Shown piece by piece: positions 1 through 64,000 of a stretch of 64,000 bases of DNA. A program made the translations under genes and the position numbers. The notes under the pieces are model-generated. The model was not told the origin of the DNA. It searched no databases and saw nothing but the letters and a program-made list of their open reading frames with translations. The stretch comes from Wickerhamiella versatilis (lineage: Eukaryota), in NCBI GenBank assembly GCA_030867685.1, contig JAQOWU010000008.1:4216001-4280000 (forward strand), read 5' to 3'. Every line of letters starts with the position of its first letter. Positions within the stretch are counted from its first letter, which is position 1.

Positions 1-1171
1 TGACAGTCTCTACTAAAGATAAGCCATATGGAAACCTCGAGGACGGTGGAAATTTTGATAGAATACTAGCAACAAGGCCAACAAGCAATGCAAGACAGTC
101 AAAGAACATATGAATACTGTCACTGAGAAGACCCAGAGAATGTGATAATAGGGAGTATAATAATTGAACAAACATGAAGCTCAGATTAATTAGAAAAAAG
201 AAAAAAATTCCTCTAGTATCTTCATGTACCAATATAGAGTCCAGAACGGACCAGGCTGTATGAGAGGACCCTAAGCCTACGTTAGCTTGTGACATATCCC
301 AGGGTCCTAGCAAACTGGGGAGAACAGCTAGAAAACCGCCTATTTCAATTGGAGATGCTAAAAACATTTTCACAGTAATAGCAACAAGCGCTGAAGCAAT
401 TGGATTAAACGCTCTGGGTACTATATCTCGACGAGACAACAAGTAAGCACCCAATGATCCACTACCAATGGCCGCAATCATAAAGGTTCTCGCTGAAGGA
501 AGACCTCGAAGAAATGCTAGTATCAGACATAGGGTTCCTGTAGCAATAGCCATGAGTGGATCTACTCCTGTTGGGCTGTCAGCAGAAAGCCACCATACTG
601 TACCAACCAGCGGAACTAAATCTAAAAGCCTCCAAAATGATTCGGACGCAAATAGTGCCGCAATCACCAGGAACCAAACGGCGTAGAATTTTAGCGGGAA
701 CTTATGGCCAGCCAAGCTGATGCCTGTGGCACTAATCGCTAATGCGGTCAGGAGGCTAGTGGGAATAGATGTTGCAGCACTCCATGAAAGGCACAAAAGG
801 CCACATGCCATTCTCAGTGTGCTCATCTTTTGAGGGCGTGAACGATTTAGATATGCAATAGGCCCAGATCCGACAAGCACCACGCCAGTCACGATCAATG
901 ATGTCTCTAACGGTAGAACCGTAACATGCTTAATAGCACTAAGGCCTGTGGGTAAAGCAAGTATTGCAGGAATACCTTGTATCCATTTTTCGCTTCCATG
1001 CTGTACTGTGGGTGACTGAGGAGGATGGTGAGTGTGTGACGTATGGCGTTGAAAATCATTTAGCATCGAAGGTACACTGTGTAGCCCCCAATCATCGGGC
1101 GTTACAGTATTACGACGAATTGGTGCGATCCTAATCGTATCGCTTCGAGCCCTCCCGCCAGACTTCGACAT
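1..1171 (-). CDS. MSC2: CDF-family zinc transporter (Msc2/ZnT5-7-like), 3' end beyond window start
   Basis: Hand translation from the ATG at 1171 stays open to the window edge. It contains DTRGIFFFFLINLSFMFVQLLYSLLSHSLGLLSDSIHMFFDCLAL...RFPYG (CDF TM1-TM2 with the SDxxHxxxD signature) after a long hydrophobic N-terminal region. Not in the ORF track. Confidence 0.85.
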   Translation of the reverse strand, partial: MSKSGGRARSDTIRIAPIRRNTVTPDDWGLHSVPSMLNDFQRHTSHTHHPPQSPTVQHGSEKWIQGIPAILALPTGLSAIKHVTVLPLETSLIVTGVVLVGSGPIAYLNRSRPQKMSTLRMACGLLCLSWSAATSIPTSLLTALAISATGISLAGHKFPLKFYAVWFLVIAALFASESFWRLLDLVPLVGTVWWLSADSPTGVDPLMAIATGTLCLILAFLRGLPSARTFMIAAIGSGSLGAYLLSRRDIVPRAFNPIASALVAITVKMFLASPIEIGGFLAVLPSLLGPWDMSQANVGLGSSHTAWSVLDSILVHEDTRGIFFFFLINLSFMFVQLLYSLLSHSLGLLSDSIHMFFDCLALLVGLVASILSKFPPSSRFPYGLSLVETV

Positions 1172-1378
1172 ACTCTCTCGATGGGTAACCTTGTCACGCT
1201 GACAGAGACAAAGAAGACTAGCTGCAAACGGAGTTATTCGTGTTCCTCTATTTCCTAGGTTAATGATCGCGAGCTATAAAAAATGAATAAATTCATAACC
1301 TCAGTAAAATTCTAATATTGACACTCTGTTTTTCACTTATATCTCTTAAGGCCGCTTTCGACACCAACGCTAGCTGAC

Positions 1379-2086
1379 ATGATGCACCCTGGTGATAACG
1401 ACAGTCAGGATGCGGAGCAGAGACAGATATTGCAAGCAGCTCCATGGAGACATGACCCATACTACTTTCAAACTGTAGAGATATCGTCCGTTGCACTAGC
1501 TCGAATGACAGACCATGCTCGTGAAGGAGGTTCGCACGAGGTTATGGGAATAATGACGGGATGCATAGGGCCCAATCATAATTTTATTGTGCTGGATAGC
1601 TATGCATTGCCAGTAGAAGCCACAGAAACCCGTGTTAATGCATTGGGCGATGCCTATGGCTACGTTGTCCAATATCTTGCAAGCCTGCGAAAAGTGGGGC
1701 GCAATGAGAACATTGTAGGCTGGTACCACTCACATCCAGGTTATGGTTGTTGGCTTTCGCGGATTGATATCGGTACACAAACACAAAACCAAGCGTTTCA
1801 AGATCCATTCCTCGCTGTGGTTATTGATCCTGTGGCAACCCGCACGTCACAGCACGTCGACATTGGAGCATTTCGTACTACAGAAAACGATTACTATCGG
1901 CTTCCAGTAACATACAGAAGCACTAACTATGATGCACCAGTGGTCTTGTCCCGAGATTGGCCCGAGGCTTTAGCGAAAGCTGAGGTTTCAAGACCGCAAC
2001 CTAAGCCTGGATCGTTTCGCCAGATAGCCAAGGACATTAAATCAAGATCTACAGCTCTTATCGCCTATCAAGTTAGATCGCAATAA
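1379..2086 (+). CDS. RRI1: COP9 signalosome deneddylase CSN5 (JAMM/MPN+), short form
   Basis: [16 protein letters not shown] and [17 protein letters not shown] (JAMM HxH..D) motifs; N-terminal PWRHDPYYF typical of CSN5. Confidence 0.92.
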
Positions 2087-2099
2087 TAGAAAAGAAGGC

Positions 2100-3377
2100 T
2101 TATTCGACTTTATTTAATTTTATTTTCGATGCATTAAGAAGAGAGGCCTTTCGCAAAGTTGCTAATACCAGAAGGAGGGAAGCGAAGATTACCACAAGTG
2201 AAGTTATGTTCTGGGCAAAGACAGCATGCTCACTGCTAAGCGTAGGAATCCTGAATGGAATCTCATTAGATTGAACAACCCAGAATTCAGTGTCTCGAGG
2301 GAATGCAGACTCCAGATTCAATTTGCTTGGACTATACTCACGACCATCCCTCGAGGGACAGGCCCAGAAAACATTGGGTGCTATAATAATATCATTAAAA
2401 GTGAGTTCCGTTGTTGGTAGCTGATATCGAAAATGCAACGGGATTTCGTAATTTGTAGTTTGCCCTGATAACCAGACTAATGCGACAGAGCCTTTATCCA
2501 CAGACCAACTAGCTGCCTCTAAGTCTGTTTCACCCCAGACTTGGATCAAATTTTCGAGTTGATACCTGTCTACAAAAACTGAGGATGGCAATTCAAGTTT
2601 GGCGAAGAGACGGCATTCAGGTTCCGGCTGTGCGCCAGTTACATCTAACTGCAACACAGGGTGTAGTCCATATGGGCTTTCTATACTTGCATGTGCCCTA
2701 CTCGGTACCAGGAGATTTTGGTTTGGATGTTCTTGAAAAAGCAGTGGTTGACTGGTGGCAGACTTCTGACCTACTGCTCGATATCTACCGGAATATGCAA
2801 AACCACCCGAGGGAAGGAGTTTTTGCTCCAAAACACCAACCTCTGTTGTTTCACCGACCTGAGTAACTACTTCATGCCATGCTCTAGGGGTAAACCAGGC
2901 CTCAATGACAGTTGAGTTAGCAACAGCATCACTGCGAACGGACAAGGCATCGACTGAGTCCAGCTCAAAGTGACTTCTCAATATCTCAGATACCCACGTT
3001 GTTAGCGATGGTTTGTTAGCTTCCAGGGAACCTGCCCAGGTTTCGAAACCCTCAGATACCACCGGCACACCAGGCCTTAGGCTTACTTTGGAAAGCCAAG
3101 GGTACAAATCGGTTGGCCAATTTGTTCTAACGTCGGTTGAAAGACGTAATCCAATTTCCAGTGGTGGGCTGAAAGGAAGAGACAGAGCTTCGGGTGTAGC
3201 CCATGTAAGAAGTACATCGTGTGAACCAAAATACTCTGCACCGTCTAATCGTACACGCACATGTTTGGCTGCCTCAACGCCATCCAGCTCTAGTACATTC
3301 CCACTTTTTTTAGGATGTATTCGTCTAATAGCCTTTCCAGCGTCATCAGCTATATAACTGATGCGCACTCGCGCCAT
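2100..3377 (-). CDS. PBN1: GPI mannosyltransferase I subunit PIG-X/Pbn1
   Basis: GLHPVL, LPSSVFVDRYQL, WGETDLEA and IPLHFRY motifs plus one C-terminal TM segment. Confidence 0.85.
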   Translation of the reverse strand: MARVRISYIADDAGKAIRRIHPKKSGNVLELDGVEAAKHVRVRLDGAEYFGSHDVLLTWATPEALSLPFSPPLEIGLRLSTDVRTNWPTDLYPWLSKVSLRPGVPVVSEGFETWAGSLEANKPSLTTWVSEILRSHFELDSVDALSVRSDAVANSTVIEAWFTPRAWHEVVTQVGETTEVGVLEQKLLPSGGFAYSGRYRAVGQKSATSQPLLFQEHPNQNLLVPSRAHASIESPYGLHPVLQLDVTGAQPEPECRLFAKLELPSSVFVDRYQLENLIQVWGETDLEAASWSVDKGSVALVWLSGQTTNYEIPLHFRYQLPTTELTFNDIIIAPNVFWACPSRDGREYSPSKLNLESAFPRDTEFWVVQSNEIPFRIPTLSSEHAVFAQNITSLVVIFASLLLVLATLRKASLLNASKIKLNKVE

Positions 3378-3737
3378 GATGACAAAACGAACCAGCTAGG
3401 ACCCATCCCATACAAACTATCAATCAAAAGACCATTTAGTGGTTTAAGTTTATTTTTGTAACTCAAAAGAATTGATGGAATTTGATATCAGCTATACAAA
3501 AAAGTAGTAGCATTTACAAACGCAAATTTGTCCCTTTTGTCCTTTGGGTGCGCTGGCAGGTAAAATAAGTCTCAATATCCAGATTTTTTATAGAATATTT
3601 CATCAAAACATTTCTATTTCGGGCTACGACGCTCGTTGTTCACTAAAATGATATGAGACTAATCATGTGCAAAAAGGGGCTGGTTCATTACCCGTGATTA
3701 CATACACGACGCATCGACGTGCCATTACATTCGAACA

Positions 3738-4259
3738 ATGGTTCACGATGTTCCTGAGCCAAGTACACCACCGCGACAATTGAGGAATGATACGCTGCCT
3801 ACGACGCCTGCAACACCGCGGTTCGGTACGTTTGAGGACTTACCAAGCATGCCACAAAAGCAACGTTTATACCAAACGTATCCAGAGCAGACACCTCGCC
3901 GCAGCGATCGGCGTCCATCACAAATGGCAACTCCAGGGCAGACGCCAAAGAAACGACAACTAATTGCTACTCCCAGTAAGACTGGAAGACGTGTGAAGAG
4001 AACAATAGCTCATCGTTCGGCTAAATCTCAGTCGGAAACATCAGTGACTCCAATTCAAGGCATTGGAGGTGACAATGAAGAGGAACACCCCCACAATGCC
4101 AAACCCAGAGGCCCTGGGATGTGGTTTGTTTTCCGAGGAAAGAAAATATTTCGACCCCTTCCACCAGGTGAAGAACCAGTTAAGCCAGTGCGATTATTTC
4201 CCCACGCACAAGACGAAAAAAGTGGTCAATCCGAGGAAGAAACAGATCATGAACTTTAA
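3738..4259 (+). CDS. Disordered TP-rich protein, probable Sic1/Rum1-family CDK inhibitor
   Basis: Eight Thr-Pro sites (several TPxK/R), GMWFVFRGKK and C-terminal KPVRLF resembling the Sic1/Rum1 KPxxLF motif. Confidence 0.55.
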   Translation: MVHDVPEPSTPPRQLRNDTLPTTPATPRFGTFEDLPSMPQKQRLYQTYPEQTPRRSDRRPSQMATPGQTPKKRQLIATPSKTGRRVKRTIAHRSAKSQSETSVTPIQGIGGDNEEEHPHNAKPRGPGMWFVFRGKKIFRPLPPGEEPVKPVRLFPHAQDEKSGQSEEETDHEL

Positions 4260-4292
4260 AACCTATTTATTTATGCCAATATAATTTTTAAT

Positions 4293-6335
4293 TTAGAGAG
4301 ACTCGAAAGCATCCGACATATCCACTGGTGTGCTAGATTTCCGGGTATCATCCGACTCATGGGTTGCTTCCACAGGTTTTTCGGCTTGATGCAATTGTGA
4401 AGAGCTGTGTGAGCTATAAGACGTGACTCTACTTGAAACCTTGCGAGTCGGTGCTGTCTGACGCTTAAGCTCAAGGAAAAGGTTGTCACGGTCTTCTAAC
4501 ATATCACGCAAGAGCTGTTGCGGAAAACTGTCTCCTAGGTTCAAAGCACTTGGCTCCTGTGTGCGGATTAATAGTGGTCCAACCTCGCGTGTAATGTCTG
4601 CTATTTGGGTATCTGAGGCATTGGCAATGGTCAAAATCCGTTTGAGATGGGCCGTGATAACGTCCAAGCTTGCAATCATACTGACTCTGATTTGCGCAAG
4701 CGTATTACGGGTTGCCGCTAGTCGTAGAGGGAGCTCACCCGGATCACGATACTTAATATACATAGAGCGCAATGCGTCGTAGTATTGCGAGGGAATCAGA
4801 CTCTCTGGAAGCTCAAGGAGGTATAGCTTGAGTGCTGAAACGACTACTGGCGGTTCATGTCTTGAAAGTATTTCGCTGAAATTTTGGCTTGCATTAAGCT
4901 CACGCCGAAGCTCGTGAGTCGCTCTGAGAGGCACGTCAACTGTCCATAGTCCAAGTCGTACATCGTCATTTTCGAGTAGAGGATACGTTGTGTCAAGATA
5001 AGCAAGTATCGCCGATATTAACAATGGAACAAGCTTATTATCACCACGGCTCCTGAGTTCAAGATCCACTCCAAAGACAGAGGCCCCATCAACACTACTG
5101 TAATAATTATCGTAAACAACCACCTGAGGGCTGAATCTGCCGGTTTGATAGGTCTCCACAAGAAATCTGAGATCCTGCACTGGATCCGTAGTCTCCTGGA
5201 AAAGCAAGAGATTATCCACGGAAGCTTGGATGGCAGGGACAACGTTTGACACCGCTGCAACCAAGTCCAGCATAACGGCCTTGACGGCTTTTAGCCTATC
5301 AAATTCGCAACGCTCCATGAACGTAAAGTGTTCGGAGATCTGCTCCTCAAGCTCACATCGAACATTGTCCAATATCTGAACGTTTTTTCGATAACGCTGA
5401 TCGAGCTCCTTTACCTCCTTATCCCCACCGAAGCCCCACCGTTCTCCCAATTCAGTGAGAGCCCCTAAATCAGGTCCATAGTGACTGAATCCAGCAAAAG
5501 ACCAAGCATGGGGACGCCATTGGTATGCCATGACGCTTGAGTTCGCGAACTGATTTCCTACCTGTCCCACAAGGCGGAGCATGCCGGCATTGACGAGATC
5601 CTGGCCTGCCTTTTCTGCCTCTTGTATGGATCCAGCCACACCATTTTTAATCATAAAGTCTACGATATTGGATCCAAATGAACAGTTTTCGTAGGTCCCC
5701 AATATAGCAACGCGATATGGTTGCTGGGGAATCTCTCGAAGCATGCGGGCAATCAGTGCTTGTGCATCTTCCGAGCTCCATAAATGACCTGCTAGAGTAA
5801 GTTCCTCACTAGTTGGTTTCTCGCTATCACCTGCATTCTCCTCTTCTGAGCTTTCTGCACCCTTGGCTTCTTTAGCATCCTCCAACAACCGGCACTTGTT
5901 AAAATAACGCTTTTGCGAACGCGAAGCTTCTGCGTATTCACGTTCATACTGACGGATTTTTTTGCCTATTGCTTCTTTCGAGCGATCTACGCGACTTTTA
6001 TGCAGTATGCTCCATTTACTGAATGGATCCACTACCATGGTTTGGATGTTTCTCGCAACTTGAATGTGCTGCCTCCCCTCCTTCGCCATCTCCTGTATAA
6101 TCCCCTCATAGCCACGTTTGAGTGTTGCACCATCATCACGGCCAAACCCATTGCGGTTTAGAGGAACTGATGAGGGAAGTTCTGAGAGGGTCGAGCCATA
6201 GGCTAACTCTGCCTCTGCACGGGCATTTGCAAGTCCCAAAATCTCAGAATTCTCTATGCAACCCTGTTCAAGCTTTTCAAAAAGCTTCTCGAATCCACCA
6301 GCATATCCAGGGGTCCAAAACCGCTCGCGAAACAT
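4293..6335 (-). CDS. RGD2: F-BAR-DEP-RhoGAP protein
   Basis: N-terminal FWTPGYAGG F-BAR start, DEP segment (AEKAGQDLVNAGMLRLVGQVGNQFANSS), RhoGAP LKLYLLELPESLI; start taken at first ATG 6335 (track starts at a TTG). Confidence 0.88.
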   Translation of the reverse strand: MFRERFWTPGYAGGFEKLFEKLEQGCIENSEILGLANARAEAELAYGSTLSELPSSVPLNRNGFGRDDGATLKRGYEGIIQEMAKEGRQHIQVARNIQTMVVDPFSKWSILHKSRVDRSKEAIGKKIRQYEREYAEASRSQKRYFNKCRLLEDAKEAKGAESSEEENAGDSEKPTSEELTLAGHLWSSEDAQALIARMLREIPQQPYRVAILGTYENCSFGSNIVDFMIKNGVAGSIQEAEKAGQDLVNAGMLRLVGQVGNQFANSSVMAYQWRPHAWSFAGFSHYGPDLGALTELGERWGFGGDKEVKELDQRYRKNVQILDNVRCELEEQISEHFTFMERCEFDRLKAVKAVMLDLVAAVSNVVPAIQASVDNLLLFQETTDPVQDLRFLVETYQTGRFSPQVVVYDNYYSSVDGASVFGVDLELRSRGDNKLVPLLISAILAYLDTTYPLLENDDVRLGLWTVDVPLRATHELRRELNASQNFSEILSRHEPPVVVSALKLYLLELPESLIPSQYYDALRSMYIKYRDPGELPLRLAATRNTLAQIRVSMIASLDVITAHLKRILTIANASDTQIADITREVGPLLIRTQEPSALNLGDSFPQQLLRDMLEDRDNLFLELKRQTAPTRKVSSRVTSYSSHSSSQLHQAEKPVEATHESDDTRKSSTPVDMSDAFESL

Positions 6336-6378
6336 GTCCTCTGTATCCCTTTCCTTCGTCAGCAATCCTGAAACGAGA

Positions 6379-6720
6379 ATGTCTGAGTCTGTGAGTTATC
6401 CCCGTGTATGCATAAAGTTTTGCACCAGATGCCGTTGGAATCTTCGTGCAGCATGGTACTTGCAGGAACTGTTGAGCACTTTTGGTCCTGATCTTGGTGA
6501 GGTGGCAATGGCACCAGGGGAATCTGGTGTATTTCGTGTTACACTTACAACTAGCAGCAATGCTGAACCTATAGAGATTTGGGATAGAAAACTTAAAGGT
6601 GGATTTCCTGATGCGAAAGAATTGAAGCAATTGGTGCGCAATATTATTCAACCAGATCGTAGTCTCGGCCACTCAGACAAGCCTGGGGGTCTTGTTGCTG
6701 ATTGCAAGGACTGCCAGTAA
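6379..6720 (+). CDS. SelW/SelT/SelH (Rdx) family thioredoxin-like protein with CxxC
   Basis: PRVCIKFCTRCRWNLRAAWYLQELLSTF...IWDRK..GGFPDAKELKQLVRNII is the Rdx family signature; ATG 6379 preferred because the upstream part overlaps RGD2. Confidence 0.88.
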   Translation: MSESVSYPRVCIKFCTRCRWNLRAAWYLQELLSTFGPDLGEVAMAPGESGVFRVTLTTSSNAEPIEIWDRKLKGGFPDAKELKQLVRNIIQPDRSLGHSDKPGGLVADCKDCQ

Positions 6721-6985
6721 AAATTTACGGGATGAAATCGTCTTAGCTTTTTCTGCAGTAAGTTCATAATCAAGACTGGACCTTGTAAATACTGAAAATT
6801 TCCCGTACATATTATGTCCAGCATGAAACAGCATCTTATTTTTTTGAACAGTATGCAACACTCTCTAAATTTTGGCTCCTGTAAAATTCTAGCTAGCTTT
6901 AGACTGTTGCCTTCTATGGTCTTCTCCAGCCCTGTATCATCAACGTCGAATACTGTTGCGACAGTCAGCAGATGCTATCGGCAGA

Positions 6986-8026
6986 ATGCGCTTAGATGAA
7001 GAGTACGGTCGACTAACTCCCCGAGTATTCTCAAAAAGTCATTTCGGCTTCATAAATTCCCTTGCAGTAGATCCCACGGGTAGATTTTTGTTAGGTGGAG
7101 GCGCCGACTCGGCTATCTCAATATGGGAGATAAATAGTGATGGCGGGGAACCTGCAGCCAAAATTCCCAGGCATCATACGCATGATTTTGGTGTTTCAAA
7201 AGTTTGCTGGTGGCCAGAAGATCCAGCTATGTTCTTGAGTGGAAGTTTTGATTCCAAGGTATGTGTCTGGGACACACAACAACTTGAGACGGTATATGCG
7301 TTCAAACAAAATCAGAAGGTTTATTCGCTTGACATATCTTCAGATGGATTGGTAGCTGTTGGTATGGACCATCCATTTGTTCAGATTCTCGATCTAAGGG
7401 CAGGGGGAGTAACACAGACACTTAGAACACATTCAGGAAAGATCCACAGTGTAAAATGGTCTCCTAATAGTGAAAATCTTCTGGCCACTGCAGGAAGTGA
7501 TGGAACTGTTCGTTTATGGGATATAAGGCGCGGTGAGGCTTGTGTCACTAGTCTCGATCTAATGCGCACATCTCCACGTAATGAATTAGCACCTCTCGGA
7601 TTTCGTAGAGCTCACCGTACGTCCGTTAACGGATTGGCTTGGTATGGTCAGGGCTATCAGCTGTTGTCTGTAGGAAATGACAACAAAGCGAGACTCTGGG
7701 ACCTTACTGAAGCCGGTGGCGTCAACATGGCTGTTAATTATGGGCCATTGTTTCAAAACAGGCACTCTCAGACACTTGATCCATGCATTAGTCCCGAAGG
7801 TGATCTCCTGTTCGATTACGTTCTGCTTCCTTCTGACACTGGTGACATTCTCTTGTTGCGTGGAGTAGATGGCAAACTTGTAAGACGCCTCGAGCCTCCC
7901 AATGGCGAGCATGGAGCTCGAAAAGCCTGTGTAGTTTCTGGTGGTCAGGGACGCGCTGACTTTTTTTCAGGAAATTCAGCGGGTGCTGTTATTAGGTGGC
8001 GCCCTGATATCTGGACAAAAGCATGA
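6986..8026 (+). CDS. RAD28: WD40 protein, CSA/ERCC8 (Rad28/Ckn1)-like
   Basis: WD40 repeats with AHRTSVNGLAW, DNKARLWD and NMAVNYGP as in the CSA family; first ATG 6986. Confidence 0.75.
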   Translation: MRLDEEYGRLTPRVFSKSHFGFINSLAVDPTGRFLLGGGADSAISIWEINSDGGEPAAKIPRHHTHDFGVSKVCWWPEDPAMFLSGSFDSKVCVWDTQQLETVYAFKQNQKVYSLDISSDGLVAVGMDHPFVQILDLRAGGVTQTLRTHSGKIHSVKWSPNSENLLATAGSDGTVRLWDIRRGEACVTSLDLMRTSPRNELAPLGFRRAHRTSVNGLAWYGQGYQLLSVGNDNKARLWDLTEAGGVNMAVNYGPLFQNRHSQTLDPCISPEGDLLFDYVLLPSDTGDILLLRGVDGKLVRRLEPPNGEHGARKACVVSGGQGRADFFSGNSAGAVIRWRPDIWTKA

Positions 8027-8282
8027 AGCGAAACGGCTATGCATCCGTCTCATGTCTAACAATATTTATTTTAAAGTGCATTCGCAGGTATGTTAATGAT
8101 TGAATCTGTGCGTGCCGCTGCCGCTGTCTGGAAACTCTTTACGTACCTTATAACTTATTCTTCAGCTAGGTAACTACCTACCTCTTAAGTTAGAGCGCGG
8201 TCATAGATTAAAAATACCTAGAGATATAATTCTGCAAATTTTGAAAGTCTTAAATTATTGTAATGCACTAGATCTCTAAGCA

Positions 8283-9416
8283 TCATCGTTTACTAGGGCT
8301 ATCTGAAAGATCCAAAAGATGGCCCATTCGCTGAACCTTCGTGGAAAGATATTTTTCGACTTCATCTGATCGAAATCCACCACGCTTTTGCCATGACAAT
8401 GGAATCATGGGAACACGCGCAGTTACTTTGACAAGTCCCTCCTTCCCTTCAACAGCGACTATTTTATCAGGATTGTTCGTGAGGAGTCTTATTCTAAGCA
8501 ATCCTAAGTCGACAAGAATGGCTGTGGCCAAACTGAAAGAGCGAGAATCAGCAGGGTGTCGAAGCATTAGATTCGCTTGAACAGTATCTGCCCCAAGATC
8601 TTGCAAATTATACGCCTTGAGCTTTTCGGCAAGACCAATTCCCCGTCCTTCCTGCCTCAAGTAGACAATAACGCCATGTCCCTCAGCGCTCATTAGACGA
8701 GAGGCTTCGTCAAGCTGTTCGCCACAGTCGCAACGGGCAGACCATGCCGTTTCGCCTGTGTAACACTCGGAATGAATACGGCATAATACATCACGTTTCA
8801 ACGGCGATTTCTTCAATTCTTCTGATGCGCCACTCTCTATTCTGCCGGGATAAAGCTTGCCTGTATAAGCACCTCGAGTCATACGATCTTGCTCGGTCTC
8901 ACCAGGCCTGTGCTCAAACAGTGATTGCGAATGAATATCATCGCCGTATACAATAGCCAAATGCTCTTTATCATCAATGTTATTCCTGTACAAATGTAAA
9001 AACATCTCTGTTCCTGCAGTGGTAGGTATTCTTGCTCTAGAAACACACCAGACACGAGGCAGATCGTCCACCAACTGATCCCTAACATGACTCTGCCTAT
9101 GTAAATCCTGAGAATGCACCCTGATATCCAAATTTTCAGGTACCTCATCCCGTCCCACCCCATGGACAAGGTCTATTGTAGACTGTGTGGGCGTGAATGG
9201 CGGGGACACTAAAGACATGCCACGAAGCCCTTCCACATCAAGCGATTCAGAAACAACCGAATCCACTGGTGTTTCGGACCGACCATTCGGTGGTGCTGAC
9301 CTGTCGGCACCGCCGTTCAAGCCCGGATTATCAGCTTCGCCATCTGAGTGCATGACTAAATTCTTCTTGAGGGCCTTCGACTTTATAGAACTGAACCTGA
9401 AAAGGAAACTATCCAT
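8283..9416 (-). CDS. RIB1: GTP cyclohydrolase II (riboflavin biosynthesis)
   Basis: [34 protein letters not shown] and LLTNNPDK motifs; true start may be the ATG at 9353. Confidence 0.96.
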
Positions 9417-9637
9417 ATGATATATCCGTGGTCGAAGAAGAGAGCTTATTGTATCTAACCTTAATATTTATATGGTGCTTAACAGCTTCTAAGTTCCAAA
9501 TATTAACCTTAGCGGATCTCGGAGTGATTATTCGGAGTTCTTTAAAAATTGCAACGAACTTTAGAATAAATGCTTACTCTTATTTTCAAAATAGTTTTGG
9601 CAACGATTAGCTGATATATCTTAGTGGATCATTTTTG

Positions 9638-10078
9638 ATGTCGCCCCGCACATGGTCTCTAGCGCTTGGCAGCGTTGCCGCACTGGCAGCAAATGGATGT
9701 GCACGTAGGTATGCGCATGTATGGGCGTCTTCGAACCGGATTTATTTGCCTGTTCGCAAAGAAATGGAATTTGACCCGTTGCTCTCACTACCAAACCCCT
9801 TACTGGCTCATTTTACAATTCCCTTTGACGCAAACTGTCAAGCCGTGAGTCAAACACTTAGAACTATAATTGATGGTGAAACCCCATGTGCTTTGAGCTG
9901 TGCCGATGTAGAATGTGATGAGCCGGATGCGCAACCCATCATATTAAGGTATGCGATCAGAAAGTTTCCCACAATTCTATGGCTCAAGGGTGGAAACGTG
10001 GTTTCGGAAATTACACCCACCAGTGATGACCCTGAGTCTGAGATACGTCGGTGGATTCAGGAGACAAGCAATAAGTAA
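9638..10078 (+). CDS. Thioredoxin-fold protein lacking CxxC, with a presequence-like N-terminus
   Basis: LLAHFT..FDANC...DVECDE....LRYAIRKFPTILWLKGGNVV matches thioredoxin topology including the cis-Pro motif (FPT); N-terminus is Arg/Ser/Ala-rich and acid-free. Confidence 0.55.
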   Translation: MSPRTWSLALGSVAALAANGCARRYAHVWASSNRIYLPVRKEMEFDPLLSLPNPLLAHFTIPFDANCQAVSQTLRTIIDGETPCALSCADVECDEPDAQPIILRYAIRKFPTILWLKGGNVVSEITPTSDDPESEIRRWIQETSNK

Positions 10079-10275
10079 GATTGAGGGGTATACCCAATGA
10101 TGGTGATATAGCGGAGATTTGTACTTATTATGAATATAAATACATAAAACATCTTACCATGTAAGTAATATCGAATTTATTTGCTCATGACTTGAAAAGG
10201 CACATATATATAAATACACTACGATGAAGTTAACTTACATTGAACCAGCGGATATACTTAGTAATAATACCGCTA

Positions 10276-10602
10276 ATGGGATGGTGGCCGTTTGCCGAGG
10301 AGCAGCCAAAGGTTATACGCCAGGAGGAACGACAGCAATGCTGGCGGGCCCGTGATGTTTTCTTTGATTGCCTTGACCAGCATAAAATATTGGATCCGCG
10401 ATATGATAAGAAGGCTACCCGAAAAGCTTGTCCACAGGAAATCCAAGATTTCGAAAACATGTGTATCCCTGCTTGGACAGACTATTTCGCACAAAAGCGG
10501 GTGGCTAATGTAGCAAAGGAGCTACGCATACGCAAGCTTGAAGCGGAGGGATATCAAGCGATTGATCGACCATTGAACGAGCTGCCCAGACGTAAAGATT
10601 AA
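10276..10602 (+). CDS. COA6: Cytochrome c oxidase assembly factor Coa6 (CX9C...CX10C)
   Basis: RQQCWRARDVFFDCLD...CPQEIQDFENMCIPAWTDYFAQKR. Confidence 0.9.
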   Translation: MGWWPFAEEQPKVIRQEERQQCWRARDVFFDCLDQHKILDPRYDKKATRKACPQEIQDFENMCIPAWTDYFAQKRVANVAKELRIRKLEAEGYQAIDRPLNELPRRKD

Positions 10603-10617
10603 ATATTCATACTAACC

Positions 10618-11514
10618 CTATTTGTATATAGACCACTTCTGCAAGAAACAATCATAGAAGCTACAAGTATAACCAGTTCCCCTCTCCGGCGACCAAGCGC
10701 CAGCATAAACCATGCTGTCGTGATTTGTTAATTTTGCTTCAACGGTGTCTAGAGCGCTAAGTACTCGTAACCCCGCATACATAGCACATACCAGGACATT
10801 TGAGGACTCCTGCTCGGGTATAAGTTTCCAAACACCACCGCCTAAATTGTTGTTTCCCAACTCTCGCCTCGTCCTTGGATCAATTTCTCGGACATGATCA
10901 TCATATCCACCAGTCCACATTCTGTGACCTGTCCGTGGAAGTATGGATGTGACACCGGCCTGATGGTGTCTCATCTTCCAGGCCAGGCCATTTCTGATGT
11001 CATTATACGCCAGCACACTGTCGTCGCCTCCCGTGAACACACCATTCCCGTCGTCATTGAATGATAAAGTCCAAGCCTCAAGATCGTGCGGTTTTGCTGA
11101 CCATAATTCAGTGCCAAAATTATCTGAAATATCAAAAAGCTTGACTTCCCCGCTCGTTAAAGTCGCTCCAAGCTTATTATCATGAAATGCAATTTGGGTA
11201 ACCAACGTCTCGTCATCAGTCACCGGAAGTTTTTCAAGAAAATTCACGTTGGTTCCATCGAAGGACCATACTTGAACTTCACCCGTACTATGTGCTGTCC
11301 AGAGTCGATTTCCGTACGCTTGCAAGTCTAATACTGCAGAATTTGTTGGAGTTTTGGATTGAACCTCGAGGGTGTGCGGATCACGGATCTCTATAGACCC
11401 TAGGCGACATCGGCTATCCTGATGTAGATCGTAAGTACCAATAATAATCCGATCTTGGTGGTAAATCAAAGCGCAAGGGGGCTCATAGGTTCTGCTGTCA
11501 GCGAGAACCAACAT
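10618..11514 (-). CDS. RRT2: WD40 diphthine methyl ester esterase Dph7
   Basis: IIGTYDL...[41 protein letters not shown] and TCSFYD motifs of DPH7. Confidence 0.9.
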
Positions 11515-11579
11515 TAGTGACTCGCCACTCCCTACTACTATCTACGTCTTATCTAAACTTTCAACTACTGTTGCTTGAT

Positions 11580-13058
11580 ATGCGGAAGACGTTGGTCGAT
11601 ACATTCGGCCGTACGCATAACTACTTACGTATATCGTTGACTGAGAGATGCAATTTGAGATGTCTATACTGTATGCCTGAGGAAGGCGTGCCCCTGCAGC
11701 CAGATGGACATATTTTGACCAGATCGGAAATCAACCACCTAGCAAAGCTCTTTGTGAGTCAAGGTGTAGATAAAATTCGATTAACAGGGGGAGAGCCTAC
11801 TGTGCGTAAAGACTTTCTGGATATTGTTGGTGATCTTGGCCAGCTCGGACTTCGTGACCTCGCAGTCACAACTAACGGTATTGCACTCAAACGAAAGCTA
11901 CCATTGCTAAAAGATGCCGGATTGACAGCTGTGAATATTTCTCTCGATACCTTAGTTGAGGCCAAATACAATTTTTTCACTAGAAGAAAAGGTCTTAATA
12001 GAGTGCTCGACACAATTGAACAAGCTGTCGCTGTTGGAATCCCCAAAGTCAAAATCAATACTGTTGTCATGAGAAACCAAAATGAGGATGAGATTTTGGA
12101 CTTTGCTCGCTTAACGAAGAATCTTCCTGTACAGGTGAGGTTTATAGAATACATGCCGTTTGGTGGGAATCGCTGGGAGAAGCAGAAGATGTTCACTTAT
12201 ATGGAAATGCTTGACAAGCTATCAGAAGAGTTTGAACTTGAACGTATCCCTCATAAGCATGGTGAAACTTCGAAAAATTACCAACTGCCTGGCCATCAAG
12301 GCACATTGGGCTTTATCACCTCAATGTCGTCTAATTTCTGCGGCACATGTAACCGTTTGCGCATCACAGCAGATGGGAATATAAAAGTGTGCCTTTTTGG
12401 TAATGAGGAAGTTAGTCTTCGCGATATGCTGCGTTCGCAAAAGCCAGACGATGAAGTACTTGATGTAATAGGAAAGGCTGTGGGACGCAAGGAAGCAGGA
12501 CATGCCCCTACAAGTCAATTGAAGGATAATAAGAACAGACCTATGATTCTAATTGGGGGTTTCCATACTTCGGCAAGACGACCACGAGAATTAAGTCATG
12601 TTGACTCTGATGGGCAAGCATCAATGGTTGATATCAAAGGAAAGGAAGTGACCAGTCGATTAGCAGTTGCGGAAGGGTATATCAGGTTTTCGAACCCAGC
12701 CACACTAGGCTTGATTGCTAAGAATCAGTTGAAAAAGGGGGATGTTTTTGGCGTGGCACGCGTAGCAGGAATAATGGCGGCAAAGCAGACGTCAAACCTG
12801 ATTCCACTGTGCCATCCTATCCCGTTATCTAAAGTTGGTGTTGATCTGAAACTTGAGGGTGAAGCAGTCATTGCCACTTGCACTGCTGTTTGCAATGGTC
12901 GGACCGGTGTAGAGATGGAAGCTCTTGTGGGCGCATCTATGGCGCTAACAACTATTTATGACATGTGCAAGGCTGTAGATCGCCACATGATTATAGATGG
13001 TTTAAGAGTTTTGCAAAAGAAAGGAGGATCGCATGACTTTAATGAAAGCAAAGCATAG
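11580..13058 (+). CDS. MOCS1: Molybdenum cofactor biosynthesis protein, MoaA (GTP 3',8-cyclase, radical SAM)-MoaC fusion (MOCS1/cnxABC-like)
   Basis: [19 protein letters not shown] (CX3CX2C), [29 protein letters not shown], then MoaC LSHVD...[28 protein letters not shown]. Confidence 0.95.
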
Positions 13059-13147
13059 ACATAGATATAGTTATAGAATTCATTGCCGTTTATAGAATAA
13101 CCATTATATAAAAAACCGCGTTAATTTACTAATCATAAACAACAACA

Positions 13148-13585
13148 ATGTCCTCCGCGACAGATACCAAGACTTTTAAGGATGCATTTGCCCTCTTTGA
13201 TAAAAAAGGAGCAGGGAAGATTCCTGTAGGGCAGTTGGGAGACATGCTACGTGCCGTTGGACAGAGCCCCACGCAGGCAGAGGTCTCTGAACTTGAAAAA
13301 AGTGTTGAGGGCGATAGCTTCGACTTCGATACTTTTGTCAAAATCGTACAGAGGCCTAACGGTTTCAAGCCACTTGGCGAAGTTGATGATTATGTACGTG
13401 CCTTCCAGGTGTTTGACAAGGAAGGCACAGGTGCCATTGGTGTCGGGGAACTCCGTTATATTTTAACATCCATGGGGGAAAGACTGAGCGATTCCGAGAT
13501 GGACGAGTTGCTAGAAGGAATCCAAGTTGGAAAGGATGGTACAATCGATTATAAGGATCTGGTCAAGACGATTCTCGCACAGTAA
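13148..13585 (+). CDS. MLC1: Essential myosin light chain (EF-hand)
   Basis: FKDAFALFDKKGAGKI, LRAVGQSPT, FQVFDKEGTGAIGVGELRYILTSMGERL. Confidence 0.92.
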   Translation: MSSATDTKTFKDAFALFDKKGAGKIPVGQLGDMLRAVGQSPTQAEVSELEKSVEGDSFDFDTFVKIVQRPNGFKPLGEVDDYVRAFQVFDKEGTGAIGVGELRYILTSMGERLSDSEMDELLEGIQVGKDGTIDYKDLVKTILAQ

Positions 13586-13586
13586 A

Positions 13587-14648
13587 TCATAGAATAGGTA
13601 GGAAATTTCCAATTATTATCATAGGAATCCCAAAGAGATCCCTTTTCAACGTCAGCACACTAGAGGTACGAATTTTAAGTCCATCTGGTGTTACCAGGGT
13701 ACACAAATTCATAAGAACTCCCCTGGAATCACCAAATGCCATATCAGCAAATAACTGAAAGTATTGTACAGCACTTTCATCATCCATCAATTGAATAATG
13801 AACATTTGAAGGAGTTGATCTCTCCTCCACCCCGTTAAAGTAACAAACTCGTGACCAGCACTGGCTATTTCTCCTGTTCTTCGCCATACCACTGTCGGCG
13901 TGCCCGTTGCAACAAAGTAGCGTTCATACTCCAAGATCATTCGTTGAAAGCTCTTCTCCATAAATACAAGATCTTCATGTGTTAGCGTATGCGTACATGC
14001 GATCACGCTAGGCCGTATTTTCGCCATGGAGCGTAAAATCACCATGTATTGGTCTTGGTTGAATCGACTCTTGACGTATTGGAGTAAGCGCCGAAATCCT
14101 GGTGTATAAGGATAAGGCCTGACTACATTATGATATACATCCTTTGGTTGTTGCCAAACACTTGTTGACAACGGAGGCATAGCTGCAGCCAGCGTTGGCT
14201 GATTTGGAGGTCCATCAACTGGAAGAGAAAGTAGATTGGCCAAATCCACAGTATTAGGTGGAATGTAACCAAACTGTTCTGGACTTTGAGAATTCCGTGT
14301 ATCATAATTTAGTATGCTTGGAATAGTGCTATATTCAAGATCAGCTGTAGCTGAGAGGAAGTCAGCGGCGGGCTGTTGGATTGAAGTTATTGCCGGTATT
14401 GGCGGAACTTTATTGACATCGGATACATTTGTTGGAAGGAGATTGAGAGCAGCTGGTATATTCGGATCATCCGCCCCGAGATATTTTGCTCTTTTCCGTT
14501 GACCGTCTACACAAGTCGCGGCAATGTTTCTTATCTGACACCTCTTACATGGCCTTCCATCATCACAAGTAAGGTGAGAACGCTGACAATTACTACATGC
14601 CTGCCGAACTTTCTGCCTCTTTTTTCCCGACGCCTGTTTAGGTCCCAT
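13587..14648 (-). CDS. ERT1: Zn2Cys6 transcription factor with PAS-like C-terminus (Ert1/AcuK)
   Basis: ACSNCQRSHLTCDDGRPCKRC...CVDGQRKRAKYL; DLVFMEKSFQR, GTPTVVWRRTGEI, IPMIIIGNFLPIL. Confidence 0.85.
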   Translation of the reverse strand: MGPKQASGKKRQKVRQACSNCQRSHLTCDDGRPCKRCQIRNIAATCVDGQRKRAKYLGADDPNIPAALNLLPTNVSDVNKVPPIPAITSIQQPAADFLSATADLEYSTIPSILNYDTRNSQSPEQFGYIPPNTVDLANLLSLPVDGPPNQPTLAAAMPPLSTSVWQQPKDVYHNVVRPYPYTPGFRRLLQYVKSRFNQDQYMVILRSMAKIRPSVIACTHTLTHEDLVFMEKSFQRMILEYERYFVATGTPTVVWRRTGEIASAGHEFVTLTGWRRDQLLQMFIIQLMDDESAVQYFQLFADMAFGDSRGVLMNLCTLVTPDGLKIRTSSVLTLKRDLFGIPMIIIGNFLPIL

Positions 14649-15029
14649 CCCCCAAGTTTCCTATGTGGGTAAGGGTATTTCCTGGAGGACACTGCTTTTA
14701 ATGTACTGTTTCAACGTGTCTAACAACGTATGGAAAGGCTCTAGTTACAGCTTAGTATCTAAAAAATTCAACTAAAAAATACTTGCTTGACGAGCTAGTT
14801 TAACTTGAACTGATAGGGAATATCAAAATTTCTCATCACACACTGTGGCGTATAAAAAAGTTCCCTTACAGAGCTTTTTTGCTTCTCTATTTCCAATTTA
14901 GCCAAACATAGCCTTTTCTTTCTGTAAAATACTTAGAATGTAAAGATGAAAAGAACCTCTCCCTAACCCTTATAAAGACTCCCAACTCGTTCGCTGCTGA
15001 TGTTAATTTTCCACCTGTTACGACAGAAT

Positions 15030-16142
15030 ATGACTGAGTCTTTGACACAGCTGCTCAAAAATGCACTAAAGATTCAGCCGAGCAACGAGCAAATTATTGC
15101 TGATGTGGGACTAAATCAGTTTTCTAGTATTCAGCAAGCTCAAATCCGTCAGTGGCTTACTTTAAGCCAGAGGTTACCTGAAACGTTCAAGGACTTCAAT
15201 GACGGTCTTCGTCCAACTACTTATCTTCTGGGAGGACAGGAGCCAACATTCATTGATAGCATTGTATTTGCCCGTGCGGAAAGCTATCTAGCAAAGTTCA
15301 GCGCTGCTGATGCTATTGCGAACCGGCATGTCGTCCGTTGGGCAGATCTAGTCCAGCATGTACTAAACCTGGAGCCACTTATAAATTTCGATCTTAATTT
15401 GGATGCTCCTCGTGAACAGAAGATAAAGGAAAAGAAGATTACTCCTGAAGCCAAAGCTAAGGAAGCTGCGGACTCCAAGAAGAAGGAGAAACAGAAGTCC
15501 CAGAAGGCGGAAAGCTCGGCTGCTGCTGCTACTACTACTGAGGCAAAGGGCGAGAAGAAGCCTAAGGCTGAAAAACCAAAGAAGGCGCAACCTAAGCCTG
15601 AGGTGAAGCGTCCTGTCACACCAGGCATGATTGACTTGCGTGTAGGATTTATTCAAAAAGCTGTTGAGCACCCTGATGCGGACAGCCTTTACGTTTCTAC
15701 AATCGATGTCGGTGAGGAATCGCCACGTACTATCTGCTCAGGACTTCGGAAGTTTGTGCCTATTGAAGACATGCAACAGAGAAATGTTGTTGTTGTCGCA
15801 AATCTCAAGCCTGTGAAAATGCGTGGCATTGCTTCTAACGGAATGGTGTTGTGTGCGTCCAACAAAGGCAAAGGAGCACCTGATGAGGTAGTAGAATTTG
15901 TTAAAACGCCTGAGGGATCGAAACCTGGCGATAAGCTATTCTTCGAGGGCTACGATGAGGAACCTGAACCCCAATTGAATCCCAAGAAGAAGATTTTTGA
16001 AACGATTCAACCTGGATTCACTACCCTAGATGACCTTGATGTAGTGTGGCGCAACCCTGAGGATGGCTCGGTTCACAAGCTTGTGAATAGCAAGGGTGAG
16101 CATCTTAAAGCAAAGAGTCTCAAGAATGCAGTTGTTAGTTAA
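15030..16142 (+). CDS. ARC1: tRNA-aminoacylation cofactor Arc1
   Basis: GST-like N-domain, Lys/Glu/Ala linker, OB tRNA-binding domain IDLRVGFI..AVEHPDADSLYVSTID...NLKPVKMRGIASNGMVLCAS; alternative ATG at 15000. Confidence 0.94.
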   Translation: MTESLTQLLKNALKIQPSNEQIIADVGLNQFSSIQQAQIRQWLTLSQRLPETFKDFNDGLRPTTYLLGGQEPTFIDSIVFARAESYLAKFSAADAIANRHVVRWADLVQHVLNLEPLINFDLNLDAPREQKIKEKKITPEAKAKEAADSKKKEKQKSQKAESSAAAATTTEAKGEKKPKAEKPKKAQPKPEVKRPVTPGMIDLRVGFIQKAVEHPDADSLYVSTIDVGEESPRTICSGLRKFVPIEDMQQRNVVVVANLKPVKMRGIASNGMVLCASNKGKGAPDEVVEFVKTPEGSKPGDKLFFEGYDEEPEPQLNPKKKIFETIQPGFTTLDDLDVVWRNPEDGSVHKLVNSKGEHLKAKSLKNAVVS

Positions 16143-16451
16143 TTTTTTCTGACTAGCACTTTTTTAAGTTTTCTATGATCTCAATGGAAGCTCTTCCAGT
16201 CTGTGCGTGTGTTTGAATTTTAGCCAGTGTAATATAGAGATTCCCCCGATTGATGAATAGATAAGACTGATGTCTAAAGCCAGTTTTCCCGAATTTTATT
16301 AGCTTTTCTATATTTTGCCTATTCGTATTCGAGAGACGGGAGGTACTTCAGTGTATAGCATTTCAACCATACATATATGCAGGTTATTCAATTATGCGAA
16401 GACCGCACGTCCCCCGAATTGAGTTGCAGCATGTCTTACGTCTTATAAGCA

Positions 16452-16459
16452 TATATAAA
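16452..16459 (+). promoter_or_regulatory. Candidate TATA box of the small secreted-protein gene
   Basis: TATATAAA ending 30 bp before the ATG at 16490. Confidence 0.45.
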
Positions 16460-16489
16460 TTGCTTTACGCCCAGGATAAAGATTTTTAC

Positions 16490-16858
16490 ATGAAATTATC
16501 TCTACTCCTGTTGGCTACTGCCTCCGCTGCTCCTGCAAACCTAGCTGAAGGTTCTTTCGCTATAAATCTAGATACTAGAGATACCACATCCGGTACTGTT
16601 TATGGTGGCGGCGATTTACCTAGCAGTTTTACAAAACCCGAAGGCTTGACGTGGCCCTCTCTGAGTGATCTACCACCCGGATCATCTATGAGTGGAAGCC
16701 ACAGTCAGTCGGGATCAACTGGTGGAGGTTCATCATCATGGGACAGTGTCAATGGCCAGACAAGCTCATCATCTTCTCACTCTAGCTCTTCTAGTTCAGG
16801 AGGTACTAGCAACAACGGATTTACGGAGTCCTCCTCCAATATTCCTAACCAGGCATAA
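16490..16858 (+). CDS. Small Ser/Gly-rich secreted protein of unknown family (122 aa)
   Basis: Signal-peptide-like start MKLSLLLLATASA-AP, low-complexity Ser/Gly body, no GPI-like hydrophobic tail, upstream TATA. Confidence 0.6.
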   Translation: MKLSLLLLATASAAPANLAEGSFAINLDTRDTTSGTVYGGGDLPSSFTKPEGLTWPSLSDLPPGSSMSGSHSQSGSTGGGSSSWDSVNGQTSSSSSHSSSSSSGGTSNNGFTESSSNIPNQA

Positions 16859-16913
16859 ACGAATCTAGACAAGGTAGATTAGTAACCAGTGGTAAATTTC
16901 TATATCGCATGTC

Positions 16914-18035
16914 ATGAAATTGATTCGCAAAGATTTAGAAAAGGATCAGAGCGGAACTTTGGTTCTAGCTGTGGAAGATTCGGAGGATCTATGGTATATA
17001 TACAATCTTATAACTCGAGGTGACGAAGTGGAGGCGTTGACGCACCGCAAAATTGTGAAAGAGGGCAAAAAAACAGCCGATAGAGTCACGCTAAAGCTAC
17101 GAATAAGAGTTGAAAAAATCGAATATGATGCCAAGGGTGCACAATTATCTCTTAATGGCCCCACTGTTGCGGAGCAGGCGGATGTGCCGCTGGGCAGTTT
17201 TCATACAATGCGTTTGGAGCCCAAGAATCCTCCCAAGTTCACGTTGAGCAAGGATGAATGGGATTCATATTCACTACAGGTAATAGAGGATGCTGTAAAT
17301 GTTGAGAATCGAACAGACATAGCGGCTGTGGTTCTACAGCCAGGGCTGGCCCATATATGCTTGGTTACAGAAGTACAGGCAGTGCTACGAGCTAAGGTGG
17401 AAAAAAGTATACCAAGAAAGCGAAGAGGTGATAATACGGCACAAGACCTAGCAATGGCAAAATTCCTAAAAGATGTATATGATGCTCTTTGTGCACAAAT
17501 CAACTTCGACAAAATAAAAGCTGTTTTATTGGCTGCGCCGGGAATTTTGGCTCGTCAACTATATGACTTTATATTCAAACAGGCACAAATCGACCATAAT
17601 CAAATGATTTTGAAACAGAAATCAAAATTCGTTGTTGGACATGCATCTTCTGGACATCTCAATGCACTTGATGAAGCCTTGGAAACATTCCATGGAGAGC
17701 TTCAAGATACAAGGTATGGCAGAGAAACGGCTGCACTTGACAAATTTTTCAAATCACTTAACGACGACGACGGCCGAGCTTGGTATGGATGCGAGGAAGT
17801 TGAATATTGCATATCTCAGGACGCTGTTGCCACTTTAATGGTCACTGATACTTTGTTCAGATCTGACGATGTCGATGAACGCCATAAATACGTTAGAATG
17901 GTTGAATCAGTCAAAGATATGGGACGGGAAGTCTTGATCTTTAGTAGCATGCATCCTAGCGGCGAACAGCTTGATAGTGTGAGTGGAATTGCATGCCTCA
18001 CTTTGTTTCCGATGGAACTGGATTTAGACGCTTAG
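16914..18035 (+). CDS. DOM34: Ribosome rescue factor Dom34/Pelota
   Basis: EDLWYIYNLI..GD, GSFHTM, SIPRKRRG, RAWYG, FSSMHPSGEQL motifs. Confidence 0.96.
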   Translation: MKLIRKDLEKDQSGTLVLAVEDSEDLWYIYNLITRGDEVEALTHRKIVKEGKKTADRVTLKLRIRVEKIEYDAKGAQLSLNGPTVAEQADVPLGSFHTMRLEPKNPPKFTLSKDEWDSYSLQVIEDAVNVENRTDIAAVVLQPGLAHICLVTEVQAVLRAKVEKSIPRKRRGDNTAQDLAMAKFLKDVYDALCAQINFDKIKAVLLAAPGILARQLYDFIFKQAQIDHNQMILKQKSKFVVGHASSGHLNALDEALETFHGELQDTRYGRETAALDKFFKSLNDDDGRAWYGCEEVEYCISQDAVATLMVTDTLFRSDDVDERHKYVRMVESVKDMGREVLIFSSMHPSGEQLDSVSGIACLTLFPMELDLDA

Positions 18036-18510
18036 TTGATTTGACATAGTTCAACCCATCCTCAAGTAGCCCGATGCCGGCTCCAAATAATGTAAAGTGA
18101 AGCGCTGACCTCCATGCTTGACGATATGGGAGTCTGGCGAAAATAAAGGCTACACTGGTACCCACTAGAGCCGCAGAAAACGTCGTCGCAGTAAAATCCT
18201 TACGGCCACGATATCTGTCAACAACAGCTTCTATGGCAAAAAAAGCATAAGCTGCTGCGCCATACTTAGCTGCTATAATAGCCCCTTGGTTCATACCATC
18301 ACGCAAAACCACGTAATTTTTTCTTTTATGAAAAAAATACCATCCACCTTTGTTACGTGGTAATCTATGTGCATTTTCCGCCAAAAATTTTAAACTGGCC
18401 ACACGTGCTCCACGTGTGGTACCTGATATCAGCCCTACGGCGGCCGCTAACCCAGTACCAAGTATAACCCGAGCTCGAGGATCGAGCCCGAATCGTTGTT
18501 CATCCTCCAT
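17998..18510 (-). CDS. Conserved fungal Tim17/22-like membrane protein of unknown function
   Basis: Gly-rich TM helices and FLAENAHRLPRNKGGWYFFHKRKNY motif; 3' end overlaps DOM34 by 38 bp. Confidence 0.65.
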   Translation of the reverse strand: MEDEQRFGLDPRARVILGTGLAAAVGLISGTTRGARVASLKFLAENAHRLPRNKGGWYFFHKRKNYVVLRDGMNQGAIIAAKYGAAAYAFFAIEAVVDRYRGRKDFTATTFSAALVGTSVAFIFARLPYRQAWRSALHFTLFGAGIGLLEDGLNYVKSTKRLNPVPSETK

Positions 18511-18567
18511 CAATATCTGGGCAAGGGTAATATATAACCAAGCTACAATAATTTAAATATATACGAT

Positions 18568-20982
18568 CTAAATGCCTGCTCCTCCTTGTGGCCGAGGCAT
18601 AGGCATAAAGTTCTGAGCTGTTGCTATAGCATTATCCAAAGTATTAAAGGCTTTCGCTATCCAAACACTCCTTTCGCGAAGCGGTGCAGCTAAAGACGCT
18701 GTGTAGGACACCGCCGCGATTAGCAGTAAAGGAATCCAAAAAGCGAAGAGCATGCGATCATTCTGGATTTGCTTTAGAGGTCCAGCTCCCCAACTCCTCA
18801 AGACCTCGAATGATTCAACTTCCGAATCCAAGTCCACATTTTCACTCTCATCATCTTCAGTTACATCGTCCTCTTCATCTGATGCGTTGGACAATGACTC
18901 AAACTCAACTGAATCTTCCTTTTCTGTGTAAGGTGGGGGTTGAGACGGGAAAATTTCTTGTGGCGGCACCAAACTTGTTAGCGACTCACAGCTACGTGAA
19001 TTTAGCTCCTTGTAATATGCACGAGGATTAGACTTGGATGGCAAAAGGTCCACCACGGTAGAATCGGCGATTTCCGCAGCAGTCTGATGTAAATGTGTTC
19101 TTTGAAATGGGTCTGCACCCATACTTAACAGCAGCCTAGTAATGCTGCGATGCCCTCCCAAACTGGCGAAATGTAATGCCGTGTATCCACTTACATCTTG
19201 CACATCAATACGCGATCCACTAGCCAGCAGTGCTTGGCAAGTGCGAGTCCAGGAAAGCAGTGATGCCAGGTGTAGCATTGTCTGGCCCTCGCTATTGCGC
19301 AGGTTTAAATTTGCAATGCGTCCTGGTGCTCTGCATACCTCCAGAAGTCGCAATACTAAATTTTCAGGATCTGCCACATCACCCGAGCGACCAAGGACAC
19401 TGTGTTCGTCACCACCGCCAGAAACAATTTGTTGAGCAACATCACCTGGATCCTCAAGTCTTCCACTCATTTTGAATCCGACAACTTGAAGAGCCAACTC
19501 CACAAGTTTTGAATCAGTGTCCTGGACATAAGTGAAGACACTGCCGTTTCCAGTTTGTGGTACACCTTGAAAACTAACACGAACAGGCCCAGCAACATGA
19601 GCTGGTGGAGAGTGCGCAATAATAGTTGATTCAGACCAACATTGAGTACTTACAGCTGGAGAATCACCAAACATCGCAATTAAGCCTGGACGAAATCCTT
19701 GACCTAGGAAAGTTATCTCAATACCACCCCGAACGCTGCCGCTGCTTGGTATAACTCGATGTATTTGAGGAGAATTATTGAGAACTTGTGGTGACGGAGT
19801 GGATTCCTGAAGCTGCTGAAACATGGCCATCTGAGACGAGGGGGGTATTCGCATTTGACTCGAATCTGAAGATGTCGCGGCTGAGTTTCTTCGGCTATCA
19901 GAAGAAAAGCTGCTTCGGGAATATGGGTGGTAGCGGCGTTGACGCGAAGAGGTTTGACTAGTGGAAGAAATTGCACTGTCACTCAGTTCACTAAAACCAC
20001 TAGCATCACTTCCTTCCGACTGTTGTACCTGCTGCTTTGAACGAGGTTCTTTGTGATTGTCGGTGATAAATATAGGTCCACTTATAGCACGACCAACAAC
20101 AACACCTTGGTAATTTCGTAGAGTGAAAACCAATTTGTACCCGTTCTTCGCCAGATGATGACGACAATAGCAAGCAAGTCTTAAAGGCAATTCTACTTCC
20201 CGACTCCAATGATCGGTGAAACCGTCAGCCGCAGTAATTCTGTAAGGGGCTGGCATGGCTACAAGCTCACGACAATTAAAGATGATTACACGACGAACCT
20301 GATCCTCTTGCCAGTGTGATTCTTCATATAGATCAAGCGTTTTCTTCCTAAACGCTCGTTTGCGTTCACGAGCAAGGCATTTAGAGCACATGTGTACTCT
20401 GTTTACTGGATTTTCAGGTACTACAGCATCAACGTCCAAACACAATATTCCTTCTTGAGGTTTAAATTCATCACGTAGCTGGAATCTAGGACGAGCAATA
20501 GTATCTCCTGGTAGATGAAGTAGATTCTCTGGCGGAGGGGGACTAATCTGTAGCCGACATTTTATCTGCGTTTCAACACGAGAGCGTGATGGGAACTCAC
20601 CCACAGACAGTTTATACTTAAGACTTTCAGTGCTCCCCGATGGGTTTTTAAGAATATCAAAGTAGTTCTCTTCACTCGGTGGTGCCCTATTTCGGTTATC
20701 ACCCGAATCTGCTCGGCCAAAATTTAGAGTAGTTAACACCGACTGGGCATCAGTAAACCCGGAAGTATCTGAACGGATACCCTTATCTAGTTGCAATTCA
20801 TCATCCTTCATGCCCTGCTCATCAGGCCAAGGCGATTCCATAACATCAGATTTGACACTAGTATCCTCACTGAACTCAAGATCACTCAGAACAGCTGGTG
20901 TATCCAGGTTTTGCGCATCAATGTCGAAATATGGAATGTAATCATTATCACCTTCGTTCAAATCGTCGAAAAAAGGATCCAT
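18568..20982 (-). CDS. MGA2: Membrane-bound transcription factor Mga2/Spt23 (IPT/TIG, ankyrin, TM)
   Basis: SRVETQIK, LRLACYCRHH, IFITDNHK, IHRVIPSSGSVRGGIEITFLG (IPT), ankyrin GQTMLHLA/GYTALHFA, NDRMLFAFWIPLL TM. Confidence 0.92.
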   Translation of the reverse strand: MDPFFDDLNEGDNDYIPYFDIDAQNLDTPAVLSDLEFSEDTSVKSDVMESPWPDEQGMKDDELQLDKGIRSDTSGFTDAQSVLTTLNFGRADSGDNRNRAPPSEENYFDILKNPSGSTESLKYKLSVGEFPSRSRVETQIKCRLQISPPPPENLLHLPGDTIARPRFQLRDEFKPQEGILCLDVDAVVPENPVNRVHMCSKCLARERKRAFRKKTLDLYEESHWQEDQVRRVIIFNCRELVAMPAPYRITAADGFTDHWSREVELPLRLACYCRHHLAKNGYKLVFTLRNYQGVVVGRAISGPIFITDNHKEPRSKQQVQQSEGSDASGFSELSDSAISSTSQTSSRQRRYHPYSRSSFSSDSRRNSAATSSDSSQMRIPPSSQMAMFQQLQESTPSPQVLNNSPQIHRVIPSSGSVRGGIEITFLGQGFRPGLIAMFGDSPAVSTQCWSESTIIAHSPPAHVAGPVRVSFQGVPQTGNGSVFTYVQDTDSKLVELALQVVGFKMSGRLEDPGDVAQQIVSGGGDEHSVLGRSGDVADPENLVLRLLEVCRAPGRIANLNLRNSEGQTMLHLASLLSWTRTCQALLASGSRIDVQDVSGYTALHFASLGGHRSITRLLLSMGADPFQRTHLHQTAAEIADSTVVDLLPSKSNPRAYYKELNSRSCESLTSLVPPQEIFPSQPPPYTEKEDSVEFESLSNASDEEDDVTEDDESENVDLDSEVESFEVLRSWGAGPLKQIQNDRMLFAFWIPLLLIAAVSYTASLAAPLRERSVWIAKAFNTLDNAIATAQNFMPMPRPQGGAGI

Positions 20983-21366
20983 ATGCTCCCGTTCACTCGT
21001 GCGAAAGACTTAGACACAACACCAGAAGATTATTCCTTATGTCATCATTTTTGTAACACATAACCAGAGATCGTCGCGTGCATCGCGTACACAATTAGAG
21101 ATTTATCTGACTTCTTAGCCTAGCGATTTATATTTTTAGAACTTTTGGTAGGTAAGCTGAGAAGAATTAAGATTACATTAGGGGTGATTTCATTCACTGT
21201 GCTAATAAGTCTAGCAAAACATTGTTTGAACTAGTTTAAGATTTCGTCTAAGTTTGGGCCCCATTTGGTGGTCAAACCGCCTATTATGAGCGAATATATT
21301 ATTCCAAAGTCGCTACTAAAGAACAATCTATACATTATTCCGGTGGGCCAGTTATGTCAGCAGTAT

Positions 21367-24300
21367 ATGGACTACGCCAGTGTACGCAATGGCGATTTGC
21401 CACCGGCTAAGTCTGTAGGTGTTAATCACAGGGCATTGATTACGCGGGCACTCACAAAGTATCCTGTGGATTATGCGCTTTTTCGAGAATTACTTCAAAA
21501 TAGTGCGGATGCGCATGCTAGCCGTGCAACTATAAGATTTGAACCGATGGATACAGCCGAGCCAAACCTGCGATCTATCCATACAACACCTATAGGTAGA
21601 CTAGAGTTCACAAATGATGGTGATGTTTTCACAGATGACGATTGGAAACGTCTACGCGAAATTGCAAGTGGCAACCCCAATGAAACAAAAATCGGGGCCT
21701 TTGGTGTGGGATTTTATTCGACTTTTGAGATAAGTGACAAACCACTGGTTCATTCAGGCAATCAGATCATGACCTTTCGTTTCCAAGGTGATGAATTAAT
21801 GTACCAACAGGTCGAAGCTAGTGAATATGTCAAAGGAACTATAATTGATCTTCCTTACAAGTCTCCTGGTAAAGTCCCAGATCTTGTGAAATTCAGTTCT
21901 TTCCTATCACAGAGCTTCACATTGGTACCTTTAGATCAAGTGGAGCTTTTCATCGAAGATACTCGGCTCTTAAGACTACAGAAGCTATGCTCACCACCTC
22001 AACTCCTCTCAATCGACTCATCGGTATCTAATTCGTCCCCTTCTGGTCAATTGGCACTCAAAAAACTAATGCTTACACCCCTTCAAATCACTCTTCAGTA
22101 CCTCAATGTTACACAGATGCCTCCTGTAACAATGCAAAATGGCTTTTTGAATTTCGGACGCCAACTAGTGCAGTCTCTTGCAACAGCATCGCAAGACCCC
22201 GCTGAAGAAACAACTGTCATTACATTCTTACGTCGAATCGATGCCATTGTGGACGTTCGCGTATCGTCGGGGTTCAGGCAAAAAATGATCGATACTGTGC
22301 TGAAACCTCCGCCACGTCAAACTACTATGTCTCTATTAACGCAAACGCATCATGAACATGAGGTTTCTCAGCTCAAACCGCCATTGAGTGAGTACATTTT
22401 TCCAACAAACTTTAATGACGCAAAAATATTCATTGGCTTTCCGACTAGACAAAGTACGTCTATCAAGTCACATGTTGCACTAAACCAGGCCATACCTACT
22501 CTCGAGCGAACAGCAGTGGACATGTCTAACGATTTGGTCAAAGACTGGAACTGTCAGATCCTCTATATGGCTGGAGTGCTAGCTAGATGTGTATATGAAT
22601 CTGAGATGCGTGCTTGTCACAACCTAGACGATGCACAGTATATTCTAAATCGTTTTCAAATGGGGGAAAGTGCACCTGATGCGATCATTGGCAGATGGGT
22701 TGCCAGTGGATTCTGGAGATGCTCCCAAGTCATTTATCTTCCTACTGCAAATCATGGTATTCTGCCATCGGATAAGATTCGCTGGCCTGGCGATGCAGCG
22801 GATCTCATAAGAAGCACCCCAATAATTCTGCCTCAAAAGGGACTGGAGACTATTTATGAAAGCCTTCGTGAATTGGGGTATGTTCGGGAAATTTCTGTTA
22901 AGGAAATTGCGGCAGACGTATCACAGTCTCCGTTGAATCCGTCCCATTTTTGCTCTTTAGTGAAGTGGGCAATCAAGCATAATACATTCTCAGTGATGTC
23001 TCAAGCCATAGTCACACTTGACGAGGAATTCTGGTATCTTGGGAACGTCGAGTCCTATCAGGTGGACACCATTGTGCCTGAAGGCTATCCATTGCCTGCT
23101 AACTGTTTGACTCAACGTTTTATCAAGGCCTGTAGCAAATTATCTACAACTGATCTGGACAAAATTGGATTACATGCTTTAAGTATCGTGGAATGGGTTC
23201 GCTTCTTAGTTGGAGAAGCTTCTAACCCCGAAAAAAGTGTAGTGACCGACGAGAATCTGGCTAACCGATTTCTGGGGGTTCTGAGTGGTAAATGGTATAC
23301 TATTAGCAATGGTGATAGGGGCCAAATTATCCAATTGCTTCAGTCAGTACCATTGATACCAACACAACTGGGAATGATGTACCCCCAACAGAGCTATCTA
23401 AAGGAGGTTCCTCTGTGCTCGCATATTCCTATAATTTCAGATAAAGTGACTACATCAAAAGATTTTCTGAGAGATATCGGTCTACGAGAATCTATGGATA
23501 TGCGATATGTACTCCAGAATCTCCATGATTCGCAGTTACGATGGTCGACACCTGATCTCATAGACTATCTCATCGCCAATGCGTCATCTTTAAAACAAAG
23601 TGACTGGAAAACGCTCCAGGAGGGACAATTTTTCCAGAAAAAAGATTCTAAAGGTCTTTATCGAGCACGAGACCTCTTTCAACCAGATGAAGATTTAAGA
23701 AGTATGGGATTTCCTGTAATAAATGTTGACGAGAAGCCTACAGGATCATCTTTTAAAATATTACGACGACTAGGGCTGAAGATTTATCCTACGATTGAAG
23801 ACCTCTTTTCCAGAGATACTACGAAGGCGCTCAATTACTACTTAAAAAACGCAGAGGAGGCATCTTACAGCTCAAAATCACTGTGCAATTATCGCATTAT
23901 CCCTTGTAATGACGGTAAACTCTACAAGCCTCAAGAATGTTTTTCTGATCAGCAATTAAAAGTTTTCGGACTCCCTGTTGTTACCTCTGAGTATGCAGAC
24001 CACTCAAGTCGTCTTGGAATCAGGAAAACCCCGCCTATTTCCTGGCTTTTGAAAAGAGTAATCAATGACCCTCTGAAAGATTGGAATATTGCGAATGAAA
24101 TCTTCAGCTATTTATCCAGTCATCTGAGTGACTTGAGTCGTGCAGACATAGCGGCATGCCGTAGAACACCTTTTTTGCCGGGTGGTCTTAAGCCAATTGA
24201 TGTATTCATGCCAGATGGAGAATCTTCGAGTGGGTTTGAGAAATTGTTCCCCACTATAACCCCGACATCATCTGCTATACCTTTTTTGCGGCATGTTGGT

Positions 24301-25983
24301 GTCTTGCGCTCACCCACATTGCTACAAATTGTACGCAAAACAGTTTTTGAGCCTCAGGCCGTAATGGAGATTCTTGGAGGTCCTAGTCGGTATATTAGTC
24401 TACTTGCAAGAATAGAATCTGAGTGGCAGGATATCTCACAAGACGATGGACTTGTAAAAGATATGAAGCAGCAAAAATGGTTATTAGGTCTCAAAAATGA
24501 TGAAACCTCTAGCCTTTTTTTCTCGAATGAAGTGGCAATCGTTGACGACGTCATAATTTACGATCAGTTCAAGGATAAAATCATTACAGCACCTCAGGAG
24601 ACACTGGTCGAACAACTTTATGCTAATCTTGGTGTACCAAGGCTATCTCACATGCTAAAACAGCAAGTGCAAATAGGGCGGAGCATATTGGCAAAGGATT
24701 TGAGTTTAGAGGACCATATAAGACAGCGTCTCTCATTGTTTCTGGACACCACGACAAAAGAAAGACTTTTGAAAGCATCGGATGTCGACTCTCTCAAGGT
24801 GGAATTCGTAGACAAAATCAAGCTTATCCGCCAATTGGGTAATTCCCCTCGTATTGAAGTACCTACGACCGCATGGATTCGGGAACGCTTGATGCTTCTA
24901 GTCACTGAAAACTATCAATGGATTGACATCAGCCGTGCTCTTGTCAAAGCGTGCCTTCGAAAACCGGATCCTGATGCAGTTATTGTACTCGAACTCCAGC
25001 TGAGTGCTAGCCTCGAGGCATTAAGGTTGAAGGGTTACAATGTAAATCGGTTCCACAAAGACAGAGCACCTTTGGAACTAAATTTTACACCAACCACACC
25101 GCCACCGAAGCCAGAAGATGCTCGAGTGCCACCTCTTAAAACCAATGGCACCAAAGAAGTGGCGCAGGATTATCAGCGACATCCTAAGCCCCAGCAAAAG
25201 CCTAATCCTGTCGCATCATTACCTGGCTCATTACCTGGCTCATTACCATATCCACCACAGCCGGTTTCTGAACCCCCTGAATCGACATCTGTTAAGGGAG
25301 AAAAGAATGGGCTATTTGGTGGATTACCGCAGATTATATCTAAGTCATTAACGGGCTCTTATCCGAGGCCACACGATCAGAGTCGTGCCGCTGGAAATCC
25401 CTTACCGCTTGATACCTCGCTCGATGCAGGAATTGATGCATCAAGGACATATCAGGGCAATTCGCTTTCAGCACCTAAAAACGTTGATTCGCCTACACCT
25501 ATATCTCTGGATCAAGAATGTCAATCCACAAGAATTTATGACTTGAAACGTATGACTTTGCTGCCGGGTGGTCCAGTTATATACGCGGCAAAAAATTGGG
25601 AAGAACCTCCTACGGCGTCCTTAATGTGCGCTGCTGATGCATTTAAAGTCATTCTTCTCAAGTTGCAAAGCATTTATCGTTTTCCTTGGGCATCTCTAGC
25701 GATATACTGTGATAGTGATACTTCAACTATTGCATTTAACTACAATGGCAGTATCTTCGTCAACCTTATAGTGTTCATCCAGAAGTTTTACAGTTCAAAT
25801 TTGTGGTCACCTTCTAGTGCATTGGACTACTGGTTTGTGGTTCTTGCACATGAGCTTGCACATAACCTGGTATCAGTACATGGAGCAAAGCATTCATTCT
25901 TCTCTGAGGCTTATATCCAAAAATATCTCACAGTACGTCGACAACATATGGTACCAGACTCTGCAAAAGTGAATCACGCGTAG
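21367..25983 (+). CDS. Large uncharacterised protein: sacsin/Hsp90-like GHKL ATPase, DUF3684-like middle, C-terminal HExxH
   Basis: RELLQNSADA, FTNDG, IASGNPNETKIGAFGVGFYS (Bergerat fold); TIAFN and VLAHELAHNLV..H at the C-terminus; ATG 21367 chosen (another at 21286). Confidence 0.8.
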   Translation: MDYASVRNGDLPPAKSVGVNHRALITRALTKYPVDYALFRELLQNSADAHASRATIRFEPMDTAEPNLRSIHTTPIGRLEFTNDGDVFTDDDWKRLREIASGNPNETKIGAFGVGFYSTFEISDKPLVHSGNQIMTFRFQGDELMYQQVEASEYVKGTIIDLPYKSPGKVPDLVKFSSFLSQSFTLVPLDQVELFIEDTRLLRLQKLCSPPQLLSIDSSVSNSSPSGQLALKKLMLTPLQITLQYLNVTQMPPVTMQNGFLNFGRQLVQSLATASQDPAEETTVITFLRRIDAIVDVRVSSGFRQKMIDTVLKPPPRQTTMSLLTQTHHEHEVSQLKPPLSEYIFPTNFNDAKIFIGFPTRQSTSIKSHVALNQAIPTLERTAVDMSNDLVKDWNCQILYMAGVLARCVYESEMRACHNLDDAQYILNRFQMGESAPDAIIGRWVASGFWRCSQVIYLPTANHGILPSDKIRWPGDAADLIRSTPIILPQKGLETIYESLRELGYVREISVKEIAADVSQSPLNPSHFCSLVKWAIKHNTFSVMSQAIVTLDEEFWYLGNVESYQVDTIVPEGYPLPANCLTQRFIKACSKLSTTDLDKIGLHALSIVEWVRFLVGEASNPEKSVVTDENLANRFLGVLSGKWYTISNGDRGQIIQLLQSVPLIPTQLGMMYPQQSYLKEVPLCSHIPIISDKVTTSKDFLRDIGLRESMDMRYVLQNLHDSQLRWSTPDLIDYLIANASSLKQSDWKTLQEGQFFQKKDSKGLYRARDLFQPDEDLRSMGFPVINVDEKPTGSSFKILRRLGLKIYPTIEDLFSRDTTKALNYYLKNAEEASYSSKSLCNYRIIPCNDGKLYKPQECFSDQQLKVFGLPVVTSEYADHSSRLGIRKTPPISWLLKRVINDPLKDWNIANEIFSYLSSHLSDLSRADIAACRRTPFLPGGLKPIDVFMPDGESSSGFEKLFPTITPTSSAIPFLRHVGVLRSPTLLQIVRKTVFEPQAVMEILGGPSRYISLLARIESEWQDISQDDGLVKDMKQQKWLLGLKNDETSSLFFSNEVAIVDDVIIYDQFKDKIITAPQETLVEQLYANLGVPRLSHMLKQQVQIGRSILAKDLSLEDHIRQRLSLFLDTTTKERLLKASDVDSLKVEFVDKIKLIRQLGNSPRIEVPTTAWIRERLMLLVTENYQWIDISRALVKACLRKPDPDAVIVLELQLSASLEALRLKGYNVNRFHKDRAPLELNFTPTTPPPKPEDARVPPLKTNGTKEVAQDYQRHPKPQQKPNPVASLPGSLPGSLPYPPQPVSEPPESTSVKGEKNGLFGGLPQIISKSLTGSYPRPHDQSRAAGNPLPLDTSLDAGIDASRTYQGNSLSAPKNVDSPTPISLDQECQSTRIYDLKRMTLLPGGPVIYAAKNWEEPPTASLMCAADAFKVILLKLQSIYRFPWASLAIYCDSDTSTIAFNYNGSIFVNLIVFIQKFYSSNLWSPSSALDYWFVVLAHELAHNLVSVHGAKHSFFSEAYIQKYLTVRRQHMVPDSAKVNHA

Positions 25984-26241
25984 GAATTTTTCTTTTATTT
26001 TATTTGGTTTTCAGTAAGTCCCCATATTTATTCGCCATTGCAGCTTTAGTCGGTGCCAAGCACACTAGTCATATCATAAATTATAAAGCCAAAGTAATGA
26101 TGGGTTTTCAAGCTAGGTAATGAATCTTGCCTATTAAATAAGTTCCTTATTAACCTAGCTCTTATCACTTTAGTTTGCCGTCTCCTCACGCTGAGGTACA
26201 TTGATTATTCACAGGGGTCCACAAACACACGGTTGAGGTGT

Positions 26242-28282
26242 ATGGATTCCGAAGACTGCACCTTTGAGTCTTTTGACTGGCCTTGCCGTCTTGACCGAAT
26301 TCCAATAGCTTCAATAACAAATGAATTGAACGACATTATTGTGAGCATAGTAGACTCGCCAATACCTAAGGATCTATTGCATAACAGCGCAAGTTTTATT
26401 CTTCGGCCCATTATTCTTAGATTGCGCCGGGATTATTTGGGTGCAGGGTTATTTTATGCTCTTATGGCGAATAGAATCCACTTTTTCCAAGAGTGTAAAG
26501 ACGATCCAGCATGGGCTTTACTCTGGAAAACCAGAGCACATGTATGTGAGCTAGTTGCTCTCAAAATGGCTGCTGAATTCGAAACAGATGAACTGGCCCA
26601 AAGTCTTGTGTTTGAGTTTTATCCACTGGCTGATAGAGATTCTGTGGATACCCCCCCTAATCAATATTCCATCTTGGCTACGAATAAGTTCGTTAGAGAT
26701 GGCAATAAAGGCTGAAGCCAAAGCTTTTCTGGCACACCCAGTTATATCACATGTTGTTGAAGATCTATGGGACGGTCATATTGTTCTTGACGCTCCAATA
26801 CACAAGGCACATAGGGCTTCGTTAAGAACGGGTGCTGACTTGAAACGGCTTCTTGCGTCAAGAAGAGGCATTTTATCCCGCTACTCATTTGAAAATACTA
26901 CTATAATCAAGCCAAGTCGTTTGCGTGTGCCTAAATATCGACAATGGCTGAAGAGCTGTAATGTTGCTGTAATCGTTGGGCTGTACATCTGGAACCTCGG
27001 CACAAAGTCCTCGGACTTCTTTGGTTGGGGGCAAGCACTATTTAATTTATGGTGTCTTGGTTTTGTTTATGACGAGTTGTCAACTTTGAGAACTGTTGGT
27101 AGCAAATTGTATTTTATAATTTTGTGGAGCGCGTGTGACTTTTGCACGATCATATTTCTCCTTATATTCTGGGTTCTTCAGTTAAGTGCTCTCTTTTTCG
27201 ATAATTCGAAGCTCATCAAACGATCTTATGATATTTTGGCTGCTGCGGGTATCACCTTGCTTCCTCGTGTCTTCTCCATATTTGAGTTAAGTGAGACTTT
27301 TTCGAGGACTGTAATCTCCGTTCGGAAAATGATTATGGACTTGGTATATTGTTGGACTACTATTGTCATGTTCTCGCTGGGGTTTGGCGCTGCTCTAGTT
27401 CATTTTGGTAGAGGTATTTACCCACCTACGGAAGTCATTTACAGCCTATTTCAAGTTCTCTTTGGGTTCACTCCTGCTGTTTGGCAGACTTGGCAAGGTT
27501 ATCATTCGACATTGGCTGCAGCTATACTATTTTTGTATCTCTTCATGGCCCAGTTTGTGGTGCAAACCATTGTAATCGCAGCATTAACAGCGCGATATAT
27601 GGAAACTGCAGAGCACAGTACTGAGGAATATCATTTTATAAAGGCTGTGAATACCGAAATCAAGATAAAAAGTGAGAGATCAGTATTCTTTTTCTTTACT
27701 GAGCCATTCAATCTTTTGAATCTATTCATGCAACTACTAGCTTCCTTCTGCTCCCCGTCTTTCTACCTTCGAGCCGGCCGCATTATCCTAAAGCTCACGC
27801 ATGCACATATTTTTCTCGTTATCTATATTTACGAGCATGTATCTTATGCAATTTTGACCCTGAGAAAGAAGGCTTGGGAGGAACAGGCTGAGCGCATACA
27901 AAAGCACATTAAGCGCCGACACCAGCGGAGATCAAGGCCAATTCGCCTGGATGAATCTGAACAAACTAGGTTCGACGTCGTAGAGGAAATGCTTTCTCAA
28001 AGGCAAGCGCAAGGAACCCAGACTACACAAGGACAACAATTTCATAACGCATCAATTGGTACTCCACTTCTCTCTACGCGTTCGAGAAGAATGTCACTCG
28101 AAACAGATTCATTAAGCATGATTGAAGATCCTACAGAATTACATGGACTACTGGCCGATGTTCGTGCTACGAACCATCATATTGAAGAGTTGCTTGAGAA
28201 GCTTGTCGGTGGTTCACATAGTCAAAGTTTTGGACACCACCAGGAACAGACAACCCCAACTGCTCCTGGTAGTCTTATATAA
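26242..28282 (+). CDS. TRP/Yvc1-like cation channel split over two frames (+1 frameshift near 26651-26657)
   Basis: Frame A gives YALMANRIHF...TRAHVCELVALK...FEFYPL; frame B continues RISSLEMAIKAEAKAFLAHPV...LWDG...SRLRVPKYR, multiple TM segments and pore-like FGFTPAVW. Could be a pseudogene or an assembly error. Confidence 0.75.
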
Positions 28283-28308
28283 TATATAGCACCTTATAGA
28301 TTAAGCAG

Positions 28309-29262
28309 ATGAACAAACATGCCAGATTCCTACAGAGGAGTCTGGTGCTCATACCAGCTGATCACGAAATGTATGATGCTGTTCATACCTCTATCATCTA
28401 TTTCTGTTTATTGGGTCTTTGCATCCTAGGCGACACGCCAAAGAATAAGGATAGAGATATCTGGAAAAACCATATTTTCTCGTTACTTAGAACAAATGGG
28501 AAGTTAACAGGTTTTGCTGGCGGGCCATCCTATTCTCAAATTACTGAGGCACATTTAAATTCCACTTTCTTCTGTTTAGCAATGCTAAAAATGCTAGGGG
28601 TGGATATCGTTAATCTTTCCTACACGAATTATATACAAGAATTTGTTCGCTCATGTCAGGAAAAGTCGGGAAATTTTCGTGCATATTCCTCCAAAGGCGA
28701 ACAGAGTTGCCGGCATCTTTACGCTGGGATTGCAACATTGCGCTTGCTTGAACGTCGAGATTTAGATATAGAATCTCACGCAGTTGATTATATCCTTCGA
28801 TGTCAGAATTATGACGGGGGATTTGGAGAATTCCCGGGATCTGAATCGCATGCCGGCATAACATTTTGCTGTGTGTCCTCTCTTGCACTTACCGATTCAC
28901 TAAGCAGGTGTGATAAATATTCTTTAATATACTGGCTTGTTCATCGAGTAAGAGAAGATGGAGGATTCAACGGTAGGCCAGGAAAGCCCTCTGATGTTTG
29001 TTATTCATTTTGGGTATCAGCGTCATTAAAAATTCTAGGTTCCCTTGAGATGCTAGATGTGGATATCGCGACAAGATATCTACTTCGGGACGGTGTTGAT
29101 GATCTGCTGGGCGGATTTTCAAAAGTCCCTGGAGAGCGAGCAGATCCTCTTCATACAACACTTGCTCTAGCAGCTCTGTCTCTTTTCGGCAAAACGCCAA
29201 GCCTCAAGCCAGTTGATCCTGCATTGGCGATTGTCCATGATTCAATTAAACCTTCGAATTGA
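28309..29262 (+). CDS. CDC43: Geranylgeranyltransferase type I beta subunit
   Basis: Prenyltransferase repeats CQNYDGGFG, ESHAGITFC, GFNGRPGKPSDVCYSFWV, GGFSK...DPLHT; N-terminal KHARFLQRSL..IP typical of GGTase-I. Confidence 0.85.
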   Translation: MNKHARFLQRSLVLIPADHEMYDAVHTSIIYFCLLGLCILGDTPKNKDRDIWKNHIFSLLRTNGKLTGFAGGPSYSQITEAHLNSTFFCLAMLKMLGVDIVNLSYTNYIQEFVRSCQEKSGNFRAYSSKGEQSCRHLYAGIATLRLLERRDLDIESHAVDYILRCQNYDGGFGEFPGSESHAGITFCCVSSLALTDSLSRCDKYSLIYWLVHRVREDGGFNGRPGKPSDVCYSFWVSASLKILGSLEMLDVDIATRYLLRDGVDDLLGGFSKVPGERADPLHTTLALAALSLFGKTPSLKPVDPALAIVHDSIKPSN

Positions 29263-30139
29263 ATCTCAATTCAATTTGACGCACAAGTTCCTCATACATG
29301 CACCAACTTATACCTGAGCTGAGTGCCTTGCGGAAAAGCCTAAGGCTCAATCCGTCGAAAAGAGTGATAAACCCGTGCTCTGCGAGCATAATTTTGGCGC
29401 CATGAAAAAAGCTTTTGTAATAGGCCGGTTGCAGTTGTACGCGCGTCTTTACTGTATCAAAGGGGGCTGTAATAGTAGATGCTGCAATACTAGCAACGAC
29501 TGCTGCATTTATGTTTACAGTAGCAGCAGATGTAGACCCTCGTACATTTCCTGCAGCCGGAAATAAATTATTGAGCCCCTTTTTCACTTGCTCATAGAAT
29601 AGTATGTATAAACCAGCATATGGTGCATCTCGCGAAATTGTAGCTCCGTATCCCGAGAAAAATCCTCGAAGGCCCTCATTGAACCAAATCGAACGAAAAG
29701 CCTCCCTCATAGTACCATAAGCATATGTAGAACTCTCAAACCGCACTTTAACTACTGTTATTGGCATCATAACAAAGCCTACAACAGCACGTGCAGCAGC
29801 ACCTGTTATTAAATTCGCAGACATAGAGATTTGCGGCAGAACAGAACTGTAGCCACTATCTGTAGTCGTTGAATACCCTGCGACGAGTGATCTCAGCTTT
29901 CCAAGACTTGTCAAATACATGCTTGCTCCGATAGATGTTCTTATTGCCGATGGCAGGGTTCCTCTCCATAACTGACCTCTCGCAGCCGCTTCCCTCACAG
30001 CCGTGCCAATGCGTACACCATGACGTTGCTGTAAGCGGGTTTTAATAAGATCTAACGGCTGCAGCATCACAGATGAGACAAGACCCCCTACAAAACCTGC
30101 ATAAATATGGCTTCTGGCCCGAAACTCACTGTCTCCCAT
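29246..30139 (-). CDS. HEM25: Mitochondrial glycine carrier (SLC25A38)
   Basis: QPLDLIKTRLQQ, LWRGTLPSAIRT, PITVVKVRFES, RDAPYAGLY, RKALSSGISWCMYEE. Confidence 0.92.
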   Translation of the reverse strand: MGDSEFRARSHIYAGFVGGLVSSVMLQPLDLIKTRLQQRHGVRIGTAVREAAARGQLWRGTLPSAIRTSIGASMYLTSLGKLRSLVAGYSTTTDSGYSSVLPQISMSANLITGAAARAVVGFVMMPITVVKVRFESSTYAYGTMREAFRSIWFNEGLRGFFSGYGATISRDAPYAGLYILFYEQVKKGLNNLFPAAGNVRGSTSAATVNINAAVVASIAASTITAPFDTVKTRVQLQPAYYKSFFHGAKIMLAEHGFITLFDGLSLRLFRKALSSGISWCMYEELVRQIELRFNSKV

Positions 30140-30754
30140 AGTAAGCAAGGTCCGAAATATGTTTACTCACTCAAGGCTTCAAACTGGGAATGTGCTTGAG
30201 AAAATACTTCACTATTCGCTGAACACCGAATATAATTTTATAATTGCCGTTATATCTGTGAGAAGGATCACTTGCAGATCTTATTATTCCTCCTGATCTG
30301 GACTATAATCATGCTATGCTCCCAAAACAATGGCACTAGCCTTCCTCAACAAAATTATTTGTAGCTTGCCAAGTACGTATCTTATAATGAAATTGAATTT
30401 CGATCACCTGTACATGATGCAATTGGAACTGCCCAAATACATATTTACTTTAATAGGACCTCCATGGAGTGAAGATGGCATTTCCTTTGAATAAGCCTAT
30501 AATCTACTAGTTGAGCCCAGATTAATTCCCCCGTTGTAGACTCGTTCTGATACTTGCGGATTTCAGAGAAGCATTAGGTCTATATTGGCGCACAAACGAA
30601 AAACCAATTATTCTTCCGTCATTAATCCTTTAAAGAAAATAAACTTGTATGGATTGTATCACAGTAGTTATCTATAAGAATATTATAATGTTTATCATGA
30701 TCGCTATCACTTTTCACTTGATCCTAGGAGTTTCCGAGATTTGCTTATTCATAA

Positions 30755-31666
30755 ATGAGAGACGAGGTAGTAGCCGATGCCGTTCAGTTTTTGAACCATC
30801 CAGATACGGCACATGCCTCCCTCGGTAAAAGGGTGGAGTTCTTGGGGTCTAAAGGATTAACTCCCGAGGAGATTGAGGAGTCACTCAAACGCGCACAGGG
30901 TGTCTCATCTGACAATCAAGCCACCTCCACAAAACAAGTAACACTACCAGTCCAGCCAGCATACATGCGTGAACCACCGCCTATTCCCCAGCGTAATTGG
31001 AAAGATTATTTTGTAATGGCTACAGTGAGTGTCGGCGTAGCCTATGGTCTCTATGAGGTAGCTAAACGCTACGTGCTTCCGGCAATAATGCCCCCCACAC
31101 CACCTGCTTTGGAGGCTGATAAGCAGGCACTTGAGGCTGAATTTGAGCGGACTGAGTCTCTTGTGGAGCAGCTTGCCAAGGATATGGAGTCAGTTAAGGA
31201 GGCTGAAGCTGAGCGATCGCGCCAATTCGAAGAAATAATGGCAGAGGCACGAGAGGTGGTAGGCAGCATTAAGCCTCAAGTTGAGGATCGGCGCAAGGAA
31301 GCAAAGCTTGCTTCAGCAAATATAGAGTCAATGAAGGATTTGCTGCCTAAATCATTAGGTGCCTATTCAGAATCTCAAAGCCATGCCATCCGTGAACTTC
31401 AAGATGAGCTACAAAGTTTAAAAAGCCTTATAACAAATCGCCTTCGCACAAGTGGTGCTCCAAGACCTATTCCACCCGCCAGTTCTGTGCCTTCCTCGTT
31501 GCCAGCCAAGGATGCGACACCAGCCAAGGATGCGAAGGAAGATTCTGACTCTAGCCATAATAATTTCATTCCAAATCCAGGTTCGTCGAGCTCGCAATCT
31601 AGGAAACCCAGTGGAATTCCGGCGTGGCAACTCGCAGCCAAGTCGAATGACGATTCTAAATCTTAG
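30755..31666 (+). CDS. PEX14: Peroxisomal docking protein Pex14
   Basis: AVQFL..P...ASLGKRVEFLGSKGLTPEEI, WKDYFVMAT, coiled coil, C-terminal IPAWQLAA. Confidence 0.95.
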   Translation: MRDEVVADAVQFLNHPDTAHASLGKRVEFLGSKGLTPEEIEESLKRAQGVSSDNQATSTKQVTLPVQPAYMREPPPIPQRNWKDYFVMATVSVGVAYGLYEVAKRYVLPAIMPPTPPALEADKQALEAEFERTESLVEQLAKDMESVKEAEAERSRQFEEIMAEAREVVGSIKPQVEDRRKEAKLASANIESMKDLLPKSLGAYSESQSHAIRELQDELQSLKSLITNRLRTSGAPRPIPPASSVPSSLPAKDATPAKDAKEDSDSSHNNFIPNPGSSSSQSRKPSGIPAWQLAAKSNDDSKS

Positions 31667-31673
31667 CATTAAA

Positions 31674-32282
31674 CTAGTCCTCCTCAGGCGCTTCTTCCTC
31701 TATGCCCTTATCAAATATTTCTTTCCCGGTAAGCCTTCCATTTGGTCGCTCCTTAGGTATATCCCATCCCATTTCATGACGAAACTTGTTTCTCCACTGC
31801 GAGAAACTTTCTTTTGTAACAGGCGTCCCCCTAAATTTGGCCTGCTCCGCTTCTTCGGCAATTTCAAGTTCTCTAATTCTCTCCAACTCTATGGCCTTGA
31901 TTTTGTCCTGGTAAAGCTCCTCTGCTGTTTCTTTAAGGTATGATACACAAGCAAACACTGAGGGGATCCCCAAGTTTTCTTCCGCACACTGTCGGACCTT
32001 TTCTGTTAAGTCTGAAAGATCTTCTCTTGTGAAATCATACTCAATCTCAGTCCCTTTAGTTTTGTCTGAGCTTGCTTTTTCACCAGGTAAAGCTTCAATA
32101 TCAACGACAGGTATGACTTCAGCGGGATAATTTTCGGGGAATGCAACATGAACCTTCAGTTTACGAACAGGATGAGTTTCCAAGCAAACCAAAACAGAGA
32201 ATTCAGTATCGGAAACCACATCGAGCTCGTCAGGATAGATCGATTGTAATATATCGATCTCCTCCCTTTGCTCGTCGGTCAT
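31674..32282 (-). CDS. GIR2: RWD-domain DRG/Rbg2 partner Gir2
   Basis: EQREEIDILQSIYPDE, FPENYP, EENLGIPSVF, KFRGTPVTKESFSQWR, RLTGKEIF; ATG 32282. Confidence 0.92.
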   Translation of the reverse strand: MTDEQREEIDILQSIYPDELDVVSDTEFSVLVCLETHPVRKLKVHVAFPENYPAEVIPVVDIEALPGEKASSDKTKGTEIEYDFTREDLSDLTEKVRQCAEENLGIPSVFACVSYLKETAEELYQDKIKAIELERIRELEIAEEAEQAKFRGTPVTKESFSQWRNKFRHEMGWDIPKERPNGRLTGKEIFDKGIEEEAPEED

Positions 32283-32323
32283 GGTAATACACCCTGCTCT
32301 CGCAAAGACAAAATAATTATGTA

Positions 32324-33214
32324 ATGGAGAATTTCCTTGAGCAGCTACAATCCGACCCGACAGCTGTGATTTCGAAGCTCGAGGAGCAGTTTGAATGTGA
32401 CAAGGACAACTTAGAAGTATCCCAGCTACTCGCTGAGGCATACTTCGAGATAGGTGATCTTGAATCAGCTCTTAAGTTTACACAACACAGCTTAAAACTG
32501 GACCCTACTGGAAGTCGAGGAGGCTTCGATAAGTTTATGTGGCAAGCACAAATTGTAGGTGGTCATGAGGGACATGGCTGGTATCAGTCTGGAATAAATG
32601 GCTTGAAGAGTCAAGCTTTGACCGTGTCGCCTCTTGGACTGGCAGCGCCCGAATGCGCAAATCTGCGGCAGAAAGTGTGCGCAGGGTTAAATGGTATGAT
32701 CGAAATCTGGTTGACGGAACTATGTATGGAGCCAAATGCAGAGCAGATGTGTGAGCGGCTAGTTACCGAGGCACTTATGGTAGATGACACAAACCCAGAG
32801 GTTTGGAGTATGCTGGGAAGCATCCGCATTTCGCAGTGTCGCCAATCTGAGGCAAAGGATGCCCTTGAAAAATCATGGTCATTATGGTCTAATTGTGATG
32901 TGGACGGTTCACAAATTCCTTCGTTGATACGACTAGCACAGAGTTTGATTGAAGTGGGTTGTTCAGAAACGGCTATTGACATCACAACGTCGCTGGCAAC
33001 TTTGGATGATCAAGTACCAGATATATATTACTTGAATGCAATCGCATATCAGCAGCTTCTTGAACGTTCGCAAACAGATTCAGACCGCATCTCCCATATT
33101 TCAGCTGCGCGAGAGGCTTTAGAACTTATGCTTGAGCTTCCTGAACTAGATGACTCTTTGGTAGAGGCTGGTAATGACATTTTATCCCAACTTCCACCTC
33201 TGCAGAGTGCCTAA
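32324..33214 (+). CDS. ACL4: TPR assembly chaperone of Rpl4
   Basis: KFMWQAQIVGG, MIEIWLTELCMEPNAEQMCE, LGSIRISQ motifs. Confidence 0.9.
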   Translation: MENFLEQLQSDPTAVISKLEEQFECDKDNLEVSQLLAEAYFEIGDLESALKFTQHSLKLDPTGSRGGFDKFMWQAQIVGGHEGHGWYQSGINGLKSQALTVSPLGLAAPECANLRQKVCAGLNGMIEIWLTELCMEPNAEQMCERLVTEALMVDDTNPEVWSMLGSIRISQCRQSEAKDALEKSWSLWSNCDVDGSQIPSLIRLAQSLIEVGCSETAIDITTSLATLDDQVPDIYYLNAIAYQQLLERSQTDSDRISHISAAREALELMLELPELDDSLVEAGNDILSQLPPLQSA

Positions 33215-33356
33215 ACATCTATGATCGCAAATCCCCAATGAATATGCAAACCATTATAAGGATGGGAAAACTTAGAGAACTTAGGACAAAATAATGCTAT
33301 ACATAACTGCTGATTTTATGACAGGGGAATACTGTTTCCTGGTCATCTCACGTGCG

Positions 33357-33842
33357 CTAGCTGGCGCTAGGAGGTTCCGCCAATGGCGAGGGTATGTCCT
33401 TCGATCTGTCAGGATTATCTGCTGCTTCTCTATCAGACTCAGCATCGTACCAGCCATTGTCATTATCATCAGGGATTACCTGGACATATTCCTCAGGGAC
33501 CAGCCCCGTCTCGCCAGTATCCAAGTTTTCAGCAACAAGCCATCCTTGGCCATGACGATAACAAATCCAGACGATCTGTCCCTCTACTAATGCTGCCTCA
33601 TTTGCGTTCTCAGGCTCAAAATCGAATAGTGCAATCGCTTTACGATATATGTCATTGGTGCTGCCTGAAGCTGAAACATCATTATCTTCCTGCTCGGAAG
33701 CATTTTCACTGACAGCGCTGGGGGGCTTCACGCCATAATGCAATGGATGTGATGCATGGTATGCAAAGTCACGTACTTTGGTATACGGTAATGCGGATTT
33801 GAATTCCGGCAACCTGCTTTCAGCTGTATCACCAGCACTCAT
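33357..33842 (-). CDS. NBP2: SH3 adaptor Nbp2
   Basis: VRDFAYHASHPLHYG plus SH3 AIALFDFEPENANE...GQGWLVA...TGLVPEEYV. Confidence 0.92.
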   Translation of the reverse strand: MSAGDTAESRLPEFKSALPYTKVRDFAYHASHPLHYGVKPPSAVSENASEQEDNDVSASGSTNDIYRKAIALFDFEPENANEAALVEGQIVWICYRHGQGWLVAENLDTGETGLVPEEYVQVIPDDNDNGWYDAESDREAADNPDRSKDIPSPLAEPPSAS

Positions 33843-33899
33843 CTCTTGTGTTCGATGAATAATACAGCTTGTATCGAGAAGTTAAACGCTTGATTTCGA

Positions 33900-34262
33900 A
33901 TGCCACGGGGTGAACCGTTGCAGTCGGCTCGGGGAAAGGACCCAACTAGGAGTTCAATTGTATATGAACGCTCCCTACCTAGTCATACAGTTTTAAAAGA
34001 GCGCCAGCCTAGCAACTTGGTGCGGTCTCAGCCGCCGCAAATTACCAAAGAAAAGCAAATTGATTTGGGCTTGCTACATACGGAAGAAGATTCTGATGTT
34101 GAAGAGATGGAGCGCGAATTAGCAGAACTTGAACAAGGTAAGCATTCAGCAAAGGACTCGCCTAAAACCTATCATTGGATGTCTGATACTCCGTTTAATA
34201 TTATAGCGCCTAATAAATTTACCAGTGGAGACTCGTCTATAGTGGATAAATACGTGCATTAA
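33900..34262 (+). CDS. CWC15: Spliceosome NTC-related protein Cwc15, short and divergent
   Basis: ARGK...RSLPSHTVLKERQ resembles the Cwc15 RxLPxHTxLKxRQ motif; acidic EEMERELAEL; C-terminal DKYVH; lies next to ACL4-NBP2 as in S. cerevisiae. Confidence 0.7.
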   Translation: MPRGEPLQSARGKDPTRSSIVYERSLPSHTVLKERQPSNLVRSQPPQITKEKQIDLGLLHTEEDSDVEEMERELAELEQGKHSAKDSPKTYHWMSDTPFNIIAPNKFTSGDSSIVDKYVH

Positions 34263-34337
34263 CCTTGGGCTTGCGGTAAATTTAAGCCACCCCGACGTGT
34301 GTGCCTCTTACGTCACACGACCTGTTCGGCAGGTAGA

Positions 34338-34745
34338 ATGATATACTCATTGTGGATCTTTGATCGGCACAGTGACTGTATTTATAGACGACAGTGGAAT
34401 AATGTGGATAGCAGCGGTGAGGCGAACGCGGATGATGTGGCTAAAATCATTTTCGGCGTAGTGTATTCACTTCGCACGGCGACAAGAAAGTTAACTGGTA
34501 GCGACAGCTTTTTGAGCTTCTCAACATCCCAATACAAACTCCACTACTTTGAAACCCCAAGTAATATGAAGTTTGCAATGTTCACAGACCCAAACACCCA
34601 ACTTTTATCTGCAGCGCTTCAGGAACTATATGCCACTCTATACATTGAGTATGTGATCAAAGACCCAATAACGGAAGGTCTTAACAATGAAATGTTTTCT
34701 ATGAGTCTAGATGCATTTATTAAGTCATTGCCGGGGTTTGCGTAG
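34338..34745 (+). CDS. BET5: TRAPP subunit Bet5/TRAPPC1
   Basis: MIYSLWIFDRHSDCIY, IIFGVVYSLR, YKLHYFETPSNMKFAMFTD. Confidence 0.93.
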   Translation: MIYSLWIFDRHSDCIYRRQWNNVDSSGEANADDVAKIIFGVVYSLRTATRKLTGSDSFLSFSTSQYKLHYFETPSNMKFAMFTDPNTQLLSAALQELYATLYIEYVIKDPITEGLNNEMFSMSLDAFIKSLPGFA

Positions 34746-35901
34746 ACGAAACCGAACGCTTTGACGGTGTATCTTTTTCAGGTGTTTCAGCACGGCGCTT
34801 TCCAGAGTTTTTCACCTCACCATTGCTCGCTACACCATTAACAACTCTAAAAATCGGCTGTGCGTACCAGTAGGGAACCTTATAGTATTCTCCTTCTCGC
34901 TGAATATCACCATTGGCAAGGGAATTGCAAGCAGCTTCCACTCTGCTCACAATTTCCTCGAATTTTTCATACTGACCTGACCTGACGGTCCCTAGGTCAT
35001 TTCTTATATCGGTGTGGTGACTGAAAAACGTACGGAGAAGGCGGAAGAAATGTGACTTCATGGCCGTCATAGATGCATGGCCTGATGTATTCTTAGCAAT
35101 ATCCATGTATTCTCTGGTAAGCCGGTCTATACGAGGAAATTGATCGGCAGGTAGTTTCTCGAAAATTGCTGGATTTGATAAATTTGTCTCCGCACTCATG
35201 ACAGCATCTGCACCAGTCTCCATTATACATCGGTCGACATCTTCTTGATAAATAATATTTCCATTTGCAATAATGACTGTCTCAGCAGGGAGGTTCTCTC
35301 TAAGGAACTTAATTTGCGACCAATCAGCCAGACCAGTATGTTGGCCCTTCATTTCCCTTGTCCGTCCATGCACCGTGAGGAATTGCGCCCCTGCTTTCAG
35401 GATCATACGTGCATACTCTAATGTTTTCATCCGATCTTCAAATACACGGATTTTAGCCGTAACAGGGATTTCCAGCTCCTCGTCGAGTTTATGTATAAGT
35501 CTCGAGATTAAATCCCAGTCCTCCATCAGAAATGCCCCATAATGTCCTTTTTTGGCAATGCCTTGTGGGCAGCCCAAATTGAGATCCACAGCATCACACT
35601 TACCTACGACATGCTTCGCGGCAGTTAACAGCTCTTCAGGATCATTTGCGCAAAATTGTACAATGAGTGGTCTATCAGTTACGGGATTCCCATCTTCTTC
35701 GGACCAATTTTGTGCGCGGTATGACGGGTTTGTGCCAAAGAGTTTTGCATGAAACATAGGTGTGTAACACAGCTCGGCACCATGCCTGCGGCAAAGCTTC
35801 CGCCATGCAAGTTCACTCTGATCAACCATGGGGGCTACAATTTTTTTAGGATTGCCAATACTCCGAAACAAGTCCCGTCCTTTCAACTTGGAACCAGACA
35901 T
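34720..35901 (-). CDS. DUS1: tRNA dihydrouridine synthase 1
   Basis: VAPMVDQSELAWR, DRPLIVQFCAND, DLNLGCPQGIAKKGHYGAFL, VHGRTRE. Confidence 0.95.
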   Translation of the reverse strand: MSGSKLKGRDLFRSIGNPKKIVAPMVDQSELAWRKLCRRHGAELCYTPMFHAKLFGTNPSYRAQNWSEEDGNPVTDRPLIVQFCANDPEELLTAAKHVVGKCDAVDLNLGCPQGIAKKGHYGAFLMEDWDLISRLIHKLDEELEIPVTAKIRVFEDRMKTLEYARMILKAGAQFLTVHGRTREMKGQHTGLADWSQIKFLRENLPAETVIIANGNIIYQEDVDRCIMETGADAVMSAETNLSNPAIFEKLPADQFPRIDRLTREYMDIAKNTSGHASMTAMKSHFFRLLRTFFSHHTDIRNDLGTVRSGQYEKFEEIVSRVEAACNSLANGDIQREGEYYKVPYWYAQPIFRVVNGVASNGEVKNSGKRRAETPEKDTPSKRSVSSTQTPAMT

Positions 35902-36179
35902 TGACGGTTTCTAATTTTTTTGATTACGTTATGTTTATTCGCGGGTTACCGGCTTTCTCTCAACTCAGCTTTATTATATAGTCTTTAACTTTTAATTCAC
36001 CGTAAATAGTAGTAAATGGATAGGATTCACCTATCATAGCATTATTCTATATAATGTTGCCGAACATAACGAATTGTAAAGCATGGCCAAAAATCAAGGT
36101 ATTTACTTAGTTATTTAGTTAGTTACGGATTTCCCCACACCGTTCCCTTAGATCAAAGGAGTTTCAGCTATATATTTAA

Positions 36180-36827
36180 TTACCTACGATGATGTGGTTT
36201 AACGTCTATTACAATGTCGCTAGCCTCTGAAGGTTTTAGGACAAATAATCGATGATCAATGAGTGACCTAACTTCAACACGCATTTTACTGTGCTTTGAA
36301 ATAATTGATGCTATAGCTACCTTGCGGTGGCCGTGAAAGATGCCATGCTCTTCTATGGTAATGGCCTCAGTAAAGCCAGAGGATGAGCCTTTGAAGTCTT
36401 GATAGAGAGACTCAGTTGGGCCAAAACTGACCTCTGAGTTACCTATAGAGCCTCTGATACCGTTCTCGTCATGTCTCAACGCCTCTAGGATGCGATTTCG
36501 TGCTTCGTATGGCATTTTATCGGTAGTATTATTAGACTGACGCAAAAGGTGATAAGAGGCCATGTTGCTCCAACGCTGGTTATGCAATTCTTGTTCTAAC
36601 CATGTTCTTCGGTGACGGAGCCACCATAGTCCTCCTAAAATAGGTGGACCACCCAGTATTATGAGAGCAGGTGCTAAAAATATACCGATCGCTGCTGTCG
36701 CTGCGATCATGCCAAAAACCTTGAAAGGCATTGGTACATACTGCAATATACGCCCAAAAGGTCCTGGACGGCGATATATGCGCACTGGGTAAGCTCGACG
36801 AGTGAAAAACATTCTCTTAGGGATCAT
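36180..36827 (-). CDS. Hypothetical membrane protein, possibly mitochondrial
   Basis: 215-aa ATG ORF filling a gene-sized gap; Arg-rich acid-free N-terminus followed by a hydrophobic segment; no family recognised. Confidence 0.6.
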   Translation of the reverse strand: MIPKRMFFTRRAYPVRIYRRPGPFGRILQYVPMPFKVFGMIAATAAIGIFLAPALIILGGPPILGGLWWLRHRRTWLEQELHNQRWSNMASYHLLRQSNNTTDKMPYEARNRILEALRHDENGIRGSIGNSEVSFGPTESLYQDFKGSSSGFTEAITIEEHGIFHGHRKVAIASIISKHSKMRVEVRSLIDHRLFVLKPSEASDIVIDVKPHHRR

Positions 36828-37003
36828 ATTAGGCGCTTGTAGATATTAAAAAATCGTGCTAATGCAGATCAATGAATCAATCTCCTTTTTTTCAATCGTT
36901 AAGCTGCCCTTTCTTGTACCCTTTAAAAAGTCACCTTGTTGCTAAAAATGCGAAACGACCCAAAAGTTATTTGTCATAGATTGTCAGAAACGCATATTCA
37001 TCA

Positions 37004-37951
37004 ATGGGGCTTGGTGATTTCAAACTATTATGTGAAAGGGCAAATGTACCACTATGCGCTCTTGTTGGGCCCAATGACATGCATTTTCATTCATTGAATG
37101 ACCTTGAATCGACCTGCTACGCACGTAGTATTAATCTGGCTAACACGATGGTTTTTAGTGTTGGTAATGCATTTCTACAGTTTGGTACACTGCTTGTGGT
37201 GTCCCTTGGCATTTATAACACCTATCAAAAGTATACTGCGGTTGGTCGCCGTGAAATTCTTGATTGGTTCTATCTTTTCTTCATCCTTACATTCTGGTCT
37301 CTCGTAGTAGACACGGGTGTAGTACCAGCATCAAGTTCATCTTACCCTTATTTCGTTGCTGTTCAGGCTGGTCTTTCCTCGTCATGTTGCCTTTTACTTC
37401 TGCTTAATTCGCTCCTGGGATACAAATTCTGGGAAGACGGAAGCCTTGGATCGGTTTGGGGATTGCGACTGGCCTCTGGTATATGGGGTTTAGTGGTGTT
37501 CATCATATCAATTTTCACATTTCAAGGGTGGACCGAGCTATTGAATCCTCAAAAGCCAACAGCTCTAATGATTTCGCTGTATGTGATTAACGCGTTATGG
37601 ATTTTTTTCTATTCTATATCCATGCTGTATCTGACTGGCGTCATTTTAAAACAGTGGTGGGCTTTTGGCTCTGTTATGTTAGGAATCGTTTTCTTCGCAG
37701 CCGGTCAGACGCTGATGTATGCATTTGGGCGTATTATATGTCAAAAAGTACGGCACTATATAGATGGCATTTTCTTTGCTACTGTCTGCAATCTATTTGC
37801 ATTTCTCATGGTTTACAAGTCATGGGACATCATTACCACGGAGGATCTCGAGTTTAGCGTTTCGAATCAGGATTATACTTGGGATACGAAGTCCGCTTAT
37901 GAAACAAGTGAGTATGCTCTTTCGAGCTACAACGTACAAAGCATTTCGTAG
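37004..37951 (+). CDS. CHS7: Chitin synthase export chaperone Chs7
   Basis: MGLGDFKLLC..ANVPLC, CYARSINLANT, KYTAVGRRE, HYIDGIFF, WDIITTEDLEFSV. Confidence 0.95.
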   Translation: MGLGDFKLLCERANVPLCALVGPNDMHFHSLNDLESTCYARSINLANTMVFSVGNAFLQFGTLLVVSLGIYNTYQKYTAVGRREILDWFYLFFILTFWSLVVDTGVVPASSSSYPYFVAVQAGLSSSCCLLLLLNSLLGYKFWEDGSLGSVWGLRLASGIWGLVVFIISIFTFQGWTELLNPQKPTALMISLYVINALWIFFYSISMLYLTGVILKQWWAFGSVMLGIVFFAAGQTLMYAFGRIICQKVRHYIDGIFFATVCNLFAFLMVYKSWDIITTEDLEFSVSNQDYTWDTKSAYETSEYALSSYNVQSIS

Positions 37952-38055
37952 TAAATTAATTTTTCATTAACCAGTCTTACAATGAATCATTAAATTTTCT
38001 AGATTAGTTGCATAGTATAAACAAGTTTTTCTTTTAGGAACGTGCTTCTGTAAGC

Positions 38056-40782
38056 ATGCCTGTGAGCCCCCAGGTGCTCATCCGTGCACAGCACAACACC
38101 TCTCAAATTCGAAATGCTTGCATTCTTGCCCATGTAGACCATGGTAAAACCTCTCTTTCAGATTGCCTCCTGGCAAGTAATGGCATTATAAGCCATCAGA
38201 TGCAAGGCCAAATAAGGTACCTTGATTCTCGACCAGATGAGCAATCACGGGGCATAACCATGGAATCCAGTGCCATTTCACTATATTCAAAATTAGCAGG
38301 TCCTGATGGTGTGAAAGAGTATTTGATCAACTTGGTGGATAGTCCTGGCCATATCGATTTTAGTTCAGAAGTCACGATAGCTTCGCGGCTATGCGATGGA
38401 TGTATTATCCTGGTTGATGCTGTAGAGGGTGTATGCTCCCAAACAGTTAATGTTCTCAAGCAGGCTTGGGATGATGAACTTCGGATGGTGCTGGTTATAA
38501 ATAAGGTTGATAGACTTATTACAGAGCTCCAAATGAGCAGTGTTGAGGCTGCCTCTCATTTGACCAAGATTGTTGAACAAGTCAATGCGGTGCTAGGTCA
38601 ACTTTTTGCTGGTACTCGAATGGATCTGGATGAAGACTTAAACGATGAGGGCATATATTTCGAGCCTCAAAAGAACGATGTGGTTTTCTGTAGCGCTGTT
38701 GAAGGGTGGGGTTTTACCTTGGGACAGTTTGCTAGTATTTATGAGCGTAAGCTTGGTATGAACAAAGAACGCCTCCAAAAATTTCTCTGGGGTGATTTTT
38801 TCCTTGACCCAAAAACCAAAAAAGTTGGTTCCGGGAAATCCGGAAAAAAGTCCCTATTTGTGCAGTTTATTCTGGATAATATCTGGGCTATCTACGGTGC
38901 TGTAGATTCTCAGGATGTTCCCAAGCTAGCTAAAATTGCTGACGCTCTAGGGGTCACTCTCAATGACAGAGATCTTGATGTTTCTCGTGATCCAAGGACT
39001 CTTCTCAAAACTATTTTCCATCAATGGATTCCTGTGTCACGAGCAGTCATTATCAGCATGATACATAAATTACCAAGTCCTCTAGAGGCACAGAAGAAAA
39101 GAACAAAAAGCATTCTAGAAAACTCACCGTCTGGCGATCTAGTTGATACGAAGATTCAAGATGCTATGAAAAATTGTGATCAACAAGGCCCCATATGCGC
39201 TTTTATCTCAAAGGTTTTACAGGTGCCCAAGAAAGAACTGCCAAATTCGCTCGTCGATAAAGTTGCAGGCTTGCGTATGCATGCACAACAGGAAGACAAT
39301 GAAGAAGAAGTATTGTTAGGGGTTGCTCGTGTCTACAGTGGATGCATTGAGCCTGGAAAGACTCTTAACCTTTGTGGCATCACATATGATCCTGCAACAC
39401 CTACCAGCGCTATTTCGCAGGTAACCCCACAGAGATTATTTATATGTATGGGCCGTGACTTCGTTCCTGTGGATAAAGCATATCCTGGTTCAATTATTGG
39501 TATTTCTGGGTTGGATGGGAAAATCGTCAAGAGCGGCACTTTGACAAGTTTAGGGTTGGTAGGTCCAAACCTGGCTAGAAGTGCTCACATCATGCCTACA
39601 ATTTTGCGCGTTGCTGTGGAGCCGGAAGATCCTCGTAATATTCCACAGTTAGAGCAGGGCCTGGATCTCCTTAACGTGTCAGATCCTAGCGTTGAGGTTG
39701 AGATATCCGACAAAGGTGAACTCATACTTGGCACAGCAGGTGAGCTACATTTGGAACGTTGCCTAAAGGATTTGCGTGAAAGGTATGCGAGATGTGAAAT
39801 TGACTGCTCTGAACCTGTAATACCTTACCGTGAGACGATTTCTCCTGCCGGTGAAGCACCTGATGATATCCAGAAGCGTGGAAGCGTTCAAATGACTGTT
39901 GGTTCGGTACATGTCGAACTTGATGTCTTACCGCTACCGCAAGCTGCCACCGAATATTTAACCTCAACTGAATTTCAAAGCGACTTGAGCGAATCTCCGA
40001 CAAACACTCTCAAAAAGTTAGAGGACAACCTTCCCTCCAAATTTGAAGATATAGTGGCATTAGGTCCCCGTAATAATGGTCCTAATGCACTCATTGATAT
40101 GACATCAGAGAAGCTACTCAATACTAGGCGTTTTCATGAGTCTCAACCAACTAGCCGTAGCCCTTGGGATGATCCAGTTATTACAGGTTTTCAAGCAGCA
40201 ATGGCAAAAGGCCCTCTAATGAACGAGCCACTGCAGGGAATAGCGGTTGTGGTCAAGAAGCTGGATAATTTTGAAAATCACCTTTCTGTCATTACTTTGC
40301 GGCGACTCATTCCTGCAATACGTGAACTTATCTACGAAGGACTTTCACACTGGTCGCCAAGGATAATGCTTGCTACATATCTCTGTGACATTCAGGCCAC
40401 CACTGATGTGCTTGGTAGGGTTTATGCTGTGGTCACCCGTCGTCGTGGACGCGTTATTAGCGAGGAATTAAAGGAAGGTACACCTTTCTTCCTTATTCGA
40501 GCCTCTTTGCCTGTAGTAGAATCCTTTGGGTTCAGCGAGGAAATGCGACGACGCACTGCTGGCTCAGCAAATCCACAACTTGTGTTCAATGGATTTTCTC
40601 TACTTGATATTGACCCATTCTGGGTACCAACGACTGAAGAGGAGCTAGAGGAATTAGGTGAAACCGCTGACAGGGAGAATATTGCTTTGGTATATCTAAA
40701 TGAGGTAAGAAGGCGCAAGGGTTTGCCTGTGAATGAAAAGGTCGTTGAACGAGCGGAACAACAACGTAGTTTTAAACATTAG
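38056..40782 (+). CDS. RIA1: EF-2-like ribosome maturation GTPase Ria1/Efl1
   Basis: ILAHVDHGKTSLSDCLLASNGII, RGITMESSAISL, DSPGHIDFSSEV, NKVD, DPFWVPTTEEELEELGE. Confidence 0.96.
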   Translation: MPVSPQVLIRAQHNTSQIRNACILAHVDHGKTSLSDCLLASNGIISHQMQGQIRYLDSRPDEQSRGITMESSAISLYSKLAGPDGVKEYLINLVDSPGHIDFSSEVTIASRLCDGCIILVDAVEGVCSQTVNVLKQAWDDELRMVLVINKVDRLITELQMSSVEAASHLTKIVEQVNAVLGQLFAGTRMDLDEDLNDEGIYFEPQKNDVVFCSAVEGWGFTLGQFASIYERKLGMNKERLQKFLWGDFFLDPKTKKVGSGKSGKKSLFVQFILDNIWAIYGAVDSQDVPKLAKIADALGVTLNDRDLDVSRDPRTLLKTIFHQWIPVSRAVIISMIHKLPSPLEAQKKRTKSILENSPSGDLVDTKIQDAMKNCDQQGPICAFISKVLQVPKKELPNSLVDKVAGLRMHAQQEDNEEEVLLGVARVYSGCIEPGKTLNLCGITYDPATPTSAISQVTPQRLFICMGRDFVPVDKAYPGSIIGISGLDGKIVKSGTLTSLGLVGPNLARSAHIMPTILRVAVEPEDPRNIPQLEQGLDLLNVSDPSVEVEISDKGELILGTAGELHLERCLKDLRERYARCEIDCSEPVIPYRETISPAGEAPDDIQKRGSVQMTVGSVHVELDVLPLPQAATEYLTSTEFQSDLSESPTNTLKKLEDNLPSKFEDIVALGPRNNGPNALIDMTSEKLLNTRRFHESQPTSRSPWDDPVITGFQAAMAKGPLMNEPLQGIAVVVKKLDNFENHLSVITLRRLIPAIRELIYEGLSHWSPRIMLATYLCDIQATTDVLGRVYAVVTRRRGRVISEELKEGTPFFLIRASLPVVESFGFSEEMRRRTAGSANPQLVFNGFSLLDIDPFWVPTTEEELEELGETADRENIALVYLNEVRRRKGLPVNEKVVERAEQQRSFKH

Positions 40783-40801
40783 AGATAGGTATATATGACT
40801 A

Positions 40802-42241
40802 ATGGATGGTGAGCCCCTGCTAGGAAATGTGTCGCCAGTCAGGCAGTTAGGAACCGTCTCTGCAACGTTCCTAATTCTAAACCGTATTATAGGAACTGGC
40901 GTTTTCAGTGTTCCGTCTGGTATCTATGAACTCACCGGAAGCATTGGCTGGACACTTGTTCTCTGGTGCTTAGGCGGCTTTATTGCCGCATGTGGGTTTG
41001 CCGTCTACTTAGAATACGGCATTGAAATGCCAGCAAGTGGGGGAGAAAAAAATTATCTTGAGCGTGTATACAAATGGCCTAAGCATCTCCTTCTAACAAT
41101 ATTTGTATTTGCAGCCGTTTTCTTGTCCTTTAGCGCATCCAATTCTTATGCGTTCGGACTTTATATACAATTAGGGCTTGGAATTGAGCCTAATGAGTCT
41201 GTATCGCGGTATATCGCCACATTTACGGTTCTTTCTATTTGTGCCCTGCATGCAAGATTCCCACACTTTGGAAGAGTTGCTTTCAATTGCTTGGGAGCCA
41301 CAAAAGTCATAGTATTAGTTTTAGTTGCTCTTTGCAGTCCTATGATATGGCTTGGTATATTGGATGTCCCAAACAGACCGAATAATTTTCAGAACGCATT
41401 CAAAAATGATGGCTTTGGAGGTAGTCTTTATGAGGTGAGTATTGCTCTTCTTCGAATCTCATATTCTTATCGTGGCTGGGAAACTTGTAATATGGTTATG
41501 GGAGAAGTGCATAATCCTGCAAAAACTGTTGCTAGGGCTGGCAGCTTGGCCCTTATTGGTATTACAATTTTGTACACTCTTTGCTCGATCTCGTACTTCA
41601 TGGTAATACCTAAGGGAGAGATTATTGATTCCGGGGTAATAATTGCTGGCGTTTTCTTCCTTAAATTATTTGGTGAGACAGGTGCAACTCGGATGTTGCC
41701 ACTCTCTATCTGTTTGTCTAATCTCGGAAACATATTAGTAGTTTCATATGCGGCATCGAGAGTAATTCAACAGTCTGGGCAGCATAACATTCTACCATTC
41801 TCGCGCTACATAAGTTCATCAAAGCCATGGGGCACGCCTATTGCTGGGCTAGTAATTCATGCTACAATGTCTGCTGTCACACTTCTAGCACCTCCTCCTG
41901 GTGAGGTGTATGGATTTGTTATTGATCTTTCAACGTACCCTATCAGCTTATTTGCTACTCTTATCACTGCCGGCCTTCTTTATCTACATTATAACTCTGA
42001 GCGAGAAAATTGGTCTGCCCATCAGTTCTATGCCCCAACTAGCCTTGTTATTATCTTTTTGCTTGCGAACATAGCAACTATCGTCTTTCCTTGGGTCCCG
42101 CCTAAAACACCTTCGAATACTGTTCTCCCATATTATGCCAGTCCTTTGGGGGCTTTGATCGTACTAGCTATTGGGGCACTCTACTGGGTATATTGTAATT
42201 ATTCCGGTCGTATTAGGGCTATTCAATTGGATGACGCATAG
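40802..42241 (+). CDS. APC/LAT-family amino-acid permease, Mup1-like
   Basis: LILNRIIGTGVFSVPS, SGGEKNYLE, SYRGWE, SNLGNILVVSY; about 12 TM segments. Confidence 0.85.
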   Translation: MDGEPLLGNVSPVRQLGTVSATFLILNRIIGTGVFSVPSGIYELTGSIGWTLVLWCLGGFIAACGFAVYLEYGIEMPASGGEKNYLERVYKWPKHLLLTIFVFAAVFLSFSASNSYAFGLYIQLGLGIEPNESVSRYIATFTVLSICALHARFPHFGRVAFNCLGATKVIVLVLVALCSPMIWLGILDVPNRPNNFQNAFKNDGFGGSLYEVSIALLRISYSYRGWETCNMVMGEVHNPAKTVARAGSLALIGITILYTLCSISYFMVIPKGEIIDSGVIIAGVFFLKLFGETGATRMLPLSICLSNLGNILVVSYAASRVIQQSGQHNILPFSRYISSSKPWGTPIAGLVIHATMSAVTLLAPPPGEVYGFVIDLSTYPISLFATLITAGLLYLHYNSERENWSAHQFYAPTSLVIIFLLANIATIVFPWVPPKTPSNTVLPYYASPLGALIVLAIGALYWVYCNYSGRIRAIQLDDA

Positions 42242-42336
42242 TTAAACCCTTACCTTGGATGTTATGCAATTGAGTCACTTGGGAGTCATTGTGCCCTAAC
42301 CTTTTTCACAAAATCTCCATTGTACCTTTCACTCGG

Positions 42337-43947
42337 ATGCTGGATGCGCAGGGTACTGTGCAGGACCAAGGACGCCTATTCACTGATAGTTCAGATGGAT
42401 ATGATCGACAGGTACTGAATTTGCGTACTGAAAAGAGCGTGGGCGAAGAACTTTCGTTTTCTGACCATTCTTACGAGCAAAGCGACCCGGAACATGCCAA
42501 AAAGTTAGACAGATTATACCGCAAGCTAGATTTGAGAATAGTTCCACCATTATGGTGCTTATACTTTCTCAGTTCCTATGGATCAGCTGCTTACGGAAAT
42601 GCATTAACTATGAATCAATCAGTTGGCCATTCTCTACCACAGCATCTTCAAATGTCAAGTTCACAAACATCTACCGCTACAGCTCTCGATTATGTTGGTG
42701 TTATTATACTTGATCTGCCAATGAATCTTATAATGTCACGTGTTGCACCACAAGCATGGATGTCTCGAATTATTATCAGTGTGGGTCTTGTATATGCTTG
42801 TTTCGCAGCAGTAAGCACTGCACGTGGAGCTGTAGCTTTGAGATTCTTTACTGGTGCCGTGAGTGCTGGGGTTTGGCCAGGGATGACTTACTATATCAGT
42901 ATGTGGTACCCGAATGAACGCGCCATCTCAAGAATTGGATATTATTATACCGCGGCACAGCTAAGTGCTGCTGTTGCAGGACTTCTGGCAGCAGCATTCC
43001 AAAAAATGGATGGACAGTTAGGATATACTGGCTTTCAATGGATGTTTTTAATTTATGGATGTGTCACAGCTGCGGTAGGTATTGTTCTTCTTTGGTGGCT
43101 ACCTGATCGCCCTAAAGGTCTATTGGATAAAATGGGAAAGGACACTTCCTTTTGGGGATCAAAGAAGTTTGCGTGGTTGAAGTCACCATCACCCCTCAAT
43201 GAAGAAGAACAAAGGCTACACGACGCTGATATGTCAGACCGTTATACACCTCCGCTGTGGGGCTTTTCTGATCTATTGGCAATAATATTAGATGTACGAA
43301 TATGGCCATTTGTTATGATGTATTTTGGTGTCGTTGGGGTTGGCATAGGCATCGAGAACTATGCCACGACTATAATACAGAAAATGAATCCCAACTTCTC
43401 ATCGGTGACTGTCTCACTACTTTACGCCCCCATTTGGCTATTTGATCTTGCTGAGATACTGTTAGTAACTCCTTTCTCGGATCTGTTTTCTAACAACAGA
43501 GGAATTATTTTTTCAGCCTCTACATCTATTATAATTGCAGGTCTATTCGTCGCAACATATGCTCATGATTATTGGTCTCGCTGGGGTGGCCTATTGATCT
43601 GCGGTTTTGGACTTGGCGCAACAGTGCCAACTACCATGGGATGGGCGGCTCATGTGTTCTACGTACATCATGGAGATGTAGGGGCAGCAGCCTCTTCTGC
43701 ATTGGTATCAGGTCTTGGTAATCTTGGTTCTGTTACTACAACTTTTGCACTATACACAGGATGGCCCGAAGACACCAATTATCATTATAGTAACATGGTC
43801 ATGGTTGCTATACTGGGGGTGAGTCTGATTAGTGCTTTGTGTAATACACTTTTGAGATACTTTCTTGGAGACTTTGGCGACAAATCCCTAGTGGATGTTA
43901 CTTTCCTGCGCATATTTTCCCGGCGATCAACAAAGTTTCATGCTTGA
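42337..43947 (+). CDS. MFS anion:cation symporter (Dal5/Vht1/Tna1-like family)
   Basis: LYRKLDLRIVP, WMSRI, AGVWPGMTYYISMWY, GFQWMFLIYG, WLPDRP motifs; substrate not assignable. Confidence 0.85.
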   Translation: MLDAQGTVQDQGRLFTDSSDGYDRQVLNLRTEKSVGEELSFSDHSYEQSDPEHAKKLDRLYRKLDLRIVPPLWCLYFLSSYGSAAYGNALTMNQSVGHSLPQHLQMSSSQTSTATALDYVGVIILDLPMNLIMSRVAPQAWMSRIIISVGLVYACFAAVSTARGAVALRFFTGAVSAGVWPGMTYYISMWYPNERAISRIGYYYTAAQLSAAVAGLLAAAFQKMDGQLGYTGFQWMFLIYGCVTAAVGIVLLWWLPDRPKGLLDKMGKDTSFWGSKKFAWLKSPSPLNEEEQRLHDADMSDRYTPPLWGFSDLLAIILDVRIWPFVMMYFGVVGVGIGIENYATTIIQKMNPNFSSVTVSLLYAPIWLFDLAEILLVTPFSDLFSNNRGIIFSASTSIIIAGLFVATYAHDYWSRWGGLLICGFGLGATVPTTMGWAAHVFYVHHGDVGAAASSALVSGLGNLGSVTTTFALYTGWPEDTNYHYSNMVMVAILGVSLISALCNTLLRYFLGDFGDKSLVDVTFLRIFSRRSTKFHA

Positions 43948-44032
43948 CTTCCAAGGTTTTAGTTGTTCAAACTAATATAATACTTATGGATGGTGATAGA
44001 TAGATAGGTAATAATAACTAAAAATGACTCAA

Positions 44033-46570
44033 TTACGTAGAACGTGAAATCCACGGATGGCTCAAGACTTCTTCTGCCGTTGGACGGGTTTCAAGATTAC
44101 GACGAAGGAGCAAATGAATTAAGTTAGTACACTCAACTGACATGTCATACGGCACCTGAATATTTGCTGCCATTATTTCATCCACATCACGAAATGGCGT
44201 CTCTCTATAGACAACAGTAAACAGTAAGATACCAAGTGCCCAGATATCTTGAGGAGGACCAGTGTATGGCGTGCCCTCCAAGATCTCGGGCGCGGCGTAA
44301 TCTACAGTGCCGACAAACACATCAAAAGGACCCTTGGAAACATAAGCAGCGGATCCCAGATCAATTAGTTTTATTTCTCCTCTTTCATCCACAATGATAT
44401 TTTCATCCTTAATATCACGATGGACTATGCCGAGCGAATGAAGGTGTATAACAGCTGAAAGCACCTGTCGAAAAATGTCACGAGACTCCGCTTCCGACAT
44501 TTTTGCGCGCATCTCTATATAGTCAAAAAGGTCGACACCCGGGTTACCTGCCCGTGGCATTTCAACGTGAAAGCATTCTTCGTCTTCGAAATAATCGATA
44601 AGCTCTATGATATTTGGATGTGGCTGCATACGAAGCTGGTTCATAATTTTGATTTCATTTGGTATGGTACCAAGCTGGCGATCACGGCTCCATGTATCTA
44701 CCAGGATGCGCGTTTTGACAATACTTTTCAGTGCAACTGGTTCCTGCGTAGGATCATCTTTTGGTCGTACCAAACGTACCTTGCCATACGCGCCTTCTCC
44801 AAGAACTTGTAATATATCGAAATCTGAAAGCTTCAATTCACGGCGTCTTGCACCGACGCGGAAACTATGAGATCGTCTTGGGGTACCTGGTGGTGTGTTG
44901 GGCTTCGATCCGGGTAATGATGACACCGTAGATGAGACAGTGGAAGCCGTGGAGGCTGAAGATGCATGATGGTGATGATGGCTTTGAGCAACATTGGAGA
45001 TATACAGGGCTAGCTGAGATGGCATCTGTACTTCTTTAGTTGAGAAGGGTGTACGCGAATAGCTCAGCCATAAGACAAGACAGCTCTTATCGACAACACG
45101 AAGTTGTACATCAACGCAAATACTAGATCCATCCTTCGCAAGGGCTTTAACTCCTCCAGTTGGGTGGTCTCCATAAAAGCTATCAGCATCTTTACATGCT
45201 ACCTGTCGAAACATGTGTTCAGGTATGACTACGCCTGGTAGTTGTATAGGTTGCGCGATTAATGTTTCAATATCCTTAAGGTGAAGCATGAATCGAGGTA
45301 TAAGCGCATCTACCCGCTGGCCAACTAGTTGCAAGCGACCGATACCTAACATGTAGTACATGATGGCAGTATTATAGCTGGTGATACAGAAGTTAGAATC
45401 CAACACTACAGCACCAGCCATAACGGATGGGGCTCTCAGGCGCACTTTATCAGCATTTCTGGATACCACTGTGGGAATTGCTTCATTACCCAGCCGTAAT
45501 GCTACATGTTTTAACTGATCCTCTTCTGGTGTTGCTTTGAGTAGATTTGGGACTTCTCGCATTGAGGGCGATGGAACACTTCCCTCCCAGCTGAGTGGCT
45601 TACCTTCCTGATCCAGTTTGACTTCACATAAATCGGCATTGAGCTCTTCCACAACCCAAAGTAGAAAGTGGGACTGACGTTCAACCCATACAGCCGCAAG
45701 TCCCTCGTTCCCATCTGCCTTTGCAATATCCAGAAGAGAGCCACTAAGTAGCACCTGTGTGCTTGTCTCGAATACGTGAGTGCCTACTGGACACTCGAGT
45801 TTCTGTACCACGTTTGACTTGGCTTGTGGGCCCACAAAGTCAAGAAAGCTTCTGGAGTGAGCTTTCTCCTGAGATGTACCAAATATTAAACATGCCATAT
45901 CATTAAGACTCAATATAAGAAAGGGGCGGGTGGTTGTGGTGGTAAAAACAGCCCGCATGTTCTTATGTTTGGATGGGGCATGAAACAAAGGCGTAGGATC
46001 ACAAATACACTTAACACTTTCCTTTAACATAGCAGGAATAGCAAGTATGCTGGATGTCCTTCGAAACATCGATGGCCGAATTTGCTGCGACTGCACAGGT
46101 TCTCGCGGTGTGTCATAGTACGGCATGGTGAGCACCTCCAGGACTCCAGGATCATCTGAGGGAGCAAGTCGGTTTATTGAGGTCATCCATAGAGCACTCT
46201 CTTTTTTAAAGGGAACCAGCGGCGTTGTAGGATCATCCCTGACTGTTTCCACCAGTTTCTCAATTGTCGTGACATAGCCCTCTATATTAGTAGGAAGCAC
46301 ACATTGATCACCCACCAAAGACTCTAGGGAACGTAATATTACTGCCAAGCGGGCTGAAAGTATTTGAGAGGTACCCTGGGAGTAAGTGAAGCTAAACAAG
46401 CTCGTGGCAATCGCTGCGGGTCCCGTAGATTCCGCACTCAAGGGTCGTACAGGAGAGCTAGGTCGACGTTGCCTTTGTTCAGTACCCTTCACTCGATTCT
46501 GCATGCCACGATTCGGTAAAAACACCGCGCCGCTACCGTCACTTTCCTCCTCGCTAGAACCGGGACCCAT
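44033..46570 (-). CDS. PSK1: PAS-domain Ser/Thr kinase (Psk1/Psk2)
   Basis: AVFTT...ILSLNDMACLIFG PAS region; kinase LGEGAYGKV, RILVDTWSRDRQLGTIP, HRDIKDEN, GPFDVFVGTVDYAAPE. Confidence 0.88.
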   Translation of the reverse strand: MGPGSSEEESDGSGAVFLPNRGMQNRVKGTEQRQRRPSSPVRPLSAESTGPAAIATSLFSFTYSQGTSQILSARLAVILRSLESLVGDQCVLPTNIEGYVTTIEKLVETVRDDPTTPLVPFKKESALWMTSINRLAPSDDPGVLEVLTMPYYDTPREPVQSQQIRPSMFRRTSSILAIPAMLKESVKCICDPTPLFHAPSKHKNMRAVFTTTTTRPFLILSLNDMACLIFGTSQEKAHSRSFLDFVGPQAKSNVVQKLECPVGTHVFETSTQVLLSGSLLDIAKADGNEGLAAVWVERQSHFLLWVVEELNADLCEVKLDQEGKPLSWEGSVPSPSMREVPNLLKATPEEDQLKHVALRLGNEAIPTVVSRNADKVRLRAPSVMAGAVVLDSNFCITSYNTAIMYYMLGIGRLQLVGQRVDALIPRFMLHLKDIETLIAQPIQLPGVVIPEHMFRQVACKDADSFYGDHPTGGVKALAKDGSSICVDVQLRVVDKSCLVLWLSYSRTPFSTKEVQMPSQLALYISNVAQSHHHHHASSASTASTVSSTVSSLPGSKPNTPPGTPRRSHSFRVGARRRELKLSDFDILQVLGEGAYGKVRLVRPKDDPTQEPVALKSIVKTRILVDTWSRDRQLGTIPNEIKIMNQLRMQPHPNIIELIDYFEDEECFHVEMPRAGNPGVDLFDYIEMRAKMSEAESRDIFRQVLSAVIHLHSLGIVHRDIKDENIIVDERGEIKLIDLGSAAYVSKGPFDVFVGTVDYAAPEILEGTPYTGPPQDIWALGILLFTVVYRETPFRDVDEIMAANIQVPYDMSVECTNLIHLLLRRNLETRPTAEEVLSHPWISRST

Positions 46571-47148
46571 CGCGCCTGACAAAGCTCTTTTCGTCCGTCC
46601 CCTTGGTTAAGATAACACCACATTGCGAACAAATAACGCATCAATATTTAATTTTAGAAAATATTTTATTAGGCCATGCTTCACAAAAATGTCGTTTTGA
46701 CAAGCAGCATCCGTACCTATCATCTTAAAGGTCACCACTTTACCAAGAAACGATTATGTGGTAGTTTAGCAATCAGCACATGGTCAGCTGACATATAGAG
46801 TCAACACGCTAAAGTAAGCGAAATCCAATTTACGAGTATCCTTCCTAGGACAAGTTACTGCTAGACCATTTAGACTGGGGCTAATAAATCAGGAAAATGC
46901 GCTAATTCGTTAGAGGCTTTATATCAGTTCACAAGATTTTGTTCTTGTAAACATGTGTGTAGGGCAGTTTGCACCGAATCCGTTCAATCACCTTCTTCCT
47001 ATTACAGCACGTATATAGCACATATACACGCAACGCTATATATATGTGGGGAGATGACGGGGCGGATACGAAGTGAGCGATTAATAATATTTTCCTTGGG
47101 AGCTTACTAGCCAATAGGCGATTCACTCTTATTCCATTCACAAAAAGA

Positions 47149-47664
47149 ATGCTTCGGACCCTGCTTCGCGCTAACGCACCCCTTGCTCAACGCCAGGTTT
47201 TTTCCGGAGTACGTTTCACTAGTGCTATCAGTGCTCCAACTCTCCGTGGCCTCAATAAGAGATGGGGCAACATGACGGAGGTAGAACGCGACGATGTCAT
47301 TGGCCAGCTTGCCGAACGCCAGAAGGCAGACTGGAATGAACTCACTCCACTTGAGAAGCAGGCGGCATGGTATGTGAGCTATGGTGAATGGGGACCCAGG
47401 CGTCCGATTCACCCCCCTGGAAGCTCGGCCTATATCTTTAAGGGTATCCTGCTTGGCATTCTCATCTCGGGAGGACTGTTCTTCGGAAGCCGCTTGCTTA
47501 CCCCTCCTCTTCCTAAGACCATGGCAAGAGAGTGGCAGGCCAAATCCAATGAGATTCTTGCCGACGTCAATGCCGAGCCATTCTCTGGTTATAATCAAAT
47601 CCAGTCCCCACCCACAGGTATTTCTGAGGCTGAAGTTGAGGAGGAAGAGGATGAAGACCTGTAA
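47149..47664 (+). CDS. COX5: Cytochrome c oxidase subunit V (COX4 family)
   Basis: Presequence, then RQKADWNELTPLEKQAAWYVSYGEWGPR, single TM, PKTMAREWQ. Confidence 0.95.
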   Translation: MLRTLLRANAPLAQRQVFSGVRFTSAISAPTLRGLNKRWGNMTEVERDDVIGQLAERQKADWNELTPLEKQAAWYVSYGEWGPRRPIHPPGSSAYIFKGILLGILISGGLFFGSRLLTPPLPKTMAREWQAKSNEILADVNAEPFSGYNQIQSPPTGISEAEVEEEEDEDL

Positions 47665-47775
47665 TTCTCCCAATTATTCTAGTGTCTGATAACGCTTTAT
47701 ATTATTCTTTTTACTCTTATAAGCCTTATCTAGGTAGGAAAAAAAAGTGAGTAAGCAACCTTTTTTTGTAGGATA

Positions 47776-49356
47776 ATGGATCGAAGGTGGGTGCAAATAA
47801 TTTGCGCTGTCCTTTGGAACTTGTTGGCAGCAGGTCCAGTATTTGGATTCGCCGCCCTTAAACCTATTCTTATCAGCGAAGGGGTTTATGCTGATGTTTG
47901 TAAAGCGTCAACGACTGATAATGAGCCCTGTGTTGAACAGGACCTCAAGCTCAACTTCATCTTCACTGTCGCTGCTGGATTGACTAACATTGTTGCCTTT
48001 TTTGTGGGGTTTGTCCTTGATAACCATGGGCCTCGCGTATGTGGGTTTATCGGAAGTTTTCTGCTAGCCTGGGGGTCACTCACAATGGCCTTTGCACCGA
48101 CCAGCAAGTTTGATTCCTTGCGTTCTTGGTTCCCTTCTCTAGACCCATACCTTTGCGGTTATTCATTGCTTGCCCTTGGAGGGCCATTTGTGTTCATTTC
48201 AACATTTCAACTGGCCAACACTTTCCCAAAGCACTCGGGTAAGATATTGGCCTCCATTACTGGTGCTTTCGACACCTCGTCTGCACTGTTCATGATATGG
48301 CGCCTGATTTATCAGAACTATACCTCAAAATTAGGAATTCAACAGTTTTTCACTGGCTACTTGGTAGTACCGGTGTTTATATTCCTCTGCCAACTTTTCA
48401 TCATGCCCACAAGCTCTTATGTGTCTTTAGGCGTTACAAGAAAGTTCGAAATTGAGGGTCTAGATGCCGATGGTAATCTTGTTTTAGGTGATGATGGTGC
48501 ACGCGCTATTCCTGATTCGGGTGTGCGGGAAGAGGCTATCAGACGCCAGTCTGTCTCGGCACAATCTACACCTTCAGTAAACAACAAAAGGGTCCGCCAG
48601 GTATCAACTCTCGCTGATCGTCGTAAATCTATCCTTGAAGAACATGTGAGCCAGCGTCTAGAACAATCCACACACGGAATTTATGGAATTCTGCATGATG
48701 AGCCAGTAAGTAAACAGCTGGCAACACCATGGTTCGTCCTGATGCTCTGCTTTACGGTGATTTGCATGCTCCGAATCAATTATTTCGTGGCTACAGTACG
48801 CTCCCAAGAGAACTATTTGCTCGGTAGCTTTGAGTCTGCACAGAGGATGGGTGGTATATTCGACATTGCTTTGCCCTTGGGTGGCCTTGTAGCGATTCCT
48901 TTGATTGGTATTGCCCTCGATACTATTAGTACCCTCTATATCCTTGAATTCATTGTTTGTGTCAGCGTGACTATCGGCATATTGGGCTGTTTTCACAGCT
49001 TTGTCCTAAATCTGATCGGAATTCTAATTCTCGTGGTCTATCGTCCATTTTATTATACCGTTGTCTCTGATTATAGCGCAAAAGTATTTGGTTTTGTTAC
49101 TTTTGGTACCGTTTATGGGCTTGCCATGTCGATATCTGGTGTTCTAAATATGCTGCAATCAGTCATTGACCGCTTGACAAAGACATATTTTAAGTCAAAC
49201 CCGATTCCTATCAATATAATCCTTACAGGGCTTACACTACTCTTTGGCGTTTCCCTTGTCACATATGCTAAGCAGCAGGGTGAAAAACGCCTCGCTGCCC
49301 TTAATTCTAGCGCCGTAGAGGACTATGGTGCCGTTGATGACTCTGATCCAAGATAG
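47776..49356 (+). CDS. FMP42: MFS transporter Fmp42 (SLC43-like)
   Basis: AAGPVFGFAALKPILISEGVY, QDLKLN, GAFDTSSA, MLRINYFVATV, RPFYYT, FGFVTFGTVYG. Confidence 0.9.
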   Translation: MDRRWVQIICAVLWNLLAAGPVFGFAALKPILISEGVYADVCKASTTDNEPCVEQDLKLNFIFTVAAGLTNIVAFFVGFVLDNHGPRVCGFIGSFLLAWGSLTMAFAPTSKFDSLRSWFPSLDPYLCGYSLLALGGPFVFISTFQLANTFPKHSGKILASITGAFDTSSALFMIWRLIYQNYTSKLGIQQFFTGYLVVPVFIFLCQLFIMPTSSYVSLGVTRKFEIEGLDADGNLVLGDDGARAIPDSGVREEAIRRQSVSAQSTPSVNNKRVRQVSTLADRRKSILEEHVSQRLEQSTHGIYGILHDEPVSKQLATPWFVLMLCFTVICMLRINYFVATVRSQENYLLGSFESAQRMGGIFDIALPLGGLVAIPLIGIALDTISTLYILEFIVCVSVTIGILGCFHSFVLNLIGILILVVYRPFYYTVVSDYSAKVFGFVTFGTVYGLAMSISGVLNMLQSVIDRLTKTYFKSNPIPINIILTGLTLLFGVSLVTYAKQQGEKRLAALNSSAVEDYGAVDDSDPR

Positions 49357-49478
49357 TTGACTATGAACCTGGAAATAAAAATGAGATATCACGTTCTAAG
49401 TGATAATGAAACAAACTCGAAAGACAATTTACCTGGAATTTTTTTATTTTGAGTATATACTTATTTAAAGTCTTGAAG

Positions 49479-51125
49479 TTAGTGGTCGCTAACGTCATGT
49501 GTCCGTGAGATACTAAAGACTTTTCCTGGATTCAGAATCATATGTGGATCATATGCCTGCTTCAATTGCCTCATGGCATCGACAGCGATTTGTCCGACTT
49601 CTTCAATGACATAGTGACGTTTACCTACACCAACGCCATGCTCACCGGTACAGGTGCCGTCAAGAGCCAGAGCTCTTTTTATCATAAGATGAACTGCATC
49701 TGAGACCTCCTTTGTCTGGGTTTCAGGGTCATATGTTAAGAGTGCGTGGAAATTTCCATCCCCTACATGACCAACAATGCCCCCACGAATTCCCAAAGAT
49801 TGCAATTCCTCCTTCGTCTTGCTGATGATTTCTGTGAGATGAGATATCGGAACAGCCACGTCGGTTGTCCAGCACTTATGCCCCTTTGGTGCTGCGAAGA
49901 AAACCGACCATAGTGCAGTTTTTCTAGCAGACCATAGCTCTTCTGTTTCATCCTCATTTTTTGCGAATTCGAAGGATAACGATTTGTTTTCAACTGAGAT
50001 CTTTTTAACATCCTCAATCAAGTTTTCCACAGTGGAATCCGAAGAACCAGCAAACCTCAAAAGTAATGTATGCTTCTCACTCCACTTCCGATCTGTTGCA
50101 CCTGAATCGTTTATGATTTTCATCATATTGTCATCCAAAAATTCCATGGCATCAAGAATGAGTCCCGACTGAAGGATCTTCTCAACAGTATCTGTGGCAT
50201 TTTTAGGTGTATCAAAGGTCAAGAGACCCACGCGCCTAATAGGAGGGATAGGATGTAACTTCAATGTTGCTTCTGTCACAATGCCAAGAGTACCTTCTGC
50301 CCCGACAAACACATCGGTAAGACTATACCCAGCACTCGACTTTCTTGGTCGTTGTCTGGTCTTGATGATAGATCCATCAGCAAGGACAACCGTGAGGTTA
50401 ACAACATTCTGCCTCATGGTACCATACCTATAAGCATTTGTCCCTGAACAGCACGTACCAGTCATGCCACCTATCTGTGCCCCGGGTCCTGGATCAGGGC
50501 CAAAAAACACATCATACGGCTTTAGCTGATCATTTAGATCCTCCCATCCAATAGCAGGTTGCACAACAACATCAAGGTCGTCTTTGTGAACCGCAAGTAT
50601 GTTGCACATGTTACTCATATCTAATGATATTCCACCATAGACAGGTGTGAAATGACCCTCAAGCGATGTACCACCTGAGAAGGCAGTAACTGGCACTCGA
50701 TAGTCATGGCATATCTTAAGGATTTTTGATACTTCTTCGGTGGACGAAGGATATACAATAGTCTGTGGCTTCTCTCCCTTTTTGGGATGGCGCGTTTGCC
50801 AACCCGAATCAGCGTGCGTATCAAGCAAATCAGCTTCGTCGGTAACGTTGTCATTTCCCACTATTTTTTTGATTTCAGCAACAGCAGCTTTTTCCTCGGA
50901 AAGACTTGCATATTTTGGCTCCTTCAATTCATCTAATGGAAGCGTACTGTTTGCTTTAGTATCTGGAGCTGCTTTAAACTGGTTATAAGCGAGAAGTCCA
51001 GAAGCCAATCCTGATGAAAAAATAAGCGATGTTGTTAACAACTTGCTTTGGCTACTCCTTCCAGCACTTGATGATGATCCGAAGCGACGAGCGCTACCTA
51101 ATATTCTACCAAAACTTCTCCTCAT
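49479..51125 (-). CDS. DLD1: Mitochondrial FAD-linked D-lactate dehydrogenase (cytochrome)
   Basis: FSGGTSLEGH, PDPGPGAQIGGM, SGTNAYRYGTM, GHVGDGNFH, GTCTGEHGVG; presequence. Confidence 0.92.
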   Translation of the reverse strand: MRRSFGRILGSARRFGSSSSAGRSSQSKLLTTSLIFSSGLASGLLAYNQFKAAPDTKANSTLPLDELKEPKYASLSEEKAAVAEIKKIVGNDNVTDEADLLDTHADSGWQTRHPKKGEKPQTIVYPSSTEEVSKILKICHDYRVPVTAFSGGTSLEGHFTPVYGGISLDMSNMCNILAVHKDDLDVVVQPAIGWEDLNDQLKPYDVFFGPDPGPGAQIGGMTGTCCSGTNAYRYGTMRQNVVNLTVVLADGSIIKTRQRPRKSSAGYSLTDVFVGAEGTLGIVTEATLKLHPIPPIRRVGLLTFDTPKNATDTVEKILQSGLILDAMEFLDDNMMKIINDSGATDRKWSEKHTLLLRFAGSSDSTVENLIEDVKKISVENKSLSFEFAKNEDETEELWSARKTALWSVFFAAPKGHKCWTTDVAVPISHLTEIISKTKEELQSLGIRGGIVGHVGDGNFHALLTYDPETQTKEVSDAVHLMIKRALALDGTCTGEHGVGVGKRHYVIEEVGQIAVDAMRQLKQAYDPHMILNPGKVFSISRTHDVSDH

Positions 51126-51161
51126 ATTGCCGAGGGGAGTTGAGAATGAAACAAGGTAGGT

Positions 51162-51631
51162 TTAGTCAGTACGACCCAAGTCAGTGACAATAACGTCAGT
51201 GGGTCCCGATGTCAGCTGTCACAAATAAATGTAAAAATATGAGAATTAACAGTTTATATACGCAAACAATTCCTGAAATCTCTATTGTTACACTATTCGT
51301 ACTACTCGGGGCAAGTTAGTCAGTAATACGACACATGTAAGTGACATCGCGCGAGTGGGTCCCGAAGTCAGCAGTCAGACATTGATTTAGAAATATGTGA
51401 ATTAGCAGTTTATCTACGCAAACAACTCCTGAACTCTTTTGTTGCACTATTTCGTACCACTCGTGTTAGTCAGTATATAAGATTTAGTGGGCTATCTTGC
51501 ATTGTCCAACCAGCCTCGGGTAGGAACAATGACGTGATTGGATCGCAACGTCAGCAGTCACACATCAATATGAAAATATGAATTAGCAATTTATCGACGC
51601 AAACAATTCCTGAAATCTTTTATCGTACCAC
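51162..51631. repeat. Three diverged direct tandem repeats of ~150-165 bp in the DLD1/formamidase divergent intergenic region
   Basis: Units start TTAGTCAGTA at 51162, 51316 and 51466; shared blocks GTCAGC(T/A)GTCA, AAATATG..AATTA(A/G)CA(G/A)TTTAT, ACGCAAACAA(T/C)TCCTGAA and TCGTAC(T/C)AC; AGTGGGTCCCGA in units 1 and 2. Confidence 0.9.
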
Positions 51632-51828
51632 ATAATATCTCATCTATAATTGTAATAAATCCAGCACCAAATGAGCTCATCAATTACAGATTTTATACTG
51701 GAATTTTAATTCCCTGCTTGATTTTTTTGGGGTTTATAACTTATTCAATTCCAAATTGATGGTGGCAAACAACGCATAGAGCATCTGAAGTGAGTAATCG
51801 TTTATCAGCTAGTAAGCAAAATATTAGG

Positions 51829-52848
51829 ATGGCAAGTACAGGAAGCGTGAGCGCAAGCGAAGATGGGGTTTTGATCGCCCTCATCCAGTACCAGGTTCCA
51901 GTTATCCAATTTCCCAGTGATATCCAGAAGCAAGTAGAGACAATCTGTCGAATTGTTAAATCGACTAAGAAAGGCTATCCCGATCTCGACCTGATAGTAT
52001 TCCCAGAATACTCTACCACAGGATTGAACACATCAATTTGGACATATGACGAAATGCTGCAGACGATTGATGGTCCGGAAGTGCTGAAATTCCGAGAATC
52101 TTGCCGTGAGAATGAAGTCTGGGGAGTATTCTCAATTATGGAAAAGAATGAAGACCCCAACGTACCACCATATAATACAGCTTTGATCATTGATAAAACT
52201 GGCCAAATTGCTCTTCACTATAGAAAATTGCAGCCCTGGTGCCCTGTCGAGCCCTGGTCTCCGGGTAATAGAGGAATGCCTGTCTGCAATGGCCCGAAAG
52301 GATCCAAACTGGCTGTTTGCATCTGCCATGACGGAATGTTTCCAGAATTAGCACGAGAGGCCGCTTACAAGGGGGCTAATATCTACATCAGAATATCTGG
52401 ATATTCGACTCAAGTAAACGATCAATGGATCTGGACTAATCGCACCAACGCATTTCAGAATCTGATGTTTACAGTTTCTGTGAACTTAGCAGGATATGAC
52501 AACACCTTCTATTATTTTGGGGAAGGGACGGTATGTAATTATGATGGAAACATTGTTCAACAAGGCCACCGCAATCCCTGGGAAATAGTGACAGCAGAGC
52601 TCTTCCCCTCAATTGCAGATAAAGCACGCCAGAATTGGGCTCTAGAAAACAATGTTTTCAACCTGGGCTGTCGTGGATATGTTGGATTTCCTGGTGGTGC
52701 AAGGGAGAACTATCTCACTTGGGTAAAAGATTTAGCGGAGGGCAACTACAAATTACCATGGGATGATCAGGTGCGTATTAGGGATGGGTGGAAATATTAC
52801 CCGGATGGTGTTAAACTAGGCCCTTTACCTAAAGAGTTTCAGGAGTAA
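51829..52848 (+). CDS. amiF: Formamidase, bacterial AmiF type (nitrilase superfamily aliphatic amidase)
   Basis: Glu-Lys-Cys triad ([23 protein letters not shown]) and long AmiF-like blocks [64 protein letters not shown]; first ATG 51829. Confidence 0.9.
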
Positions 52849-52849
52849 C

Positions 52850-54016
52850 TCATAGAGGGTATATTAGAGTCTTTCCAAGTTGAGGCGCTACTACATCCTC
52901 CCCAGCCTGTTTCTTCTCCAGAAGAAGTTTGGGCGGTTCATAGTACGGTTCCTCGCTCATCACGAAAGTACCCCAGTGAACGCCAATCAGGCTCTTAGCT
53001 CCCATTTCACGCATCACTCGCAGCGATTCTGTCGGACACATATGCTGAGCTTTTAAATGCCAACGAGGCCGGTACGCCCCACATGGCACCGCAGCAAGGG
53101 AACAACCCTTTCCATATACTTTCGCTATTGTCTCGTAAAGCCCCTCTGCAAAGCCTGAGTCACCAACATGGAAAAACAGTGGTTTTCCATTTCGTAGCAA
53201 TAAGAAGGAACACCATAATGTCTCATTAGAATCAACGATATACCGTCCAGACCAATGCATTGCTGGCGTGCAGGCTATTTCATAACCCAGTTTTGGGTCT
53301 ACGTTAGGAAGCGGAATACGTTCCCACCATGTCATTTCAATGAACTTTTCAATGCCTAAATTAGAGAGATGTTTACCCACCCCCGTAGGAACTATCCAGG
53401 CAGTATTATTGCCAAGATTTTTGGCAGCTGTAAAATCAAGATGATCTTGATGATCATGGGATACAAGGACAGCATCGGGAGTAGGTAGACTTTCCACAGT
53501 ACATGGCGGGGGCACGAGTCTTTGGGGACCAACCCGTGGGCTCACAACGCTCTCTGAAAACATCGGATCAGTCAAGATATTTACAGGTTTACTTACCCCA
53601 GGGAATTGTACAAGAGCACAACTTTGTCCAAGCCACGTAAATGTCATACTATCCTTTTGTTCTCTTCCGTTTTCGCTGCTGTCCCTTCCCAGTAAATCCC
53701 ACTCTGGCGTGTAAATCGGCAGAAATTTAGCTATGGCACTTTTGTCCTTAGGAACTTCTCCAGCCGGCTGAATACGAAACATTTCGGTGACTCTCCGGAA
53801 AAAAAACTCAAACACAGACTGATGCCGATACTCAGGAAAAGGATTGTGATAGCGACCATGGATATATATTGGCTGGTAACGCTCGAGTGGATCGTCAGAG
53901 AGATGGCGTTCCCGAATAGTTCTCATAACTTCTACACGCACGAGAGCTATATACATGCCATATCCACCCGCGATTCCTCCTACTGTCCACCACGCTCGCC
54001 GGCACCATGCTCGCAT
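52850..54016 (-). CDS. FMP30: NAPE-PLD-like metallo-beta-lactamase protein Fmp30
   Basis: NPFPEYRHQSVFEF, TWLGQS, ILTDPMFS, VSHDHQDHLD, PAMHWSGR, GVHWGTF. Confidence 0.88.
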   Translation of the reverse strand: MRAWCRRAWWTVGGIAGGYGMYIALVRVEVMRTIRERHLSDDPLERYQPIYIHGRYHNPFPEYRHQSVFEFFFRRVTEMFRIQPAGEVPKDKSAIAKFLPIYTPEWDLLGRDSSENGREQKDSMTFTWLGQSCALVQFPGVSKPVNILTDPMFSESVVSPRVGPQRLVPPPCTVESLPTPDAVLVSHDHQDHLDFTAAKNLGNNTAWIVPTGVGKHLSNLGIEKFIEMTWWERIPLPNVDPKLGYEIACTPAMHWSGRYIVDSNETLWCSFLLLRNGKPLFFHVGDSGFAEGLYETIAKVYGKGCSLAAVPCGAYRPRWHLKAQHMCPTESLRVMREMGAKSLIGVHWGTFVMSEEPYYEPPKLLLEKKQAGEDVVAPQLGKTLIYPL

Positions 54017-54217
54017 AAGCGATAAGTTGGAATCAGATGTCAACTAGATGAGAAAAAAAAGGGCATATCCTGGCACATATATGTATATTTTATTTGAATA
54101 TAATTATAATCGTGATGTTCTCTGCACACCATTCCATCAATTGGTGCGCTGTGAATATAAGAAATAGTTTGCAGAAGAATAGGACGAGTGCAGAGTTTCA
54201 ACTGCATTTTTCTCACG

Positions 54218-55018
54218 TCAATATTCACCAGTCACTACAGTAACCGCGTGTCCACCAACGTTAATGGTTCCATTTTCGTTCGTTAATATGACATGTCCTT
54301 TCCTTGCTACTTTCTCACCCTGAAAAATCTCTGCGTGGGGTAAGCGCAGCATTGCCATAGCAGCTCCGGATCCCGAGCCACATACAGGGTCCTCGTCGAC
54401 ACCTACTGCAGGAGCGAAGGTGCGCAATTCATATGTTCCATTCTTTTTTTCGCCTAATGCCTGAATACCAGTCCATCCTTGGTCGATGCACACCTTCTTG
54501 ATTTGATTAACGTCCGGCTGTACAGCAAGTACAGCTTCTGCAGACCGTAGAAGTACTGTATGCCACACGGGACCGACGTCGAATGTCTCACTTTTGAGCA
54601 CTGCGGAACCAATTATATTCGAGACATCAAGTGAGGATTCAACGGCTTTGGCATAAGGAAGTTCGAAAGAAATCACACCATTTTCTCGCACGTGGATTCT
54701 TATCAAGCCAGCCCCACATTCTTGGAAAATTACGCCATCATGTACGGAAGCTATTCCTGCCTCAATCACCGCATGGCAGGTACCTATGGTTGGGTGTCCA
54801 GCAAAAGGCAATTCACCACCAGGTGTGAAGATTTTCACCTTATAATCAGCACCAGGTATAGTAGTCTTCTGTACAAATGTTGTTTCACTCAGGTTTGTCC
54901 ATTTTGCAATTTGCAACATTTCCTGGTCACTTAATTCATCAGCATCAAAAAATACCGCAACAGGATTCCCATAGAAAGGAACTGAAGTGAATACATCCAC
55001 TTGTCGAAATTTTCCCAT
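54218..55018 (-). CDS. YHI9: PhzF/diaminopimelate-epimerase-fold protein (Yhi9-like)
   Basis: QVDVFT..PFYGNPVAV, WTNLSETTF, IFTPGGELPFAGHPTIG, EDPVCGSGSGA. Confidence 0.85.
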   Translation of the reverse strand: MGKFRQVDVFTSVPFYGNPVAVFFDADELSDQEMLQIAKWTNLSETTFVQKTTIPGADYKVKIFTPGGELPFAGHPTIGTCHAVIEAGIASVHDGVIFQECGAGLIRIHVRENGVISFELPYAKAVESSLDVSNIIGSAVLKSETFDVGPVWHTVLLRSAEAVLAVQPDVNQIKKVCIDQGWTGIQALGEKKNGTYELRTFAPAVGVDEDPVCGSGSGAAMAMLRLPHAEIFQGEKVARKGHVILTNENGTINVGGHAVTVVTGEY

Positions 55019-55069
55019 CACGAATCTAACCGTCTAAGTCAAGATGATTAATTAAGGATCAACTGCTTT

Positions 55070-55828
55070 ATGGGAGGAGATTTACTGCGGCCGAGGCCCC
55101 CAATCCATTACCTTAAGCCAGTCGATCCTGAGCCTTCAAGGAGACGTACTTGTCAGATATCTGGAGTATCATCTTTCTTGTCAGAGCTAACAAAGGTTGG
55201 CGCCGCATATGACATCCGACCGTCAGCGTCACCAACACCTGCCCAGCAACTTAGTGAAAAACGCTGGGCTGATTGGCAAAAGGAGTTGCAACTTCAGAAA
55301 AGCTGGAACCCTCACAATGACCAACAAATAAAAGGTAATCCCCACGCGACCCTGGTGTTGTATAAGCTGCCACGGTCCTTGACTGAAGAAATTCTGTCTC
55401 GACATTTCAGCACCGCCGGTAATGTTGAATATATACGTGTTGTTCGTGATACTCGCAATAAACCAAGAGGTTATGCATTGGTACAGTTTTCCCAGTCATC
55501 AACGGCCAGGGAATTGGCCCAGCACCATTCTCTTACTGTTGAAGGTCATACCATCATGTGCGACATGCAACGGGCAAAAGTACAGATGAACTGGAGACCA
55601 AAGAGGCTTGGAGGGTCATTGACTTATCCAAAAGCAGCCAATCGGCATCAGAGGGGTAATTTCTCCAATCGAGGCCGTGGAGGCGGAAGAGGTAATTTTG
55701 GCAGAGGAAGGAGGGTTGATCGCCCAGCCCGAATTGGTGAATCGACACCTTATGCTCATCCTAAGCCAATTCCACCGGTGGCGCGGCAAGATCCACGCGC
55801 TGGGGGGCGATCCCTCAGAAGGTACTAG
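55070..55828 (+). CDS. SNP1: U1 snRNP 70K protein
   Basis: PRPPIHYLKPVD, ISGVS, WNPHND..IKGNPHATL, RRM with KPRGYALVQF, WRPKRLGG. Confidence 0.88.
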   Translation: MGGDLLRPRPPIHYLKPVDPEPSRRRTCQISGVSSFLSELTKVGAAYDIRPSASPTPAQQLSEKRWADWQKELQLQKSWNPHNDQQIKGNPHATLVLYKLPRSLTEEILSRHFSTAGNVEYIRVVRDTRNKPRGYALVQFSQSSTARELAQHHSLTVEGHTIMCDMQRAKVQMNWRPKRLGGSLTYPKAANRHQRGNFSNRGRGGGRGNFGRGRRVDRPARIGESTPYAHPKPIPPVARQDPRAGGRSLRRY

Positions 55829-56059
55829 TTGGTTGGACAATGCAACAGGACTGAACGGGCCTTTTTGCCCATTCAAGGTGCCTTGCAGAGTAAAAAAAAT
55901 AATCATAATACTACTATTTAATCTAGGACAGCAACAAACCTGAAAGCTGCTGTTCGAGGAGCAATTGTAAAGTAGGCCAATTGTTGAAATCGGCCTGCAA
56001 GTCAAGCACGTCAGGGCGCAAAACCAGCCACACTCCTACTCAAGAGGTTTGCGGAAGCT

Positions 56060-57700
56060 TTACAAGCGTTCCTCGAATTTCAGGTCATTTACTGGGGCTA
56101 GGCCAATAAGTCCGCGGATCAAGTTCTCTAAAGCGGATCTTTGCTTGTTGAGGCCATTAACTGGCTCGGCGCCCACCCGAGTGAGTGGGGCCTTTAGCCA
56201 ATATGACAAGAAACTAAGCACTGAATGAAGTTTCTCGTACTCAGAACTGTCAGAGTTCGCACGACGATAAGAAATACGAGTCAAGAATTCAGTCATCACC
56301 ACAAGGTCAATGATCAACGGGGTTGCAAGCAATGAATCTTCACAGACGTTGTGAATGGACACGGTATTGTGACCACCAAGCATCAGCTCTGAATGATACT
56401 CGTCCATAGCGACTTTCGAATCACCCACTGCAGGAACATACTTGATGACGATACAGTGATCTATGGTAGAGCCCAATTTTTCGTTGTAAAGCAGATGGTT
56501 CGCCTTTATCATATCATCCACCACTGAACTCTTGGAAATCTCCTTGGACCTAAACTGCTTCGGTGCACTCAAGTTGTATCCATCATTGTTTCCTAAGTGG
56601 TTATAAGACGCAATTGAGACCGGTCTAATACCTGCATCGACAAGATATTGAGTCAGAACGCTCTTGATCTTAGTCTGTCCGGACTTAAAATCATCACCGC
56701 CTATAAAGGCATGACGCTTTTCGGCAAGTTCCACACAGCCAGGTACAAAGGTATTCTGAGGTGACCCATTTATATAAGGCACACCTTCCAAAATAGAAGC
56801 AACAGCAAAAATTGTGGATGGTGCTATCTCAGAATTTGAGTCCTTTATGGCCGCAAGAAGGTTGTCAGCGGTGTCATTCACGCCAGGAAGGATATTGGCA
56901 TATCTTTCGGTATTGGCTGTCCATAGTACAATAACACTATCAAGACCATTCTGAGCCTTAAAGTCTCGTATATCGCGCCGGATATGCTCCAAGTGCTCCC
57001 ATTTATCACTCCCAGGTATCACGTTGTCGGCACGGGCACCCTGGTTTGCGGCAATAAAATCTGGGTAATACAATGAGGGAAGAGGATTGTACCCCTTCAA
57101 TTTCTTGGACAATTGACGCTGCAGATCCCAATCCAGAACCTGAGCGCGCTCCATAGCCTCAGCCAGATTGGCGCTTGAGATATCCCAACCCCCTAGAGTG
57201 ATGTCGTTGGGATGAAGCATGGGAGCAACCTCATTGAAAGGAGCATAGACGTCATTACCATTGTCGTCTATTCCTAATAATATTGTTGAAGACTGCGTCA
57301 CAGACCCGAAATAGTTAGGCTCCTGAACTCCCGTTTTGGTATGGAAAGATATTTTGTCACGATTGGCGAGCAAGGAGGCTGTCAAAGTTGAGCCATTGTT
57401 ACCACCCCAACCAACAAGCATCAATCCAACCCGGGGAATTTTCGTATTGAGCTTGAATTCATACTCAGTGCTTACCGGGGTCACATCGTACTTACCTCCA
57501 GGCAATTTCTTAACTGTAGCACTGTCATAAACATACTTAGAGACAATCGAGTCATTCTCAACACGTACCTTATCTGTGTTCACATGAACAGACGTGTATC
57601 CACTAGAATCCTTGGCAGGGGTCTCAGCCCTTCCATCAGTATTGCCAACGGCATTACCATTGACAGTTGTGCGTCCATTGATATAATCGTTGGTAATCAT
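56060..57700 (-). CDS. INO1: Inositol-3-phosphate synthase
   Basis: [47 protein letters not shown]. Confidence 0.98.
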
Positions 57701-58464
57701 TTTTTTTTCTTTTTTTTAGTGAGTTATTTCAAATTTCTTGGTATTTGATTGACTTTCTGCGCAGTAATAAATCTCCACAGCCAGCAGCAGCAGCGGAGGT
57801 TTGGTGAGGGTTATGACGGCTTCCTAAAAGGTTCGCGAACGTTTTCAAACTTAACCAGACCTTGTGAGTCTAGTTAGAAGAAAAAAAGGTAACTGTTTAC
57901 ATGGCAATTGGATCCTTATGTACCTAACGTCTGGGGGCAAGGGTAATGTTGGGATGGCCGAGGAGGTGCCAGCGGGGTATTCCGTATGGCAATTGGTCAC
58001 TTCGCTACTAATTATGAAAGAGACCTCTCGCTCAAAAATTGCTCGTAACAAAAAGGATTTATATTTACAGGCATATAATAACAATGACTTTAGGATTTCA
58101 ACTTGACATCTTATTACTACCAGGATAAGATGGCAAATTACTACTGGTACATTGTGCATCGCTAAAATGGGACTAGAATAGCTTGAACATCATGCATTTT
58201 TTTTCTGATAATTTATGCCCAGTACACAGCACGCAATTCGACCGTAACTCGGTTAATGTTGCCGATTCCCGAGACGCCCGATGCATACATACCCAATAGG
58301 AGAGGTGTTTGTCACTGCAGCGCAACGTAACGATCTCGCCCACCAACTATTAATAGTTCGCGGAATACCATCGCTGCTAATCAATTAATTGGTTAGTTTT
58401 CTATGTTAATTAAGATATATATATTGCACAGCATCGCGCAATCGAATAATTTAGCAGGGTTTTT

Positions 58465-59778
58465 TCAATATATAAGGACACGTCCAGCAGCCCAGCAGCG
58501 AGCGGCGAAGAATGCTAGTGAGGAAGCAAGATAAGAAACACCTGAGAATATGATCAATCCCAAATAGTTGTGATCCGTTAAAGCACCGGCGATCGGAAGC
58601 CCGGTAAGGGCTGCAATAGACGCCACTGAATATGCGGTACCATAGCGCCTGCCATACTGTGAAGTCTCAGATATTGTGGCTACACACACTGGTGTGAGCG
58701 AAATGGTGCTCCCGGAGAATATTCCAAAAAGCACCGCGAATGCAGTGATACCAGCCTTGGTCGTACCAGCAGGGATCCAAAGAGCCAAGCAGAAGATGCC
58801 CGTTAATCCAGTCATTAAAATAGTAATATTATAAGGACCATAGTGGTCTGCAAGCCATCCTGGAGTGATTCGACCCACTGTTGAACCGACGTTCAAGTAT
58901 GCAACCAGGGCATTAGCGTAGTCAACGGTCAGTCCCTGCTGGCGAGCATAACTGGTAAGATAAAGGACAGGAACAAAATAGCCCCATTCCGCCAGAAATA
59001 TACCCGCAGTACAAGCTGTGAAGGCCTTTGAACGAAAAGACTTCACGTCAATCATCGCATCTTTCCAGTTTACCTTAAGTGATCTCGGTCTTCTATCCGC
59101 ACAGCATGTGCATGTAATTATAGCCAATACAAGCATAATAAATCCCATCACTCTTATTGTCCAGCCATATCCGATCCGCGGAAACAGGCGGTTAAGCATG
59201 AGAGAGCACCAGATACCACAAACAGATCCGCCTGCTGCTGCAAGCCCCATTGCTATACCGCGCCTTTTTAAAAACCAATGTCCAATAACGGTAATCCCTG
59301 GATTGAATATCAAAGAGGCACTTAAGCCGCCCAGTAGGCTAAACCCCAGCATGAACTGATAATACTCCTTGCACACAGAAAGGATAAACAAGGCAGCAAG
59401 CCATCCAATACAACCTGGAACAATTAGGCATCGCACACCGAATGTGTCAAAAAGAGGACCTGCCTGAATGCCCCCAAAATACATCAAAAAAGCATACAGC
59501 GAAAAAATCCAGCCTATTTGAGATTCGGAGCGATTTGAAAGGCGTTCAGTATGCAAATAATTCTCAATCGATCCTCCAGTATTCAAAACACCAAACGGGA
59601 GCATGACTGAACAGAAACTCCCTAGAACTACCAACCAGGCACGCCATCCGCCATCCGGAATTGTCGAATCATCTATAATTGTGGGGCCGTACGCATTTTG
59701 CTCATTCTCCGATGTTACAGTGGCCTCAAGTTGGCGGGTTTTTTCTTTTTCAGTCACAGCATTATTCTCATTGTCCAT
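58465..59778 (-). CDS. MFS monocarboxylate-porter family transporter (Mch4/Mch5-like)
   Basis: PDGGWRAWLVVLGSF, IGWIFS, GPLFD..G, GHWFLKRRG.AMG, YGRRYG. Confidence 0.88.
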   Translation of the reverse strand: MDNENNAVTEKEKTRQLEATVTSENEQNAYGPTIIDDSTIPDGGWRAWLVVLGSFCSVMLPFGVLNTGGSIENYLHTERLSNRSESQIGWIFSLYAFLMYFGGIQAGPLFDTFGVRCLIVPGCIGWLAALFILSVCKEYYQFMLGFSLLGGLSASLIFNPGITVIGHWFLKRRGIAMGLAAAGGSVCGIWCSLMLNRLFPRIGYGWTIRVMGFIMLVLAIITCTCCADRRPRSLKVNWKDAMIDVKSFRSKAFTACTAGIFLAEWGYFVPVLYLTSYARQQGLTVDYANALVAYLNVGSTVGRITPGWLADHYGPYNITILMTGLTGIFCLALWIPAGTTKAGITAFAVLFGIFSGSTISLTPVCVATISETSQYGRRYGTAYSVASIAALTGLPIAGALTDHNYLGLIIFSGVSYLASSLAFFAARCWAAGRVLIY

Positions 59779-60112
59779 ATCCCGTACCAAAATTCCTTAA
59801 ATCGCCTTCGGGCAAAAAATTAGTCACAAGCAACGGTGGTACGGGCATATATCATTATATCTTTCTATGACACAAAAAATCCTCAGATTGTCCTCTCATA
59901 TAAATATAGCCGAGGAATCCTATCCATAAAGCTCTGTTTAGCAGCAACATTGTCTTCGGGCCCTCTATCACGTCAAATTACACAATGTTGGCGTTCCATT
60001 CTGCGAACTGCTGACATCACATAATATCAGTAAAAGCATAATTTTTTTTGTGCAGCTTATCACGATTGACCGTCTGAAAAAATAAAACTACCAGTAAGTT
60101 AACAACGCTTAC

Positions 60113-60748
60113 ATGAATCTTCAGTCGTCTCGCCTAGGAACGAAAAAATATTGGCAAGATTTTTACGAAAGGGAAATTGAAAACTTTCAGGAGAACCCGA
60201 ATGACACAGGTGAGAATTGGTTTGATGATGTAGGTGCGGAGTCTCATGTGGTGGATTTTGTGGCGGAAAAGGCAGCGAGTACGCTGGTTTCGATACTAGA
60301 TCTCGGCTGTGGAAACGGCAGGTTGCTATTTTCCATCAAGGATGCCAATGTTGAAGGTGAATTCTTGGGAATTGACTATGCGGCCTCATCTATAGAACTG
60401 GCACGCTCTGTGGCTTCAACAGAGGGCTACGACGATGTTGAGTTTCGGCAGGTAGATTTTGTCAACGACCCGAATTGGACTACCAAGACATACGATTTTG
60501 TTTTGGATAAAGGGACATTGGATGCTATAGCACTAAGCGGCGATACTGAAGCTCCGAGACGATATGTGGATGCAGTGATTCCACGAGTTAACAGGGGTGG
60601 GCTTCTGGTTATCACCAGCTGCAATTTCACTATGGAGGAACTGGCCGAACTCGTTGGAAGGCCATATACATCTTTAAAGTACCCTGAATTCAGCTTTGGT
60701 GGCCAAAAAGGGTCTTCTGTAGTTACCCTTGCTTTTCACATTATATAA
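60113..60748 (+). CDS. EFM4: eEF1A lysine methyltransferase Efm4/See1
   Basis: SRLGTKKYWQDFYEREIENF, DTGENWF, LDLGCGNG, VLDKGTLDAIAL, ITSCNFT, FSFGGQKG. Confidence 0.94.
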   Translation: MNLQSSRLGTKKYWQDFYEREIENFQENPNDTGENWFDDVGAESHVVDFVAEKAASTLVSILDLGCGNGRLLFSIKDANVEGEFLGIDYAASSIELARSVASTEGYDDVEFRQVDFVNDPNWTTKTYDFVLDKGTLDAIALSGDTEAPRRYVDAVIPRVNRGGLLVITSCNFTMEELAELVGRPYTSLKYPEFSFGGQKGSSVVTLAFHII

Positions 60749-60767
60749 AACGATTTACGACTATAGA

Positions 60768-61847
60768 TCAATCTGTTACATTTTTTAGGACATCATAGAG
60801 TTCCTTTGCTGCTTCCGCAGATGCACACCTCATGGCAAATTGACAGGTAGTTCCATCATTGTCGACCCCGGTAAGTCGCACAACTTTTTCCGACGAAAGA
60901 GAAGTCGGAAAGCCCAAATATACCTGAGTAGCTGAACTAAGAGCCAGGTTTAAAGCCACGCGCAAATTTCCGTCAGCTCGCATCAGTAGTCGATGCTTGC
61001 CTTCATTGTTTGAATTAAGTTTTAACTGGCCCACTCCTCTTTCTTTCCAGCCACTGGCCTGATCTTCCAAAGAAACCGCATATAAACGCACCCTTAAAGA
61101 TAGGTCCGTCTTCTCCTCCTCCTCGCCCGTCTTAACCTCCTGACGTTCTTGCAACTGGCTTTTTTCTTTACTCCCTTGCTCCTCTGGCTCCTTCTGTAAA
61201 GTATCCCTTTCTGGCTTCTTCTCATTCTCTTTAGCCTTAGAAAACCCTGAGTCTTTGGAAAACATGCTAAAACCACCGCTAGAAAAAGCACCGAATCCAC
61301 CTTTAGAGCTATCCTTGAAGGCCCCAAAACCAGTGGTCTTGGCAGGTTTTTTCTCTTCCTTAAATTCAGAAGTGGTGGTGGAATCCTTGGATTCCTTCGG
61401 TATACCTTCTACATTACTCTTTTCTTGCTTTCCAGTTTCAGCTTGCAATTGTTCCTTTTCGGTTATGCCGGATTTCTGTCCTTCATTGGTGTCATCAGTG
61501 CCTTGCTTTACATTGTCATTAGGTTCTTTCTCTTGTTTCTGATCACTGTCGCTTACTTCCTTTGGATCCGATTGCGTATGCTTATCTGGGGTTGAAGTAC
61601 CCTCTTTATCCTTCGGGTTGACTTCAGATTGTGATTCACCCTTGCTGGTTTCTTCATCCTTAACCTCGTCATTCTTAATCTCCTTCGCGTTAGGATCAAC
61701 CACAGGAGAGCCCTCTTCCGACTGGTCCTTGGCCGGAGTCGGACTGTCGTTTACGACTTTTTCCTCTTTTTCATGATCAGCTGCTGAACGCTTAGCTGGA
61801 GGCTCATCAGCTTCGGAATTCCGCCGCTTTTCGCCAGCTGCAACCAT
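60768..61847 (-). CDS. YRB2: Ran-binding domain protein Yrb2
   Basis: N-terminal NLS-like KRR..KR, FG-type motifs, C-terminal RanBD (VKTGEEEE, WKERGVGQLKLN, RLLMRADG); position between EFM4 and ARC15. Confidence 0.8.
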   Translation of the reverse strand: MVAAGEKRRNSEADEPPAKRSAADHEKEEKVVNDSPTPAKDQSEEGSPVVDPNAKEIKNDEVKDEETSKGESQSEVNPKDKEGTSTPDKHTQSDPKEVSDSDQKQEKEPNDNVKQGTDDTNEGQKSGITEKEQLQAETGKQEKSNVEGIPKESKDSTTTSEFKEEKKPAKTTGFGAFKDSSKGGFGAFSSGGFSMFSKDSGFSKAKENEKKPERDTLQKEPEEQGSKEKSQLQERQEVKTGEEEEKTDLSLRVRLYAVSLEDQASGWKERGVGQLKLNSNNEGKHRLLMRADGNLRVALNLALSSATQVYLGFPTSLSSEKVVRLTGVDNDGTTCQFAMRCASAEAAKELYDVLKNVTD

Positions 61848-62000
61848 ATGACTTCGCTTATAAACCTACCTACTTCCACCTCCATCTTGAGGGATTTCTA
61901 TATGCATGAGGCTGAAAAATGTGCCAATTCACAAGTCAAAGCCGTGAAAATGCACCATATATATGATAAATTAGGATCATTTAAGTCTATGAACTCGTTC

Positions 62001-62456
62001 CTATACAGTTCTACGGTCAGTAATATGTCGAATAACTGCGCCTTGACCAGCGATAGCAAATGTCTTCTCCATCCAAGTCAATAGAGTTGCCCCATTGGCC
62101 TGACCTTGAGATGTTGACATTGCCTTATAAAGATATTTTACCAGGACGACACGGTCCTGCGGGCTCAACTCTTTCACTAATGTATCGATCTCTGAGGAAC
62201 GAGTGCTCACCAAAACTTGCAGAACAGCAGCTAACCTTGTGTCTTTAGTTGATTCATCACTTCCATATGGTGGATTGGCCAAAGCAGCCCTAAGAGCACT
62301 TTCTGTGTTCCCAGACTGAAGTGATTGCTTAACCGTGAGCTGTGTCTGCTGTGCATCTGAAAGAGTCACACCACTAGGGGTAACTTCAGGAACGCTATTG
62401 ACAACAGAATCGGGGTCCAGCCTATCAATATCGATCTTTCGAAAGTCTGTTGTCAT
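62001..62456 (-). CDS. ARC15: Arp2/3 complex subunit ARPC5
   Basis: DFRKIDIDRLDPD, NPPYG, LVKYLYKAM, LLTW.EK, GQGAVIRHITDRRTV. Confidence 0.95.
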   Translation of the reverse strand: MTTDFRKIDIDRLDPDSVVNSVPEVTPSGVTLSDAQQTQLTVKQSLQSGNTESALRAALANPPYGSDESTKDTRLAAVLQVLVSTRSSEIDTLVKELSPQDRVVLVKYLYKAMSTSQGQANGATLLTWMEKTFAIAGQGAVIRHITDRRTV

Positions 62457-62809
62457 AATGTTAATAGTGCCAAGAGCCGACAGGCTTGATTATATAACAC
62501 AGACGGCACCTGTGCTGGCTGTTTTCCTCGAAGGTAAGTTTACAGATTGATGTACGACGGAGCTGGGAGGGTTTCGCAGAGAGCGATGTCATCTTGAATC
62601 TTCATCTTGAGCAAAAAAATATAGAAAGTGATTATATCGCGTCATGTTGATAAAACTTAGGTGAGACCATGCTAGAAGAATCCTAGGAAGGCGAACGTAA
62701 TTATAGTTGTATGCAAACAGTACTTTTATATGTGGTGTTGAGAGCAGCTTCAAAGCCCTTTTGACGAATCAGACTACCCCGGATTCGAGCTGAGTAAGTG
62801 GAGTCGGCC

Positions 62810-64000
62810 ATGGAGGGCCTTCTGCGAAGGCTTCAAAAAACCAAAGAAGACGACATTGTTGATGTTCCCTTGCTTTGTAGTCTGATCATCGATACTTATA
62901 ATGACTTTGACAAGTCTGAGAAGGCAGCCCAACGCCTTCTTGAGACTATTAAGCAGTACGAAACAGATGATGATACGATCCATCCCATCACTGTGAAGCG
63001 GTTCGCGGAGTTTATTCGACATCGAGGCGACCATCTTCGGCGAGTTTTCGAGCGCATCGATAAAAACGACGATCGAAGAATCACCTTGGATGATATATAC
63101 AATTATCTCGATACCTCACATGCGGACTACGACGCTGAAAAAATTGCTGCCATTTTGCGCGTGCTGGACACTGATGATGACGGCATAATCACTATGCAAG
63201 AGTTTCAGGACAAGCTGCTGCTCGTTCCCTTGACAAAAGCGAATTTTGATCGCTTTTTCTATCATGCTTATAACTTTTTTGTGGAGGACCTTGAAATCAC
63301 CACAGACTCTGATGTACTCATTGAATCCAATAGTTTGGGATATTTTTGGTGCGGTGGTATGGCAGGTGTTGTCTCGCGTACTTGCACTGCGCCATTTGAT
63401 CGTCTCAAAGTTTATTTGATCGCTCAAGGTGGGCCTATACTCGCTGCTATTCAAAAAATCTATCATTCCGGGGGATTGCGTGCCTTTTTTGTTGGAAACG
63501 GGCTTAACGTCGTTAAGGTTTTTCCAGAGAGCGCGATGAAGTTTGGCTCCTTCGAAACTGCGAAGCGTGCATTTGCTGCATTTGAAGGTGTCGACGATCC
63601 AGCGGATATATCAAGGCTAGCTACATTCATCTCGGGGGGACTTGGAGGAATGTGTGCGCAGCTCTGCGTTTTTCCATTGGACACAACAAAGTTTCGTGTG
63701 CAGGCATCAGATGACACTAAACCAGGGCGTCTATGGCGCACTGTCCGAAATGTCTACGCAGAGCATGGTATAAGAGGGTTCTACCGCGGGTTGTATGTTG
63801 GTGTGCTTGGTATCTTTCCTTTTGCGGCCTTAGATTTAGGCATATTCAGTGCATTCAAGGGTGCTTATATCAAAAATCAGGCTAGTCGTCACAATATTGA
63901 TCCTTCAGATGTGCAGCTGGGTAATCTAGTTGTACTCAGCATGGGTGCTGTTTCGGGAAGTGTGGGAGCATCTGCCGTATATCCCATTAATCTCGTAAGG
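62810..64000 (+). CDS. SAL1: Ca-binding mitochondrial ATP-Mg/Pi carrier, runs off window end
   Basis: Hand translation from ATG 62810: EF-hands (DKNDDRRIT, DTDDDGIIT), then GYFWCGGMAGVVSRTCTAPFDRLKVYLIAQ and GNGLNVVKVFPESAMKFGSFE. Not in the ORF track. Confidence 0.9.
   Translation, partial: MEGLLRRLQKTKEDDIVDVPLLCSLIIDTYNDFDKSEKAAQRLLETIKQYETDDDTIHPITVKRFAEFIRHRGDHLRRVFERIDKNDDRRITLDDIYNYLDTSHADYDAEKIAAILRVLDTDDDGIITMQEFQDKLLLVPLTKANFDRFFYHAYNFFVEDLEITTDSDVLIESNSLGYFWCGGMAGVVSRTCTAPFDRLKVYLIAQGGPILAAIQKIYHSGGLRAFFVGNGLNVVKVFPESAMKFGSFETAKRAFAAFEGVDDPADISRLATFISGGLGGMCAQLCVFPLDTTKFRVQASDDTKPGRLWRTVRNVYAEHGIRGFYRGLYVGVLGIFPFAALDLGIFSAFKGAYIKNQASRHNIDPSDVQLGNLVVLSMGAVSGSVGASAVYPINLVR

Follow-up and report, generated by a model that had tools for sequence, protein, structure and literature searches.

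The window analysed here, a 64-kb stretch of Wickerhamiella versatilis DNA, carries at 51829..52848 on the forward strand an intronless ORF of 339 amino acids with an ATG start, which encodes an AmiF-type formamidase of bacterial affinity, is linked to yeast genes and is expressed. In our view this ORF very likely descends from a bacterial amiF gene which entered a chromosome of W. versatilis, or of a yeast very closely related to it, and became domesticated there, by which we mean that its composition is host-like, that it has its own transcription between native genes, and that its active site is fully conserved. The transfer is already catalogued in print (2018 and 2026) and thus not new, and it is one among several hundred catalogued bacterial genes in the clade of Wickerhamiella and Starmerella (W/S), with no new type of event involved. 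It is nonetheless a clean, well-supported case of a bacterial metabolic gene, with a predicted enzyme product, in a eukaryote, and the analysis adds to the published tables the anatomy of the locus: a stop codon one base from that of a convergent native gene, and an upstream intergenic region built from repeats.

The encoded protein has one Pfam domain, CN_hydrolase (PF00795, E 4.7e-36), in agreement with an initial annotation made from the sequence, which had described an intronless 339-aa nitrilase-superfamily amidase resembling AmiF formamidases and bearing an intact E-K-C triad. The likeness to AmiF holds end to end. The NCBIfam equivalog for formamidase, NF009803, matches over model positions 1-329 of 333 at 588.2 bits (cut-off 406), whereas the sister model for aliphatic amidase (AmiE), NF009802, scores 243.2 bits, below its cut-off of 427. 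Solved formamidases lead the structural matches, with PDB 5g3o aligned over residues 1-323 of the yeast protein (E 9.5e-150), 2dyu over residues 1-325 (E 6.8e-145) and 2e2k at E 1.6e-143; these structures are about 65-70% identical to it, and aliphatic amidases rank after them at E ~1e-58. The entries are labelled only as "Formamidase", and we take 2dyu/2e2k and 5g3o to be the Helicobacter pylori and Bacillus cereus enzymes, respectively. The solved bacterial proteins and the yeast protein align without large gaps over residues 1-323/325, have the E-K-E-C residues in common and are all ~335-346 aa long, but they differ in setting, since the yeast ORF has a eukaryotic host and no adjoining amide transporter or regulator.

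The triad residues E60, K133 and C166 are all found in conserved contexts, together with E141, in a numbering that presumably follows that of the H. pylori enzyme. In an alignment of 141 rows, these four columns are invariant in the 140 relatives. Those relatives agree completely at 56 columns, and the yeast protein has the shared residue at all 56; of the 124 columns with conservation of at least 95%, it retains 121. The three departures, V185I, Y214F and I276V, are all conservative. Eight of its residues are private, that is, absent from the other 140 rows, and bacterial rows have between 0 and 11 such residues. By this pattern of conservation, the yeast ORF is an intact AmiF under purifying selection. 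If the gene came from bacteria but its product has since lost the formamidase role, having shifted to short aliphatic amides or to some other function altogether, then one might expect features such as those eight private residues, the "aliphatic amidase" label from PANTHER in the published table, the failure of a bacterial formamide/urea-type transporter and regulator to be co-transferred, and the constitutive expression reported in the published W. versatilis data. We see only a slight chance of this, since the AmiE score falls so far below its cut-off when the AmiF score lies well above its own, and since the conserved columns are retained almost in full with only conservative changes.

The close relatives that turned up are all bacterial. 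A search of a 5.8-billion-protein collection gave 3511 matches, and among the best 120 of these, which were the ones considered, full-length identity does not rise above 78%. Organism names are attached to 11 rows of the best 120, every one of them bacterial and not fungal (Photorhabdus, two Corynebacterium, Legionella, two Klebsiella, Weizmannia, Ignatzschineria, Guyparkeria, Thiomicrorhabdus and Halothiobacillus). Prokaryote genomes yielded 194 candidate stretches, of which 156 code for relatives; the 80 retained come without exception from bacteria, with 76-81% identity, and are drawn from Pseudomonadota, Cyanobacteriota, Planctomycetota, Thermodesulfobacteriota, Verrucomicrobiota, Bacteroidota and Lentisphaerota. 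Metagenome contigs gave 133 relatives in 184 stretches, and the 80 kept are all at or below 81% identity, with no closer (yeast) orthologue above that value among them. The gene is also present in 437 plasmid records, 323 of them conjugative and 348 from Klebsiella, and a protein atlas shows bacterial formamidase clusters only. A search of cluster-representative proteins gave a best match of only 48% identity, the representative of the main AmiF cluster not being among its matches. The closest kin of the yeast protein are not the solved enzymes 2dyu and 5g3o but a clade at ~80% identity made up mostly of Pseudomonadota and Cyanobacteriota with several other phyla. A bacterial origin by horizontal transfer, as the initial annotation had proposed, fits well with relatives that in four collections are bacterial at 76-81% identity with none closer.

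Four trees were compared, a FastTree tree of 141 rows, a quick PMSF tree of 61 rows, a finished careful tree, and a quick tree built without rows P0020, P0037 and P0044. All four place the yeast protein as a single leaf among bacterial rows, and in every tree a branch with support of 99-100 parts it from a clade in which Weizmannia (P0037) is the only named row and whose members are 62-64% identical to it. Its sister position, by contrast, shifts from tree to tree. FastTree gives the yeast protein an end branch of 0.27 that leaves the same trifurcation as a 9-row group with the Corynebacterium rows and a 92-row clade that is mostly Pseudomonadota and Cyanobacteria. The quick PMSF tree sets it beside the Corynebacterium-containing group (support 88), both of them in a 98-supported clade that also contains Cernens ardua and Komagataeibacter xylinus. 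In the careful tree its partner is P0020 (83/90), a row on a long branch, in a pairing that is probably an artefact, and no well-supported set contains the yeast row; in the quick tree lacking the three rows, it lies in an unsupported grade next to the Cernens (L006) and Komagataeibacter (L001) sequences. Among the rows that lack names, the FastTree and PMSF trees group P0001-3 with Synechococcus and P0005, P0008, P0013, P0016, P0017 and P0018 with the Corynebacterium rows. This nesting of the yeast sequence among bacterial sequences supports a bacterial origin.

In base composition and codon use the gene matches its host. Its GC content is 0.447 (z -0.40) and its GC3 0.437 (z +0.89), and its codon index is 0.766 against 0.782 +/- 0.012 for 35 window genes, the fifth lowest of 36; the GC3 of bacterial homologues ranges from 0.38 to 0.70. 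Composition and codon use indistinguishable from those of host genes, a position among housekeeping genes instead of in a chromosome-end region, and a fairly long yeast branch in FastTree are what one would expect if amiF were an old fungal gene passed down vertically and lost from almost every other fungus. We regard such a history as very improbable, because identities of 76-81% to many unrelated bacterial phyla, against 62-64% to the Weizmannia-containing clade, place the yeast protein inside bacterial diversity, because no fungus is named among the named rows of the best 120 of 3511 matches, and because a published survey found the gene in only 2 species of the W/S clade (PMC5897096, Figure 2-source data 4). 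The site occupied before transfer might in principle be sought in related yeasts, but in W. domercqiae the NAPE-PLD gene (00497) and the DLD gene (04966) lie far apart, and with synteny broken at this point the empty site cannot be read there.

The bacterial amiF genes of Klebsiella plasmids, Marinobacter, Cernens ardua and K. xylinus K2G30 resemble the yeast gene, at 79-81% identity over 335-339 residues and with the same C-terminal tail. They differ in their neighbours, which the yeast locus lacks: at the K. xylinus K2G30 locus, which is genuinely bacterial, the genes after amiF code for a response regulator of the LuxR type and for a hybrid histidine kinase, and on contig 4 of Cernens ardua (~250273-252373; L006/L083) the gene immediately upstream of amiF encodes an AmiE-like paralogue that is 37% identical to the query. 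The K. xylinus gene, of the 80% type, sits on a small contig of 6.6 kb whose title includes "cov_435". When 301 Acetobacteraceae genomes were scanned, 24 matches at E <= 1e-80 came up, and K2G30 has the sole 80%-type sequence among them, the other 23 being 47-53% identical; together with the small, high-coverage contig, this suggests that the K2G30 amiF is a mobile or plasmid-borne copy. An acetic-acid bacterium was considered as the donor and is unsupported, as only 1 of the 301 Acetobacteraceae genomes has an 80%-type AmiF.

The genomic surroundings of the ORF are those of a yeast. The initial annotation placed the gene between DLD1 and FMP30 with stop codons one base apart, and the domains of both neighbours and the sequence at 52849 agree with it. 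Upstream and divergent lies a DLD1-like D-lactate dehydrogenase gene (49479..51125, reverse strand, 548 aa, with FAD_binding_4 and FAD-oxidase_C domains), and downstream a convergent NAPE-PLD/FMP30-like gene (52850..54016, reverse strand, 388 aa, with a metallo-beta-lactamase fold, Lactamase_B_2); both are classed as "Native" in the published table, as rows 00162 (K00102, D-lactate dehydrogenase) and 00160 (K13985, NAPE-PLD), respectively (Brito et al. 2026, PMC13376923). Between DLD1 and AmiF is a divergent intergenic region of 703 bp (51126..51828) that presumably holds both promoters. At the 3' end the sequence reads CAG GAG TAA c TCA, so that the single base 52849 parts the AmiF and FMP30 stops (52846-52852). 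With the stops one base apart, the 3' end of each mRNA should fall within the other gene, and the AmiF and FMP30 mRNAs must overlap at their 3' ends; the locus illustrates how little space a foreign ORF may leave between itself and a convergent native gene. GC content is smooth across the region, at 0.43-0.47.

Further neighbours carry PhzF, U1-70K, INO1 and COX4 domains by Pfam, and the remaining ORFs of the window encode RhoGAP, eRF1-like, Chs7, Pex14, mitochondrial carrier, ARPC5 and similar proteins. INO1, ~3.2 kb from AmiF, matches itself at 100%, then a relative at 87%, and its best named matches are to yeasts and fungi only (Trichomonascus vanleenenianus and Sugiyamaella lignohabitans at 75%, Blastobotrys adeninivorans and Magnusiomyces paraingens at 74%), which points to a Dipodascales yeast. 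As an observation apart, the protein collection holds a 100% match to INO1, whereas AmiF has none above 78% among its best 120 of 3511, though 20 public runs contain its DNA.

Linkage of the gene to this setting can be followed in public data. Of 24 listed public runs, 20, which belong to 11 studies, contain half or more of the words sampled from 50900-54100. They comprise metagenomes of food, food fermentation and sediment together with isolates under one species label; 11 are perhaps the source of the window itself. In one isolate run (X9), a contig of 29,830 bases spans 51488-55200 and carries AmiF unbroken into FMP30 and the PhzF-like gene; a contig of 7,135 bases from this isolate run spans 49000-51514, and in a fermentation metagenome (X16) a contig spans 51950-53569. 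These independent contigs link AmiF to FMP30 and beyond, and the eukaryotic chromosomal setting claimed in the initial annotation stands. All contigs stop at 51486-51523, 300 bp upstream of the AmiF start, because a 38-nt high-copy unit lies there, with a summed contig depth of 2585 against 15.5 in the isolate run and 972 against ~11 in the metagenome. No single listed public contig bridges this 5' junction, and the contigs on its two sides overlap by 27-28 bases. Spanning of both junctions had been put forward as a check, and it succeeds on the 3' side, where contigs of two runs reach into FMP30; on the 5' side there is no such span, and the connection is made through the 27-28-base overlaps and the published gene order only. 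An assembly chimera, or bacterial contamination fused to yeast DNA, is hardly credible: although public unitigs do stop 300 bp upstream of the start codon, the break falls at the high-copy unit and not at the gene, AmiF continues unbroken into FMP30 and the PhzF-like gene in the 29.8-kb isolate contig and into FMP30 in a metagenome contig too, the stretch recurs in runs of 11 studies, RNA of a second strain covers AmiF, and the published chromosome-level annotation has the same gene order (PMC13376923).

That annotation can be aligned with the window gene by gene. Window ORFs from 62810 down to 37004 follow the order of the published genes 00152-00169, with 17 of 18 identified by Pfam domain; for the 18th, FMP42, an ORF is in place (47776-49356) with no Pfam match. 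The published order runs SLC25A23, ARPC5, Ran-binding protein, EFM4, monocarboxylate transporter, INO1, U1-70K, AES1 and NAPE-PLD, and then formamidase, DLD, FMP42, COX4, PAS kinase, VHT1, methionine permease, RIA1 and CHS7 (PMC13376923). The formamidase row, JCM_5958_gene_v001_00161, is listed as "HGT Bacteria", K01455 formamidase, PTHR43674:SF14 aliphatic amidase and "Replacement" (Brito et al. 2026, Commun Biol 9:968, PMC13376923, Supplementary Data 6). By gene order, between NAPE-PLD (00160) and DLD (00162), it is the same gene as the AmiF of the window, and in the published rows nothing essential differs. The label "Replacement" is used there for a gene whose putative function is also found in other yeasts. 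An earlier catalogue likewise lists a formamidase (K01455, IPR003010) with a donor that is putatively gammaproteobacterial and a W/S prevalence of 2, the gene being recorded for C. versatilis as well as for W. domercqiae (Gonçalves et al. 2018, eLife 7:e33034, PMC5897096, Figure 2-source data 4). Two published catalogues therefore class the gene as a bacterial transfer, as the initial annotation had read it. Among the rows listed for three species, including St. bombicola, K01455 occurs in two only, those of W. versatilis and W. domercqiae. The W. domercqiae gene, JCM_9478_gene_v001_02120, is a second such gene with other neighbours, between a DCN1-like gene and SEC15. The word "formamidase" does not occur in the main texts of either paper (PMC13376923 and PMC5897096), where the gene appears in tables only, and the parts of these sources that we drew on contain no locus anatomy, enzyme data or dedicated tree for it.

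The intergenic region upstream of the ORF is made up in large part of repeats. A separate repeat search detected three degenerate direct repeats of ~156 bp at ~51187-51628 that TRF had missed, spaced 156 and 181-183 bp apart and 71-85% identical (families D1-D4), and blastn finds no other copies elsewhere in the window. These repeats could be promoter or UAS elements. The third is broken by the 38-nt high-copy unit at 51486-51523, which is present once in the window, is seen within many other sequence contexts among RNA reads, and is tandemly doubled in the strain used for RNA-seq (a joint that "goes back 38"); it probably marks where a dispersed repeat or a transposable element ends. An Rfam search of 51100-51900 gave no match, and the 703-bp region holds no remnants of bacterial flanking genes, the best of 3333 queries reaching E 0.01. 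With 4 copies of the GATA-type motif TTATC, the region has 5.7 per kb where the window as a whole has 2.4, an enrichment too weak for a claim of nitrogen regulation through such sites.

AmiF is expressed in the yeast. None of the listed public runs with the stretch is recorded as RNA. Two raw-read RNA runs (X23 and X24), chosen by species label and with libraries that look unstranded, come from a strain with ~108 fixed differences from the window in the 6.2 kb of 49000-55200 (~1.7%; 40 listed and 68 unlisted) and small indels at 49445, 49467 and 51721, a marked strain divergence under one species label. RNA depth over the AmiF ORF is ~14-64 per bin and mate orientation, with the maximum in bin 52726-52932, against ~150-230 over DLD1, ~20-40 over the FMP30 gene body (53140-53967) and ~0.1-1 in the intergenic stretch 51277-51483. 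With unstranded libraries, some of the signal at the 3' end of AmiF could stem from the convergent FMP30 transcript. In the published table the TPM values of W. versatilis 00161 are 145/134/150 in YNB and 55/66/92 in YPD (PMC13376923, Supplementary Data), and those of W. domercqiae 02120 are 43/76/87 in YNB and 1.5/0.6/1.5 in YPD, ~50-fold lower in YPD (PMC13376923, Supplementary Data 6-7). Higher TPM in YNB, which is based on ammonium, than in YPD is not the pattern expected from classical nitrogen catabolite repression.

What the protein does in the yeast we can predict from its sequence: formamidase activity, formamide as substrate and a physiological role in its use are what the family membership suggests. 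Enzymes of the AmiF family, thiol amidases of the nitrilase superfamily, hydrolyse formamide to formate and ammonia through a cysteine thioester. If the yeast enzyme acts in the same way, Cys166 would attack formamide, aided by Glu60, Lys133 and Glu141, with ammonia leaving first and formate after it. Nitrogen assimilation would take up the ammonia, and formate could be oxidised by the formate dehydrogenases of the yeast; W. versatilis has an annotated native FDH (K00122, TPM ~240-300) and a second, HGT-derived FDH (PMC13376923). In this model the enzyme gene would have been transferred on its own, the transporter and two-component regulator genes associated with bacterial amiF being absent. 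Formamide is thus a plausible nitrogen source for this yeast, and the assignment to the PANTHER subfamily "ALIPHATIC AMIDASE" (SF14) means that the substrate range may be wider. The initial annotation had also speculated on a link to cyanide-derived formamide, for which the published tables offer no footing: "cyanide" and "cyanase" each occur 0 times in Supplementary Data 6-8 for the three species. If the yeast does use formamide, the trait may be of practical value in food-fermentation yeasts, the host being of the soy-sauce type, or for formamide-based selection.

The usual formamidase of fungi, as the initial annotation pointed out in agreement with a review (PMC10781810), belongs to the FmdA/AmdA family. 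These FmdS-type enzymes, as in Aspergillus nidulans and Schizosaccharomyces pombe, share with AmiF the reaction (EC 3.5.1.49) and the orthology number K01455, but they belong to an unrelated protein family (PMC10781810), and the AmiF of the window has no FmdA/AmdA domain. If the published label "Replacement" is taken at its word, the bacterial AmiF would stand in for the FmdS-type formamidase of other yeasts, and this would be a case of a fungal enzyme replaced by an unrelated bacterial one. K01455 was reported in 122 of 238 plant-associated Saccharomycotina strains, a share printed as 34%, with the type of formamidase unstated in the part of the source that we drew on (PMC12506670).

Since the two yeast copies occupy unrelated loci and are differently regulated, one could go further and suppose that W. 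versatilis and W. domercqiae acquired amiF independently, and that the triplicated ~156-bp element upstream of the W. versatilis gene is a promoter newly built for the foreign ORF. We offer this as a tentative conjecture that is rather unlikely to hold as a whole. If it were true, the locus would be a compact case of a promoterless bacterial gene turned into a working yeast gene, with its 3' end processed within the coding region of a neighbour.

Some features of the window lie apart from amiF. No tRNA genes were found in its 64 kb. Two overlapping ORF pairs, 26242-26715 with 26588-28282 and 31674-32441 (reverse strand) with 32324-33214 (forward strand), hint at an intron or at start codons beyond the first ATG. 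Radical_SAM/Mob_synth_C (MoaA-like) and MoaC domains are fused in one ORF at 11580-13058, from which it follows that this yeast has molybdenum-cofactor synthesis.
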